A stretch of 64,000 bases of DNA from an uncultured Spirochaetota bacterium (GCA_963734545.1 CAVTHO010000004.1:352001-416000), one strand, 5' to 3'. Shown: positions 1-64,000, numbered from the stretch's first letter. Notes: generated by a model from the letters alone, not told the origin. A program made the numbers and translations.

Positions 1-2
1 AA

Positions 3-728
3 GTGCTCCGGATCGAGCACCTCCTGGACAGGGGCACGACAAAGCTCAGCGGCGGCGAGATGCAGCGGGTCGGCATCGGCCGGGCCATCGTGCGGACTCC
101 CAAGGTGTTCCTCATGGACGAGCCGCTCTCGAACCTCGATGCGAAGCTGCGGGAGACCATGCGGGCCGAGCTGGCCCGGCTGCACCACGACCTCGGGGCC
201 ACGTTCCTCTACGTGACGCACGACCAGGTGGAAGCCATGACCATGGGAGACCGGATCGGCGTGCTCGACCAGGGGGAGCTCCTGCAGGTGGCCACACCGG
301 ACGAGATCTACAAGTCGCCGAACTGCCTTTTTGTCGCCCGGTTCGTCGGAAGCCCGGTGATGAACATCTTCAAGGCCGGTCTCCAGAACGGAGGGCTGGA
401 CATCGAGAAGGGAACGATCCGTTGTTCCCTCGGAGCCTCGGCGCGTGCCGCGCTTGGCGCATCCCCCCGGAAGGATCTCCTGCTGGGCATACGTCCCGAG
501 GACGTGCACGTTTCACGGGAGAAGGGCGCGGGGGAGTGCTTCGAGACACGCATCTACTTCATGCAGAGCCTGGGCGAGGAGGACATCCTCAATCTCCGCA
601 TCGGAGACGTGATACTCCGCGCAATCGCCAAACCGAACATGGAGCTCAAGGTCGGAGAGACAGTCTGGGCACGGCTGGACATGGAACGCGCGCACTTGTT
701 CGATGCGGAGACGGAACGGCGGCTGTAG
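3..728 (+). CDS. Sugar ABC transporter ATP-binding subunit (MalK/UgpC family), 5' truncated by window edge
   Basis: LSGGEMQR signature, Walker B FLMDEPLSNLD, H-loop YVTHDQVEAM, C-terminal TOBE-like region ending HLFDAET. Confidence 0.93.
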   Translation: MLRIEHLLDRGTTKLSGGEMQRVGIGRAIVRTPKVFLMDEPLSNLDAKLRETMRAELARLHHDLGATFLYVTHDQVEAMTMGDRIGVLDQGELLQVATPDEIYKSPNCLFVARFVGSPVMNIFKAGLQNGGLDIEKGTIRCSLGASARAALGASPRKDLLLGIRPEDVHVSREKGAGECFETRIYFMQSLGEEDILNLRIGDVILRAIAKPNMELKVGETVWARLDMERAHLFDAETERRL

Positions 729-763
729 GGGCGTCCCGCGCACACGCGCCCGGCGCGCGGGGC

Positions 764-1516
764 TCATCCGTACAGTTTTCTGTAGGTCTGCGGCGTGATG
801 CCCATCTGCCGGTGAAAGGCACGGGTGAGCGCGCTCTGATCGTAGAACCCGCAGGCAAGGGCGATGTCGGAAATCGAGGTGCTGCGCAGCCGCAGCTCCT
901 CACAGGCCTGGAAGACGCGCACCTTGGTAATGTACAGCCGCGGCGTGGTCTGCAGGCGCTCCTTGAACCATCGCTCGAAATGCCGGACAGAGAAACCGGC
1001 AATCCTTGCAAGCTCCGGCACGGCGATGGTCTCCGCGTAGTGCTCCTTCACGTATCGTAGTACCCGCGCGAGCTCGCGGTCGGACATGGCGAGCATCCGG
1101 GGCGAATCGATCTTCTGGATGATTCCCATGACGCCCAGAACATCGCCCTCGCGGGCGAAGATCGGCATCTTGTTCGTGATGTACCAGTCGGGCACCCCGA
1201 CATGGTTGATGAACAGCTCCACGATCCGCAGCATCGGCTTTCCCGAGCGTGCAACGGAGAGATCATCCGCACGGTACTTGGCAGCCATGCTGTGGGGATG
1301 GAGATCGAAATCGGTCTTGCCGAGTATCTGCTCCTCGCGGGTGAAGCCGAACCGTTTCAGGAGCTCCCGATTGCACGCCACGATATTGCCGTCGAGATCC
1401 TTTGCGAAGAAGCAGACATCCGGCAGGTATTCGAAAAGGAGATGGTAGAGGCTATCCGGTCGGATCCGCTCGATGAAGGCGAGCTTCATCGCGCCGGCCG
1501 ATTCTGAATGCCGCAT
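764..1516 (-). CDS. AraC family transcriptional regulator with N-terminal PAS domain
   Basis: PAS-like CFFAKDLDG...GKTDFD; C-terminal AraC HTH with IALACGFYDQSALTRAF..MGITP. Confidence 0.9.
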   Translation of the reverse strand: MRHSESAGAMKLAFIERIRPDSLYHLLFEYLPDVCFFAKDLDGNIVACNRELLKRFGFTREEQILGKTDFDLHPHSMAAKYRADDLSVARSGKPMLRIVELFINHVGVPDWYITNKMPIFAREGDVLGVMGIIQKIDSPRMLAMSDRELARVLRYVKEHYAETIAVPELARIAGFSVRHFERWFKERLQTTPRLYITKVRVFQACEELRLRSTSISDIALACGFYDQSALTRAFHRQMGITPQTYRKLYG

Positions 1517-1564
1517 CCGGACCTAGTCTACTCCAACCTTCTCACGGCGTCAATTTAGAAGAGA

Positions 1565-1593
1565 CCGGGGGCGCCTGACGCGGCGGCCCCCGG
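1565..1593 (-). terminator. Putative hairpin terminator downstream of acyltransferase
   Basis: CCGGGGGC...GCCCCCGG inverted repeat followed on the minus strand by TCTCTTCT. Confidence 0.4.
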
Positions 1594-1605
1594 CGCGCAG
1601 AGCAA

Positions 1606-2829
1606 TCAGGAGAAGACCCTCCGAAGCCCCGGTATGGAGCGGACGAGCGCGGCGAAGAGAAAGCTCGCCGCTACGGCGATCGCGGAGACCACTGCCGTCT
1701 TGGCCAGGGGCGCTACCATGAACTGGTGCAGGGCAATCGAGACCGCTACCAGTATGGGCGCATGGAACACGTACACGCCGAAGGCGTTGCGGGAGAGGAA
1801 GCCTGCCACGGGGGAAGGGCCGTTCACGCGCTCGCGGTACAACGTGATGAGCCCGATGCTGATTGACACGCAGAAGAAGGACTCCCACAGGGCGTAACCC
1901 GCCGCCTGCCAGTGAAGCCCGCCGCCGAACGCGTCCATCGAGCCGGTGAGAGCGCCGCCCAGGCCTCCGAGAAGGAACCACGCGGGCACCCCGACCGCAA
2001 AGGCGAGCCGCAGCCAGCTCATGCCGAAGCTGACCGGGAGCGTGCGGAGCAGGTCCGTGCGCGCCACCCACAACCCGATGAGGAACAGCACCACGTACTG
2101 CGTGAACCAGCTGAACTGCATGTTGAGCCAGCTCGTCCCGATGGGCTGTACCATGCGGACAAGGAAGGTCACGAGCCCGATCAGGGCTATCACGGCGAGC
2201 ACTTTTCCATGCGTGAGATGTGCCGGCTTCTGCAGCTTGCGCGCCTCGACAGCCGCGGGCCCCTGAATCGCGTCCCCAACCAGCCGGACCAGCGCGTAGA
2301 GAATCGAGAAGACCAGCAGGGCAAAGGCGAACCAGAGCGGCCCGGATCCCGAAAGGAACTCGAATGATCCGATATAGCGCGCGTACCCGGCGCCGAGGGC
2401 CGCGGCCGTGATCGGCTGGCCTCGGGAAGACATCGCGAGCAGCTCGGTGAGCGGGTGGAGTATCAGCATGTAGACCAGCGTGGGAACGCCGAGCCTGAAG
2501 AGCCGGTCGCGCACGAACCTGCCGAACCCCTTGCGGTCATACGCCCGGGGAATGAAATACGCGGCGATCAGGAAGAGCATCCCCATGAAGAATGCCTGCG
2601 CGAAGCTCTGGTAGACGCTGAACACGAGAGTCGACGCGACCCCGAGCGACCCCGGCTCCTTGTAGTACCAGGAACCCATCCCGCTGTAGGTGACGCACGC
2701 GTGCATGACCACGACCATGCCGATCACAAGCCAGCGGAGATTGTCGATGAACGCCATCCGGGACCCCTCGGACGCGGCTGCCGCGACCCGGGTCCCGGTG
2801 AGCGTGGGACTGGAAACCAACTGTGCCAT
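1606..2829 (-). CDS. Acyltransferase family 3 membrane protein (OpgC/MdoC-like)
   Basis: FIDNLR..HACVTY, FFMGMLFLIAAYF, DRLFRLGVP, GPLWF and YVFHAP motifs; many TM helices; AGGAGG RBS before ATG at 2829 (ORF track start at 3150 is overextended). Confidence 0.88.
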   Translation of the reverse strand: MAQLVSSPTLTGTRVAAAASEGSRMAFIDNLRWLVIGMVVVMHACVTYSGMGSWYYKEPGSLGVASTLVFSVYQSFAQAFFMGMLFLIAAYFIPRAYDRKGFGRFVRDRLFRLGVPTLVYMLILHPLTELLAMSSRGQPITAAALGAGYARYIGSFEFLSGSGPLWFAFALLVFSILYALVRLVGDAIQGPAAVEARKLQKPAHLTHGKVLAVIALIGLVTFLVRMVQPIGTSWLNMQFSWFTQYVVLFLIGLWVARTDLLRTLPVSFGMSWLRLAFAVGVPAWFLLGGLGGALTGSMDAFGGGLHWQAAGYALWESFFCVSISIGLITLYRERVNGPSPVAGFLSRNAFGVYVFHAPILVAVSIALHQFMVAPLAKTAVVSAIAVAASFLFAALVRSIPGLRRVFS

Positions 2830-3016
2830 GACTATCCTCCTGTCATTTCTGGACATGCCACAGATATAACGCAGGAGGCATGCTTCGCGCGTCGGGCGGA
2901 GGAATGGATTTTGACTGGTCACCTGGTCCCGGGCCGGCCTAGGTCTCAGGTCTGAGGCCGGAGTTGACATCCCGCTGCGGGGGAGAGATCCTTGGAACAA
3001 TACGATTGAGGGGTCT

Positions 3017-3252
3017 GTGGAAATCGAAGACGAGGCAATGGGCATGGCATTTGTGAGCGCACCGGTCGGCGAGGCGGAAGGAATCGCCCGCGAGATCGTT
3101 CTGCGAAAGCTCGCCGCCTGCGCGCAGGTGACCTCTCCCGTCAGCAGCATCTACTGGTGGATCCACCCCTATGAGCTGCCCGAGCTCACCTTTGTGCCCA
3201 TCACGGACGGGTCGACCGAGTACCTCGCCGGGTGGCGCAGGTTCTCGGATGA
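3017..3252 (+). pseudogene. cutA: CutA divalent-cation tolerance protein with in-frame internal deletion and a 3' frameshift
   Basis: LAACAQV..SIYWW joined directly to IHPYELPE..DGSTEYL; about 30 central residues missing; restoring one base gives ..LAWVAQVLG* with TGA overlapping the next ATG. Confidence 0.75.
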
Positions 3253-4737
3253 GGGCGCCTCTGCTCCTGCTCATGATTCTCCTTCCCCTCGCGGCCGCCG
3301 GCGCGCAATCCCCCACGCTCGAAGCGGGACGGGCCCGGCTCCTCTTCGACCAGAAGAAATACGCCGAGGCGGCTGTCATCCTGGAAAAGGTTGAGAGTAC
3401 CGGGAGACAGACCCCCGCGGACCTCATCCTTCTGGGCATGTGCTACACCGAGCTCCAGGCACTGGACAAGGCGGGCGCGGTCCTCGACATGGCCGCGCTG
3501 ATGGAGCCCCGCAGCGTTCCCCTGCTGAACGCCCGTGGCAACCTCGCGTTCGCCCGCAAGCGGTTTGGCGATTCCCTCGCGTACTTTCGGGAGGCCCACC
3601 GCCTGGACCCGGGAGACAGGAACGCGCTCACCGGGATGGTGGCCTCCCTGGCAAATGCCGGGGTGGAGATGTTCGGCCAGGGCAGGACAGAGGACGCGCG
3701 AAAGTCCTTTCTGGAGGCGCTGGAGCTCGACCCGCAATCCGTGCCCGCCCTTCGGAACATGGGCATTATCGAGCTGGAGAAGGGGGACCCGGAGGTCTCG
3801 GCGCAGTATTTCGAGAGGGCGCTCGCAGTCTCCCCGGAGAGCGTGGAGCTGCTCAAGCTCCTCTTCCTTGCCCGAAACCGGCAGGGAGACACCGCGGCCA
3901 TGCTCCCGGTCCTGGACCGCCTGACAGCGGCACAGCCGGCAGATCCCGAACCGCACGCGGTGAAAGGCCGGCTGCTCGAAGCGCAGGGGAAACAGGACGA
4001 AGCTGAAGTGGAGTTCCGCAAGGCGGTGGAAAGGGGAAGCCAGGATCCCCTGCCCTACCTGCGAGCCGGCGCCGCCCGGCGCGACCGCTTCATGCTCCAT
4101 GATGCCGTGGCAAAATCGGTCCAGCTCATCGCATCATTCGAGATCCAGGCCTCCCAGGCCATCGGCAAGGCCAGGAAGGGAGAGGACCTGCGGGGCGCGA
4201 AGCTTCTCACGACGAAAGTCGAAGAGGTCCGTGCGACACTCGCTTCATCCCTCAGCCTCCTGAGGGAGATCGACGGGGACGCCGTTTTCCAGGAGGACCT
4301 GTCACGGCTCCAGTCGTGGTATCCCGGGAGCGTGGACCTGTCCGCCGCGCTCGGCAGGCTCTTCAGGGAAAAGGAGCAGTGGGACAAGTCCCTTGCAGCC
4401 TGGCAGCGAATCCTCCGGGACCGTCCCCTGGACCGGGAAGCGCAGGAGGGCGTGGGCCTGGCGCTGGAGAAGCAGGGACAGAAGGACCTGGCAGTCATGG
4501 CATACCGACAGGGCACTCGAGCTCGATCCAGAATCCGCGGATCTCTACGCTGCTCTGAGACGGCTGTATGCGGGCAGGGAAGCGGAGCTCCGCCAGATCC
4601 TGCTGGACCGCAGCTACCGAGACACGCGAAACGCGCAACTCTTCCGGGAGCTGGCAGGCCTGGAAAGCGCGCTGGGCCTGGAGGCCGAGGCCGCCGTTCA
4701 CTCGGCGCGCGCCATCCAGATCGAATCAGGGAAGTAG
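3249..4737 (+). CDS. Secreted/periplasmic tetratricopeptide-repeat protein (frameshift near 4510)
   Basis: Signal peptide MRAPLLLLMILLPLAAAGAQ; repeated TPR motifs (ALELDPQS, ALAVSPES, ALELDPES); C-terminus continues in ORF 4393..4737. Confidence 0.85.
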
Positions 4738-4761
4738 TTCCGGTTTTTTTCGGCAAAATAG

Positions 4762-4791
4762 TTTACTTTTTAACTAAGGTATCTGTATTTT
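4762..4791 (+). promoter_or_regulatory. Putative sigma70 promoter of the giant-protein operon
   Basis: AT-rich island in GC-rich DNA; TTTACT-N18-TATTTT, with ATG 6 nt after the -10 box. Confidence 0.45.
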
Positions 4792-4797
4792 AGCGCC

Positions 4798-7700
4798 ATG
4801 CGAGGCGCGAGTGTGTTCGGCGACGAACGTCGAACACTCATCTCCTGGGCCCGTCGGCTCCTGCCCCTGTTGACCTTCCTGGTCGTGATTGCTGCGCCCG
4901 CGGTGGCACAGGTATCCAATCCCAGCTTCGTGCGCATAGGCCCTGGCGCGAATCAGGCGTACTGGACCGATCCCGCGCAATTCCAGGCGAACTGGGGGGC
5001 GTCGAGCTTCGGCGCCTCGGTCTCGAACTTCTATTCTTACGTGATAGATCAGAGCGCCACTGATCCTGCTTTCAACGTCGTGACTTCAGGGCAGACACCG
5101 GCCTCTCTCTCACCGCCGACGTCAGTGACGATTCCCGGGCCGGGCTTCGTGCATGGCCAGACCTACTACGTCTGGGTGCAGGCGCATGGAGTCGGGATCA
5201 GCTCGGCGCAGGTGGTTTCCCGTCCCTTCGTTGCCGACCTCGTGCCCCCGACCGTCACGACCAGCTCCTCGAGCGGCCCGATCAGCACCAAGGCGACGTT
5301 CACGGTTTCCTGGTCGGTGACTGCCACATCCGTGATTCCCATCGACCATTACGACGTGCAGTACCGGATCAACGGCGGCCCGCTCCGCCCCTGGCTCTCA
5401 CGCACCAAGCTCACCTCCGCGAGCTTCACGGGCGACAACGGGTCCTCCTATGCCTTCCAGGTTACCGCCACCGACGCGGCGGGGCTCACCGGCACCGAAC
5501 TCCACCACGGTGGCCATCAATGTCCTGGGCGCTTCGCTCGCGCTCACCGCCTCCCCCTCGAGCCTGAGCTTCGGCGGGACCGACACGCTCAGAAACCCTC
5601 AGCCTGGATATCGGCGCCCGCGGAGGCTCGGTGAACGTCACGGACATCCGGAGAGCAGGGCGTACGCGTCATGGCCGCAGGAAGACGGCGGATGGGAGGG
5701 CATGCCGTTGAGCCTGGCCAGCGGCACTGACCAGGTCATCACGCGCTCTGTCCTGCTGTCCGTGCTGCAGCGCAGCAAGGCGCTGGGCGGCGGCTCGACC
5801 GGGAGCTTCGACCTTATCCTGACTGTGCGCGGCAAGGACGGGATCGGAAACGACGTGCAGGGCTCGGTGACCGTGCCGGTTGCCGTCTCGAGCGCTCCTC
5901 CCTCCACGCTCTCACTGGTCGGGGTTTCGGTGGAGGTTCCCGCGTCGCCCTACAATCTCGGAGACACGGTGAACGAACGCACGCGTGCACCTCACCGCCT
6001 CCGGCACGGGGACCGTCACGGGACAGGTCCTGGTGGACGGCTCCACCTCGTGGTCCGGGCACTCCTGCCTTCACCGTGACCATTACGGGAAACACTGTTT
6101 TCGACGTCCTGGGAAACCTCCCCACCTCCGTTGCCGGCAGCCACACGGTGCGGGTGGAGATTTCCTCTCCCGTCAGCCTTTCCTCGCAGACCACCTACAC
6201 GGTGAGCTCCACGCCGCCCCCCTTCCCTCCCTCATCCCTGGACCTCATCAAGGGCGTGGCCCAGCTCACGGGCCTGAGCGGCAAGGCCACCGCGGTCTCG
6301 GGCGCCGGATACACCGACTACACCTTCACCGGCAAGCGCGACCCTGACGCTGCCGAGCCTGGCCAGCCTGAACCTTCCCGGCTTCACCGTCACCAGCCTC
6401 GTGGTGCGCATGTTCGACAACCTGAGCCCGCCGCAGATCAAGGGCGGGTCCGCCGAGATAGACGCCGGCGGAGGCTCGGCTCTCACGGACTTCGCCGGCG
6501 GCTATCTCAAGATCAGGAAGATCTCATTCGACTTCGGCAAGGCTGCCGACCACCTCAGCGTGGACGCCGCCGTGGTGATCCCCAACATCGCCCAGGAGCT
6601 CTTCACGGCCAAGGACATGGTCCTCGACGCCACGGGGATTTCCAACGTCACCCTCTCCCTGGACATGGGCCATGCGCTCTCCTTCACGCTCTTCGGCATG
6701 ACCTTCTCGATCCACGACGTCCTGGGCGGAGGGTCGGATGACAACAAGGCCATCGCCTTCGGCAAGGCGGATGGGCGGCAAGGGGTACTACATCGGCATT
6801 TCGGGCGGCATCAGCATGCAGCAGAAGCAGGGCGTCACCACCACGCCGAAGGACCTGGCCACCTTCCGCAACGTGGACCTGCGCTTCTACACGGACGGGA
6901 GTCTCGACGGCAACATCAAGCTCAGCTCGCCCTTTGACCTCATCCCCAAGGACCTCTCGCTGGATTCGATCGCCATTGCCCAGGTGGCCAAGACGTACAG
7001 CCTGACCCTCTCCGGCAAGCTGAAAAACCTCCCGGCGCCGCTGGACAAGACCGGGGACCTGCCCGTGTCCTTCACCATCGACACGAGCGGCAACGGCTCG
7101 GTCAGCATTGCCGGCCATCAACAAGCTGAAGCCGGGCGGCAAGGGACACAGCGCTCCTGGGCAAGTCCGATCCCACCGAGTGGGACCTCGGTCTTGCCAC
7201 GCTGAATCTCACCTATCTCTCCCTGGACCTCTCCTTCACGGGCGGGGTCCTCGACCTGGACCACAGCCAGGTCTCACTCGCCGTGGACCTGTACCTCAAG
7301 CTGCACACCAAGGAAGGGGGGAATCCCAGCGACGATGACAGGCGGATCAGCTTCGGGGACCTGGACAACGGCGGAAAGCTCCAGGGCGGCATCATCATCG
7401 ACCTGTCGGGCAAGGTCACCTGGTCGGTGCCCGGGCACATCGAGGTGCTCAAGGACAAGCGGCTGGCCTTCGGGCCTGTCGAGCTGGCTTTCGACAAGGT
7501 CTCGATCGATCCCTCGCCGTTCGCCCTGGTGATCACCGGTTCCATCGCGGTCGACCTGGACGGAATCTCGGGAGGCATCGATTTCGACAACCTGAAGGTC
7601 GGCCTCGACGGGACCATCTCGGACGTTGCAGCCGCCGTGTCCGCGGGCGGCGGGGGCAAGCTGTCCGTCATGGACGCGGTCTCCATCGAAGTGGACTCGG

Positions 7701-10700
7701 TTGCCTGGAGCAGCAGCCCCACCACCCTCACCCTCAACGAGAACACGAGCACCGGCTCGGGTGAGAACATGACGCCGAACAAGCAGTCGAACAGCGTGAA
7801 TGTCGACAGCTACTTCTCCATGAAGGGAGCCAGCATCACCCTCGGATCGGGCTCGGATTCGATCATGAGCGGCGGCTTCGACGAGCTCACCGTCTACACG
7901 CTGGCGGCAAAGGACGGAGGCGGCATCGGTTTCGTCGTCCGCAACGCCAGCCTTTCCGTGTCCGACGCGCTCGACGTGACCGTGGACATGGAGTACTCGC
8001 CGTCGCCCCTCAGCTTCCTGTTCGCCGGCTCGCTCAGCCTGCCCAGCGTGGGGGTCAACGCGTCCGCGGTCGGGAAGGTCGGGACCCTGAACGGAAAGCC
8101 GTCCTTCGGACTGTTCGTCATCGCGGAGCTGGGTCCGGGGATTCCCATCGGACCGGGCGTCTTCCTGGATGAGCTGGGCGGAGGATTCTTCGTCAACCCG
8201 AGCGATGACGACATCGCCCTCGTGCGCAAGATCGCCAAGTTCGAGCGCCCCGAGATGGGAGACGAGATCTCAGCCCGGCGTCCCGGGGGGACCAGCAACA
8301 GCCAGTCCTTTGCCCTGATGATTCTGGGCGGGTTCTCCGTGGCGGAGAAGAACCTCGTGAGCGGCCGCGCCCTCATGACCATCACCTCCAGCTACTTCAA
8401 CCTCGACGCGGAGGTGAGCCTCATCGACGGCCTTGCCGACGGGAAGGTGTACCTCGCCATATCCTGGAACCCCGCGTACGCGGAGGGCAAGATCACCGCG
8501 GAGATGGCCTTTCCCACGCATGACGATGCTCTCGTGAGCGGCACCGGAGACCTGGACTTCTACTTCTATCCCGGAGTCTGGGGCATCGACGGCAACATGC
8601 AGATAAAAGTGCTGGGAATCAACATCGCCCAGGGCGAGATGTTCGTCGGGACTCCCGGCTTCATGGTGCAGGCCACTGTCGGGGCCGGTATCGACCTGGG
8701 CATCGTGTCCGGGTCCGTCTCCATGGGAGGGATGTTCTGGTACTACGGGCCCACGGGGACCCTCGGGGCGTACGCCCAGGTGGGCCTCAAGGGAAGCTTC
8801 CTTGCGGGGCTCTTCTCCGCGGAAGCGAGCCTGGAAGGCGCGCTCATCATCACTCCCAGCTTCCTGCTCTACAGCGTCGGCTCGCTGTCCGTCGATGTGC
8901 TGGGCGTCACCGTGTTCGACGGAAGCCTCTGGTTCGCCGTGAGCGGCAGCGGCCTGGACGGCGGCGACGGGGAGGAACTCGCAGTACGATGAGTTGATCG
9001 CGCAGGCCAAGGACATGGCACACTCCCTCAAGGCAGCCAAGGACGCGCTTGCCGCGAGCCTCGAGCAGGCCAAGCTGCAGCTCGCCCAGCTCACCGACGA
9101 GCAGGCCGCGCTTGCAGGGCTCGTGCTGACCGAGCAGCAGAAGGCCGTGTTCGGCAATCTCCCGGTCGACACCGCGTTCGACCAGTACGAAACCGGGAAG
9201 TGGGGCGGCATGCCCGAGCCCTTCGTGACCATACGCGGCGTCCTGTTCGGGTCCCAGGCAAAGGCGCTCGTGCAGGCGCGGGCGCAGATCCTCAAGACCA
9301 AGTCCGATCTGGACAACCTGCTCAAGGACCTCGAAAGCCTCCGCAAGGACGTGTCCAAGCGCCTCTCGGATTACCAGGACCTCCTGGTGGAGGCCCTTCC
9401 CAGCATCAAGGACGTGGGGACGCTCGGCAATCCGTTCCAGGGCATGCAGCAGAAGACGGTGAGCGTCGGCGGGAAGACCAAGACGGTGAAGTCCGGGTTC
9501 GTGCTGGATTCCGCCAAGGCGGACACGCAGAAAGCCACGCTCTCCTCGGCGCGCGAGAGCTTTGCCCAGTACCAGGAGGCATTCATCGAGGCTGCCGGCG
9601 GCATCGACGCGCGGCTGCAGAAGCTGGACGAGATCCTGTTCCAGGGAGATGCCAACCTCACGACCCTGAACCAGCGCTTCGCGCAGATCCACTCCCAGCT
9701 CAGCAAGTTCACGGATGACTTCGTGCAGTTCCAGGGACAGAGCATTGCCTATGCCACCGGCGGCCAGCAGACGATCGAAGGCCTGGAAGGCAGCGTCCAG
9801 AACGCGCTGGACGCGAAAGCCCAGGCCGCCAAGGGGTCAGCGGCGGTTGCCCAGCTCCAGGCCTGGAACAACAGCAGGATTCAGCTCATCTCCCAGCTCG
9901 TGCAGGCAGGCGATCCTTCCGGAAAGCCCTACGCTCCCGACACGAGTGTCTCGCCGCAGGCGCTGTTCGACGTCACCGGCTATGAGCTGTGGTTCCACAT
10001 GCCGGATGCCGGGTTTGCCGCTTCCGTTGCCGCATCACAGAAGAGCATGCCGGACCTCATCAAGTCCTTCTCGAAGTCCTCCGCGACCCTGCTGAAGAAC
10101 TGGGGTGATGCCACCGACCTCACGGACCAGGTTTTCCAGCGCAAGGCCGACCTGTACGGGCTCCTCTACGAGATCTATGACCAGCTCGCGTTCTACGGGT
10201 CGGGCAACATCGGCATTGCCGGGGACGGAAACGCCGCTGGATTCAAAGGTATCGCGGCGGCAGGGCTGTCATTCCGCGCCAGCGCTCTCTCCAAGGCGGT
10301 GAGCTCGAAGTCCGTTGCGCTGCCGCAGGGTATGCTGGCGCCGACCACGCCCACGTTCGGGCCGAACAGGTCATTGCAGAAGGCCATACCGCCAGGGCCC
10401 CCGATCAAGCAGCTCCAGCCGCCCGGGCCCCCGATCAAGCCGTCCAATTCCATCAACCTTGCCCCGATGAGCATGGAGTTCGCGGAGCTTCCTGGGATCG
10501 GCGCAGGCTTCGGCCTCTCCCTCGGCATCCAGCTCAAGGAAGTGCCATCGGGCATGCCCTCCAAGGGAGTGCTGGACCGGTCCGTGATCAGCATTCCCTC
10601 CACCATCATCAAGCCGGTGGCCTGGGTGCCGGTCACCACTTACTTTGCGGCAAAGCGCTCCGAGATTGCGCCGTACCTCGTGATCCCCCAGGTGACCCTG

Positions 10701-12929
10701 ATGAACGGGAATGCCTCGAGCTCCAGCGAGCTCGAAGCGCTGCTCCACGCGAGCTTCAACGGGACTCATCCGGTCGGAGTGGTGGAGTACGAATACCGGA
10801 TCGAGCCCATCACCATCGACAAGGGGCAGGCGGAGGAGAGCCTGTACAAGAGCTTCTTCCACGTCGGCCCAAAGAGTGCTCTGCCCACGGGCATCACGAA
10901 TCCTTCTTTTGTAAAGAAGCCGCCTGTCTCCGTCCTGCCCGCGCCTGTTTCGATGTACAGCGTGTCTCCTTCCGTGAAGCAGGGCGGGCAGGTCCTCTCG
11001 GTGTCGAATGCCCTCAGCCAGGGCCTCAGTCAGGGCAAGGGAGGAGGGCCTGGCGCCGCCACGGTGCTCATGCCCGGGTCTCTGAAAGCCGCGATACTCA
11101 GCACGACCCCATGGCTGTCCGTGGGAGGCGTCAACGACATCAACTTCCTCTTCATTCCCCAGATGCAGGACCCCGGCACCTATGCGCTCTTCCTGAAGGT
11201 CCGCGGAGCAGGCGGCAAGACCATCATCCGGCAGGGAAGGTTCAAGGTCGGCTACGCCACGCCGGGACAGAAGGTTCCTCTTACGGGCGGAATGGACACG
11301 AGTGACACGACGCCGCCGACCACACCGGTGGTGACGTTGAGCGGCGCCGCCACCGCAAACAAGGAAACCCTCTACGCGAAGTGGAGCGCGGACGACCAGT
11401 ACTCCGGCATCCAGGGCTACCAGTACGCCGTTGAAGAATACACCGACCAGACGGCAAAGGCCGGAACCGGCGCCGTGCAGGGCGCGCCGCAGGCCGTGTC
11501 GCAGGGCGGGGGAAAGCTGGTGAACAAGGTCCTGAGTGTGCAGCAGGGGACGACCAGCACCGTGCAGTACTTCCAGGCCGGAGGCCCCATGGTCTCTGCC
11601 CAGGAAGCGGCCTCACACAAGTGGGTCGATGCGCAGGGCCGCACCGAGGCCAACATCCGCGGTCTCTCCCTCGAGCAGGCGAAGCGCTACGTCGTGTGGG
11701 TCATGGCCACCAACGGCGTGGGCCGCGCGAGTATCGGCCGCTCAGACCCCATCGTCGTGGATGCCATTCCCCCCGATCCGCCGCAGATCACCGGGTTCCA
11801 GCAGACCTCGGCGGACGGCCACGCCAACTCCGTGACCTTCACCTTCACACCGGGCACCGACGCGGTGAGCGGCATCAGCGGGCACTCCTTCGCGCTCGGC
11901 ATGTCCGACAAGGACCAGAAGGCCTGGCCCTGGACGGTGGCGCAGGGAACCGCGGCCACGATCGTGAACCTTCCCGTGGCCAAGGGTCAGCAGGTGACTC
12001 TCCAGGTGAAGGCCGTGAGTGGAGCAGGGCTCGAGTCCACGGCGACAAAAACAATCACGATCACCTACCCGGGAGCCAAGCCGCCCGTCCCCTCGACAGT
12101 GGTTGCCAAGCCGCAGAACTTCACGTCCGACACGTCGAAACTGGACCTCACATGGTCCGCTGCCTCGGATCCGGACACCGGCATCGTGGCATACGAGTAC
12201 GCGGTAGGCACCTCGCCTTCCAAGCCGGACGTGCTCAACTGGACACCGGCGGCAGGGAGCTCCACGCCCTACCTCCTGGGCCAGGGGCCGCAGCAAGGGC
12301 AGGGAAACCAGGACCTGAAGGCCACCGCCTCCGTCACCCTGAAGGACAAGGCTGCGTACTACGGCCTCGTGCGCGCCACGAACGGCGGCGGTCTTGCCGC
12401 GATCGGCGCTTCCTCCGCGGTGGTCGTGGACCTTGCGCCGCCCGATGTGACGCTGACGGCAAGGGCTGAAAACCCCGGCACGGACAGGATTGCAGTTGAC
12501 GTGAGCGCGAAGGATCCGGTCTCGGGAGTGGCCCGGTACCGGGCAAAGGTCTGGCAGATGAAAGGCCCGGTCTCCGAGCGCGAGAGCGAATCCGCAATCG
12601 CGGTTCCTGTCATGGGCTGGGCATCCCAAGGCACATTCCAGGGGACACTGCAGAGCTCGGGCGTCCTGCAGCTCGCGATACCTCCGGTGGGCCAGGCGTG
12701 GTACACCACGGCATGGCTGCCGGTCACAAACGCGGCGCCGCCCACCTCCGTCGACATTCAGGTGGTCATCACCGGCTTCCCCACGCCCGGCCTTGAAATC
12801 GGCAAGTACTATCGCGTGACAGTGGAGACGATGAGCGGCTCGGGTGTATCAGGGGAGAGCAACGCGGTAGTGATCAAGGTGGTGGCTCCCGCACCCTCGT
12901 ACCGGTTCGCTCCCCGGTTCATGAAGTGA
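4798..12929 (+). CDS. Giant (~2,700 aa) secreted protein: Fn3/Ig-like domains, long beta-rich core, helical bundle, C-terminal Fn3-like repeats; split by about ten frameshifts
   Basis: Signal peptide ending ..AAPAVAQ; coding sense continues across ORFs 4798, 5450, 5985, 6076, 6401, 6738, 7108, 7283 and 8994 with no intergenic gaps or internal RBS; Fn3-like WSA..D..SGI..Y.YAVG repeats. Confidence 0.72.
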
Positions 12930-12937
12930 AAGATGCG

Positions 12938-14942
12938 ATGAAAAAAACAATCCCCGTCATCATTGCGCTCCTCGCACTCGCCGCCGCGGGAGCATCCGGC
13001 CAGGCGCGACAGCCCCCTGCGTACGTTCTCTCCGCGGGAGACAAGGTCGTCATCATCCTCGGAGACGTGCCGCGAACCCTGACCGGGTTCACCGTGCTCC
13101 GCAGGGGACCGGGGGACGCCGACTACCTGCCCATCACCGACGAGCCGGTCCGCGCGGTGGACGACCCGTTTCTCGCCCAGCAGTTGATGGGGAGCGATTT
13201 CGAGTGGATCAGCCGGAGGGTGGAGACGGCGGACCCGGATACCGCCTGGCGGAGGATCCGGGCCCGGCCCGAGCTCGGCGTCGTTCTTTCCTTCCTGAGC
13301 AATGGCCTGCGGATGGCCCTGGGGAGGACCTACTTCGATCTCGCGGTGACCCCCGGGCAGACTTATCAGTACCGCATCATCCTTCTCGACTCACTGGGCA
13401 AGGAGGCGGGAAGGATCGACAAGCAGGTCAGCGTCAGCCCTGCCCGCAAGCCTCCCGCGCCCGCCCGGGTGACCGCGCAGACCGGCAAGACCGACGTGAC
13501 GGTGAAATGGGATTATCCGAGGTTCGCAGGCGGGGACGAAGACCTGACAGTGGGGTTTGCCGTCACTCGCCGGGGGCGCGGAGGGGATCCGGTCCTCGTC
13601 ACTCCTTCACCCACGCTCCGGATCGAAGGACAGCTCCAATTCATCGACGACGCGGCGCTGCTCGAAACACCCGTCATTTACACCGTGCAGGCAGTCGATA
13701 TCATCGGGACCTTGAGTGACCCGGTGAATGCGCCCGAGGTGACGCTCAAGGACGCCGCGCCGCCCATGGCGCCCCAGGGGGTCACGGCAGTGGACCAGAA
13801 GGAGGGAGTCCTCCTCGTATGGAAGATCTCTCCCGAGGCCAATGCGGACCACTACGAGGTCTACAAGAGCGGCTCCGAGGACTCGGGCTACCAGCTCATC
13901 AGCTCCGCGCCCATCCCTGTTTCCCAGCCCCGGTTCCTCGACACGAAGCCTGTCCGGGGCGTGGTGGCGTACTACAAGGTCGTCGCTGTCAGCAGGGCGG
14001 GGGTGGCGAGCGCCAGGTCCGCCGCCTCACCCATCATCCCCCGCAAGACAACGCCGCCGGGAGCGGTCACGGGCCTGCAGTTCATCGTGGACGCGAAAAA
14101 ACGAACTGTCTCATTCACCTGGAACTCCGTTGATGAGCCTGACCTGAAGGGGTACCTGGTCTTCCGGGGAGAAAGCAGGAACAGCCTCGTGCGCCTGACC
14201 CCCCGTCCGCTGGCTCCTTCCGCCAAACCCTCATGGCAGGACGCGGGCTGGCAGGGAGCGGGTCTTCCGTCCGGGAAGACACTCGTCTACGCCATTGCGG
14301 CGATCGACACGTCATTGAATGAAGGCACGCCCCAGTTCGTGGAGGTAGCCATTCCCGACACGGCTCCTCCCGGCCCCGCGCTCTCCCTCTCAGCCCGTTC
14401 CACGCCCGAAGGCCGCGCCTCGCTGGCGTGGCAGCCCACGGCCTCACGCAGTCTTGCCCTACACCGCGTGCAGCGGAAAGCGGATGCCGCGTTCGCCACG
14501 GTGATGGAGCTGCCCGCCGGGACCGTCACGTGGATCGATGCCACGGCGGCGAAGGGCAGGACCTACACGTACCGGGTCATCGAGGTGAACGGGCTGGGGG
14601 TGGAGAGCGCGCCGTCTCCCGAAGCCACGCTCACCGTGACATCGAGCATTCCCCCGGATCCCCCGGCCTCCCTCAGCCGCGGAGCTCACCCCGAAGGGTG
14701 TGGCGCTGACCTGGACGGCCTCCCCTTCCCCGGATACCCGCGGATACCTCGTCTACCGCGCGCCGTACAAGGGCGGCCAGTTTGCCCGCGTGACACCGGC
14801 CCCGATCACCGGCACGGCATGGACCGACGCGCAGGGAGGGAAGGAAAACCTCTACGCGGTTGCCGCCGTGGACGTCTCCGGCAATGAGAGCGCGCGGGCA
14901 ACCGCGCCGGTCAAGGTGCCGGGCGCGAAAGGCGCGCAGTGA
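12938..14942 (+). CDS. Secreted fibronectin type III repeat protein (frameshift near 14678)
   Basis: Signal peptide MKKTIPVIIALLALAAAGASG; about six to seven Fn3 units (PP..P.GL/V...V.L.W...GY.VYR...Y.V.AVD..GNES); last unit is in ORF 14700..14942. Confidence 0.85.
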
Positions 14943-16885
14943 CGAGCAGAGCTCCAGAATGCAGCGGAGCTCCGCGTCGGCCGGAGCACCACGGGGCTCC
15001 GCGGCCGCTGCGGGCGGGGATGTTCCTGGCCCTGCTGCTGGGCATTCTGCAGGCCGTGCTCGGGCCTTCCCCCTCGTGGGGCCAGGTGCAGATCATCCGA
15101 GAGCTGCCCCAGACAGGAGAGAACCAGGCGCAGGCGGACTGGCGGCCGCCCCTGCCGTCCGTGCAGGCCGCTGCGCCGGAGGCAGGCCCCCTGCTCAGCG
15201 GTCGGATCAGCCTGGGCGCATCCGGCGGGGTGAATGACTCCGGAGCGCGGAGCTTCGATACGTTCACGGAGTCCAGCCTCTCGCTGCTGCTGCCCATGGG
15301 AGCCGGCAAAGGTTTCCTCCTGTCCGCTGACGCGAACCGCAATCCCCGGCTGGACGGCCTGGACCAGACGTACAAGGGAGACGCCAGGCTCACGTTTGAA
15401 GCGTGGCAGGCCGAGGTTGCCGGGGGCTATGTCCAGCATGCGAACAACCCGCCCGGCACGGGCACCTCGTCGAACGACACAACAGGTGACATACGCGCGG
15501 CGCTCACCCTCAGTATGATCCCGACCCTGCCGATAAGCGCGACCTACTCCTATCAGCAGCTCTCCCAGAAGCAGTCGGACTCCACGGGCGCCTCTTCCCT
15601 GACCACGGACCAGGGGCAGCACCAGGCGCAGCTCAAGGCAGTCGGCACCCTGGGTGAAGTCGGCGTGGACTCCGGCGCGAGCTTTTCCGACGTCACCGAC
15701 GACGCCAAGGGCATGCAGACCACGGGCTTCGACGGAAAAGTCGGTGTCACGGTGCCGGTGGCATCGTTCCTCAAGGCTTACGCCACTCTCATACCGAAGT
15801 ACAACGCAACCTCCTACTCGCAGACGGGCAATGACGTGACGACCACCAGCCTGGAGAGTGATGCCGGCGTGATCTTCCCCCTCTCGGATTCATTCTCGTT
15901 CCGGATGGGGGCCGGGAGGATCGACCAGTGGTCGAAGCAATCAGGGCCGTCCGCTGACACGGACCCCACGGTGCCCCCCTACAGCGTGACCTGGAAAGGG
16001 ACCGCGGGGGTCGAATGGAAGCAGCCAACCGGCTTCAATGCATCGTCCAACTACGCTTTTGGAAAGACGGTCTCCGGTCCCTATATCCACTCACTGGATG
16101 CCCTGGTTGCCTGGCATGGCGAGCAGAACGACGCGCTGAAAGATGTCCAGGTCGGGGGAACAGACGCGGTTTCAGTGGATAACTGGGGCACACCGGTGAA
16201 CAACCAGGCAACCTGGAAGGCGTCACTGGGATTTGGCGATCAGAGCGCGCTCGCCGTGGCCGCAAGCTACACCGGAAGCGCGAGCGGCATCTCACAGATC
16301 TCGCTGACAAACACGGCGCACGCGGGGGTCACCGACCAGGTTGTGTCCTGGTTCTCCTGGTCGGCGAGCGGCGACCTCTCCCACTCAAAGGCCCCTGACG
16401 CGCAGGCGACATTTCTGCAGACCTACCAGGGCAAGGTCACCGTGACGCCTCGATTCGGAGACAGCGTGGTGACATTTGCCGCGGATGACGCCCTCTCCCT
16501 GGACCTGGTGGCGAGCCCGGACCTGATCGTGTCCAAGGCGGGAGCAGAGGTCTCCGCACCGGTGCTGTCGTTCCTTACCACACGGTACCGGTTCGACTGG
16601 GAATGGGACAGCGTGCCGTTCCCCGACGCGTCCGGGCCGGACAGCAACTTCCGCAACGCGCTCGGGCTCACCTTCAGCGGCCAGGGCCAGCCCGTTTCCC
16701 TTACCACCGAATACGCCCTGTCCTTCGGATTTCGGGGGCTTCGTCACGACGGCACCCTCGCGCTGACCGCGAATCTCTGGCAAGGGTTCGCCCTGACCAT
16801 GGCAGTCAGCGTCAGCGAGTACGAGTCCGGAGGCAAGCCGAACCTTCCCTTCCTGGCGCGGTTGAGCGGCACCTACACGTTCTAG
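14939..16885 (+). CDS. Putative outer-membrane beta-barrel protein
   Basis: Hydrophobic signal-like segment (possible start 15020); alternating amphipathic beta pattern throughout; C-terminal ARLSGTYTF beta-signal; GTG overlaps the upstream TGA. Confidence 0.7.
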   Translation: MTSRAPECSGAPRRPEHHGAPRPLRAGMFLALLLGILQAVLGPSPSWGQVQIIRELPQTGENQAQADWRPPLPSVQAAAPEAGPLLSGRISLGASGGVNDSGARSFDTFTESSLSLLLPMGAGKGFLLSADANRNPRLDGLDQTYKGDARLTFEAWQAEVAGGYVQHANNPPGTGTSSNDTTGDIRAALTLSMIPTLPISATYSYQQLSQKQSDSTGASSLTTDQGQHQAQLKAVGTLGEVGVDSGASFSDVTDDAKGMQTTGFDGKVGVTVPVASFLKAYATLIPKYNATSYSQTGNDVTTTSLESDAGVIFPLSDSFSFRMGAGRIDQWSKQSGPSADTDPTVPPYSVTWKGTAGVEWKQPTGFNASSNYAFGKTVSGPYIHSLDALVAWHGEQNDALKDVQVGGTDAVSVDNWGTPVNNQATWKASLGFGDQSALAVAASYTGSASGISQISLTNTAHAGVTDQVVSWFSWSASGDLSHSKAPDAQATFLQTYQGKVTVTPRFGDSVVTFAADDALSLDLVASPDLIVSKAGAEVSAPVLSFLTTRYRFDWEWDSVPFPDASGPDSNFRNALGLTFSGQGQPVSLTTEYALSFGFRGLRHDGTLALTANLWQGFALTMAVSVSEYESGGKPNLPFLARLSGTYTF

Positions 16886-16925
16886 ATCGGACCGCCCACG
16901 GCAGGCGCGCGGCAATCCGCTGCGC

Positions 16926-18170
16926 TCAGCCTCCCCGGGCAGCGGCCTTTGGCGCCCTGCCCTGCATATCCGGGGATTCCTTCAGGGAGAACATAAGAAC
17001 ACCGCTCCCCGCAAGCAGAATGGCCAGGCCGATGAACGAGGGGATATAGGAGTTGTTGAACGCGCCTCTCAGGGCATCCATGAGCACGATCAGCAGGCCC
17101 GAGGCCTGGACCACGAGCGCAAAAATGCCGTTGCTCGTTCCTTCAGGGGCAGGATGCGTGATTTCCGCGCCGTACTGATAGGCAACGGGAGTCATGCCGG
17201 TCACGCAGAACCCCAGGAAGAAGAACGCCACGGCCTCGAACACGAAGCCGGTTCCGAACGCGAGCCCGAGTGTCGCAAGAACTCCCACAAAAAGCCCGGC
17301 GAGCAGCACAGGCTTGCGGCGCCGTATCCCGTCCGAGACCGCGGGCATCACCACGCTGCCGACTATGCCCCCCAGCAGAAGCAGCGCGGTCAGGAGCACG
17401 CCCTGGTCGATGGTCAGACCCTTCTCCTTGCCCAGGCCGTCTATCAGGGTGAAGACCCCGTTCACGATCGCGCTGGCCAGGAAAAGCGCGAGGGACAGGA
17501 AATAGACGTTGCGGTTTCGCAGAATCTGCTTCAGCCCGTCGAACACGAGCACGCGCACCTCTTCCCCGGGCGGGCTGGCAGGTGTGGGAGGCTTGGCGCG
17601 CGCGAATACCAGAAACACGACCGCGGCGGCCGCCGCGGCGATGCCGTAGGCGAGCTGCATGCCGCCGAAGCCGAAACCGGCGACCATGCCCGGGCCCAGG
17701 GATTCTCCCAGGCCGATTCCGAGAAACAGCGAAAGGAATATCACTCCCGTTATCGTGGCGCGCTGCTTCTGCGGAAACCATTCCGCGGCCAGCTTCGTGA
17801 AGGCGTTCAGGAGAAAGGGTTGTCCGATCGAGATGCCGATCGTTCCGATGAGGGCGGCCGTGTAGCTGAGCGGAAAAGCCGCCCGCAGCAGGCCGAACAC
17901 CGCCATGAGCGCTGCGCCGAACCCGACCGCCTTTTTGAAGCCGAAAGTGTCGATTGCCCACGCGGCAGGAAAGGCAATCGGGATGTAGATGAGCAGGAAC
18001 AGGTTGGCCAGGAGATCCACGTCGTCTCTCCGCACGCCGTACGCGGCCGCCGCGATCGAGGCGATGGGCGCATAGCAGATCCAGAGGACCTGCACCATCA
18101 CGTTGATCAGCATGAAGGAGGCCAGGACAACCCATCGATAGGGATAGAGCTTCACTTCGGACCGCGCCAT
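16926..18170 (-). CDS. MFS transporter, FLVCR/SLC49-like
   Basis: YPYRWVVL N-terminus, GQPFLLNAFTKLAAEWFP..RATITG, AEITHPAPEGTSNG; about 12 TM segments. Confidence 0.85.
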   Translation of the reverse strand: MARSEVKLYPYRWVVLASFMLINVMVQVLWICYAPIASIAAAAYGVRRDDVDLLANLFLLIYIPIAFPAAWAIDTFGFKKAVGFGAALMAVFGLLRAAFPLSYTAALIGTIGISIGQPFLLNAFTKLAAEWFPQKQRATITGVIFLSLFLGIGLGESLGPGMVAGFGFGGMQLAYGIAAAAAAVVFLVFARAKPPTPASPPGEEVRVLVFDGLKQILRNRNVYFLSLALFLASAIVNGVFTLIDGLGKEKGLTIDQGVLLTALLLLGGIVGSVVMPAVSDGIRRRKPVLLAGLFVGVLATLGLAFGTGFVFEAVAFFFLGFCVTGMTPVAYQYGAEITHPAPEGTSNGIFALVVQASGLLIVLMDALRGAFNNSYIPSFIGLAILLAGSGVLMFSLKESPDMQGRAPKAAARGG

Positions 18171-18190
18171 GCACGCACCTCCTGATCTGT

Positions 18191-19003
18191 CTATTTCACT
18201 CCGTAGAAACCGGCCAGGATGCTCAGGAAAAGCCTGTCAGGGATTATCCGGCGAGCAACCGGGGCAATCCGCTCCACGAGGGGTCCGGGGGTATAGCGGA
18301 AGCGCGGCCGCCTGGACCGGGCCACCCGCTCGACAAGACGCGCGATGCGCTCGACCTTCCAGCCGCGGAGCTCGCTCTCCGCCTGGGCATGCATGGCAGC
18401 GCTCAGGTTCCGCCGGTAGGGAGAATCTTTTCCGGTTCCCTGCGATTCTTTTCTGTGCAGGGTGATTTCCGTGAGGACGTCGCCGGGATCTATCACGACG
18501 ACACGGACTCCGAAGGCTCGTACCTCCATCTGGAGAGACTCCGAGTAGCCTTCGATTCCATGCTTTGTTGCGCTGTATGCGGACTGGAAAGGCACGCCCA
18601 TCAGGCCGGCGAGGGACCCCATGTTGACGATGAGCCCGGCCTTCCTGGTCCGCATCCCGGGAAGCACCGCGCGGCAGGAACGGATCAGACCGAGAAGATT
18701 CGTCTCGATCTGGTCCCGGATCTCCTCGATCAGCATTTCTTCGGCTGACCCGCCGACGACGATACCGGCGCAATTCACCAGGACGTCTATCCGGCCCGCT
18801 TCCCGCATGACCCGGGAAACGCAGTCGTTGACGGACCTCTCATCGCGCACATCCATGTGAATCAGGGGAAAGGGCTCGCCTTCAGCGGGAGCGCTCCGCG
18901 CGCAGCCGAACACGCGGGAGCCGGATGCGGCAAGCCTCCGCGCGCAGGCTTTGCCGATGCCCGAAGATGCACCTGTCACCAGGACCACAGGCGGATCGCC
19001 CAA
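18191..19003 (-). CDS. SDR family NAD(P)-dependent oxidoreductase
   Basis: TGASSGIG, NCAG and YSATK motifs. Confidence 0.93.
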   Translation of the reverse strand: MGDPPVVLVTGASSGIGKACARRLAASGSRVFGCARSAPAEGEPFPLIHMDVRDERSVNDCVSRVMREAGRIDVLVNCAGIVVGGSAEEMLIEEIRDQIETNLLGLIRSCRAVLPGMRTRKAGLIVNMGSLAGLMGVPFQSAYSATKHGIEGYSESLQMEVRAFGVRVVVIDPGDVLTEITLHRKESQGTGKDSPYRRNLSAAMHAQAESELRGWKVERIARLVERVARSRRPRFRYTPGPLVERIAPVARRIIPDRLFLSILAGFYGVK

Positions 19004-19092
19004 CTGTTTTCTCCTGGTGGAAAATACTTACAATTGACTCTGACGGAAAGTTTATTGGCGCGGGCTCTCGCCCCGCCGACGGCGCCTTCCTC

Positions 19093-19146
19093 GGCGGCTG
19101 CCTTTGCCCAGGCGGCCGCCCTTCCCCTGGCAGCGGCCTTACCCCA
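19093..19146. repeat. Three degenerate 18-bp tandem repeats at the 3' end of the MOSC gene
   Basis: GGCGGCTGCCTTTGCCCA / GGCGGCCGCCCTTCCCCT / GGCAGCGGCCTTACCCCA. Confidence 0.6.
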
Positions 19147-19795
19147 GGCGGCGGATGAGCTCCCGTTTGCCTTCGTCCGCGAACTCGGGCATGCTCTGCA
19201 GCCTCTGCCGGAGCGCGCGGTCGGACGACCTGCCGTGGTAGAGGTCCAGGACCGAGGCAATGCTGATACCTTCCGGGTTTCTTTTCACGAGGTCGAAGCT
19301 GTCCCCCGCCCGGACCAGGCCCTCCTCCAGCGTGCGCATGTGAAAACCGCACTTCCCGCTCTCTTTTGCCAGGCGATGCAGGGAAGGGATGTCCGTGATC
19401 CGGTCGATGGTGGGGCAGGGGTCACGCGGCAGGGTGACCTGCGCGAGCGCGCCGCCGATCCGGATGATATCGCCGATGCAGATCTCCTGTTCCCGCACGC
19501 CTTCGACCGTCAGGTTTTCGCTGAATGCGCCAAACAGCAATTCGTAGCCGTGCACGGAATTCCACCAGGCGTAGTGTTCGGCCGGGTACACGCAGGCCGT
19601 GCGGTCGGGGCCCCCGTGATGGCGGCGGTCGGCCACCCCGTCGCCTTCGAAGCCGTCGAACCGCAGGATGGCGCCGGCCGCGGAAGCCTTGGCTCCTCCG
19701 GTGAACAATGTCCCGGATTGACGCGTCTCCGACCGGGGAACCCCCACGTGAATCGACACGACAATCATGCGGCCCGCGTGTCCGGGTTCACTCAA
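19139..19795 (-). CDS. MOSC domain-containing protein (YiiM-like)
   Basis: GDGVADRRHHGGPDRTACVY, FSENLTV, PRDPC, GFHMRTLEEG. Confidence 0.88.
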   Translation of the reverse strand: MSEPGHAGRMIVVSIHVGVPRSETRQSGTLFTGGAKASAAGAILRFDGFEGDGVADRRHHGGPDRTACVYPAEHYAWWNSVHGYELLFGAFSENLTVEGVREQEICIGDIIRIGGALAQVTLPRDPCPTIDRITDIPSLHRLAKESGKCGFHMRTLEEGLVRAGDSFDLVKRNPEGISIASVLDLYHGRSSDRALRQRLQSMPEFADEGKRELIRRLG

Positions 19796-20496
19796 TCCGT
19801 GATCTCCAGCTTGATGCGCTTGTTGATTTTCCCCTTGCTCTCGTAGCCGGCCACCTTGATGGTGCCCACCTCGCGGGTATTGGCCACGTGCGTCCCGCCG
19901 TCAGCCTGCAGGTCGAGACCCTGGATCTCGACGATCCGCACTTCCCGGATGCCTTCCGGGAGGAGGTTGATCCTGGTGCGGATGAGATCCGGGATCTGGA
20001 AGGCATCCTCCCGGGGGAGGACCTTCACCAGGACGGGCCGGGCCGCCGCTACTTCGGCATTGATGCGCGTTTCGATCTCCGCCACCAGCTCGTGCCCCAG
20101 AGTCTCGAACTCGAAGTCCATCCGCCCCTTCAGCGGCTCCATGTTGCCGCCCGTCACCTGCGCCTTCCAGTCGCGCCAGACCACGCCGCAGAGGATGTGG
20201 AAGGCCGTGTGCGTTCGCATGAGCCGGTAGCGCAGGTCCCAGTCCAGCTTCCCGGAGACGGTGCTGCCGGGCGCAGGAGGCTCACCGTCGAGCCAGTGCC
20301 ACACCGCGTCACCCTGACGGCCCGTGCGGAGCACGGGGATTCCGTTCAACCAGCCCCGGTCATATGGCTGGCCTCCCCCACCCGGGAAGAAGGCGGTCTT
20401 GTCCAGGGCAACCGAGCGCTCGCCGGCATTGACCTCCACGATCTTTGCCTCGAATTCCTTCAGGTATGAGTCCCGATGGCAGAGAAGGTCCGTCAT
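19792..20496 (-). CDS. alaX: Alanyl-tRNA editing protein (AlaX family)
   Basis: DSYLKEF, TAFFPGGGGQPYD, MRTHTAFH, DGGTHV; own GGAGG RBS before ATG at 20496. Confidence 0.9.
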   Translation of the reverse strand: MTDLLCHRDSYLKEFEAKIVEVNAGERSVALDKTAFFPGGGGQPYDRGWLNGIPVLRTGRQGDAVWHWLDGEPPAPGSTVSGKLDWDLRYRLMRTHTAFHILCGVVWRDWKAQVTGGNMEPLKGRMDFEFETLGHELVAEIETRINAEVAAARPVLVKVLPREDAFQIPDLIRTRINLLPEGIREVRIVEIQGLDLQADGGTHVANTREVGTIKVAGYESKGKINKRIKLEITD

Positions 20497-20582
20497 AGAA
20501 TCCTCCGGGTGAAGAATACGCCCGGGGTGCCCGGCAGACAAGACACGAGCGAGCGTGATCGCCGCGGTCGAACCGCCGCGCG

Positions 20583-21561
20583 CTATCGCGGCGCGGAGCG
20601 GCAGAGCCGGAAGCCGCGCACGAAGTGTATGTTGAATCCCCAGTTCGGATCGAGCCATTGCCCGGGCTGAAGCCCGCACGAAATAGGGATCGCTGCCGAA
20701 GAATCCGCCGCGCACCACGCGCACATTGTAGCCGTTGGATCCTGAGTAGCCGCTTTCCTCGTCTCCGCCCTTTGGATTGTCCCGAGGCGATTTCGAATAG
20801 TAGGCTTCGTCGAACAGGTCGTTGCACCATTGCATGACGTTTCCCCCCATGTCATGCAGACCAAGCGCGTTGGAAGGGAAAGTACCCACCGGCATTGTCC
20901 GGCCCCGGCTTTTCCCGGTTTCAGAATAACCCTTCTTGCAGTCCCTGCTTCCGTTGAAGTTGATTTCTTTGGGGCTCGCCCTGTTCTTGCCGTTCCCGAA
21001 TCTTATCCTCTTCCCCCGCTCCCGCGCCGCATACTCCCATTCCGCTTCAGTGGGCAGACGGTACCCGTCCGCGCTCCAATCCTCGGTCACTTCATGTCCA
21101 TCCACGTATACCCATACGACTGACTCGGGGCCGCGCGCGGTTTCATGAAGCCAGACCTGCGTGACCCCGCTTCCCTTGATGTCATAGAATGGCGCGAGTC
21201 CTTCTTTTCTGCTGAGCCAGTTGCAGTATTTGACGGCATCGTTCCAGCTTACATCGCTCACCGGCCGCTTTCCCCTGCCCCAGCCCTGGTCTTCAGGTTT
21301 CCCGCGGCCCGTGTCGGCGCAGAAAGCGTCGAACTCCTCGAATGTCACGCAGTAATTGCCCAGGTAGAAGCTGTCCAATGTGACGGTATGCACCGGAACT
21401 TCGATCGAGCTCGCCCCGCCGTCCCCGAATGTATCGCCCATCTCGAACGTGCCGCCAGGGATAAGAACCATCCGGCTGGGCGAATTGTCGGCACCCCGCG
21501 GTGCGAACGCCAGAATCGCACAGAGGGACAGCGCGGCGAATGTAATCATTGACTTTATCAT
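20583..21561 (-). CDS. Formylglycine-generating enzyme (SUMF1/FGE-sulfatase) domain protein, frameshift near 20665
   Basis: Signal peptide; PVHTVTLDSF, VSWNDAVKYCNWLS, YRLPTEAEWEYAAR, GLHDMGGNV..WC; the terminal GFRLCR is in ORF 20583..20864. Confidence 0.85.
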
Positions 21562-21655
21562 CTGCGGCTTCTGCCTGGAGCCTTATAGCCGATCGGACGA
21601 GGCGCTGTCTTTGGACGGAACGGTTTTTCTGTGCACTATTCGATCTGGCAGGCGG

Positions 21656-23071
21656 CTAGAAGCTGACCGCGCCAATCGTAAGCTTCATCGAAAGAGAAAA
21701 CCGGCCGAAAAGCGATACGAACTCCGTGTTGTCCCCGCCATAGCTGATATACGGCGCGAAGGTCAACGTGAAGTATCGAAAGGGCGTAAAGGAGATGCTG
21801 GGGCTTGTCACGCCGGAGCCGTCACTCAGGTTGCCCTCGTAGAACAGCGCAAGGTCCACGCGCGAGTTCAGGATGTCCGTCCAGCTCGCGCGCGCGGCAA
21901 GGTAGTTCCTCCCCGGCTGAAATACATCGGCCTGCGAGAGGGCGGGCCCGAGGGGCGGCATGCCCCGGAGCTGAAGGGCGTATGCGGAGAAAGCGGCTCG
22001 CTCCTTCGCGTGGTCCGCATATCCCTGCCCGTTGTAGTAGTACTGGGCTGTGATGGACAAGTGCCAGTCGGTCTGAAGGTAGCGGACGCCGATCGTTCCA
22101 CTGAAGGTGGGGGTCGTTGTATCCGAGGAGGTCTGGAAAGCGCCCGGCGCGCCGGCGATCTCCTGGGCGAGGATCCGGTCCATTCCACGGCTCAGAACGC
22201 CCTCCGCGAAGAGCCCGAGCTGTGCAAAGAGAGACCCTGTTGCGGTCATCATGGCCTTCGGCCTCTGGCTGTTCTGATAGTAGGCGCCGAGACCGATCTC
22301 CCAGCCTCCCAGGAGCACCTCGATTCTTGGCGCGACGGCGAAATCGTCCAGGCGGAACGTTCCGTCTCGGGCGAATTCCTGGTTGGCAACGACATAGAGA
22401 TAGAGGTTGTCGACGTCGGCGAACGGCGCGTTGATCTTCAGGGCCAGGGGCCCCGGCCTCTCCAGATCGGGCCGCAGGGGGTCGATGGGAGTGAGGCTGA
22501 TGATGTCCGCCGGGCTGAAGAAGTACCCCACTCCCCAGTTCACGACCTGCTGGCCGGCGCGGAAATAGAGCCTGTCGTTCCAGTTGATGTCGGCGTATAC
22601 CTCGAAGACGGAGAAGCTCGGAACCGCGGGCGTTCCCGGGCCGGAGACCGGGCTGCTGAACGGGTAGGCGGCCTTGAACCTGGTGAAGACCCGCACCGTC
22701 TCAAAAGGCCGGGCGTCGAAATAGAGGTCTGCCTCGAGATTCGGAACGAACCGGCTGGACACTCCCGCCGAAAGATTCGCGGTATCCGGGTAGGAGTCGT
22801 TCCACGTCAGGAACCCAGTGTAGTCCGAGTAGAGGGCGCCGCCGACTTCCACGGCCCTGGCTTGAAAGAGTGGGACGGACGCGGCGGTCCCGGGGGCAGG
22901 CGGCGGGGAGGGAGCGTTCTGCGTGGTGTCACCGGCGCCCGTCTCGAACATGGAGTCTGGATCGTCCGGGATCGCGGGCGGCGCGGCCGCCTCGCCTGCC
23001 GCCGATTGCGGACTCACCGCGGAGGTCAGCACGAGCAGGGCTGAGAGGAGGATGGAGATGAGATGTTTCAT
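21656..23071 (-). CDS. Putative outer-membrane protein associated with LolA-like/ABC operon
   Basis: Signal peptide; RAGQQVVNWGVGYFFSPADII motif typical of porin-like partners; C-terminal Phe. Confidence 0.7.
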   Translation of the reverse strand: MKHLISILLSALLVLTSAVSPQSAAGEAAAPPAIPDDPDSMFETGAGDTTQNAPSPPPAPGTAASVPLFQARAVEVGGALYSDYTGFLTWNDSYPDTANLSAGVSSRFVPNLEADLYFDARPFETVRVFTRFKAAYPFSSPVSGPGTPAVPSFSVFEVYADINWNDRLYFRAGQQVVNWGVGYFFSPADIISLTPIDPLRPDLERPGPLALKINAPFADVDNLYLYVVANQEFARDGTFRLDDFAVAPRIEVLLGGWEIGLGAYYQNSQRPKAMMTATGSLFAQLGLFAEGVLSRGMDRILAQEIAGAPGAFQTSSDTTTPTFSGTIGVRYLQTDWHLSITAQYYYNGQGYADHAKERAAFSAYALQLRGMPPLGPALSQADVFQPGRNYLAARASWTDILNSRVDLALFYEGNLSDGSGVTSPSISFTPFRYFTLTFAPYISYGGDNTEFVSLFGRFSLSMKLTIGAVSF

Positions 23072-23074
23072 TTG

Positions 23075-23833
23075 CTACCTGCTCGCGCTTTCCAGGAAGG
23101 CTTTTGTGAAGGTGGCGCCTGCCAGCGGCTGAATCGACGGCTCGGAGAGAGTCATCTGGGTCCTGCTGCCCTTGTTCAGCTCATCCACGAACAGCATGCG
23201 GGTGGCGACGTACTGGCTGCCCAGCTCCGCGTAGGTCGGATAGTAGGCGCTGCGTATGAGCCGCCTCGAGAGGCTGTAGTCCTCGGACTTGAGGATGAGG
23301 CCGAGGTCCTTTCTCACCCAGATGCGCTTCCAGGGATAGGTGACCTCGGCGTTCGTCCCCTTCAGCTCCAGGATGTAGACCGTGTACGCGCCGAGAGTCC
23401 CTTCCTTCCCGCTCTCCACGGAATAGTCCCGCGCATAGTTGGTACGATAGAAATCGCTGTTCATCGCATCCGAGCTCTGCCAGTTCTCCCTGAGGGAGGA
23501 ATGAGTGAACAGGCGGCTCTGGGGGTCGTAGAACCAGAGGTTGTTGTCCACCTCCAGGTATCCCTGGCCCTTCTTTGCAGGGGGGGCAATGACGAGGATC
23601 GAGAACTTGCCTTCGCTGTCACGCCTGAACATCCGCGCCTGCATGGTGACGGTATCCTCACCGGTCCGCTCCACGACCGCCGTGTAGACCCCCGCGAAAT
23701 CGGTCGGAAAGTTCGTGATGGTGTCGATCCTCCTGAGGATGCCCGCGAGGTCAGGGTCGGCCCAGGAAACCGCGCCACCCAGGGAAGCGGCCATGACAAA
23801 GAGCACACGCAAGGTCCGCACTGATATTCGCAT
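23075..23833 (-). CDS. Outer-membrane lipoprotein-sorting (LolA-like) protein
   Basis: KGQGYLEVDNNLWFYDP, SDAMNSDF, C-terminal FTKAFLE; signal peptide. Confidence 0.85.
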   Translation of the reverse strand: MRISVRTLRVLFVMAASLGGAVSWADPDLAGILRRIDTITNFPTDFAGVYTAVVERTGEDTVTMQARMFRRDSEGKFSILVIAPPAKKGQGYLEVDNNLWFYDPQSRLFTHSSLRENWQSSDAMNSDFYRTNYARDYSVESGKEGTLGAYTVYILELKGTNAEVTYPWKRIWVRKDLGLILKSEDYSLSRRLIRSAYYPTYAELGSQYVATRMLFVDELNKGSRTQMTLSEPSIQPLAGATFTKAFLESASR

Positions 23834-23851
23834 TTTCGTTTTCCTTTCCGG

Positions 23852-25213
23852 TCAAGTGACGGCCGCGAGGGCTTGCGCGGGCAGAAGCCGCGCTGCCGAT
23901 CGAGCGGGAAACAGCGCCGCGAGCATTGTCAGCAGCGCCACGAGAAGAAGCTGGGCGATGGTCTGGGCGGCCGGCGGGGCGAAGCTCAGGCGGCCCGCCT
24001 GGAGCATCATGGCGAATGTTCCCGGCCCGAAGTCGACGAGGCGCAGGGCCCCCATGATGAGAGCGGCCCCCCCGAGGCCGGCACACACTCCGCCGAGGAA
24101 GAGGAGAAGCGCCTCCAGCAGGAAAAGGTCCCGCACGGAGCGCCGCTTCATGCCGAGGGCGCGCATGGTCCCGATCTCCCGCGTGCGCTCCACGATCACC
24201 ATGCGGAATGTATTGGTGATGCCCACGAGGATGATCACGAACAGCACGAGCAGGACGGCGAACGCCATGCCGTTGACCGCGGCCACCATCTGCGGGAGCT
24301 GTGCCTGCGAGAGGATGTCGTCGAGGGTATACAACCGGTACTTCATCCCCTCCCAGGGGGTGTCACCCGCCTGCTTGATGAGGGACTGGAACATCTGTGC
24401 CGCCGGATTCTGTTCGTGCTGCTTGAGCATGGCGCGTATCGGGTCCGCATTCTGCCCGCGGCGCGAGCGGTCCATCACCGCCACACGCGCGGAGAGCGCC
24501 CGGTAGATGCGGGCAGCGTCCGCCTCCATGGCATCCCGATTCCGGAGCAGGATCCCCAGCGTCTGGTATTCGCCAGGGCCGATGTTGACCAGCGAGTTCA
24601 CGTACGGGAGATCCGCGTAGGCGTCGAGAGTGTCGGAGAATCCGGAATCCTGGCTGATCGCCGCAACCTGGAAGTCCCCCACGTTCACCTGGCCGGTGAC
24701 GGTCCGCAGCTGGACGACCAGGGAGTCGCCAAGCCTTGCGTCCAGCTTCTGGGCAGTCTTCCTGCTGATGACGATTCCCTTTGGATTGCTCATCCCGGCA
24801 AAGGTGCCTTCCCGCAGGGTCAGCCGGTCCTTCAGCAGTGTGTCCCCCGACCACTCCACGCCCACCACCTGCTGGACAACCTTTTTGTCGCGGTACATGA
24901 GCGTTCCGAGGAAGCCCGAGCTTCTCGTGAGCCTGTCCACGGAGGCCGCCGACTCGCTGATCGAGGCCAGGAGCGCCCCATCGTCATGGATCACGCTCAC
25001 CCGCTTTCCCGTGGTCGTCCTCTCCAGCCCCTGGATGAATACCTGGCCGCCGAAGAGATGGGAGAAATTATCCGCTATGTTCCGCTGGAAGCCTCCGGCG
25101 GCAGCGTTCACGAGCGTCACGATCAGCAGGCCGAACGCGATTGCCCCTCCGAGGAGAAAGCTCCGCTTCTTCTGCCGGTTCAGGTTCCTGAATGCGATAC
25201 GGATGATATGCAT
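23852..25213 (-). CDS. ABC transporter permease, FtsX/LolC-E/MacB family
   Basis: IAFRNLNRQKKRS; ERTREIGTMRALG; 4-TM topology. Confidence 0.9.
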   Translation of the reverse strand: MHIIRIAFRNLNRQKKRSFLLGGAIAFGLLIVTLVNAAAGGFQRNIADNFSHLFGGQVFIQGLERTTTGKRVSVIHDDGALLASISESAASVDRLTRSSGFLGTLMYRDKKVVQQVVGVEWSGDTLLKDRLTLREGTFAGMSNPKGIVISRKTAQKLDARLGDSLVVQLRTVTGQVNVGDFQVAAISQDSGFSDTLDAYADLPYVNSLVNIGPGEYQTLGILLRNRDAMEADAARIYRALSARVAVMDRSRRGQNADPIRAMLKQHEQNPAAQMFQSLIKQAGDTPWEGMKYRLYTLDDILSQAQLPQMVAAVNGMAFAVLLVLFVIILVGITNTFRMVIVERTREIGTMRALGMKRRSVRDLFLLEALLLFLGGVCAGLGGAALIMGALRLVDFGPGTFAMMLQAGRLSFAPPAAQTIAQLLLVALLTMLAALFPARSAARLLPAQALAAVT

Positions 25214-25223
25214 GCCTGCTCTC

Positions 25224-26708
25224 CTATTCGTTCTGGCCGGCCCGGATTGCCCGGATCGGCGGTATCTTCAGCGCAATGGCCACGGGATAGAGATGGGCGA
25301 TGATCCCGATCATGACGATCACGAGCACCGACGTGCCGAGCGCGGACGCGGACAGGACCGGCCTGAGGCTCGTGCCCCCGACAAGGAGCTGGAGGATCGT
25401 GTTGGAGGCCTGCACTCCCACAGCATTCAGCACCCCGATCAACACTGCCCCGATTGTCATTCCGAAAAGTCCGAAAACAACGGACAGGGTCAGGGTCTCG
25501 ATGAGGAACATGCGCCAGACAAAGCCTTTGCGGGCCCCCAGCGCCCGCATGGTGCCGATCTCGGAGGTGCGCTCGATGACGCTCGCCACCAGGGTGTTCA
25601 TGATGATGATGATCGCCACGACGGCGACGATGAGGATCGCGGCGACAAGGAGGATCCGTATCATGCTCGGGATGGTGGCAAAAGGCCCGGCCGCCTCCTG
25701 CCATCCGGCAGCGGCCGCATCGATGCCGTTGGCCGAAAGCCACTGGTTGGTTTCCCTGATGAACCGCGGCGCGTCATCGGGGTCCTTCAACGTCACGATG
25801 ATGAAGTGCCACACGGAAGAATCCAGCTGCCGCGCTGCCTCGACTGCCGCGGCATCCATCGCGGGAGCGGCAGGTCCGGCTGCGGGAGCGGCGGAAATCC
25901 CGCCCGGCGTGACCCGCACCACGTTGCCGGTGCCGGAGAACAGCTCCTCTTCATTCGTGTCTTTCTTCAATAATGAAGTGTCCGTCCCGGGAGCCAAGCC
26001 TGATTCGGCAGGGCCCGCCCTCATTCCTTCGAGCTTCCGCAGGCTGTCTGCGTCGATGTAGCTGATCGTGCTGAGGGCGGCGTTGCTCCGTTTGAACTCG
26101 AATATCCCGCGGACCGTGACCGCTCGGATGGCGGTCCCGAAGTTCTGGATGATCAGGGTGTCTCCCACCTTGATATCCGTCTTCAGCTCCCGGTTCAGCG
26201 ATGCGACCTCCGAGGTGGAAAGGAGTATCCCCTGTTCTCCCGGCAGCAGGGCGCGTCCTGAAACAAGATCGATGGTGTCGAACATCGCCCCATAGCCGGC
26301 GGGATCGATGCCGAAAAGGAAGACGAGGGAGTCGACACCTCCAAAATCGTTCCCCTCGATATTGATCTGGGCTGCGCCCGTGATCTGGGTCGTGACCTCC
26401 TTCACACGGGACTCTGCGCGCAGGCGGGCCATCACCTCGTCGAACCGGGGCATGACGGGAGTGGCCTCGGTTCCTCCCATGGACTGCACTCCAAACAGGG
26501 AGATGGGCGCCTCGGCTTTTCCACTGATGATCACGTCTCCCGTGAAGCTCTCGATGAACGAGCGCCGCAGCCCGCCGGCCGCCGTGTCCATGAAGGAGAT
26601 GCCGGCCACCAGCACGATGACCCCGAGAGCGATGAGGGAACCGACGATCAGGCTCTTCACCTTGTGCGCAACCAGGTTGCGCAGGGCCATCCTAATAAGC
26701 ACCGACAT
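25224..26708 (-). CDS. ABC transporter permease, FtsX/LolC-E/MacB family
   Basis: MALRNLVAHKVKS; ERTSEIGTMRALGA. Confidence 0.9.
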   Translation of the reverse strand: MSVLIRMALRNLVAHKVKSLIVGSLIALGVIVLVAGISFMDTAAGGLRRSFIESFTGDVIISGKAEAPISLFGVQSMGGTEATPVMPRFDEVMARLRAESRVKEVTTQITGAAQINIEGNDFGGVDSLVFLFGIDPAGYGAMFDTIDLVSGRALLPGEQGILLSTSEVASLNRELKTDIKVGDTLIIQNFGTAIRAVTVRGIFEFKRSNAALSTISYIDADSLRKLEGMRAGPAESGLAPGTDTSLLKKDTNEEELFSGTGNVVRVTPGGISAAPAAGPAAPAMDAAAVEAARQLDSSVWHFIIVTLKDPDDAPRFIRETNQWLSANGIDAAAAGWQEAAGPFATIPSMIRILLVAAILIVAVVAIIIIMNTLVASVIERTSEIGTMRALGARKGFVWRMFLIETLTLSVVFGLFGMTIGAVLIGVLNAVGVQASNTILQLLVGGTSLRPVLSASALGTSVLVIVMIGIIAHLYPVAIALKIPPIRAIRAGQNE

Positions 26709-27405
26709 GTTCTTTCCTCTTGCGCTGGTCGGCAACAACCATCCCGTCCTGCAGGCGGATCACGTGATCCGCTATCTCGACGATCGAGCTGTCGTGGGTG
26801 GAGAACACGAACGTCGTGTCCCTTTCCCTGTTGATCTTCTTCATGAGCGCGATGATCCCTTCGCCGGTGGAGGAGTCGAGGTTGGCCGTGGGTTCATCCG
26901 CCAGCACGATCTCGGGCCGGGTCACCAGCGCCCGGGCTATGGCAACGCGCTGGCGCTGTCCGCCGGACAGCTCGTTCGGCCGGTGGTCTCTCCACGCGTC
27001 GAGCCCCACCTCATCGATGAGGAAATCGATCCATTCTTCCCTCTCCTTCCGTCCCGTCCCCGGCCTGCCGAGGAGAAGGGGGAACTCGATGTTCTCATGC
27101 ACGTTGAGGACGGGAATGAGGTTGAACGACTGGAAGATGAAGCCCAGCGCTTCGTGACGCAGGGAGGTGATCTCCGCGTCGCTCATCCGCTCCGTTGCCC
27201 GGCCATTGATGCGCACCGTTCCCGCGCTCGGGACATCGATGCACCCGATCAGGTTCAGAATGGTTGTCTTGCCCGAGCCCGAGGGCCCGGCAATCGAGAT
27301 GAAGTCCCCTTTCTCGATTTTGAAGCTCACGCCCCTTACCGCGTGAACCTCGGTCTTCCCCAGCGGATAGACCTTCCGCACGTCCGCCAGCTCCACGATC
27401 GCCAT
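26692..27405 (-). CDS. ABC transporter ATP-binding protein (LolD-like)
   Basis: GPSGSGKT, GFIFQSFNL, LSGGQRQR, LADEPTANLD; AAGGAG RBS 7 nt before ATG at 27405. Confidence 0.93.
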   Translation of the reverse strand: MAIVELADVRKVYPLGKTEVHAVRGVSFKIEKGDFISIAGPSGSGKTTILNLIGCIDVPSAGTVRINGRATERMSDAEITSLRHEALGFIFQSFNLIPVLNVHENIEFPLLLGRPGTGRKEREEWIDFLIDEVGLDAWRDHRPNELSGGQRQRVAIARALVTRPEIVLADEPTANLDSSTGEGIIALMKKINRERDTTFVFSTHDSSIVEIADHVIRLQDGMVVADQRKRKEHVGAY

Positions 27406-27473
27406 TTCCATGCTCCTTTCGCGCATTCATTTCGATGCTGCGTCGAAACTAACGGCGATGAGGGGTGGCGGTC

Positions 27474-27495
27474 GTCTGAACGGGAAGGCTCAGAC
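27474..27495 (-). promoter_or_regulatory. Candidate AraC activator site upstream of the Lol-like operon
   Basis: GTCTGA-N10-TCAGAC inverted repeat abutting the -35 position of a minus-strand TAGTTT -10 box (27451-27446). Confidence 0.45.
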
Positions 27496-28617
27496 CTGAT
27501 TTCTGCTTTTCAGTCGGTAGTCGGAAGGAGTGCGGCCGGTGATCTTCTTGAATACAGCATTGAATGTGGGCTTGGAGTTGAAACCCGCGTCAAAGGCGAG
27601 AGTGAGCATCTTGTCGTTGCCGCGCGCGCCGTCCTCCATCAGGCGGAGCACCTCGCGCACACGGTACGCATTGACGAAGTCATAGAAGTTCTTGCCGAGA
27701 TTCCGGTTGATCACGTACGAGAGCTGGTTCCGCGCGGCTCCCACCCTGCGTGCCAGGCCGGAAAGGTCCAGATCGGGATCCAGGTACAGCTTCTCGATTT
27801 CCATGGCGCGCTCCAGCCTCTGCTCGAGCTCGCGCGCCTCTTCGGGGGGAACGCTCCCCCTCAGGTACTTTTCCGCCCCCGGCCCGGGGGGTTCGCTCAG
27901 TGCCTCCAGACGGGGTGTCTCTTTCTGGAGGATCCCCAGGTAGGCCAGGGCGCAGACATATGCGCTGAGAGCGATGGAGAGAAAGGCGCGCACGTGAAGG
28001 GACGGCATGCCGTGGATGACGAAGACGAGGATGATCACGTAGCTCAAGTACAGGGCGTTGATGACGTGCATGAGCCACCGCAGCCACCCGAGATCGACAC
28101 CGGCAGTGTTGGACACCTGCTCGCGCAGCGCCGCGCGATAGCGGTGCAGGTGTCCGAAAACGGGAACGATGTAGAAGAACATCTGCACCAGCAGCGCGCC
28201 CCATTGAACCACCGCGGCCGCGGGAAAGGAGGCACCGCGGTTCAGGAGCGCGGGAAGCGGCGAGAGGGCAAAGAACACGCCGGCCGCGAAGGGGGCCAGG
28301 TGGAGCAGGAAAGAGGGGCGGAGCCGCAGGTCGGGGATCATGAGCCGGTGGATATAAGCGGCGATCAGCGGGGCCATGAGAAACTGCAGCGGCTCCATCA
28401 GGAAGGTGTCACGCGTGAAAGGCGCGTTCTGCCACAGTATCGCCACCAGGGGGTGGGTGATGTTGAAGGAGCCGACGATCATCAGGAGGGCGAGGAGCCG
28501 GTTGGCCCTTCTGTTTGCCCGGGTGCGCGCCCACAGCAGGGCCGCGGCAAACAGCCCGACAAGAAAGCCGCCGCCGGCGAAGAAGAACAGGACCATGGTG
28601 AACGCCGGAGTCTGCAC
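27490..28617 (-). CDS. Membrane-anchored AraC family transcriptional regulator
   Basis: About 6-7 TM N-terminus; KLYLDPDL, NFYDFVNAYRV, AGFNSKPTFNAVFKK.TG.TPS. Confidence 0.9.
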   Translation of the reverse strand: MQTPAFTMVLFFFAGGGFLVGLFAAALLWARTRANRRANRLLALLMIVGSFNITHPLVAILWQNAPFTRDTFLMEPLQFLMAPLIAAYIHRLMIPDLRLRPSFLLHLAPFAAGVFFALSPLPALLNRGASFPAAAVVQWGALLVQMFFYIVPVFGHLHRYRAALREQVSNTAGVDLGWLRWLMHVINALYLSYVIILVFVIHGMPSLHVRAFLSIALSAYVCALAYLGILQKETPRLEALSEPPGPGAEKYLRGSVPPEEARELEQRLERAMEIEKLYLDPDLDLSGLARRVGAARNQLSYVINRNLGKNFYDFVNAYRVREVLRLMEDGARGNDKMLTLAFDAGFNSKPTFNAVFKKITGRTPSDYRLKSRNQV

Positions 28618-28644
28618 TACAGCCCCGTCAAAGTTCTTCTTCTT

Positions 28645-29586
28645 CTACGACCACGTGGCCGGCAGCCCATGGGCGGCGGCGGTCACCTGGTCATCCGTCT
28701 CGTCGTTCATTATCTTGGCGGCGAGCACATCACCGTACCTTGTCAGCTCATCCATGGCGGGCCTGCTCGCATCATCCATGGCAATCGCTTTGTCAAAGTT
28801 CACCTGGAACCGGCGGAAATCGAGCTTCTCGAAGAAGGTCTTCACAACGCGCACCTGCTCGTCATCCGCGGACTGGAGGAAAGCGCCCAGTATGGGGCCG
28901 AGCCATTTCCAGGGCCGGTAATGATTGGGAGCGCCTTTCTTGAGCCGGTGCGGATCCCGCCCGGTGCCCAGGCTGATGAGCGTGGTCTCCGCCGGATCCC
29001 ATTTCTTGACGATGCACCCCTCGTAGGCCGCCAGGTAGCAGGGGTTGGCATAGGATCCCACACCGCCATCGACATACTGCCCTTCCACCGGCAGGAAGTA
29101 CGTGGGCACGGCGCAGGAGGCCATGACCGCCTTGACCAGTTTCCAGTCCGCGTATTCTGATTTTCCGGTCTTGATGAATCGCGTGCGGTTCTCTACCAGG
29201 TCAAAGGCCGTGATGACGAGGTCCATCGGGCGGATACCTCCCATCGAGATGTCCCCGAGGTTCTTCAGGAGGAACCTTCTCAGATTGCCGGAGGAGTAGC
29301 GATAGCGGCAGATGAACCAGAAGGCCGTGCGGAGGCTCTTCCGAAACACCTCGGGGCCCAGCTCAATATAGAGCTGATACATCTTCTCCCCGGTCAATCC
29401 TGCGGCAAGCCCTGCAGAGATTATGGATCCCGTGGAGGTTCCTGCCGACAGGTGGAATACCTCCGCGCATTTCCTGCCCCCGAAGGCTCCTCGAGTTTCC
29501 AGGTCAGCCAGGGCACGGGCGATCATCGTGCCGCGGATTCCACCGCCGTCAACGGCAATGGCGACATGCCTGCGGAATTCTCTCAT
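28645..29586 (-). CDS. Patatin-like phospholipase
   Basis: DGGGIRG, GTSTG, ASCAVP and DGG motifs intact. Confidence 0.92.
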   Translation of the reverse strand: MREFRRHVAIAVDGGGIRGTMIARALADLETRGAFGGRKCAEVFHLSAGTSTGSIISAGLAAGLTGEKMYQLYIELGPEVFRKSLRTAFWFICRYRYSSGNLRRFLLKNLGDISMGGIRPMDLVITAFDLVENRTRFIKTGKSEYADWKLVKAVMASCAVPTYFLPVEGQYVDGGVGSYANPCYLAAYEGCIVKKWDPAETTLISLGTGRDPHRLKKGAPNHYRPWKWLGPILGAFLQSADDEQVRVVKTFFEKLDFRRFQVNFDKAIAMDDASRPAMDELTRYGDVLAAKIMNDETDDQVTAAAHGLPATWS

Positions 29587-29664
29587 ACCTCCCGGAGTAT
29601 ATGCCAGCCCGGCAGGACCCGCAATGGTCCGCAGGCCGCCCCGATCAATCAGCCGCGCGGGGCC

Positions 29665-30657
<993 letters not shown>

Positions 30658-30711
30658 GAGAACAAGAATCGTGATACGGGACGGCCGGAGTCAAGTTCCG
30701 CTCATTCGCGG

Positions 30712-33700
30712 CTATTTGACGACAAGCACCTTTCTGATTTCATCGATTCCGGGGGCCACGATCTTGATGAAGTAGATGTTCCGCGACACTGCCCTGCCCG
30801 CCCTGTTCCGACCGTCCCAGCTGGCGGAGTAGATTCCCGCGGACTGGTATCCCGCGTACAGGACATTCACGATATCTCCGCCCAGGGAGAATACCTGTAT
30901 CGTGACTCTCCCGCTCGAGGAAAGGGTGTACGTCAACCGTGTCCTGTCACCGGCCCGGGGATTGATGACGTTTTCCACGATCGTCACGCCGCCTCGCTGC
31001 CGGAGGACATCGGAGATCTTGAATGCGTAGGGCCGGACGGTGCGCGGATCATCCGGATCCAGGACCCGCAGGCAATACCTTGTTCCCAGACCGAAATCGG
31101 CGGCGAAGAGGAACTCGATAGTATTGCCGTCCGCCACTTCGCCGTCCGCCGCGGGAATGGAGAAGTCACGAAGCAGGTCGAAGTCAGTCCCCGAATCAGC
31201 CTGCACGATGGAACGGGCGGCGACGTCCGCCGGCGCCAACCCATCAATTGAAGCGGGAAGCCAGAAGCCGAGCGGTCGGAACGATGAAGGAACTGCCGCG
31301 TCGAAAACGATGTCCAACGGGGTGGCGGGCGCGGCCGCCGTGTTGAACCGCGCCTCGAGAGTTATGTCCCGGTCAAGAAGCCTGCCCGGTCCCGTCGAAC
31401 ACCTTGAGCGCGCCCGATTTCGATACCGGAATATCCGTGTGAATCCCGTCATGCGCCCAGACGGGAATCACCACGTCCAGCATGAGCTGGGAAACAGCAT
31501 GTGTGACCGGGCTCATGGGAAGACCGACCGAATCATAAATCGCATTCAAGGGCACACTGAGCTGGTCAGCAGTCACGTTCGACGCGGCAAGGGGCGCGGC
31601 AACGGTCAGGAAGGCTTCCCGGGGCCCGATTGGAACGATGCCGGTCAACGGCGCATAGGTGATGTCTCCCGGTGCGAGCGGATTCAAAGAGACGTCCGTG
31701 TAGACCGGTTCGGAGAACTCGATGTAGATGCGCGTGCCGTTGACAGCAGCCAGCGTGACGCCGATCACGGGCGGTGCGTCGTCTGTCGCCGCCACGCCGG
31801 TAGATTCGGATTCCATGGCGTAAAGGCCGCTGGAGCTTTTCAGGGAACCACCGCCGCGAACCCTGACGAGCGGTGTGGCGCCGGTGTCAAATGAAGAACC
31901 TTTCTGCAAGCTGACGTAAAACACATTGTCACCGCCGGCGCCTGTGGCGTATCCGGCAACCGAGTACCCTGCAACCGCGATATCGAGGCCGGTGAAGTCA
32001 TCATTCAGATTCTGCAGCGTGGTGATCCTGACCTGCTCGATGAAACCGTCGCTGTTCGAATCCACCGTCTCGCGTGAAACAATGGTGATTGCGGATGGAA
32101 TGAGCGCAACGGCCCCGGTTGTCTGCGCGCCGGGCATCGGGTTGCCCGCAGCGTCGAACACCGCGTTTCCGTTCGCGGGGATGACCGTGATTGTTTCGAG
32201 GCCGTTGGCGACGCCCGTGATGGAGAGGGTGACCCGGATCGCACTTTCACCGCCTGCCAGAGGATTGTCGGAGGTATCTGTCAGGCCTGCAATCGCGGCG
32301 CCTGTCGCATTGCCGCCGTTCTGCGCGAATGAGAGGGCCAGGTCTGTCACGATCAAAGCCGAGCTTCCGGTATGGAAAACACCCTCGCTCATCTGGACAT
32401 CAATGTAGGCGTTCGTAGTCAGCGTGGAGCCGGTGATCAGCGGCACCACCCCGTCCACGTCCAGGTTCTTGTTCGCCGCCAGCGAGCCCGCCGCCCCAGG
32501 TGCCGCCAGCGTCAGGGTGGCGTCATTCAGATGCCCGTCCCTTATCGTGGCCCCGTTGGCTGACAGCGACCCGGTTGCCACGTAGTCCAGGTCCCCATTC
32601 ACGTCCCCGGCTGCCACCGTGTAGCTGAACACCAGCGTGGCAGTCCCGCTCCCGCTGGTGTAGCTCACCGTGCGGTCCACCGCCCCGGTCTCCAGCGTCA
32701 ACGTCGGCGTCCCCCCCGCCACCGTCACCACCTTGGAGAAGCTCACCTGCACCGTCACCACGTCTGCCAGCTTGATCAGCCCGTCGGCATTGCTGGCGCT
32801 CACCCCCGTCACTACCGCCACCACCCCGTCCACGTCCAGGTTCTTGTTCGCCGCAAGGGAGCCCGCCGCCCCAGGTGCCGCCAGCGTCAGGGTGGCGTCA
32901 TTCAGGTGCCCGTCCCTTATCGTGGCCCCGTTGGCTGACAGCGACCCCGTTGCCACGTAGTCCAGGTCCCCATTCACGTCCCCGGCTGCCACCGTGTAGC
33001 TGAACACAAGCGTGGCTGTCCCGCTCCCGCTGGTGTAGCTCACCGTGCGGTCCACCGCCCCGGTCTCCAGCGTCAACGTCGGCGTCCCCCCCGCCACCGT
33101 CACCACCTTGGAGAAGCTCACCTGCACCGTCACCACGTCTGCCAGCTTGATCAGCCCGTCGGCATTGCTGGCGCTCACCCCCGTCACTACCGCCACCACC
33201 CCGTCCACGTCCAGGTTCTTGTTCGCCGCCAGCGAGCCCGCCGCCCCAGGTGCCGCCAGCGTCAGGGTGGCGTCATTCAGATGCCCGTCCCTTATCGTGG
33301 CCCCGTTGGCTGACAGCGACCCCGTTGCCACGTAGTCCAGGTCCCCATTCACGTCCCCGGCTGCCACCGTGTAGCTGAACACAAGCGTGGCTGTCCCGCT
33401 CCCGCTGGTGTAGCTCACCGTGCGGTCCACCGCCCCGGTCTCCAGCGTCAACGTCGGTGTCCCCCCCGCCACCGTCACCACCTTGGAGAAGCTCACCTGC
33501 ACCGTCACCACGTCTGCCAGCTTGATCAGCCCGTCGGCATTGCTGGCACTCACCCCCGTCACTACCGCCACCACCCCGTCCACGTCCAGGTTCTTGTTCG
33601 CCGCCAGCGAGCCCGCCGCCCCAGGTGCCGCCAGCGTCAGGGTGGCGTCATTCAGATGCCCGTCCCTTATCGTGGCCCCGTTGGCTGACAGCGACCCCGT

Positions 33701-36700
33701 TGCCACGTAGTCCAGGTCCCCATTCACGTCCCCGGCTGCCACCGTGTAGCTGAACACAAGCGTGGCAGTCCCGCTCCCGCTGGTGTAGCTCACCGTGCGG
33801 TCCACCGCCCCGGTCTCCAGCGTCAACGTCGGCGTCCCCCCTGCCACCGTCACCACCTTGGAGAAGCTCACCTGCACCGTCACCACGTCTGCCAGCTTGA
33901 TCAGCCCGTCGGCATTGCTGGCGCTCACCCCCGTCACTACCGCCACCACCCCGTCCACGTCCAGGTTCTTGTTCGCCGCAAGGGAGCCCGCCGCCCCAGG
34001 TGCCGCCAGCGTCAGGGTGGCGTCATTCAGATGCCCGTCCCTTATCGTGGCCCCGTTGGCTGACAGCGACCCCGTTGCCACGTAGTCCAGGTCCCCATTC
34101 ACGTCCCCGGCTGCCACCGTGTAGCTGAACACAAGCGTGGCAGTCCCGCTCCCGCTGGTGTAGCTCACCGTGCGGTCCACCGCCCCGGTCTCCAGCGTCA
34201 ACGTCGGCGTCCCCCCCGCCACCGTCACCACCTTGGAGAAGCTCACCTGCACCGTCACCACGTCTGCCAGCTTGATCAGCCCGTCGGCATTGCTGGCGCT
34301 CACCCCCGTCACTACCGCCACCACCCCGTCCACGTCCAGGTTCTTGTTCGCCGCCAGCGAGCCCGCCGCCCCAGGTGCCGCCAGCGTCAGGGTGGCGTCA
34401 TTCAGATGCCCGTCCCTTATCGTGGCCCCGTTGGCTGACAGCGACCCCGTTGCCACGTAGTCCAGGTCCCCATTCACGTCCCCGGCTGCCACCGTGTAGC
34501 TGAACACAAGCGTGGCAGTCCCGCTCCCGCTGGTGTAGCTCACCGTGCGGTCCACCGCCCCGGTCTCCAGCGTCAACGTCGGCGTCCCCCCCGCCACCGT
34601 CACCACCTTGGAGAAGCTCACCTGCACCGTCACCACGTCTGCCAGCTTGATCAGCCCGTCGGCATTGCTGGCGCTCACCCCCGTCACTACCGCCACCACC
34701 CCGTCCACGTCCAGGTTCTTGTTCGCCGCCAGCGAGCCCGCCGCCCCAGGTGCCGCCAGCGTCAGGGTGGCGTCATTCAGATGCCCGTCCCTTATCGTGG
34801 CCCCGTTGGCTGACAGCGACCCCGTTGCCACGTAGTCCAGGTCCCCATTCACGTCCCCGGCTGCCACCGTGTAGCTGAACACAAGCGTGGCAGTCCCGCT
34901 CCCGCTGGTGTAGCTCACCGTGCGGTCCACCGCCCCGGTCTCCAGCGTCAACGTCGGCGTCCCCCCTGCCACCGTCACCACCTTGGAGAAGCTCACCTGC
35001 ACCGTCACCACGTCTGCCAGCTTGATCAGCCCGTCGGCATTGCTGGCGCTCACCCCCGTCACTACCGCCACCACCCCGTCCACGTCCAGGTTCTTGTTCG
35101 CCGCAAGGGAGCCCGCCGCCCCAGGTGCCGCCAGCGTCAGGGTGGCGTCATTCAGATGCCCGTCCCGTATCGTGGCCCCGTTGGCTGACAGCGACCCCGT
35201 TGCCACGTAGTCCAGGTCCCCATTCACGTCCCCGGCTGCCACCGTGTAGCTGAACACCAGCGTGGCAGTCCCGCTCCCGCTGGTGTAGCTCACCGTGCGG
35301 TCCACCGCCCCGGTCTCCAGCGTCAACGTCGGCGTCCCCCCTGCCACCGTCACCACCTTGGAGAAGCTCACCTGCACCGTCACCACGTCTGCCAGCTTGA
35401 TCAGCCCGTCGGCATTGGGCGAGGTCACATTCGTGACAACGGCGGGAATTCCGTCGCTCACAGTGACGGCTGCAGTCTGGCTGCTGCCGTTTGCCGAAGA
35501 ATCGGCCACGGAGCCGGAATTGGTGAGCCTGACGCTTCCCGTTTCCATGTTGCCGATGGAGGCAGCAAGCGTGATCACGACAACGTTGTCGTTCGACGTA
35601 CCACCCGTCGAGAAGCCGGCGCCCTGCGCGTTCGCGCTCAAAGTGGAGAAGCCGCTGAACGTGAAATCCGCTCCGATCACGGAGGAATCCGCGACGCTTT
35701 CCGAAAGGGTGACCTGCACCGTGTTGACGCTTAAGGTCCGGGCAGAGAGAATCGCAGGCCCGGCCTTATCCAGCGTGGCAGGCGCGGCATGAGACGCCAT
35801 GAGTGTGCCGGATGCGTCACGCGCGCCGCCGGCTGAATTATAGGAGATGGCGGGCGTTATGCTCGTGGCCAGCGCCCCGTCCGTGAACGTGAGGTAGATG
35901 TCCGCGTCACCGGCCGTGTCCCCGTTGGTCGTGGAGCTGAATGCAAGACCCGCGGCGCCCGCCACCGTGAAACCTCCGGCAGCCGCCGTGATCGTTGCAT
36001 CATTCATGTTCGCGCTGAAGGTGATACGGACCGCGTCGATGAAGCCGTTGTTGTTCAGATCAAGGGTCTCCACGGCTGTCATGGTCGGTGAAGCGGGAAT
36101 GTTCGCCGTGACCGCCACGACTGACGTCTGAGTATTGGCGTTTGCAGAGAGATCTTTCAGAAGCCCCGCTGCCGACAGCTTGACGAAACCGGTGTATGCG
36201 ATGTTCGTCAGGCTGGCCGGGAGTGTGATGACGATCACGTTGTCGTTGGCCGTGCCGCCGGTGGAAAACGCGATGCCCTGGCCGTTTGCGCCCGGCGTCC
36301 CGAATCCGGAAAACACGAAATCCGCGGCAAACGCCGTGGCGTCATCCGCGCTCTCTGAAAGCGTAATCTCCACCGTGTTGATCGTCGTCGTGCGCGCGGA
36401 AACGATGGCGATCCCCGCCTTGTCGAGGGATGCAGCGGCGGGATACGCCGCGAGAGCAATCGCCGTTGCGTCCTGCACACCGCCCGGAGTGTAGGTGACA
36501 TTCGGCCGGGACCCGGAGTTGAGAATATTGTCGGTAATCGTCAGGTACATGACGTTGTCACCCGCTGTGCCGCCCGTGTTGAAGCCCGTGACCACTCCCC
36601 CCGCCACGGAGAACCAGGCGGTGGTGGTGAAAGTGGCGTCATTCATGTTCCGGTTGAATACCAGCTTGATCCTGTCTATGAAGCCGTCGCTGTCCGTGTC

Positions 36701-39700
36701 GGCCGTTTCCGCGTAGAGAATCGCCGGTGTTCCCGTGATGCCGTCCGCCACCGCGACAGGAGAGGTCTGCGTGTTCGCATTGCCTGCAGGGTCGTTCACG
36801 TAGCCGGTATTCGTGAACCTGGCATTTCCCGTCTCATTGACCCCGATGCTGGCAGCCAGCGTGATGAGAATCACATTGTCGTTCGCGGTCGTGCCCGTTG
36901 CAAAGCCGATGCCCGCGGCATTTGCCCCGCCCGTCGTGAACCCTGCGAACGTAAAGTCCCCGCCCCAGACACTGGCGTCGGCAACAGGCTCGCTGAGCGT
37001 GATTTCCACCTGTGTCGTCGAAAATGTCCGCGCGCTGATGATCGCCGGGCCGGACTTGTCTGCCGCAGTCTGCGCGGGCTGACTGGGAAGGGCGACAGGT
37101 GTCGGGTAATTGTCCGTCACGCTCCCCGCGGTGTAGCTGACGCCCGGCATGGCCCCGGTGCCCAGGACTCCATCCGTGAGGGTGAGGTACTCCACCGTAT
37201 CATTGCCCGGTCCCGCCTGTCGTGAACCCGGTCACCGTGGCCCCTGACACGGAGAAATCGCTGGTGCTTGTGAAGGTGGAATCCTTCATGTTCTTGGTAA
37301 AAACGAGCTTGATGCCGTCGATGTACCCGTCGCTGTTCGCGTCCGTGGTTTCCGCGCTCAGGAGCATGGGCGAGGGGCTGATTCCCGCTGAAACGGCCAC
37401 GGTCCCGGTCTGCGTGCTCGTATTGCCCGCCGGATCTCCGATAACTCCGGCCGCGGAGAACTGCGCAAAGCCTGTTTCGGCGACGCCGATCGACGCGGCA
37501 AGCGTGACAACCACGATATTGTCGTTCGCCGCGCTTCCCGTGTCGAACCCGGTTCCCGCCGCATTGGCTCCCCCGTTGCAAAACCCGAGAACGTAAAGTC
37601 GCCGCCGTTCATCGTCGTATCATCCACCGGCTCGGAAAGCGTCAGCTCCACGGTGTTGACGGTGCGCGTCCGCGCGCTGAGGATTGCCGGCCCCGCCCTG
37701 TCAGCCGCTGTCAGCGGGCCCTGGTCAGGCAGAGCGTGAGGAGTTCCATCATTGTCGGTGATATTGGCCCCGACGACGTCCGTGTCGTAGGAGAACTGAA
37801 CCGTCTGGCCCGATTTCAACACCCCGTCCGTGAAGGTAATGTAAACGTCATTGTCATTGGCCGTGTCCCCGTTTGTCGTCGAGCTGAATGCAAGACCTGA
37901 GGCTCCCGCGATTGCGAAACCGGTGGCCGCCGCGGCGATGGAAGAATCCTTGATGTTCTTGTTGAAGATGACGTGCAGCGCGTCGAGAGAGCCGTCGCTA
38001 TTGAGATCGCATGTCTCGACGCCCGTGATGAAAGGATTTGCGTCGAGGATGGTATAGGTCCTGTCATCCACTGCCTGGTAGGTGGCACCGTCGTCCCAGG
38101 AGAGCTCGAGGTGGCCGGCGGACGCGCTGTTCAGGTTCACGAAGGCGAGCCGGGTAATCGACCCGATGGTCAACTTGCTCGGGGTGATGCCGACGGAAAC
38201 AGGCGTAAAGGTGCCGGTGACCTGGATCCGCATTGTCCTGCTGTCGGGATACGTGGCAGCGGGGTTGACGCTGCCGCTGCCGTTCACGGTGAACGTGGGA
38301 TTGGTCACGCTGGTATCCCACGCGCAGTCCAGGCTCGCGGGGATCCTGATCCTCAGGAACTGCCCGACGGTGAAATACGGTGACACGAGCGCGTCCACCA
38401 GGACGATCTCATTCAGGTTGAGCGGACCGGCCCCGGGGGAAATGTCATCGAGTAGTAGGACGCTATGCTGGGCGAGTTGTTGAGCACGAAGCTCGCCGTC
38501 ACGAAGGCGGATGAATGCGACCCGAAGATGTCACTGGAACCGTAGCCGTCCCAGTACGCCGCCACGTCCACCGTGCCGGCGGGCGAAGGTTTCCTGATAG
38601 TCAGGTATCCCATGCCGCTCGGGTCGGTCTTTATCATCGCCGTGGTGATATTGTTCGTGCTGCCGGCATTGACCGCCGTGATATTTCCTCCATTGTTGAG
38701 GGTCACGTAGATGTTCCGGGACAGGGGAAGAGGCGAGTTGCTGTAGTCGACGACCTGCAGATTGACGGTCACCGTGTCATTGTCGTCCGCAATCGCAACC
38801 CCGCTCGAAGAGTAGGAGTTGAATCCCAGCGGCGGAACGACGACCTCCTTGGTGAATGTCATGACCACGTGGTCAGCCGGGGGAGCCGTGTACGGCGTGG
38901 CATACAGGGGATAGAGCTCCCCGGTGACGCTGTTCTTGAACCACACCTCGGCCACATCTATTCCGTCTGTCCCCGCTGCGCCCTCCGTGTACACCGCCTT
39001 CCATGTCGAGTTCTTCTGTGCAGAGCCAATGGCAAAGCTCTTCTGCGCGGTAGTTCCGTTCGTCGAGGCAGTGAGGGAGCCCTGGGAGACGTTGGCATTG
39101 TCGTACAGCGTGCCGGTATTGTTGTTGTCGAAGTCGTAGTTCCACGCGACAATGCTGCCGGTGGCAGTGTCGGGAACGAAGGGATAGAACGAATAGGATT
39201 TCCCTCCGCCTCTGACAAAGGGCACGCCCAGCACGTATGCGAATGCCCTGATCGTGCTCACGCCCGTCGGAGCTCCGGTGTTGGTGAACGAGACGTCATA
39301 CTGGTAGGAGTTCTTCGTCGGCGCGCCGCCCGTGGCCTCCACGGTGATCTTGAAATAGTACTTGTTCCCGATATGCTCGCCCTGCGTCGGGGACACCCCG
39401 CCGAAGTATGCCCAGCCTGCCGTATTCCATCCCACGGCGTTGTCCCAGTGCCAGTCCAGCATGTTGCCGATGTATTTGTCGTTGCCCGCGACGATCAATC
39501 CCCGGGCGCTCGGATCGCTGTAGCATCCCGGCCCTCCGAAGAGATTGAACCGGGACATCGACAGGCCGCCCTCGTCCGGCGCGGCGCCGGTCACGCCGGG
39601 ATTGTTCACCGCGAAGTAGAGTGTGGAGGTGATGCTGTCGGGCACCTCGAAAAAAACGGTCTGCATGAAGTCCTGGTCCCCATCGATCGCGTTTCTCGTG

Positions 39701-39813
39701 CTGCTGAGATACGCGTTGGGGTCAGAGGGCATTCTACTCTGGGCAGAGAGAGGAACCGGGAGGAGGATTGAGGCGATGAGAAGAGCCAGCGACGTTTTCA
39801 AGGCGCACCACAT
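30712..39813 (-). CDS. Giant (~3,000 aa) repetitive surface protein/adhesin with C-terminal FlgD-Ig/CTD-like domain; four frameshifts (~38435, ~37575, ~37205, ~31385)
   Basis: Signal peptide ending ..PLSAQ; ORFs 38413-39813, 37358-38398, 37200-37514, 31373-37195 and 30712-31452 join at G/C runs; Ig-like repeats; C-terminal WDGRNRAGRAV...YFIKI...RKVLVVK. Confidence 0.8.
32444..35417. repeat. Eight tandem 375-bp (125-aa) intragenic repeats
   Basis: Unit marker CCGTCCACGTCCAGGTTCTTGTTCGCCGC recurs at 32451, 32826, 33201, 33576, 33951, 34326, 34701 and 35076. Confidence 0.97.
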
Positions 39814-39921
39814 ACAAGTTTAGCGCAAAAAGCCCCCACTCTCTAAATCGACAATAAGGCGCTTTTTCCAGACTGGAACGGATGTGGGGACAGGTTGGCG
39901 CGCGCAGATTCACGGCGCTGT

Positions 39922-39957
39922 GGAGAGGCCGCCGATGCCGGGCCGGCGGCCCTCTCC
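39922..39957 (-). terminator. GC-rich hairpin after the AraC/GyrI gene
   Basis: GGAGAGGCCGCCG...CGGCGGCCCTCTCC near-perfect stem; no clear U-tract. Confidence 0.4.
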
Positions 39958-39965
39958 GGGCGCTG

Positions 39966-40853
39966 TCAGGCCTTCTTGACCGGGAGCCAGACCTCGCAGT
40001 AGTAGTCCGCGGCCCTGGTGTCTCCCATCGAGTAGACCTCCAGGTCAGGACTGCTGGCATGCTCGTAGCCGGACGTCGGAAACCATTCCGAGTAGATGCG
40101 CCTCCAGACATCCTGGATTGCACCGGGCAGGGGCCCACGCGAGCCGAACACGGCCCAGGTCCCGGCAGGCACCGCCACATCCGTGCAGCCCCTGGGAAGG
40201 GCCTTCCGCGCCTGGGCGTCCTTCGGACGCTCGATCCCGACGAGATAAGTGAAGGTATTGGTCTTGTCGTCGAAATCGTTGACGCATATGCCCATGACAC
40301 CCAGCTTTGTATCTTTCGGCATCGCGCGCTCCAGAGCCTTCACGTGCCCCTTGCCGTTGCACTCATCCCAGAATGCCGGAATTTGACGTAAGTTCGCACC
40401 ATTTTCAGTGCTCGCGCGGATTGTGAGGCCCGTCACGGCAAACTCGTCCCGCTTCTCGATCCTGAACTCCATTGCCACATCTCCCTTCAGGACAACAGAG
40501 AAGGACATTCGCGGCCATACCTGCAGACGCACGCCGCCCGCCCGTGCTTCGCTCGGCGTGATGCCGAACTCGCGTTTGAACGCCCTGGCAAAGGCGTCCG
40601 GCGAGTCATACCCGAACCGGAGCGCCAGGTCTGTCACGCGCACTTCTCCCTCGGAAAGCTCCAGCGCGGCCCGGCTGAGCCGGCGCCGCCTGACGTACTC
40701 GCCGACGGTCACTCCGGTGACCACCTGGAACATCCTGAGAAAGTGGAAAGTCGAACAGTTCGCCTCGGCCGCGGCGCTCCTGAATTCGATCTCCCCGTCC
40801 AGGCCCCGTTCAAGGTAGTCCATGGCGGCTTCCATGCGTTCCTGCCAGTTGAT
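39966..40853 (-). CDS. AraC family regulator with C-terminal GyrI-like effector-binding domain
   Basis: EYVRRRRLSRAA, YDSPDAFARAFKREFG.TPS; IQDVWRRIYSEWFP..GYE, EVWLPV; start codon uncertain (ATC at 40853 follows an RBS). Confidence 0.9.
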   Translation of the reverse strand: MNWQERMEAAMDYLERGLDGEIEFRSAAAEANCSTFHFLRMFQVVTGVTVGEYVRRRRLSRAALELSEGEVRVTDLALRFGYDSPDAFARAFKREFGITPSEARAGGVRLQVWPRMSFSVVLKGDVAMEFRIEKRDEFAVTGLTIRASTENGANLRQIPAFWDECNGKGHVKALERAMPKDTKLGVMGICVNDFDDKTNTFTYLVGIERPKDAQARKALPRGCTDVAVPAGTWAVFGSRGPLPGAIQDVWRRIYSEWFPTSGYEHASSPDLEVYSMGDTRAADYYCEVWLPVKKA

Positions 40854-40927
40854 GCGCCGTCCTCCTCTTCGTCCCACAAGATACTACCTCGGATGGCGGC
40901 GCGCCGGCCCGACATTCATTGCGCTCT

Positions 40928-41830
40928 TCAGACGGGTCTCTCCAGCGCCGCCCGATCCCATCCCGAGAGGCTGGCAGCCGCTTCATACGTGCTGCCGCAA
41001 AAGTCCAGGAGGGCCTGCTCGGGATTGTCCGCTGTACGCATGTCCTCATAGCGGAACAGGAACTCGCGCAGCTGAGGATGGTAGAACGCGGCGGCGGGCA
41101 GGATGGCGGCGCTCCTGAGACCGGGAGGCTCCGGAGCGGCATAGGCGTAGAAGGCCGGCTCTTGAAAGGTCTCTCCGCCGGGCCAGAAGCCGCAGCTGAT
41201 GACCTCGTGCGAGTAGCCCTCTTTCGTCATCACGTCCGCTCCCACGCGTTCGGGAGCGCGCCGGCCCGAGAAAAAGCTCACTGCCAGGTCGAAGCTTCCC
41301 CAGAAAAAATGGACCGGGCTGCACTTGCCGATGAACCGGGACCGGTGGCGCCTGAGGACCATTGCAGTCTCGAGCAGGATCCGCCAGAACCGGGCGGCGT
41401 AGACAGGATCGTATGAGGCGTGCTGTTCGTCCTGGTCGCAGGGAATCGGGTTCTCTATTTCACTGGGAACCGGGTTGATGGCGACTTTGATCTCCAGGGC
41501 GCGCAGGCATTCCATGAACTCACGGTAGAGCTCGGCAACGGAGCGGGGAACCAGCGGCATGGCCCTGGAAGTGCCATCTGACGCGAGTATCAGCAGCCTG
41601 TGGTCGATGAAGTCGAACTGGACCTCAAAGACCCTGCCCTGTTTGTCATTGAAGGGGATGGGGCCCGTGGTCAGCCCGCGGACCGTCACCCGCAGCGAAA
41701 TGTGCCACCAGTGATTCTCATACGGGTTCAGCTTCAGCTTGACCTTGCCCACGATCTGGGTCCACAGGTGAAGCGTGTCGAGCGTGTCCTTCCACGCACT
41801 GTAAGAAAGGGCCGGCCACTTTTCTTCCAT
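40928..41830 (-). CDS. DUF5996 family protein
   Basis: TLHLWTQIVGK, NHWWH, GKCSPVHFFWGSFDLAV, SCGFWPG, FYAYAAPEP. Confidence 0.85.
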   Translation of the reverse strand: MEEKWPALSYSAWKDTLDTLHLWTQIVGKVKLKLNPYENHWWHISLRVTVRGLTTGPIPFNDKQGRVFEVQFDFIDHRLLILASDGTSRAMPLVPRSVAELYREFMECLRALEIKVAINPVPSEIENPIPCDQDEQHASYDPVYAARFWRILLETAMVLRRHRSRFIGKCSPVHFFWGSFDLAVSFFSGRRAPERVGADVMTKEGYSHEVISCGFWPGGETFQEPAFYAYAAPEPPGLRSAAILPAAAFYHPQLREFLFRYEDMRTADNPEQALLDFCGSTYEAAASLSGWDRAALERPV

Positions 41831-41832
41831 GG

Positions 41833-42111
41833 CTATTCGAACGCGACCTCATCCACGTAGCACCACATCCAGTTCTCCCCCGGCTCCAGGGACTTGATGA
41901 TCGGGTGACTGGTCTCGTGGAAATGCTTCGTTGCGTGCCTGTTCTTCGACTGGTCGCAGCACCCCACGTGACCGCAGGTGAGGCACAGGCGGAGATGCAC
42001 CCAGGAATCGCCCGTCTTCAGACAATCCTCGCACCCTTCCGTGTTCGGCGAGACGTCCCTTATCTGGTCGAGATGTGCGCATATCGGCTGAGGCGGTTTC
42101 TTCTTTTTCAT
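41833..42111 (-). CDS. UBP-type zinc finger protein
   Basis: CAH..CEDC..WVHLRLCLTCGHVGCCDQSKNRHATKHF..WCYVDE. Confidence 0.92.
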   Translation of the reverse strand: MKKKKPPQPICAHLDQIRDVSPNTEGCEDCLKTGDSWVHLRLCLTCGHVGCCDQSKNRHATKHFHETSHPIIKSLEPGENWMWCYVDEVAFE

Positions 42112-42168
42112 CCGGAGTAATATAGGCAAAATTCCCCGAATAGTGGCGGCGGAATTGCCGGCGCTCGC

Positions 42169-43017
42169 CTATCGCGTTGTCGGCCTGTCCTTGTCGGTAA
42201 TCCATTCGCTCCACGAGCCGACATACAGCCGGGGCAATCCCTTCCCCGCATGCGCGCAGGCAAGCACCGCGTGCGCCGCGGTCACACCCGAGCCGCAATA
42301 GAAGATGGTATGCTCTGCGTCCCTGCCTCCCATGGCGGATTCATACAACCGTGCGATCTCTTCGGCCGGTTTGAAATGCCCATCCGGGCGGAGCGCCGAG
42401 GCGTAAGGCGCCGAAGCAGCGCCCGTGATATGTCCCGCCTTCGAGTCGATGGTCTCATTCTCACCCCGGTAGCGCTCGGCAGCCCTTGCATCGAGGACGA
42501 CCCAGCCGGGATCGTTCAGGACTGAGAGCACGTGCCGCGCCTCCACCGCGAGCTCGGGCCTGAACGCGGCAACGAACCTGGACAGGGGCCTGGATTCAGG
42601 TCCGCCGCCGCACGGCAGCCCTGCCCCGGTCCAGGCCTTGAACCCGCCGTCAAGGACAGCCGCGGCGTCGTGGCCTGCCCACTTCAGGAGCCACCACAGC
42701 CTGGCGGCCGCAAACGCCCCTGTAGACTCATCGTATGCAATGACCTGTGTCCTGGGCCCGATCCCCAGGCGTGAGAAAACCTCGACAATCGATTCCCGCT
42801 CCGGCAAGGGATGGCGTCCCGTGCGGCCCGGCACAATTTGACCCGCCAGGTCCTTGTCGAGGTCCGCGTAGACCGCGCCCTTGATATGGGAGGCGAGATA
42901 GTCCTTCTTACCGCCCCCGGGGTCGCGGATGACGAACCGGCAGTCCACGAACGCCCAGTTCGGATCAGCAAGGTGCTCTCGCCCCGTTGCGACGTCTATC
43001 AGCGTTGTATGCGTCAT
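42169..43017 (-). CDS. Sulfurtransferase (tandem rhodanese, SseA/3-MST family)
   Basis: GRHPLP, AARLWW, DARAAERY, active-site YCGSGVTA, YVGSWSEW. Confidence 0.93.
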   Translation of the reverse strand: MTHTTLIDVATGREHLADPNWAFVDCRFVIRDPGGGKKDYLASHIKGAVYADLDKDLAGQIVPGRTGRHPLPERESIVEVFSRLGIGPRTQVIAYDESTGAFAAARLWWLLKWAGHDAAAVLDGGFKAWTGAGLPCGGGPESRPLSRFVAAFRPELAVEARHVLSVLNDPGWVVLDARAAERYRGENETIDSKAGHITGAASAPYASALRPDGHFKPAEEIARLYESAMGGRDAEHTIFYCGSGVTAAHAVLACAHAGKGLPRLYVGSWSEWITDKDRPTTR

Positions 43018-43041
43018 TTCACTGCTCCTCTGCGCGGTGCA

Positions 43042-44058
43042 TCAACCGCGCCGCAACAGGAACCCGCCCCCCTGCCCCCCTCCCTCGCCGCCCTCATCCT
43101 CTGCCGGCCCGGGCGGGGCGCTGGCCAGGTCCCCGATCTTCACCTTCTGCGCGTCGAACTTCGCCGCCGCCGCCATCATGGCATCCAGCGCCGCATCGGC
43201 GCTCATGGCAGCCCCTCGGCGGAAGCGAAGCGGATTGAGCCGCGCCACGACGAATGCCTTCAGATAGGGGCTCGTGAATCCCCGTTCCTTCAGGGCAGCC
43301 ACCGCCTTGGCGACCATGTCGTCCAGGGCCAGGAGCTTCTCTGCACGTCCCTCCCGTGCCTGCAGGGCCTCCGGCAGGGGCGAATCGAGGAAAGCTTCCA
43401 CGCGCCGGAGAACCGGATGGTAGGCGCCTCCGCTCAGGCGGCCGCGCTTCTCGTAGGCCAATCCGAGGGTGAGATAGTCAGGCTCTTCGAACTCGAGCGC
43501 GAAATCCTTCTCGGGCCGCGGGTCGAGCTCCGCCAGGGAACGGGCCATGCGGATGACCTCCAGCGACTTCTCCCGCAGATTGTGTCCCTTCTCCGTGTTC
43601 ATGGCGAGGATCTGGTATGCCACGGAGATCTCGGGAACAATCACCGCGAGGATGGAGCGGGCGCCGAGCTTCCGCATGGCAGAGAGCCTGTGGTGGCCGT
43701 TGGGAGTCCAGAATTCCCCTTCCGCCGTGCGTACCGCAATGATGGGATCCAGGAACCGACCCATGCGCCCGATGACATCACCGAGCCTCTCCACGTGGGT
43801 CTTCGAAATGTCGCGCTGAAACGGCGTCGGTCCCACCTTCTCGATGGGGAGGCTCGCAACGAGATGCCAGTGCCCTCCCACCGGATCCCGATAGCTCCCG
43901 ACCACTCCCCCGCCGCTCTCCCGGATGGCCTGCCCCAGGCCCTCGATCTCCGCGGGCGGCGTATCACCGGTCACGTCGGGAGCGGTCAATCCCTTGATCG
44001 ACGCTGCCCCCTTCTTTCGGCGCGGCGTGGCTGATTTCTTTGCAGCCTTCTTGGCCAT
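43042..44058 (-). CDS. ParB/Sulfiredoxin N-terminal domain protein (orphan)
   Basis: PTPFQRD..H..RL...FLDPIIAV...TPNGHHRL; Lys-rich N-tail; no parA neighbour. Confidence 0.8.
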   Translation of the reverse strand: MAKKAAKKSATPRRKKGAASIKGLTAPDVTGDTPPAEIEGLGQAIRESGGGVVGSYRDPVGGHWHLVASLPIEKVGPTPFQRDISKTHVERLGDVIGRMGRFLDPIIAVRTAEGEFWTPNGHHRLSAMRKLGARSILAVIVPEISVAYQILAMNTEKGHNLREKSLEVIRMARSLAELDPRPEKDFALEFEEPDYLTLGLAYEKRGRLSGGAYHPVLRRVEAFLDSPLPEALQAREGRAEKLLALDDMVAKAVAALKERGFTSPYLKAFVVARLNPLRFRRGAAMSADAALDAMMAAAAKFDAQKVKIGDLASAPPGPAEDEGGEGGGQGGGFLLRRG

Positions 44059-44159
44059 GACGCCCCCCTTCGAGGCAAGCCTATCATGCGCGGAGCATCA
44101 GCGGCGAGAGGCGCGGTGGCGCGCGGGGACAGTCTCCCGAGCTGCGTCGGGGTCCCTGC

Positions 44160-44663
44160 TCAAAACGCCCGCTCGTCCGCCGAAGGACCGTAGATCGATG
44201 GAACGGGCAGATTGTTGAGGCGCATGTAGACGGTCAACTGGCCCCGGTGATGGATGAGGTGGTTGATCGTCGGCCCTATGTTGTCCTTCTTTGGCATGGT
44301 CACGAGCACCTGTCCGTTGTTCTTGAGATGGAAAGGCTCCTCGAGCGCTTCATCCGAGATGTGCAGCAGGGCATTCCTGGCCTTCTCGAGGTTCTCGTCG
44401 AAATGGTGCACCAGCTCAGCCGTGGTCTTCGCCTTGAAATGATCGAACTTCGCGAAGTCGATCTCCGATGTCTCGACCATCTGCCGGATCCACAGGGGAA
44501 TCTCGGCAACCAGCAGGGAGAGATAGCCCAGCGGCATCGACTTCTCGTGCGGCTTCCAGCCAAACAGGCTCTCGGGAATTCTCTCCAGGCATTTCCGACA
44601 GGCGGTAGATTCCGCCTCCAATTCATTCAGGAACATCTTTCCCAGTGTGTTTTTGACCTTCAT
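44160..44663 (-). CDS. DinB family protein
   Basis: WKPHEKSM, NHLIHHRGQLTVYMRL...VPSIYGPSADE. Confidence 0.9.
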   Translation of the reverse strand: MKVKNTLGKMFLNELEAESTACRKCLERIPESLFGWKPHEKSMPLGYLSLLVAEIPLWIRQMVETSEIDFAKFDHFKAKTTAELVHHFDENLEKARNALLHISDEALEEPFHLKNNGQVLVTMPKKDNIGPTINHLIHHRGQLTVYMRLNNLPVPSIYGPSADERAF

Positions 44664-44760
44664 GGGGAACAAGATAATGATTGAAAGGCGGGAAAGGGAA
44701 CCGCGCACGCCCGGCTGGCACTTGACGGCCGCGCGCCTGAAGGCAAGAATCGGAAGGTCT

Positions 44761-45121
44761 ATGGAGTTCAAACGACTTTTTACACCTCAGGAGGCAGAGA
44801 GCGCCCTGCCCCTCGTGCGGCAGATCGTGGCCGATATTCTCGAGACAGCCCGCAGGATCCGGGAGCTGGATGAGAACGAGCGGTGACCTTCCCCGCCTGC
44901 AGGCCGAGCTGGAGGAGCACCTCATGGAGCTCGAAGGCGTGGGATGCTTTTTCAAGGACTGGAACTTCTCGGTCGGTCTTGTCGACTTCCCTGCCGTGAT
45001 CGACGGAGAGACGGTATTCCTGTGCTGGCGAAGCGACGAGAGCGAGCTTGCCTGGTATCACCCGATCGAGCAGGGCTATCAAGGGCGCAAGCCGCTGCCC
45101 CGCGCATCCCTCGTCGAGTGA
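44761..45121 (+). CDS. DUF2203 family protein (frameshift near 44880)
   Basis: FTPQEAESALPLV in one frame; GLVDFPA...VFLCWR..E...WYH...GYQGRKP in the next. Confidence 0.8.
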
Positions 45122-45131
45122 CGTGGGAACC

Positions 45132-47624
45132 ATGATCCTCGTCGTCAGTATCCTCGCCGCTACGGCGCTCCTCTCCGGTCAGCTCACCGCGTACATGGTC
45201 TTCCGCAGCCGAGGCTCGCGCAGCGCCGTTTTCATGGCCCTCATCATGGGCGCAACCGCCTGGTGGGCCGCGTGGAATGCGCTGGAATACCTGGCCCCTG
45301 GACTCCCGGTCAAGCTCGTCTTCGCGAACCTGGAGTACCTGGCAATATCCGCCATCCCTGTCCTCTGGTTCGCCCTCGGATCCTCGCTCGAACAGAGCGA
45401 GCGCGGCGTCGCCGCCAGGCGGCCCCCCCTGGTGATATGGATCGTCCCCGCTGTCACGGCCGCCCTGGTCTGGACCGACCCTTCCCTGGGTTTCGTCCGC
45501 CACTCGTTCCGCCTGGAGGCAGCGTCCGGCTTCTCGGTGATCGCCAAGGAGTTCGGGCCATGGTTCTGGGTGCATTCCGCCTATTCCTATATCTTCATCA
45601 TCGTGGGCACCGTGCTCATCCTCAAGGCGCTGCACGCAAGCCGCGGCACCCGGCGAGCCCAGCGGATCACGCTGATCATCGGCACCCTCCTCCCCGTGGC
45701 AGCGAACCTCAGCTACCTGACGGGGACATTCCCCGTTGAGAGGATCGATCCGACTCCCCTCGCTTTTTCGCTGACGGGGCTCCTGGCCGTGCTCAATCTC
45801 ACTCGATTCCGCTTTCTCGCTCTCGTGACCACCGCGCAGGCGACCGCCATCGAGCAGCTCCGCAATGCGGTCCTTGTTCTCGACCGGGACGGGCACCTCG
45901 CGTATGCGAACGACGCAGCCCGCAGCTCCTTCGCAACCGGCGAAAAAGACGTCGGCAAGAAGCTGGTCGATATGGGTCCCCCTTTTGCCGATCTGCCGTT
46001 GGCCCGCGGAGCCGGGAGTGCCGCGCGCACCGAGGATCCCGTGCTGCCTCACGCCGGGCTTCTGTATGAGACGCGCACCGGTGACATCGTGAGGCGCGGG
46101 AGACGCATCGGCTCCGTGGTGACGTTCTTCGACGTGACGCGCCGCGCGGCCGCCGAGGAGGAGCTGAAAAAGGCCAATCTCCTCCTGGAGCAGAGGATAG
46201 CGGAAAGGACCCGTGCCCTGGAGGAAAGCAATCTCAAGCTCACGGAGGAGCTCGAGCATCGCAAGCGCGCGGAGCGGCAGCTCTCCCACGACGTTCTCCA
46301 TGACGTCCTGACAGGCATGGCCAACCGCAGCCTGGCGCTGAGCCGGATCGAGCAGCTCGTCCTGCGCAGCCATCGCGATCCCGCGATGTCCTACGCGATT
46401 CTCCACCTGGATTTCGACGGGTTCAAGACGATCAATGACAGGTTCGGTCACAGCGCGGGAGACTCGTTCCTGTGCGAGGTGGCCTCACGGTTGAAGCGGA
46501 GCGTGCGGGAGGTCGACCTGGCAGCCCGGGTGGGAGGGGACGAGTTCGTCGTTCTCCTGGACGGATTCGTCACCGCCCAGAACCTTGAAGAGATCACGGA
46601 TCGTGTCGTCGACAATCTCTGCCTCCCCATCTATTTCGGATCGAGCGCGGTGGTCCCGTCGGCAAGCATCGGCATCGTCATTGGCCGGCCCGACTACAAG
46701 GATCCGCAGGCAATCCTGCATGACGCGGAAATCGCCATGCACAAGGCCAAATCCTCGGGCAGAAACCTGCGGGTGGTCTTCTCGGAAGAAATGCGTCTCC
46801 AGGTGGACGAGCGCAACCTCCTGTCGGCGTCTCTGCGGACCGCTATCGCCTCCGGCGGAATCTCCCTGGCGTTTCAGCCGATCGTCCGCATGGACGGCTC
46901 GATTGCCGGCTGGGAAGTGCTGGCACGCTGGAAACACGAGCGCCTGGGCCCCATCGGTCCGGACCGGTTCATACCGATCGCCGAAGAGTCCGGCCTGATC
47001 ATTCCGTTGGGCGCCTACATTCTCATAGAGACCTTGAAAATCGCCGCCGACCTCCGCGGCGAAGGCCTTCTGGATGACGGCAGGGGGGGAGTGATGTTCT
47101 TTGCCGTCAACGTCTCCGCCATCCAGTTCGGACAGCGGGACTTCGCGGAGTTCGTCCTCTCCACCATGGATCGGCTGGAGCTCCCGCGCGCAATGCTCCA
47201 TCTGGAGCTCACCGAGAGCGCCATCATGGAAGACCGTGACGTCGCGACGCATGTCATAGAACAGCTCTCCGCCGAGGGGATCAATTTCAAGCTGGATGAT
47301 TTCGGCACGGGGTATTCTTCACTCGGATATCTCCACAGGATCCCCATCAACTGCGTGAAGATCGACCGCAGCTTTATTTCGAGAATGGATCTCCTGCAGG
47401 CAGACCAGACTTCAGCAGGGATCGTGCGCGGCATGATCTCGCTCTCCCACGAGCTGCGCAAGACGGTCGTGGCGGAGGGGATCGAGACGGAAGCGCAGTC
47501 GCGGATGCTTCGGGAATGCGGATGCGATTTTGCGCAGGGGTACTACTTCGCAAGGCCCATGGACAAGACCGCGCTGTTTGAATCACTGCGCAAGACAAAA
47601 GATCACGAACGGATCGGGCCGTAA
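45132..47624 (+). CDS. Membrane sensor diguanylate cyclase/phosphodiesterase (7TM N-terminus, PAS, GGDEF, EAL)
   Basis: HisKA_7TM-like N-terminus, ARVGGDEF, EVL variant of EAL, DDFGTGYSSL, AEGIET, QGYYF. Confidence 0.92.
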   Translation: MILVVSILAATALLSGQLTAYMVFRSRGSRSAVFMALIMGATAWWAAWNALEYLAPGLPVKLVFANLEYLAISAIPVLWFALGSSLEQSERGVAARRPPLVIWIVPAVTAALVWTDPSLGFVRHSFRLEAASGFSVIAKEFGPWFWVHSAYSYIFIIVGTVLILKALHASRGTRRAQRITLIIGTLLPVAANLSYLTGTFPVERIDPTPLAFSLTGLLAVLNLTRFRFLALVTTAQATAIEQLRNAVLVLDRDGHLAYANDAARSSFATGEKDVGKKLVDMGPPFADLPLARGAGSAARTEDPVLPHAGLLYETRTGDIVRRGRRIGSVVTFFDVTRRAAAEEELKKANLLLEQRIAERTRALEESNLKLTEELEHRKRAERQLSHDVLHDVLTGMANRSLALSRIEQLVLRSHRDPAMSYAILHLDFDGFKTINDRFGHSAGDSFLCEVASRLKRSVREVDLAARVGGDEFVVLLDGFVTAQNLEEITDRVVDNLCLPIYFGSSAVVPSASIGIVIGRPDYKDPQAILHDAEIAMHKAKSSGRNLRVVFSEEMRLQVDERNLLSASLRTAIASGGISLAFQPIVRMDGSIAGWEVLARWKHERLGPIGPDRFIPIAEESGLIIPLGAYILIETLKIAADLRGEGLLDDGRGGVMFFAVNVSAIQFGQRDFAEFVLSTMDRLELPRAMLHLELTESAIMEDRDVATHVIEQLSAEGINFKLDDFGTGYSSLGYLHRIPINCVKIDRSFISRMDLLQADQTSAGIVRGMISLSHELRKTVVAEGIETEAQSRMLRECGCDFAQGYYFARPMDKTALFESLRKTKDHERIGP

Positions 47625-48241
47625 GCGGCAAGGAACGCGCGCACCCCGGCCTCCGCAAATTTCTCGAGCTCTTCCGGCGTGAAGGTTCCGCCGAACATGG
47701 TCTTGTCCAGCGGCATCATCACGATCAGTCCGGCAAAATGCATGGCTGCAATTTCCGCATCATCCAGCCTGAGGAGACCCCGCTCAGCGAGGCGCCGGAA
47801 TGCGGCTGCCAGCGCAGAGACCGTGCGCCCGGGCGCCTGCGCGTAGTAGGTGCGGGCAATCTCGGGAAATCGGGCAGATTCCATGACCACGAGCCTTCGA
47901 AGCTGAATCACCTGGGGGCTGAAGACGGTGGTGACATAGCGGGATGCAATCTCGCGAAGGTCCTCCTCCAGATGTTCCGTCCTCTGCAGCATGGGGGTAA
48001 TGGTCTCGATGAACTGTGCGGCGCGCGCGGTAGTGCTGGCGATCAGCCCGGTGAAAAGCCTCTCCTTGTCCGCGAAATGCTTGTAGATTGTCTGCTTGGA
48101 GACCCCGGCCTGGGCCGCGATTTCATCCATGCTGGTGGCCAGGTATCCCTTGCTGAGGAAAAGAGCTGCCGCCGCCTCGGTGATCACGCCGGCGCTTGCC
48201 AGCCTGCCTGCCCTCTTTTTCTTCGGAGCTGAAGAAGTCAT
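47603..48241 (-). CDS. TetR/AcrR family transcriptional regulator
   Basis: FLSKGY.ATSMDEIAAQAGVSKQTIYKHFADKERLF; C-terminal AGVRAFLAAY. Confidence 0.93.
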   Translation of the reverse strand: MTSSAPKKKRAGRLASAGVITEAAAALFLSKGYLATSMDEIAAQAGVSKQTIYKHFADKERLFTGLIASTTARAAQFIETITPMLQRTEHLEEDLREIASRYVTTVFSPQVIQLRRLVVMESARFPEIARTYYAQAPGRTVSALAAAFRRLAERGLLRLDDAEIAAMHFAGLIVMMPLDKTMFGGTFTPEELEKFAEAGVRAFLAAYGPIRS

Positions 48242-48283
48242 TTCAGGCGCCCTCCCCTCTGTCTCAAAAAATGTATCAAAATA

Positions 48284-48349
48284 GTACTGGACGGTCCAGT
48301 ACCAAGATGTATATCTTCCATCAGATTACAGTACTGGACCGTCCAGATC
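48284..48349. promoter_or_regulatory. Two TetR-type operator palindromes
   Basis: GTACTGGAC-G-GTCCAGTAC (48284-48302, perfect) and GTACTGGAC-C-GTCCAGATC (48331-48349) between divergent tetR and DUF998 genes. Confidence 0.85.
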
Positions 48350-48459
48350 TAAGCTATCAGGAGAGGGCGGAGGCGACGGATGGAGCTACATCTTGAGCGA
48401 TCTGAAGACGCTCCTGGAAACCGGCAAGTCATTGCGCCAAGGCGCATAGGGGGAGAGAG

Positions 48460-49104
48460 ATGAACACAAAGGGAACGAACATCCTGCTCGGCTGCGGGCT
48501 CGTAGCAGGCCCGCTGTGGGTGGTTGTGGTCCTCATACAGATGATTGTGCGCCCGGGGTTCGACATCACCCGGCATGCGGCCAGCGTGTTGAGCCTGGGC
48601 GACCTTGGATGGATTCAGATCACCAACTTCATCCTGTCCGGAGCGCTCGTCATTGCCGGCGCAGTCGGGATGCGGCGGGCCCTGCATCCGGGACGGGCGG
48701 GAACCTGGGGGCCGATCCTGATCGGCCTCTACGGGTTGGGTCTCATAGCCGCAGGAATCTTCCCCCCTGACCCGATGAACGGGTTCCCCCCGGGCACAGC
48801 GGATGTTCCCGGGCAGATGAGCGGGCACGGCCTCCTTCACTTTGTCGCAGCCGCGGCAGGGTTTCTTTCTCTCATCGCGGCGTCCTGTTTTGTATTTGCC
48901 CGCAGATTCGCAGGGCTGAAGCAGCGGGGATGGGTTGCGTACTCGATCGCGACCGGAGCGCTCTTCTTCGTCACCTGGGCGGCGCTGGGGGCCACGGGTT
49001 CCCGCATCGGATGGATCGCGGTGCTCTTTGCCGTGGCCGTGGTCTTCGGCTGGACCTGGATCACAGTGGTGGCGGCCCGGCTGATGCGGTCAGAACGGCG
49101 ATAA
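48460..49104 (+). CDS. DUF998 family membrane protein
   Basis: RPGFDITRHAASVLSLGDLGWIQ..NF; GIFPPDP..GFPPG; about 5 TM segments. Confidence 0.85.
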   Translation: MNTKGTNILLGCGLVAGPLWVVVVLIQMIVRPGFDITRHAASVLSLGDLGWIQITNFILSGALVIAGAVGMRRALHPGRAGTWGPILIGLYGLGLIAAGIFPPDPMNGFPPGTADVPGQMSGHGLLHFVAAAAGFLSLIAASCFVFARRFAGLKQRGWVAYSIATGALFFVTWAALGATGSRIGWIAVLFAVAVVFGWTWITVVAARLMRSERR

Positions 49105-49136
49105 TTGGACGCCTCCAATCGGCAGTCGACCCCGCC

Positions 49137-50060
49137 TTACTTCGCGCCCTGGCGCTCTGGAGCTGCCCGCGGACTCCCCTCTCCTCCCCTGGTGAGCAGG
49201 CCATTGAGGGCGAGCCCCCCCAGCACGACGAATGTGCCGACGAGTCTCCTCGCGTCAAAAGCTCCCTCCGTCACAGCATCGATGAGGACTCCGGTGAGCG
49301 CCTGGCCGGAAAACAGGAGCAGGGTCGCAGAAAAGGCCGGCATACGCGGGAAGATGAGGTTCACGGCCGATACCACAGCGACACCCATGAGCCCGCCGCC
49401 GAGGGCGAGGAAGGGACCTGCGGTCACGACCGCGTGCGCCGCCAGTGCTGCCGGCGGCCGGACCGCGGCGACAATCACGAGAGTCGTCGCAAGACCGACC
49501 AGGTAGTTGGCGCGCGTGCTCCGCAGTATGCCCTTCCTTCGGCCGAGCTCGGAATTGAGGACGAAGGTGAGGCCGGGGAGCACGCCCGACGCAAGAGCGG
49601 CAAGCATGGCAGGCACGCTCGAGCCTCCGCTCCGCGCGGCCGTTCCCATTATCGCCACCCCCGCGATGGCCAGGCCTATGCCCGGCAGCCGGCGCGCAGA
49701 CAGGGGATACCTGGCGCGTCCCAGGAAGCCGGTTGCATCCACTGCCGCGGAGAAGAGGGTCTGGCCGAGCAGCGCAAGGGCCACGGCCAGTGAGGCGCCG
49801 AGAGCGTTGAAAGCATAGATACTGGAGAACACGGTACCGACGCCGACGAAACCGCCGAGGTAATAGTACACGGGAAGGCGCCCCTGCCCGAGGCCCCCTT
49901 TCTCCCGCTTCACGAGCAGGACTGCAGAGACCGCCGCGAGTCCCGCCATGTGAATGACGAGAGTGGCGACAAGGTTGCCGGTGATGCCCGCAAGCCGGCT
50001 GTTGACGCCGGACATGAGAGTGATGAGAGCGCCGACCAGAGGCATGAGAGCGCTGTACAT
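49137..50060 (-). CDS. DMT family transporter (YdcZ-like, duplicated domain)
   Basis: GVNSRLA, YLGGFVGV, GQTLFSAAVDATG; about 10 TM segments; GGGAGG RBS before ATG at 50060. Confidence 0.8.
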   Translation of the reverse strand: MYSALMPLVGALITLMSGVNSRLAGITGNLVATLVIHMAGLAAVSAVLLVKREKGGLGQGRLPVYYYLGGFVGVGTVFSSIYAFNALGASLAVALALLGQTLFSAAVDATGFLGRARYPLSARRLPGIGLAIAGVAIMGTAARSGGSSVPAMLAALASGVLPGLTFVLNSELGRRKGILRSTRANYLVGLATTLVIVAAVRPPAALAAHAVVTAGPFLALGGGLMGVAVVSAVNLIFPRMPAFSATLLLFSGQALTGVLIDAVTEGAFDARRLVGTFVVLGGLALNGLLTRGGEGSPRAAPERQGAK

Positions 50061-50110
50061 GTGCGGGCCTCCCTTCCCCTGCGTCGAGTATCCCGTCATA
50101 CTCGAGAATG

Positions 50111-50132
50111 CAATAGGACATATGTCCCATTG
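50111..50132. promoter_or_regulatory. Crp/Fnr-type 22-bp palindromic operator
   Basis: CAATAGGACATATGTCCCATTG with perfect GGACATATGTCC core, between divergent DMT and Crp/Fnr genes. Confidence 0.75.
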
Positions 50133-50152
50133 GCGCAGAAAGGGAGCGTCCC

Positions 50153-50854
50153 ATGGACTCGGTGCGCAGCTACGTACGTCGCCATTCCCTGGACAGCCTT
50201 CTGTCCGGGGACCTTCTCGAGGCGCTGCAGCCGCTGCGTCGAAAGCCTGGCGAGCTCATCATCAGGGCAGGGGATCCGGTCCGGGATCTTCTGTTCTTCG
50301 TCGAAGGCCGGATCAAGATCTACAGCGTCCTGGAAAACGGCCAGAGCCTTCTCGCGGCCATTTACAGGCCTTTCGACGTTCTGGGCGAGGTGGAGCTCTT
50401 CGCCTCCCGGCACTATACCCTGAGCGTCGAGGCGCTCACGGAGACGATCTGCCTCGGCCTCCCGGTCGCGGCAATACGGAAGAGCGCAGACCGCAACTAT
50501 CGCCTCTTCATGTACCTCTGCGGCCGACTGGGCGCCAAGCTCAAGGACCGGATCATCGCCGAGTCGATCAACCTGCGCTATCCGGTGGAGAATCGCCTCG
50601 CGAGCTACCTCCTTGCCTCGACGGACGGCGAGGGCTGGATCCTGGGCACCGACGATCTCGGGGAGCTCGCGGATTTTCTCGGGGCAAGCTATCGCCAGCT
50701 CGGCCGCGTCGTGCGCCGGTTTCGAGCCGCCGGCATCCTGGACCGCACGAGGGGCCGGATCCGCGTCCAGGACAGGGCGAGGCTCGCGCCTCTCGCTCGC
50801 GACCTGTACGTCCGATCCGACAGCCAGATCAAGCCAGGGGCTTTCTCGAAGTAG
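50153..50854 (+). CDS. Crp/Fnr family transcriptional regulator
   Basis: cNMP-binding-like GELIIRAGD..GRIKIY..LGEVELF; HTH ELADFLGASYRQLGRV. Confidence 0.9.
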   Translation: MDSVRSYVRRHSLDSLLSGDLLEALQPLRRKPGELIIRAGDPVRDLLFFVEGRIKIYSVLENGQSLLAAIYRPFDVLGEVELFASRHYTLSVEALTETICLGLPVAAIRKSADRNYRLFMYLCGRLGAKLKDRIIAESINLRYPVENRLASYLLASTDGEGWILGTDDLGELADFLGASYRQLGRVVRRFRAAGILDRTRGRIRVQDRARLAPLARDLYVRSDSQIKPGAFSK

Positions 50855-51016
50855 CTCCTCCACTATGCTGTTGTCCATGCCGAATATTTTCTCAACCGGG
50901 CGCGGGGGAAGTCCGGCGGTGTTGAATACTGAAGACGCGTGAAGCTCCGCCGATTTTCCCACTGTTGCACGGATCCATTCGGCGGTATTCTGCTGAAAAC
51001 AAGGGAGTAAAACTGT

Positions 51017-52054
51017 ATGAGACGCGTTGCGGCAATTCTTATCGTGCTGTTCCTGGCGTGTCCCCTCCTCTTCGTCTCGTTTGTCACCATCGCCGTGAGC
51101 ACTTGGACCCTGGACCGCCACTTCTACCTCTCGCTTCTCGATGACGAGCGGCTTTTCCAGGTCCCTGACGCCGTGAGCTCGGCATCCTGGTCGGAGTCGG
51201 TCATCGAGGGCTCCGGTGGCCTCCAATGGAAGTCCGTCGGCAGGGCGGCCGGGGCTGTCCTGACCCCGGAGTACCTGCGGGGCCAGACGGCCCGGGTGGT
51301 GAACCAGGCGTTCGACTATTTCGACGGCAGGAGCCGAAGGTTCGACATCTCCATCGACACGACGCCGGTCAAGAAAGCGCTGCAGGGTGATGCCGGCAGG
51401 AAGTTCGCCCGGCTCCTTGCGGAGGATCTCCCTGTCAGCGGAAGCGCCGCTGGCTTCAAGCTGAAACCCGGAAGGCTTCCGGTCTCACGGCCCGCGAGCG
51501 TGCCAGTTGACCGCGCGGCAGCGATCATTCTGGCAGGGCTTCCGTCATTCATGAGCACGATCCCGGATACCGTCCGGCTCAGCGACGATCCGTGGGCCGG
51601 CGGTCCGAGGTTCCCTCTCTTCGGGGCACTCCTGGCGTCATGCATCATCCTGCTCGTGATCGCCGGCGGATTCCTGACGGCAGCGGCATTCGTCGGTGGG
51701 GAGACGGGATTCGAGCGGCTGCAGTGGTTCGGCTGGTCCCTCCTCGCGCCGGCTGCCGGCGTGCTCCTGATGGGGCTCCTGGTCACGCTGGGCTCGTTCA
51801 CACCCTTGATGCGCGGGGCCATCGAAAGCGGGCAGCTTCAGCCTCTTGGTTTCAGCGCGTCCTTCATCTCCGCCCTCATTGACGCCGCTCGCCACGTCCT
51901 CACCCGCGTGGGTATCGGATTCCTTGCCACGGGCGGCATCGGCGCAGGGATCTCACTGGGGCTGCTGGCGTGGAGCTGGTCGATCCCGCGCGATGAAAGG
52001 AAGAAAGCGGCCGCGCCCCAAACTGAAGAACAGGGAACGGTTCCCGGCGCCTGA
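51017..52054 (+). CDS. Hypothetical membrane protein
   Basis: 345-aa ORF, N-terminal TM, soluble domain, three C-terminal TM segments; AAGGGAG RBS. Confidence 0.7.
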   Translation: MRRVAAILIVLFLACPLLFVSFVTIAVSTWTLDRHFYLSLLDDERLFQVPDAVSSASWSESVIEGSGGLQWKSVGRAAGAVLTPEYLRGQTARVVNQAFDYFDGRSRRFDISIDTTPVKKALQGDAGRKFARLLAEDLPVSGSAAGFKLKPGRLPVSRPASVPVDRAAAIILAGLPSFMSTIPDTVRLSDDPWAGGPRFPLFGALLASCIILLVIAGGFLTAAAFVGGETGFERLQWFGWSLLAPAAGVLLMGLLVTLGSFTPLMRGAIESGQLQPLGFSASFISALIDAARHVLTRVGIGFLATGGIGAGISLGLLAWSWSIPRDERKKAAAPQTEEQGTVPGA

Positions 52055-52083
52055 ACGCGTGAATACCGACCCGGCGGGCGCAG

Positions 52084-52757
52084 CTACCTGCCGTACGCCT
52101 TTTGCAGCGCCTTGATGTCGAGCTTCTCCATCTTCAGTATCGCTGCCATGACCTTGTTCGACCGGGCCGGGTCCTTGTCGGTGATCATGGCGGCAAGCGC
52201 AGAGGGGACGATCTGCCAGGAGACGCCATACCTGTCCCGGACCCAGCCGCACTGCTCTTTCTGCCCGCCCTCGGAAAGCTTGTCCCACAGCTCATCGATT
52301 TCCTTCTGCGTATCGCAGTTGATATAGAACGAGATGCCGGGCGTGAACGTGAAATCGTGTTCCCCGTTGCTGTCCATGGCCATGAACTCCTGGCCGCCCA
52401 GGGAGAACCTGGCGTGCATGACGGTTCCCTCGGGCTCGCCCTGGCCCGGGCCGTAGCGCTCGACCTGCTCGATGCGGGAGCTCCCCAGCAGGGAGACATA
52501 GTGCTTGATTGCCTCCTCGGTCTTTCCATGCTGCTTCCCGACAAACATGAGGAACGGGGTGATCTTCTTTGCTCCGCCGGTTAGATTGAGCTGCCGAGCT
52601 GGAAGGAGACGGTGAGCACGGTCCCCTTGGGCGCAGGACCCGAATCTCCGTAGTAGGCTTTGGCCGCGATTTTCGAACTGTCAAAGAGCGATGTATAGAA
52701 CTTTGCGGCTTCCTCGGCCTGGGTGTCGAACCACAGGAACGGAACGATCTTCTGCAT
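52084..52757 (-). pseudogene. Two-domain VOC/PhnB (3-demethylubiquinone-9 methyltransferase-like) protein with internal out-of-frame deletion
   Basis: [21 protein letters not shown]...TVSFQL then a stop; the second frame gives [17 protein letters not shown]...CGWVRDRYGVSWQI; second half of domain 1 is missing. Confidence 0.75.
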
Positions 52758-52780
52758 ACAGCCCCTCCTTCACTTCTCGC

Positions 52781-55651
52781 TTAACGGCCCTCGGGGTACA
52801 GGACGACCTGCAGGTAGGCATCCGGCCTGAGCAGCTCCCCTGCCTTTGCCCGGAGGCTCTGCGCGGTGACGGCCGCGAGCCTCTTGTCGAAATCAAGCAT
52901 GGCGCGGGGGTCGAGCCCGTTGAGGGAGAGCATCTGCAGGGTGCCCAGCCAGTACCCGTTTTCCCGCAGGTTCTGCTCGTGCTCGCGGCTGAGCATTTCC
53001 TTCACATTGGCCACGTCCACCTGGTTCGGGCCCTGCTCCCTCATGCGCGAGACCTCGCGGAGGGCAAGGCCGGTCATGGCCTCGACGTTCTGCGGCGCGC
53101 AGCCGAACCCGATGCTGACCGTGTACTCCTCGGTCGGGAACCGGTTGAGCTGCGCGCTCACCCCTGCATCGTAGGAACCGCCGGCCTCCTCCCGGACGAC
53201 CTCCCGGATCCGGATGTCCATGACGCGCCCCAGCGCCGCCACCTGCAGGCTGTTCGCGAGCGACCATGGCGTGCTCCCGCTGTACAGCAGCTCGACCCTG
53301 CTCTGCGGCTCCAGTCCCTTCCTGACCTCTTTGCGCACGATGCCTTTCGGGGGCCTGATGCCGACGTCTCTCCACGACTCCACGCGTCCCTGGGACGGCA
53401 GGGAGCCGAGGTAGCGGCGGACGAGCGGCTCGATGCCCGCAAGGGAAAAGCTGCCGACGAAGAAGAAGTGAAAGTCACCGGCGTCCTTGAACCTGTCGCG
53501 ATATACCCTGAGGGAGGCGTCCAGGTCCATTTCCTTCAAACGCTCGGGACCCCATGCCCTGCCCCGGGGGTGCTGCTGGCTGAGAAGGTCAGCGATCGTG
53601 TCGAAGAAGACAGACCGCGGCGAGGAGGCGCGGTTCTCCAGGCTGGTCTTCAGCCTCTGGAGGTAGACCTGGTAGGCCTCGGAATCCTTCCGCGGCTCGG
53701 TCATGTAGAGGACGATGAGCTGGAAGAGGGTTTCCAGGTCCTCGGGCCGGGCGCTCCCTCCAAGGCCCTCCTGAAGGTCACTGATCCAGGGCGCCACGTC
53801 CACTGTCTTTCCGGCGAGCAGCTTGCGAAGCGTGGTGGAATCCAGGCCGTCCACACCGCTGTCAGCCACGATTCGGGGCGCGGCGACCGCGGCCGTGTAG
53901 TCCGCGTCTGAAACGAGAGAGGTGCCGCCGGGGCTCGTGGCGCCGAAGAGGACCTCATCCGTCTTGAAGTCGGTGGGCTTCAGCGTCACTGCTACTCCGT
54001 TGTCCAGCTTCCACTCAGTGATGCCCATCCCGGGGACCTCCGTGCGCGACACCACGGCCGCATCCCGGAGCGGTCCGGTGAAAAGCAGCCTGCCGGCCAC
54101 CCGGTCCTCATAGGGGGCGATATCCGCCCGGGCGACCCGGTCGAATACCTGTCCGACCTGTGCGGCGCCGGGCACTGCCGGCGCCTGCTTTGCGGGGGCA
54201 TTCACGAGCACGACCCTGTTGTCCGCTGTCACGAGCTCTCCTGCCAGCCTGTTCACCTCGTCCAGTCCGATCTCTGAGACGAACCTGTTGTACACGGCAT
54301 AATCGGTCTCCACCGAGGTCAACGGCTCCTGCTCCAGGAAGTTGTCCACGAGAAAGCCCGCGACATTGTCCGACGGGATATTCTGCCTGTCCGCGTAGTA
54401 CTGCGCGATCGACGAGAGCAGATCTCTCTTCTCCCTCTCCAGCTCGGACGCGGTGAAACCGTGGCGACGGACCCTCTCGGCTTCAGTGAGGAGCGTCTCC
54501 AGGGCGTCCCCGATCCTGTCTTCACGTACACGCGCGGAAAGCACGTACGCGTCCTTCGATCGAACGAGCCTTGCGGATCCCGCCCCCCCGGAGGCGAGGG
54601 AGGACCCCGGCCGCCTGGCGATCTCATCGATGCGCTTGTTCAGCATGCCGTCGTACAGGTTCTCCAGGATCCGCCGCCGGTAGTCCGCGAAAGTGCGCAC
54701 GACTTTTACCGGGTGCTTCACGTAGAGGGCCACACGGGTCGTCGTGGCCTCCGGGTCAGTGGCAGGCGCGTAGAGCGTGCCGGGAGTGTCGGGGACCGGG
54801 GACAGGAGACGGGGCCGGGGTTTCACGGCAGCGGGGATCCTTCCAAAATGGCTCCGAATGAGGTCAACCATGCGGGCCGTGTCAAAATCACCCGCGGCGA
54901 CCACTGCCATCAGATCGGGTCTGTACCAGTCGCGGTAGAACCGCTTCAAGTCAGCCGCTTCGGCCTTCTGCACGATCTCCATCTTCCCGATGGGCTCCCT
55001 CACGGCGTAGCGGGAATCCTTGAAAAGAACAGGGTACTGGATGTCCCGCATGCGGGCGTCCGCGCCCCGTCGGAGCCGCCACTCCTCCACGATGATCGGC
55101 CTCTCTTTCACCGTTTCCACGGCGTCGAATGTGATCCTGTGAGCCCACTCCTCCAGGATCTGCACGGCGGTCTCCTCGATCTTTGGATCGTCCGTGGGAA
55201 TCTGCAGCTTGTATACTGTTTCGTCGAAGGTCGTGTAGGCGTTCACCTCCGGCCCGAAGCTCATTCCGATCGACTCGAGGTACTCCACGATCTTCTGCTT
55301 CTCGAAGCTCTCGGTCCCATTGAATGCCATGTGCTCCACGAAGTGGGCCAGGCCCCGCTGGTCGTCGTCCTCCTGGAGGGAGCCAGCGTTCACCACGAGA
55401 CGCAGCTCCGCCCGGTTCTCCGGTTTCAGGTTCCTGCGCACGTAGTAGGTGAGGCCGTTCTCCAGCGTGCCGGTGACGATCTCCGGGTCGACGGGCAGGA
55501 CGGCGCTTTCGGGCGCGCTGCGGACGTCGACAGGAACCTGCGGGGTCACGCACCCCGCGGCAGCGAGAAGAAGCGCGGTGAGCAGTGCGGCCGCGCATAA
55601 CCGTGGCCAGTGGAATCCCGATAAGAGCCGTCGCACGCTTGTAGATTGCAT
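52781..55651 (-). CDS. M16 family zinc metallopeptidase (PqqL-like), predicted lipoprotein
   Basis: GLAHFVEHMAFNG inverted zincin motif, NAYTTFDETVY, FYRDWYRPD; lipobox-like LAAAGC. Confidence 0.93.
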   Translation of the reverse strand: MQSTSVRRLLSGFHWPRLCAAALLTALLLAAAGCVTPQVPVDVRSAPESAVLPVDPEIVTGTLENGLTYYVRRNLKPENRAELRLVVNAGSLQEDDDQRGLAHFVEHMAFNGTESFEKQKIVEYLESIGMSFGPEVNAYTTFDETVYKLQIPTDDPKIEETAVQILEEWAHRITFDAVETVKERPIIVEEWRLRRGADARMRDIQYPVLFKDSRYAVREPIGKMEIVQKAEAADLKRFYRDWYRPDLMAVVAAGDFDTARMVDLIRSHFGRIPAAVKPRPRLLSPVPDTPGTLYAPATDPEATTTRVALYVKHPVKVVRTFADYRRRILENLYDGMLNKRIDEIARRPGSSLASGGAGSARLVRSKDAYVLSARVREDRIGDALETLLTEAERVRRHGFTASELEREKRDLLSSIAQYYADRQNIPSDNVAGFLVDNFLEQEPLTSVETDYAVYNRFVSEIGLDEVNRLAGELVTADNRVVLVNAPAKQAPAVPGAAQVGQVFDRVARADIAPYEDRVAGRLLFTGPLRDAAVVSRTEVPGMGITEWKLDNGVAVTLKPTDFKTDEVLFGATSPGGTSLVSDADYTAAVAAPRIVADSGVDGLDSTTLRKLLAGKTVDVAPWISDLQEGLGGSARPEDLETLFQLIVLYMTEPRKDSEAYQVYLQRLKTSLENRASSPRSVFFDTIADLLSQQHPRGRAWGPERLKEMDLDASLRVYRDRFKDAGDFHFFFVGSFSLAGIEPLVRRYLGSLPSQGRVESWRDVGIRPPKGIVRKEVRKGLEPQSRVELLYSGSTPWSLANSLQVAALGRVMDIRIREVVREEAGGSYDAGVSAQLNRFPTEEYTVSIGFGCAPQNVEAMTGLALREVSRMREQGPNQVDVANVKEMLSREHEQNLRENGYWLGTLQMLSLNGLDPRAMLDFDKRLAAVTAQSLRAKAGELLRPDAYLQVVLYPEGR

Positions 55652-55784
55652 CCAGCACAAGATACGCGCCGCGGCTGAAAACGACAAATCATGGGGCCGG
55701 AAGCGACAAAGCGTTGTTTGTCGATTCCCGGCATTCGAAAGCGACGTATATTCGACACATAGTCACTCACAGAGGAGGTACATC

Positions 55785-56429
55785 ATGCAGTCAAATTCCG
55801 GTCTGACCAGAACGCTGCTGGCCGGCGGCGTCATTACCGGACCGTTGTTCTTCGTTTCGGCAATCATCCAAGGCCTCGCAAGGCCGGGGTTCGATATCCG
55901 CCGCAATGCCATCAGCCAGTTGAGCCTCGGAGACCTCGGGTGGATCCAGATCACGAGCTTCCTGGTCACCGGTCTGCTCGCCATTGCGTGCGCTTTCGGA
56001 GTGAGACGCGCCCTGAAGGGAGGAAAGGGAGGGACCTGGGGCGCCATCTTGGCCGGGGTGCTCGGCGTGGGCCTGATCCTGGCAGGCATATTCCCGCCGG
56101 ATCCTGCCAATGGCTTCCCGCCTGGCGCCCCGGATGGTCAGCCGTCCACAATGAGCGCAAGCGCGTCCCTGCACGCGGTGGGCTTCATGCTCTCAATGCT
56201 TTCGGTGATCATCAATTGTTTCGTCTTTGCCCGCAGGTTCGGCGCCCTCAAGCAGACCGGGTGGGTCATCTATTGCATCGCATCAGTCGTGGCCATCCCT
56301 CTGCTCATCGTCTTGAGCACTGTTTTCATGAGCTGGGGCGGCGTGATCGTGGCCCTTGCAGGCGCGGTTGTATTTGGATGGCTGTGCGCGATTTCGGCGC
56401 GGATCCTCTCTGAGGTCAGCGGTCCCTGA
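55785..56429 (+). CDS. DUF998 family membrane protein (paralog of 48460-49104)
   Basis: RPGFDIRRNAISQLSLGDLGWIQ; GIFPPDPANGFPPG; GAGGAGG RBS. Confidence 0.85.
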   Translation: MQSNSGLTRTLLAGGVITGPLFFVSAIIQGLARPGFDIRRNAISQLSLGDLGWIQITSFLVTGLLAIACAFGVRRALKGGKGGTWGAILAGVLGVGLILAGIFPPDPANGFPPGAPDGQPSTMSASASLHAVGFMLSMLSVIINCFVFARRFGALKQTGWVIYCIASVVAIPLLIVLSTVFMSWGGVIVALAGAVVFGWLCAISARILSEVSGP

Positions 56430-57072
56430 TGGCTCCCACGTCGAGCCCTGCCTCTGCCAGGTGGGAAAGCCTGTTCAGGTACACGAGGGAAGCCGGAGGG
56501 GCGCCGTTACGACTTCCCTCCTCGACGCGCAGCTCCGAGAGAGAGCCCGTGTAGAGGTGAAAAGGATATCTCGCGGCAGGCGGGATATGCATGAGCGAGC
56601 AGATCAGCACCTGGAAGACCAGGAGATGGGCCACGATGGCCACGGTATTCACCCGGGAGGACAGGAGCTCGGTCACAAATCGGGATACGCGTCCCCCGAC
56701 GTCCGCGGAGGGCTCTCCGTCCGGCGGTGTGGCCCGGGGGTTGCCCAGCCATTGCTCCAGCTCACCCGGCAGTGTGCGGCGCACCTCCTCCAGTGTCATG
56801 CCTTCCCAGAGCCCGAGGTCCACTTCCCGCAGCCGGGAATCCAGCACCACGGGAACAGGCGCCGCCTGGCAGCCCGCGATGATATCCGCTGTTTCCCGCG
56901 CCCGTTTCATGTCGCTCGCCACGAGCATGCCCAGCGCTTCCCCTCGCAGCGCCTGGCCGGCTGCCTGCGCCTGGGCCCTTCCGATTCTGCTCAAACCGAG
57001 GTCGGTCCGTCCCTGGAGACGCGCGGAGAGATTTCCCCCGGTCTCGCCGTGCCGCACGAGAATCAGGCGCAC
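56416..57072 (-). CDS. Histidine phosphatase (phosphoglycerate mutase-like) family protein
   Basis: LVRHGET, SDMKRARETA, LREVDLGLWEG, IVAH; start approximate (GTG at 57072). Confidence 0.88.
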   Translation of the reverse strand: MRLILVRHGETGGNLSARLQGRTDLGLSRIGRAQAQAAGQALRGEALGMLVASDMKRARETADIIAGCQAAPVPVVLDSRLREVDLGLWEGMTLEEVRRTLPGELEQWLGNPRATPPDGEPSADVGGRVSRFVTELLSSRVNTVAIVAHLLVFQVLICSLMHIPPAARYPFHLYTGSLSELRVEEGSRNGAPPASLVYLNRLSHLAEAGLDVGAIRDR

Positions 57073-57128
57073 GATGACGCCGGGAAAAAAAAGACTTGCA
57101 ATTCCTTCAGTCTCATAATACAGTCCTA

Positions 57129-57168
57129 TCACAAATGTGCACAAATGTGAATACACCATTGTGCACAA
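57129..57168. promoter_or_regulatory. Candidate SorC-family operator
   Basis: TCACAAATGTGCACAAATGTGA (tandem CACAAATGTG, pseudo-palindromic) plus TTGTGCACAA just upstream of the regulator. Confidence 0.6.
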
Positions 57169-57178
57169 GGGCTGCCGG

Positions 57179-58219
57179 ATGAAGGACAAGAAAACAGCGC
57201 TCCTCATGGAGATTGCCCGCGCCTACTACCTGGAGAACAGAAACCAGTCGGAGATTGCCAAGAGCACGGGTGTCACCCGCAGCCAGATCTCCCGGTACCT
57301 GAAAGAAGTCAGGGAAAAGGGGATCGTCCAGATCCGTATCGCTGAGCCGGACCGGCAGTTCGGCACCCTCCGCGCCTCCCTCCTGCGGGCGTTCCCCCAC
57401 CTGAAGGAGGTCGTGATCGCACCCGCCTTCAGCGAAGACCTGGAGAACACCCGGGAGATCGTGGGCCGGTACGCGGCCAACTTCCTGCGGGAAGCGGTCC
57501 GTCCGGGCCAGACGCTCGTCTTCGGGTGCGGCCGCACGCTTCGCTGCGTGGCCGGCGCGTTGCTCCCCCGCAGGGTGGCGGGGCTCTCCGTGGTGCAGGC
57601 CATGGGGAACCTCGGCCACGACGCGCACGGCATCGACTACAACGAGATCACGAGGGCCGCGGCCCACCCCTTCGAGGCCCGGCCGTACTTCATCAGCTCC
57701 CCCGCAATCCTCGGCGAGGGGTCCGGGAGCGCCCGTGACCTCATTGCGGCAAACCCGACCATCCGGGACGCGCTTGCCATGGCCCGGGCCGGTGATGTCT
57801 TCGTGGTCGGGCTGGGCTCCCTGCAGAGCGACCAGCTCTATGTCCGTGTCGGCATGATCGAGCAGGGGGAGATAGATGAGCTCAAGGGACGCGCGGTGGG
57901 CGACATCTGCGGCCGGTTCTACGACGAGAAGGGAAAGGAACGGGTCTCCTCCTTTGCCTCGCGCATCGTCGGCATCGAGCTGGAAGACCTCCGCCGCGGC
58001 CGGCTCTCCCTGGGGGTGGCGTGCGGAAATGACAAGGTGGCTCCCATACTCGGCGCGCTCAACGGCAGGTTCATCAATGTGCTTGCCTCTGATGAAAACA
58101 CCATCGCCCGTGTCCTCCAGGAGCTATCCGGCAGCGGGGGACAGGGGGAAGGGAGGGGTGCGGCAAAAAAGCGTGTGGGTGTGACCAAAAAACCAATCCT
58201 GAAAAGGGGGAAAGCATGA
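57179..58219 (+). CDS. Sugar-binding transcriptional regulator, SorC/DeoR/LsrR family
   Basis: IARAYYLE...QSEIAK..GVTRSQISRYL..GIVQIRI; AVGDICGRFYD; KVAPILGAL. Confidence 0.92.
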   Translation: MKDKKTALLMEIARAYYLENRNQSEIAKSTGVTRSQISRYLKEVREKGIVQIRIAEPDRQFGTLRASLLRAFPHLKEVVIAPAFSEDLENTREIVGRYAANFLREAVRPGQTLVFGCGRTLRCVAGALLPRRVAGLSVVQAMGNLGHDAHGIDYNEITRAAAHPFEARPYFISSPAILGEGSGSARDLIAANPTIRDALAMARAGDVFVVGLGSLQSDQLYVRVGMIEQGEIDELKGRAVGDICGRFYDEKGKERVSSFASRIVGIELEDLRRGRLSLGVACGNDKVAPILGALNGRFINVLASDENTIARVLQELSGSGGQGEGRGAAKKRVGVTKKPILKRGKA

Positions 58220-59244
58220 AGAGAGTCGTGATACCGGGGATCATCCTGCTTCTGTGCGCGGCGCTCGCCGTGGCCCAGGCAGGCAAAGGAAGTTATCCCC
58301 AGCCCAAGCTCATCAACACGGGGCTTGGTGTTGCATCTGACCTCACGCCGACGGACAAGGAGATTGCCGCGGCCCGCCAGAGGCTGCAGAAGGAGGACTC
58401 CTTCGTCGGCGTCATCGCCATGACCTATTCCACCGAGTACCATGCCGCGGTGGCAGAGGGGGCCGAGAACGCGCTCAAGAAGCTGGGGCTCCGCGTGAAG
58501 ACCTTCGATTCGGAGCTGAAAGTGGACAAGCAGATCAGCGCGATAGAGAGCTTCACGGCAAGCGGCGCATCGGCCATCATCATCGGGCTCTTCGATCCGC
58601 CCAGCGTGCGCTCCGCGCTGGCGGACGCGGCAAAGAAGGGCGTGATGATCGTCCAGTACGCGGGCCGTGACGTGGTGGACCTCGGCGGCGTCTCCATCAG
58701 CATCGAGGATGCGGACCTGGGCTATGCCGCCGGCGAATACGCGGGCAAGCTCATCGCAAAGGAGAAGGCAGGCAAGGCACAGGTTGCCATCCTGGACTAC
58801 CCGGACCTTCCCAATGTCGTCGTACGCGCGGAGAACATCGCCAAGGCCCTGAAGAAGGAAGCTCCGGGCGCGCAGATCGTGGGCAACTACCTCGGAGGCA
58901 CGCCGGAGAACGGGCTGAACTCGATGGAGTCCGCGCTCCAGGCGCATCCCGACATCAACGTTGTTGCCAGCATCAACGACGCGGGCGCCTTCGGCGCCAT
59001 GAAAGCGCTGCAGAACGCCGGGCGCACGGCAGGCAACATGATCGTCGTGGGCATCGACGCGGAGAAGCAGGCGCTGGAGTACATCAGGAACGGCACGATG
59101 TATCGCGGCACAATCGACACTGCCCCTGCAACCACGGGGGCGATGGCCGCGAACGCGGTGGTGAAGCTCCTTGCGGGCGGCACGCTTCCGCAGCGGGTCC
59201 GGGTGCCCGTGAACCTCATCACCCGGGAAAACGTCGGCAAGTAA
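58216..59244 (+). CDS. Monosaccharide ABC transporter substrate-binding protein (RbsB-like)
   Basis: Signal peptide; KQISAIE, INDAGAFGA, VVGIDA periplasmic binding protein type 1 motifs. Confidence 0.9.
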   Translation: MKRVVIPGIILLLCAALAVAQAGKGSYPQPKLINTGLGVASDLTPTDKEIAAARQRLQKEDSFVGVIAMTYSTEYHAAVAEGAENALKKLGLRVKTFDSELKVDKQISAIESFTASGASAIIIGLFDPPSVRSALADAAKKGVMIVQYAGRDVVDLGGVSISIEDADLGYAAGEYAGKLIAKEKAGKAQVAILDYPDLPNVVVRAENIAKALKKEAPGAQIVGNYLGGTPENGLNSMESALQAHPDINVVASINDAGAFGAMKALQNAGRTAGNMIVVGIDAEKQALEYIRNGTMYRGTIDTAPATTGAMAANAVVKLLAGGTLPQRVRVPVNLITRENVGK

Positions 59245-59251
59245 GAACGCA

Positions 59252-59326
59252 GAACCTCTGAAGATGTACATTTCCAGAGGTTCGAGATTCATACTACTGG
59301 TCGGGGGAGGCGCTCCGCCTCCCCCG
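59252..59326 (+). terminator. Two intergenic stem-loops after the binding-protein gene (mRNA stabiliser/attenuator)
   Basis: GAACCTCTG...CAGAGGTTC (59252-59283) and CGGGGGAGGCG-CTC-CGCCTCCCCCG (59302-59326). Confidence 0.65.
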
Positions 59327-59340
59327 CTCTCAGGGAGGAC

Positions 59341-60330
59341 ATGATGCGGAACGCCCCGGCAGCCCAGGGAGGAATTCTCAGCTCGCGCAGATGGATCAGC
59401 TTCCTGGGCGAGCAGGGATTCGTGGTCATTTTCATCCTGTGGCTCTTGTTTCTCACCTTCACCACGAGCTCGTTTGCCACCATGGACAATGTCAGCACCG
59501 TCCTCCGGCAGGCAGCCATCATCGCCATAGTGGCAATCGGGGAGCACTTCATCGTGCTCCTGGGAACCATGGACGTGTCACTGCCGTCCATCCTCACGGT
59601 CGGCGGCGTGTTCACCGGCGCCCTTATGGTCAACGCGCATATGCCGGCCCTGCCTGCCGCTCTGTGCGTCCTGGCCCTGGGCGCGCTCCTGGGCCTTGCG
59701 AATGGCGTGATCGTCACGCGGCTGAAGATCAACCCGATCATCACCACGCTGGGAATGATGTACATCCTTTCCGGAGTCGCCTTTGTGTACACCAGGGGCA
59801 GGACAGTCTACGGAGAGGCCCTGGCGCCCATCGACTTCCTGGCCCGCGGGAAACTGCTCGGCATATCGGCCCCCATCCTGATCATGTTCGTCCTCTATGT
59901 CATCTTCCATCTCGTGCTGCGCTACACCCGGTTCGGCGCGCGGGTCTTTGCAGCAGGCAACAACGAGAAAGCCTCCTGGCTCGCCGGGATCAAGACCTCC
60001 CGGGTCAAGCAGAACGTCTTCATGCTGGCAGGAATCCTTGCCGCCTTTGCCGGTTTCATGCAGGTGGCCCGGCAGGGATCCGCTTCGGCGAGCATGGGGG
60101 ATGATTTTCTCTTTCCCGTGCTCACCGCCGTGGTCCTGGGCGGCACGAGCCTCTCCGGCGGAAAGGGCAAGATCTTCAACACGCTCATCGCCTCGATCTT
60201 CCTGATGACGATCAAGAACGGGATGATCCTCCTTGACCTCAGTATCTACATCCAGAAGATCATCCAGGGGGCAATCCTGATCCTCGCCCTCTCGCTGGAT
60301 CGACTCCGCACAGCCAAGGGCGCTTCATGA
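59341..60330 (+). CDS. Monosaccharide ABC transporter permease (RbsC-like)
   Basis: INPIITTLG, TRFGARVFAAGNNEKA, AVVLGGTSLSGGKG. Confidence 0.92.
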   Translation: MMRNAPAAQGGILSSRRWISFLGEQGFVVIFILWLLFLTFTTSSFATMDNVSTVLRQAAIIAIVAIGEHFIVLLGTMDVSLPSILTVGGVFTGALMVNAHMPALPAALCVLALGALLGLANGVIVTRLKINPIITTLGMMYILSGVAFVYTRGRTVYGEALAPIDFLARGKLLGISAPILIMFVLYVIFHLVLRYTRFGARVFAAGNNEKASWLAGIKTSRVKQNVFMLAGILAAFAGFMQVARQGSASASMGDDFLFPVLTAVVLGGTSLSGGKGKIFNTLIASIFLMTIKNGMILLDLSIYIQKIIQGAILILALSLDRLRTAKGAS

Positions 60331-61892
60331 GCGCTGCGACAGGGTCGGCCCCGGCCGCCACGCCGGGGTCACCCTCGACCCTCGAGCCGCACGTCCGCTT
60401 CCAGGCGGTCAGCAAGTCCTACCCCGGCGTCCAGGCCCTGAAGGATGTCACCTTCGACATTGCCCGGGGCGAGCTTCACGCGATTGTAGGGGAAAACGGC
60501 GCAGGGAAGTCCACGCTGATCAAGCTGCTCTCCGGGGCGGTGATGCCGGACTCGGGGACCATCCTGGTCAAGGGCGCGCCCTTCTCTCCGCGCGACCCCA
60601 AGGACTCCCTGCGCGCGGGGATTTCGACGATCTACCAGGTCTTCAATCTCCTGCCTGACCAGTCCGTGGCGCGCAACATCTTCCTGGGCAAAGAACCCGC
60701 GGCCGGAGGGGTCTGGCTTGCCGAGCGGCAGATGACGGAGAAGACCGCGGCCATCCTGGCCACGCTGGATGCATCCCACGTGTCGCCTCGGGTAACAGTA
60801 CGCAGCCTGCGCGTGGGGGAGCAGCAGATCGTTGAAATCGCCAAGGCACTCCTCAACAACGCCGAGCTCCTCGTCATGGACGAGCCGACCTCCACGCTCA
60901 ACCGGGCCGAGGTCGATGCGTTGTTTCGAAACATTCGCATGCTGCGCCAGAAGGGTGTCACCATCCTCTACATCTCCCATCACCTGGACGAGGTGTTCGA
61001 GCTGGCGGACAGCGTCACGGTGATGCGGGACGGCGGTCATATCAGGACAGGCCCTGTTTCCGGCTATACCCGCGAGTCCATGATCTTTGACATGATCGGA
61101 AGAGAGGTTCCCGCCGACCTGTCCGCCGCGGCGCCAGCAGAGGAGAAAGTGCTCCTCGAGGTGCGCGGGCTCTACTCGGGAGCGCTCCTGAAGGATGTCA
61201 GCTTCTCCGTCCGGGCAGGGGAAATCCTCGCCGTGGCCGGGCTCTCCGGAAGCGGCAAGACCGAGCTGGCCAAGGCGCTCTTTGGAGAGATCCCCGTGAA
61301 CGCCGGCAGCATCCTGCTGAAGGGCAGGCCGTTTCATCCCTCGCCGTCAGGAGCAATCGAGAGGGGCATGATCTACCTGCCGGAGGACAGGAAGAACGAC
61401 GGCCTCCTCGCGGCACAGAGCATCAAGAGGAACATCGTGCTGTCCATCCTGCCGCGGATATCGCGCAAGCTGGGCATCCTCAACCTGCGCCAGGAGAAGC
61501 GCGTGGCGGAGGACCAGGTGCAGGCGTTGAGCATCAAGACCACGGGGACCGGTATGCCCGTGGACAGCCTGAGCGGAGGCAACCAGCAGAAAGTGGCGCT
61601 GGCGCGCTGTCTTGCGGCGGACCCGGAGGTGCTGATCCTTGCCGAGCCCACGCAGGGCATCGACATCGGCGTGAAGTTCGAGTTGTACAAGTTCATCATC
61701 GACCAGTCCAGGAACGGCAGGGCCGTCCTGCTGGTCTCATCCGAGATCGCGGAGATCGTGCGGCTCAGCCACAGGGTCATGGTCATGCGGGAAGGCAGGA
61801 TCGCCGCAATCCTGGACCGGGCGCAGATGAGCCAGGAGAGGATCCTGGCCATTGCCCTGGGCGTGGAAACACAAACCCCGACACAATCCTGA
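60327..61892 (+). CDS. Monosaccharide ABC transporter ATP-binding protein (RbsA-like, tandem NBD)
   Basis: GENGAGKST, MDEPT, PEDRK, LSGGNQQK, EPTQGIDIG. Confidence 0.94.
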   Translation: MSAATGSAPAATPGSPSTLEPHVRFQAVSKSYPGVQALKDVTFDIARGELHAIVGENGAGKSTLIKLLSGAVMPDSGTILVKGAPFSPRDPKDSLRAGISTIYQVFNLLPDQSVARNIFLGKEPAAGGVWLAERQMTEKTAAILATLDASHVSPRVTVRSLRVGEQQIVEIAKALLNNAELLVMDEPTSTLNRAEVDALFRNIRMLRQKGVTILYISHHLDEVFELADSVTVMRDGGHIRTGPVSGYTRESMIFDMIGREVPADLSAAAPAEEKVLLEVRGLYSGALLKDVSFSVRAGEILAVAGLSGSGKTELAKALFGEIPVNAGSILLKGRPFHPSPSGAIERGMIYLPEDRKNDGLLAAQSIKRNIVLSILPRISRKLGILNLRQEKRVAEDQVQALSIKTTGTGMPVDSLSGGNQQKVALARCLAADPEVLILAEPTQGIDIGVKFELYKFIIDQSRNGRAVLLVSSEIAEIVRLSHRVMVMREGRIAAILDRAQMSQERILAIALGVETQTPTQS

Positions 61893-61906
61893 AGGAGGAT
61901 TTCGAC

Positions 61907-63151
61907 ATGGACACCACACACAAGCAGAAAGCGGGCACCCGTGCCCAGCGCTGGATCCTGGAGGGGGATGTCTCACGCCTGATCGAGGGCACCGGCGAGC
62001 ATCCCATCATGTACCGAAGCCTGGGCTCCGAGCCGCGCACGGCTCACCCGTTCCATCTCCATGACGATATCAAGAGCCAGGCTTCCGCGCTGAAGGAGAC
62101 CTTCGAGCTGAACCTCAAGAAGATCCCCGCGCTCGCGGCCCGGCTCGTGGAAAAGGGCCTGCGCGGAATGGTGGGCCACGGTCTGGGCACCTCGCAGTTC
62201 GTGGCGCAGACCGCCTCTGCCGCGTTCTGGGAATACGCGGGATGGGAGGCAAAGGACTATGACTCCCTGGAATACATCACCTGCCCCCACCCCATCGACT
62301 TCACGCGGACGGCGTTCTTCAGCTACTCCGGAAGCGGCAGCACCGTGGACAGCAACAGGGCCGCTGCCCGGGCAAAGGAGCTGGGCGCGTACCAGGTTGC
62401 ATTCACGAGTGTGGCGGACAGCCCCATCACAAAGAAAAGCGACGAGACCATCCTCTGCGCCGGGGGGTTCGACACGGGCGGCTCCGACACCTTCCACTAC
62501 GCCACCCGGCTGGCAGCCTCGATCTGGCTTGCCCTGGAGATCGGCGCTCTCACCAGGCCCGACGCCAGGGACTGGAAGGGCCTGAAGGGCCGGCTCCTCA
62601 GCCTGGGCGATAAGATGGAAGACTCCTTCGAGATGGTCAGCGCTAGAGCGCGGATACTCTCTGCCCGGTACAAGGACGTGCGCAGCGTGCTGATAGTGGG
62701 AGGCGGGGCCAATGAGGGCACTGCAGAGGAGATTGCCCTCAAGTACGATGAGATGAGCCATATCCCGGCAAAGGGCATGTGCCCCGGACGGCACATCCAC
62801 GGCGCGCTCGGCCTGACCGCGCACGACATCCTTACGATCGTCGTTGCGCCCTTGGACGATCCCGGCTACAAGGAGCTGCGCGACATCGCCCAGGTCACCA
62901 TGATGCTGAAGTCACCGTCCATTGCGATCATCAGCGAGGAAGACCAGAAGGTGGCGGAGCAGGTCGACGACGTATTCCGGTTTCCCGAGCGCGATCCCAT
63001 CCTCTTCTCCGTGCTCGCCATTCTCCCCGGGCAGCTCCTGCCCTACTTTGCCGGCGTGGCGCAGGGCAGCATCAACCCGGACTGCCAGCGCGCAAACATC
63101 GCCCGGCACGCCAAGGTCTGGAACTGGCTCTTCCCCAAGGACACGCACTGA
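61907..63151 (+). CDS. Double-SIS domain phosphosugar isomerase/deglycase (GlmS/FrlB/AgaS-like)
   Basis: GLGTS, SYSGS..D, EIALKYDE, HIHG motifs; no glutaminase domain. Confidence 0.8.
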   Translation: MDTTHKQKAGTRAQRWILEGDVSRLIEGTGEHPIMYRSLGSEPRTAHPFHLHDDIKSQASALKETFELNLKKIPALAARLVEKGLRGMVGHGLGTSQFVAQTASAAFWEYAGWEAKDYDSLEYITCPHPIDFTRTAFFSYSGSGSTVDSNRAAARAKELGAYQVAFTSVADSPITKKSDETILCAGGFDTGGSDTFHYATRLAASIWLALEIGALTRPDARDWKGLKGRLLSLGDKMEDSFEMVSARARILSARYKDVRSVLIVGGGANEGTAEEIALKYDEMSHIPAKGMCPGRHIHGALGLTAHDILTIVVAPLDDPGYKELRDIAQVTMMLKSPSIAIISEEDQKVAEQVDDVFRFPERDPILFSVLAILPGQLLPYFAGVAQGSINPDCQRANIARHAKVWNWLFPKDTH

Positions 63152-63215
63152 GGCGCGGGTGGGCGCGCGGGTGGCGCAGTCAGCAGCGGCGCGGCCAGCA
63201 GCGGCGGAGGCACGC

Positions 63216-64000
63216 ATGAAAAATGACGTCACCGTGATCGGACCCCTGAACGTGGATATCCTGGTGCGCGGCGAGGCACCGCGCGAGCTCACCGTCCTCA
63301 CCGGCTGGGCAGGGCCGGCCGAAGTGGAGCTCGCCGTTGCAGGCTCGGTAGGCTACACGGTCCAGGATATGGCGAAGCTCGGCCTGAAAGTCTCTGTCAG
63401 CGGCTGTGTTGCAGACGACGTCTTCGGGCCGGTGATCCTTCGGCAGCTCGACCAGAACGGTGTGGGCACGGACTGGGTCACCACCGTGAAGGGCACGAGC
63501 AGCGGAATCGGGGTCTACGTCCTGGCCTTTGGCAGCAGAAAGCGCCCGCTCTTCTACCAGCTTCCCACGCACGACCCCTGGCCCCCGCGGTACGACGAGC
63601 GCCAGGTGGAGCGCATGCTGAGCTCCCGGCTCCTCCATAATGGAGGATTCCTGCACTTCCAGCAGATGTACGAGAGCGACATCGTGGAGCTCTTCTCCAG
63701 GGCTCGCGGCCGCGGTCTCATCACTTCCGTGGACAGCCAGTTTCCTTTGCACCCCATGAAGCCGCCCTGGATGCAGGTGATGCGCAGGGTTCTTCCCTCT
63801 CTCGATGTCCTGTTCTGCGATGAACACGAGGCGCGCGGTCTGACAGGGAATGAAGAGACGGAAGGTGCGGCCCGGATCCTGCTCGATTCAGGAGTCCGCA
63901 CAGTGGTCATCAAGCAGGGTGAGGCTGGATCCGATGTCTTCCAGCAGGGCTGGCATCACCACGAGCCGGCCTTTCACGCGGGCGAGCTCGTGGACAGCAT
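63216..64000 (+). CDS. PfkB family carbohydrate kinase, 3' truncated by window edge
   Basis: My translation: MKNDVTVIGPLNVDIL...AGS..AKLG..GCVADDVFG...VVIKQGEAG; absent from the ORF track because the stop lies outside the window. Confidence 0.85.
   Translation, partial: MKNDVTVIGPLNVDILVRGEAPRELTVLTGWAGPAEVELAVAGSVGYTVQDMAKLGLKVSVSGCVADDVFGPVILRQLDQNGVGTDWVTTVKGTSSGIGVYVLAFGSRKRPLFYQLPTHDPWPPRYDERQVERMLSSRLLHNGGFLHFQQMYESDIVELFSRARGRGLITSVDSQFPLHPMKPPWMQVMRRVLPSLDVLFCDEHEARGLTGNEETEGAARILLDSGVRTVVIKQGEAGSDVFQQGWHHHEPAFHAGELVDS

Follow-up and report, generated by a model that had tools for sequence, protein, structure and literature searches.

The TANFOR giants are polymorphic toxins of Bacteroidetes equipped with a Sec signal, and Fn3 proteins (COG3401) are enriched beside their genes; the route by which they leave the cell was left open, with export by the type IX secretion system (T9SS) put forward as a speculation (Jana, Salomon & Bosis 2020, PMC7073777). 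The locus described here lies in a window of 64,000 nucleotides (the whole stretch of DNA that was analysed) from a free-living, uncultured Spirochaetota bacterium, and it comprises linked genes for a TPR protein, a giant protein, an Fn3-array protein and a predicted outer-membrane barrel. It resembles the TANFOR toxins in that a giant protein with a Sec-type signal has Fn3 neighbours (PMC7073777), and the same Fn3 and barrel partners are seen beside the TANFOR-like giant of another locus, L074. The spirochaete giant differs from these toxins in having neither a TANFOR domain, nor a toxin domain, nor an immunity gene, and the passages of the TANFOR paper covered here describe no barrel, TPR protein or conserved core (PMC7073777). 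With the TANFOR model itself (TIGR02542, cut-off 67 bits), neither the window pieces of the giant nor its intact L013 orthologue gave a match at E<=0.1, whereas a TANFOR-like N-terminus appears below threshold in distant relatives that share the giant's core (28 bits, E 1.7e-6, and 15 bits, versus 67). The TANFOR-type resemblance suggested in the initial annotation stands at a sub-threshold level for distant relatives and is not seen in the spirochaete giant.

Other described systems recall parts of the locus. In two-partner secretion (TpsB/TpsA, CdiB/CdiA), a dedicated barrel is found beside a giant Sec-exported surface protein, but by Pfam our module has no Omp85/ShlB barrel, POTRA, TPS domain or beta-helix; its barrel has ~30 strands instead of 16, and it adds a constant Fn3 array and a TPR protein. 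In the search for a TPS domain, Pfam on the window pieces and two intact orthologues returned fn3/Ig-type matches only. MtrCAB contains MtrB, the best fold match of the module barrel; being large and plugless, MtrB could form a sheath around a partner. The module differs from MtrCAB by having 0 CXXCH motifs and 0-1 Cys in each of its four proteins, and its barrel has no sequence similarity to MtrB. The chaperone-usher systems (FimD/PapC) also associate a large barrel with Ig-like partner proteins, whereas the module has no usher (PF00577) or PapD-like Pfam match, its barrel model has no plug or usher periplasmic domains, and the partner is a six-domain Fn3 array instead of a two-domain chaperone. 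In Slam (type XI) secretion, TPR is fused to a DUF560 barrel of 14 strands; here, TPR and barrel are separate, and DUF560 was not matched by the module proteins.

As for T9SS, its type-B cargo with a PorP/SprF-like barrel similarly combines a giant Ig-repeat surface protein with its own barrel, and SprA is present in the module-bearing FCB-group genomes tested. The module differs from T9SS by a far larger barrel, by the lack of any detected CTD and by the spirochaete carriers' lack of SprA. Indeed, SprA (TIGR04189) was found in 0/5 spirochaete carriers, the genomes of which are 89-97% complete, and was above cut-off in 5/5 carriers from other phyla in the same search, which served as a positive control; its absence from the five spirochaete genomes is established in this way. 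No NCBIfam model of a T9SS CTD matched the window pieces, L013, or the distant giants P0040, P0099, L041 and L036. More generally, none of the Pfam and NCBIfam models for known secretion systems matched the module, in agreement with the initial statement that no classical T1-T9SS gene set is represented; as far as sequence can tell, it matches no described secretion system.

Anatomy of the locus

The anatomy of the module could be established from the window, where the four linked genes span positions 3249-16885, all on the + strand:

3249-4737, + strand: gene of the TPR protein, fourth member of the module; stop TAG 4735-4737; one frame change near 4510
4738-4797, no strand: AT-rich spacer of 60 bp that separates the giant gene from the TPR gene, read from the sequence
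4798-12929, + strand: gene of the giant, probably exported protein, ~2,700 aa; 7 frame pieces in this assembly
5495-8968, + strand: eight single extra bases breaking the giant frame, absent from close-strain contigs
12938-14942, + strand: gene of the Fn3-array protein, ~668 aa; one frame change between 14664 and 14821
14939-16885, + strand: gene of the predicted outer-membrane beta-barrel, 621 aa; start GTG 14939, alternative ATG 15020

The tight coupling of three co-oriented genes proposed at first can be read directly in the sequence: an 8-bp gap separates the giant stop TGA (12927-12929) from the Fn3 ATG (12938), and the GTG (14939) of the barrel gene overlaps the Fn3 stop TGA (14940-14942), the Fn3 gene being translationally coupled to the barrel gene. 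This 4-nt NTGA overlap is kept in 4/4 intact orthologues examined, which come from two families. The N-termini are signal-like, as had been noticed, in all four products, where a hydrophobic stretch comes after a basic one and a lipobox Cys is missing (both by eye). Of the AT-rich promoter suggested upstream of the giant, the AT-richness of the 60-bp spacer was confirmed and a sigma-70-like site was not; because the sigma-70 pattern scan of 4738-4797 found no site, a promoter in this spacer is putative only. None of the RNA runs checked for the locus holds it.

In this assembly, ten frame changes are spread over three genes (giant, Fn3 and TPR), that of the Fn3 gene being placed near 14685 by reading frames. 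The frameshifts that the initial annotation wished to see repaired could be traced, in the giant, to single extra bases at ~5495, 5975, 6055-6059, 6334-6337, 6776, 7109-7113, 7153 and 8968: contigs of close strains from 4 metagenome runs (mostly 90-99% alike) are one base shorter at each of these eight places, which coincide with the frame changes mapped against an intact orthologue. Five orthologous giants are single ORFs of 2,710, 2,698, 2,852, 2,803 and 2,600 aa from the chosen start codon (2,722, 2,710, 2,855, 2,806 and 2,627 aa, respectively, from stop to stop). Since the close-strain contigs lack the extra bases and the orthologues are intact, errors of the assembly, and not biology, are the most likely source of the giant's breaks, and the population carries an intact gene for the modular giant of ~2,700 aa with Fn3 and beta-core parts that had been proposed.

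The four proteins

Four regions can be distinguished along the giant gene:

4798-7162, + strand: N-terminal Fn3/Ig-like region, opening with a putative signal peptide (an intact orthologue matches Pfam fn3 at 1e-10)
7163-8977, + strand: conserved all-beta core, ~600 aa, with GGGFF.NP, PGFM and LEGAL motifs (alignment A2)
8970-10310, + strand: region after the core, ~450 aa, conserved with the core (HMM coverage of 0.56-0.88, measured in 94 distant giants)
10311-12929, + strand: Pro-rich linker and C-terminal Fn3/Ig-like array (weak fn3 and FN3_DSCAM matches)

Judging from the coverage of the giant-protein HMM in the 94 distant giants, the first ~600 aa are spirochaete-specific, and the last ~190 aa of the N-terminal region (from ~nt 6600) are conserved across phyla. 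The core matches 193 clusters (50% identity) at E<=1e-3 among 1.84 billion representatives; the motif first given as GIPIGPG.FL..LGGGFF is indeed present, as GIPIGPG..FL..LGGGFF, and 84 aligned relatives share its GGGFF.NP core. The AF2 model of the giant core has a pLDDT of only 51.7. DUF6603 (PF20248) was a candidate for this core with a language-model look-alike score of 0.94, but it was rejected, as hmmscan of 10 core sequences was empty; a genome search with PF20248 in 5 carriers did not match the giants either. The region after the core has weak NCBIfam matches only, to xenorhabdolysin-A (E 0.028) and SMC (E 0.093), and is probably helical, judging from its composition and from these two matches to helical proteins. 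No hydrophobic TM-like segment was found in 8970-10310, and the giant has no TM helix past its signal peptide. Its C-terminus is an Ig-like domain followed by a short basic tail; when the C-terminal 70 aa of 30 giants were compared by eye, most of them ended in a similar NG-AG-L-type Ig-like motif and a short tail. Among the Pfam and NCBIfam matches of the spirochaete giant, no toxin domain was found.

The Fn3-array protein is made of a distinctive N-terminal domain and ~5 Fn3 domains (Pfam fn3), and in a PDB profile search with this protein, positions ~140-650 of its profile matched arrays of titin and fibronectin. It aligns full-length between phyla at 30-41% identity, with the motif LGRTY.D...G..Y.YR, which had been spotted as ALGRTYFD..V.PGQTYQYR, kept in 21/21 aligned proteins.

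The next product, described initially as a ~620-aa beta-strand protein with a Y-x-F end, has 621 aa, ends in ...YTF and carries a conserved, disordered N-terminal peptide. Its fold is established by a model: the AF2 prediction (pLDDT 81.4, pTM 0.63) has ~30 strands (DSSP), which supports the early proposal of a large transmembrane barrel in the outer membrane, and neither a POTRA-like domain nor a plug. The best Foldseek match of the model is MtrB (E 3e-9), and VIA-align with MtrB (PDB 6r2q) gave a Z of 16.6 and an rmsd of 6.7, with 464 residues aligned over 55-621; one has to keep the TM-score (TMq) of the MtrB match in view, which is only 0.44, with generic barrels scoring nearly as high. 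Compared with the FimD translocation domain, the barrel reaches a Z of 14.1 over 344 residues, a match that extends no further than the general barrel form. Pfam families were matched neither by the window barrel nor by its L016 orthologue, and the L013 orthologue has a sub-threshold OMP_b-brl match (17 bits versus a cut-off of 28.7). In sequence searches, Pfam, NCBIfam and PDB held no relative of the barrel, of the giant core or of the Fn3 protein's N-terminal domain.

The TPR protein matches Pfam TPR_2 at 2.1e-28, along with 18 further families that are, with few exceptions, of TPR type; TPR_Slam, one of these overlapping TPR models, is above cut-off on the WOR-3 TPR protein and below it on one from the Bacteroidota phylum. 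The probable start of the gene is the ATG of MRAPLLL..., and another ATG lies upstream at 3171. Taken at first for a possible accessory, this upstream secreted TPR gene turns out to be a constant fourth member of the module whose position varies, co-located with it in all 13 Spirochaetota loci that could be assessed and, outside this phylum, in 5 more.

Synteny within and across phyla

All four genes are found in 13 of 14 Spirochaetota loci, the contig of the 14th stopping inside the giant, and the Fn3 gene directly follows the giant in 19 of the 20 loci whose contig continues past the giant stop. The order giant, Fn3, TPR and then a ~520-560-aa terminal-aromatic protein is found in WOR-3, Latescibacterota and further loci. 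For Bacteroidota, the sample comprised 301 genomes (from the phylum of a Bacteroidota-labelled genome), from which we took the 12 loci that ranked highest by full-length Fn3 match: a giant of this family adjoins the Fn3 gene in 11 of these 12 best loci and a WOR-3-type barrel candidate is present in 9, the other 3 stretches ending too early. The Bacteroidota loci that the initial annotation brought up as pairing a barrel, an Fn3 protein and a giant, thus, exist in this sample. Two departures were seen: in L074, the same Fn3 and barrel pair flanks a different, TANFOR-like giant of 1,994 aa without the conserved core, which speaks for a distinction between machinery and cargo, and in one Bacteroidota-labelled genome the giant is unlinked to the Fn3-TPR pair.

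The synteny of the module, established here, holds for at least four phyla: the four genes are conserved in Spirochaetota, and the module recurs in WOR-3, Latescibacterota and Bacteroidota with a putative barrel. Of the proposed cross-phylum system, the co-location of giant, Fn3 and TPR genes is borne out, but a shared barrel family is not, as no sequence similarity was detectable between spirochaete and non-spirochaete barrels (hhalign probabilities of 1.4%, 14.6% and 25%). Because the barrels have no detectable homology, the argument for one and the same machine is built on gene position and on the Fn3 and giant families.

Proposed mechanism and alternatives

We favour, with a probability of about 0.5, a self-contained, T9SS-independent module that would carry a giant surface protein across the outer membrane, to export or display it; the localisation, binding partners and transport direction that we infer for its proteins, as putative as the cargo, scaffold and secretion roles of the initial annotation, are as follows. 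All four would probably be exported by Sec, and the plugless barrel of ~30 strands would sit in the outer membrane. The giant, with its conserved ~1,200-aa unit (the beta core and the probably helical region) flanked by Ig/Fn3 arrays, would reach the cell surface either through the barrel or with the barrel as its anchor. The Fn3-array protein could be an adaptor or stalk joining the giant to the barrel, and the TPR protein might be a periplasmic docking or assembly factor, like the TPR partners of other outer-membrane barrels. A broader version, which we put forward tentatively, would be an undescribed T9SS-free pathway in which the Fn3 adaptor and the TPR protein hand interchangeable giant Ig-repeat cargo, including TANFOR toxins, to the barrel; in this version, the Fn3 array may even thread the barrel, in the manner of MtrA in MtrB.

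The four proteins could instead build a structural envelope complex, either a tether or a periplasm-spanning scaffold, from which nothing would be secreted because the giant would stay periplasmic and the barrel would be a membrane anchor only. Such a complex would fit the signal peptides of all four proteins with no recognised sorting tail, the best structural analogue being MtrB, which sheathes a partner protein rather than exporting it, and the role of 30-strand barrels such as SlpA (rank 33 in the Foldseek list) as tethers. We find it unlikely nonetheless, since the phyla in which the module is found differ strongly in their envelopes, Ig/Fn3 arrays on either side of a globular unit are a usual trait of surface fibres, and the toxins borne by related TANFOR-class giants have to get out of the cell (PMC7073777).

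With no TANFOR match at E<=0.1, no toxin domain, mostly similar tails among the 30 giants and an Fn3 gene instead of a small immunity-like gene next in line, the spirochaete giant makes an improbable toxin carrier, with its partners as the apparatus for contact-dependent delivery of TANFOR-class polymorphic toxins. What speaks for this reading is the sub-threshold TANFOR-like N-terminus of distant relatives with the same core (28 and 15 bits), the enrichment of Fn3 proteins beside TANFOR genes (PMC7073777) and the Fn3 and barrel partners shared by the L074 giant.

Could the giant be a type IX substrate, and the barrel a PorP/SprF- or PorV-like carrier or anchor, as the T9SS export speculated for TANFOR giants (PMC7073777) might suggest? 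The 5/5 non-spirochaete carriers with SprA would agree with it, but the 5/5 spirochaete carriers in which SprA was not found, and the lack of an NCBIfam CTD on the window pieces, an intact orthologue and 4 distant giants, make it very improbable. Moreover, the PorV barrel has 14 strands and the module barrel ~30.

In synthase-dependent polysaccharide export, the standard equipment at the outer membrane is a TPR protein with a barrel. The TPR protein and barrel of the module could, by this pairing, export a polysaccharide (like AlgK/AlgE, PgaA, BcsC or PelB) that the Fn3-rich proteins would bind or process, Fn3 domains being common in carbohydrate-active proteins and weak RGI_lyase and chitinase matches having been obtained; we hold this for highly doubtful, as the module, the flanks of which vary between loci, has no conserved synthase or glycosyltransferase alongside it, and no Pfam match to AlgE, BcsC or PgaA-type barrels was found. 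Finally, decay of the locus into a pseudogene cluster, which the ten frame changes across three genes might evoke, is barely credible, as all eight giant breaks are single extra bases absent from close-strain contigs of four runs, the best match of every frame piece keeps 54-89% amino-acid identity to orthologues, the breaks sit elsewhere in some other few-contig assemblies, and intact copies come mostly from more fragmented ones.

Few products of uncultivated bacteria are as poorly understood as their giant surface proteins. As the type IX translocon SprA was not found in them, the spirochaete carriers of the self-contained module are a clean setting for the question of whether a barrel, an Fn3 protein and a TPR protein suffice to bring a 2,700-residue protein to the surface; if they do, the module would count as a new type of secretion system and would also account for the build-up of Fn3 genes next to TANFOR toxin genes. 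For the broader pathway with interchangeable cargo, the natural proof that it stands alone would come from the spirochaetes, whose version has a barrel family of its own and no SprA.

Gene layout and frame breaks in the window

The gene set lies in a host genome of 5.1 Mb (10 contigs, 89% complete), in a region of 63-69% G+C flanked by an acyltransferase-3 gene and an MFS transporter gene on the opposite strand. It has four members.

Genes of the set (window coordinates, strand, description)
~3249-4737, + strand: TPR protein gene, member of the four-gene set
4798-12929, + strand: giant gene, with a 60-bp AT-rich spacer on its 5' side
12938-14942, + strand: Fn3-array gene
14939 (GTG) or 15020 (ATG) to 16885, + strand: third gene, coding for the barrel

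The initial annotation described the last three genes as tightly coupled behind an AT-rich promoter. The coupling is borne out, as only 8 bp lie between the TGA of the giant gene and the ATG of the Fn3 gene, and the TGA of the latter and the GTG that opens the third gene share a 4-nt overlap, kept in all four intact orthologues examined, which come from two families. Of the promoter, the AT-rich spacer is indeed present, but a sigma-70 scan of it returned no promoter; no RNA dataset is listed as containing the locus. Further along, on the minus strand (19792-21561), an FGE-sulfatase-like domain (E 6e-49) shares a 589-aa ORF with tRNA_SAD and tRNA-synt_2c segments of the alanyl-tRNA-synthetase type; this ORF is an unusual fusion or else the product of an assembly error that joined two genes.

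In the window assembly, the giant gene is split into seven frame pieces, and there is one frame change in the TPR gene (near 4510, 4505-4515) and one in the Fn3 gene (14664-14821). We compared the region 4700-9100 with contigs of four metagenome runs containing close strains; wherever they cover it, these contigs are exactly one base short at ~5495, 5975, 6055/6059, 6334/6337, 6776, 7109/7113, 7153 and 8968, sites that coincide with the frame changes of the giant, with one additional site (5592) in two of the four runs. In each of five other genomes, the giant orthologue is one unbroken ORF, 2,600-2,852 aa long when counted from the chosen start. Judging from these sequence comparisons, the breaks in the giant gene are most likely assembly errors; the TPR and Fn3 breaks, which fall outside the compared region, are of the same kind and probably have the same origin. 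As the giant is broken in the window and intact in its orthologues, searches were run with the intact orthologues, and the window sequence was left unmended. The related-strain contigs also depart from the window at 4736, in the spacer between the TPR and giant genes, and at several places within 7866-8921 in the giant gene, suggesting variation between strains or recombination within the population.

Synteny and distribution of the gene families

Scanning one genome per species with an alignment of the core, the conserved ~600-aa all-beta part of the giant, yielded 23 loci: 14 in Spirochaetota or a subgroup of it, 1 in Bacteroidota, 2 in Latescibacterota, 3 in WOR-3, and 3 in genomes without a phylum label. 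The co-occurrence in synteny that the initial annotation proposed to test is found: giant, Fn3, barrel and TPR genes stand together in 13 of the 14 spirochaete loci (the contig of the 14th ends within the giant), and the Fn3 gene directly follows the giant in 19 of the 20 loci that continue past its stop codon. The TPR gene, a possible accessory in the initial annotation, is a constant fourth member of varying position: it is upstream in the genus of the window and downstream of the barrel gene in other families. In one spirochaete locus, the barrel gene is divergent.

Outside the spirochaetes, the order in WOR-3, Latescibacterota and one locus without a phylum label is giant, Fn3, TPR and then a protein of 520-560 aa that has a signal peptide and ends in an aromatic residue; in two genomes without a phylum label, a protein of 618-631 aa with the C-terminus ..VYNF comes after the Fn3 gene. 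The Bacteroidota-labelled genome is the exception, with the giant and a putative Fn3-TPR pair on separate contigs: its 3,970-aa giant (locus L036) has no adjoining partner genes, and the start of another contig (locus L051, G041:C5:1-12000) carries the Fn3 gene and then a 693-aa ORF, followed by unrelated ORFs, among them one for a 275-aa protein ending in ..YYTF. A Latescibacterota-labelled genome of 2.0 Mb (G042; loci L037, L038, L045 and L048) has the giant core twice, along with a pair of full-length Fn3 partner genes, and looks like a carrier of two modules.

We then turned to 301 genomes of the phylum of the Bacteroidota-labelled genome, in 31 of which the Fn3 profile matched at E<=1e-40, with full-length matches in 11. 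The 12 best full-length places were chosen by Fn3 score and not by their neighbours; 11 of them adjoin a giant of 3,463-4,618 aa matching the giant HMM, 5 have a TPR gene, and 9 adjoin a barrel candidate homologous to that of WOR-3 and Latescibacterota (E 1e-34 to 1e-68), the stretches of the other three ending before they become informative. At the 12th place (locus L074, G094:C6:82800-102700, 2308-12233), a TANFOR-like protein of 1,994 aa without the core precedes an Fn3 gene and a barrel candidate of the families seen at core-bearing loci, which suggests that the Fn3 and barrel partners are not restricted to a single kind of giant.

Within the phylum of the window, the window-type barrel turned up in 5 of 20 other members of the genus and in 3 of another 20 genomes, of which 4 belong to the same family and 16 to other families of the order; the core was found in none of 400 others drawn from the phylum.

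The Fn3 protein opens with a distinctive N-terminal domain bearing the motif LGRTY.D...G..Y.YR, after which come about five Fn3 domains. Alignments to proteins of WOR-3, Latescibacterota and bacteria without a phylum label cover its whole length and show 30-41% identity. A tree of 21 Fn3 proteins unites the 11 spirochaete rows in a single clade (100/100), beside WOR-3 and one bacterium without a phylum label; this tree is rooted by midpoint only, and therefore assigns no direction of transfer.

The third protein and its counterparts in other phyla

That the third protein is a barrel, as initially supposed, is well supported by its AlphaFold2 model, built from 16 sequences (pLDDT 81.4, pTM 0.63), in which about 30 antiparallel strands run from after residue 55 through the last residue, with no plug domain. 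MtrB is the best match both in Foldseek (E 3e-9, TMq 0.44), ahead of TonB-dependent receptors and LptD, and in VIA-align against ~48,000 chains (Z 16.6, rmsd 6.7, 464 residues over 55-621), where the FimD pore (14.1) and LptD (10.8) score lower. Residues 1-55 (window 15020-15190) are disordered in the model, yet contain invariant residues: the stretch after the signal peptide reads ..V.IVR.LP....N...A.W..P.P.., several positions being invariant across three spirochaete families, and may be a docking peptide. A complex prediction pairing residues 23-621 of the barrel with residues 22-400 of the Fn3 protein scored 0.00, which is evidence for neither side.

No sequence relatives of the barrel were found in Pfam, NCBIfam or the PDB. 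Only 19 close homologues were found, all hypothetical or without a protein name, and a repeat profile search gave the same 19. The non-spirochaete barrel candidates have no Pfam family either, and no homology could be detected between the spirochaete barrel and the two other candidates: hhalign gave probabilities of 1.4% and 1.3%, a larger profile gave 14.6-25% with alignments out of register, and the spirochaete profile had no match in five non-spirochaete carriers. The idea of a cross-phylum system thus stands for the grouping of giant, Fn3, TPR and putative barrel genes, which recurs in other phyla, but not for a common barrel family.

The giant protein and the proposed role of the module

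On the giant, Pfam matches are confined to Fn3/Ig-type domains near both ends; we found no transmembrane segment beyond the signal peptide and no toxin domain. Searched against 1.84 billion representatives, the 600-aa beta-rich core gave profile matches to 193 clusters at E<=1e-3, 127 of which also pass E<=1e-30; most are proteins of 2,000-6,400 aa. When an HMM of eight spirochaete giants was compared with 94 distant giants, each 3,000 aa or longer, the unit common to them spanned model positions ~600-1790 (pre-core beta region, core and following region, the last of which we take to be helical), together with some C-terminal Fn3 domains. The first ~600 aa are spirochaete-specific; in many of the distant relatives, a ..PSPY.SDWE.. 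module takes their place at the N-terminus. Most of 30 giant tails compared by eye close with a similar Ig-like motif and a short tail. The low-confidence AlphaFold2 model of the core (pLDDT 51.7) gave Foldseek matches at TM ~0.2, which are unusable, a PDB sequence search found no relatives of the core, and a protein-atlas search with the post-core region gave no usable match. A protein-atlas lead equating the core with DUF6603 was rejected, as HMM searches did not support it; nor was it mentioned in the literature.

The resemblance to TANFOR giants noted at the outset holds for distant relatives, below threshold, but not for the spirochaete giant, which the TANFOR model (TIGR02542, cut-off 67 bits) does not match. 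One distant relative with the ..PSPY.SDWE.. module scored 28 bits (E 1.7e-6), a WOR-3 giant 15 bits, and the 1,994-aa protein of L074 33 bits; among the 301 sampled genomes, none has a match above the cut-off and 6 have weak ones. TANFOR giants of Bacteroidetes have been proposed as polymorphic toxins, with Fn3 (COG3401) enriched in their neighbourhoods and their export by type IX secretion offered as speculation; the available part of that paper describes no barrel, TPR protein or core with them (PMC7073777). The type IX translocon SprA was not found in any of the five spirochaete carriers searched, and the identical search found it above the cut-off in five of five carriers from other phyla; GldM is uninformative as a second marker, since its model exceeded the cut-off in 0/5 of the positive controls.

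Our literature searches found no description of the module. Its main rival explanation, an envelope structure that takes no part in secretion, seems to us improbable. Export or display is the best fit because the Fn3 protein and the barrel (with the TPR protein) are constant and the giants variable, Sec signals are present, the barrel is large and plugless, and SprA is absent from the spirochaete carriers searched. Roles, contacts and localisation are inferred, and there is roughly an even chance that the module is a dedicated outer-membrane apparatus for the export or display of a giant surface protein.
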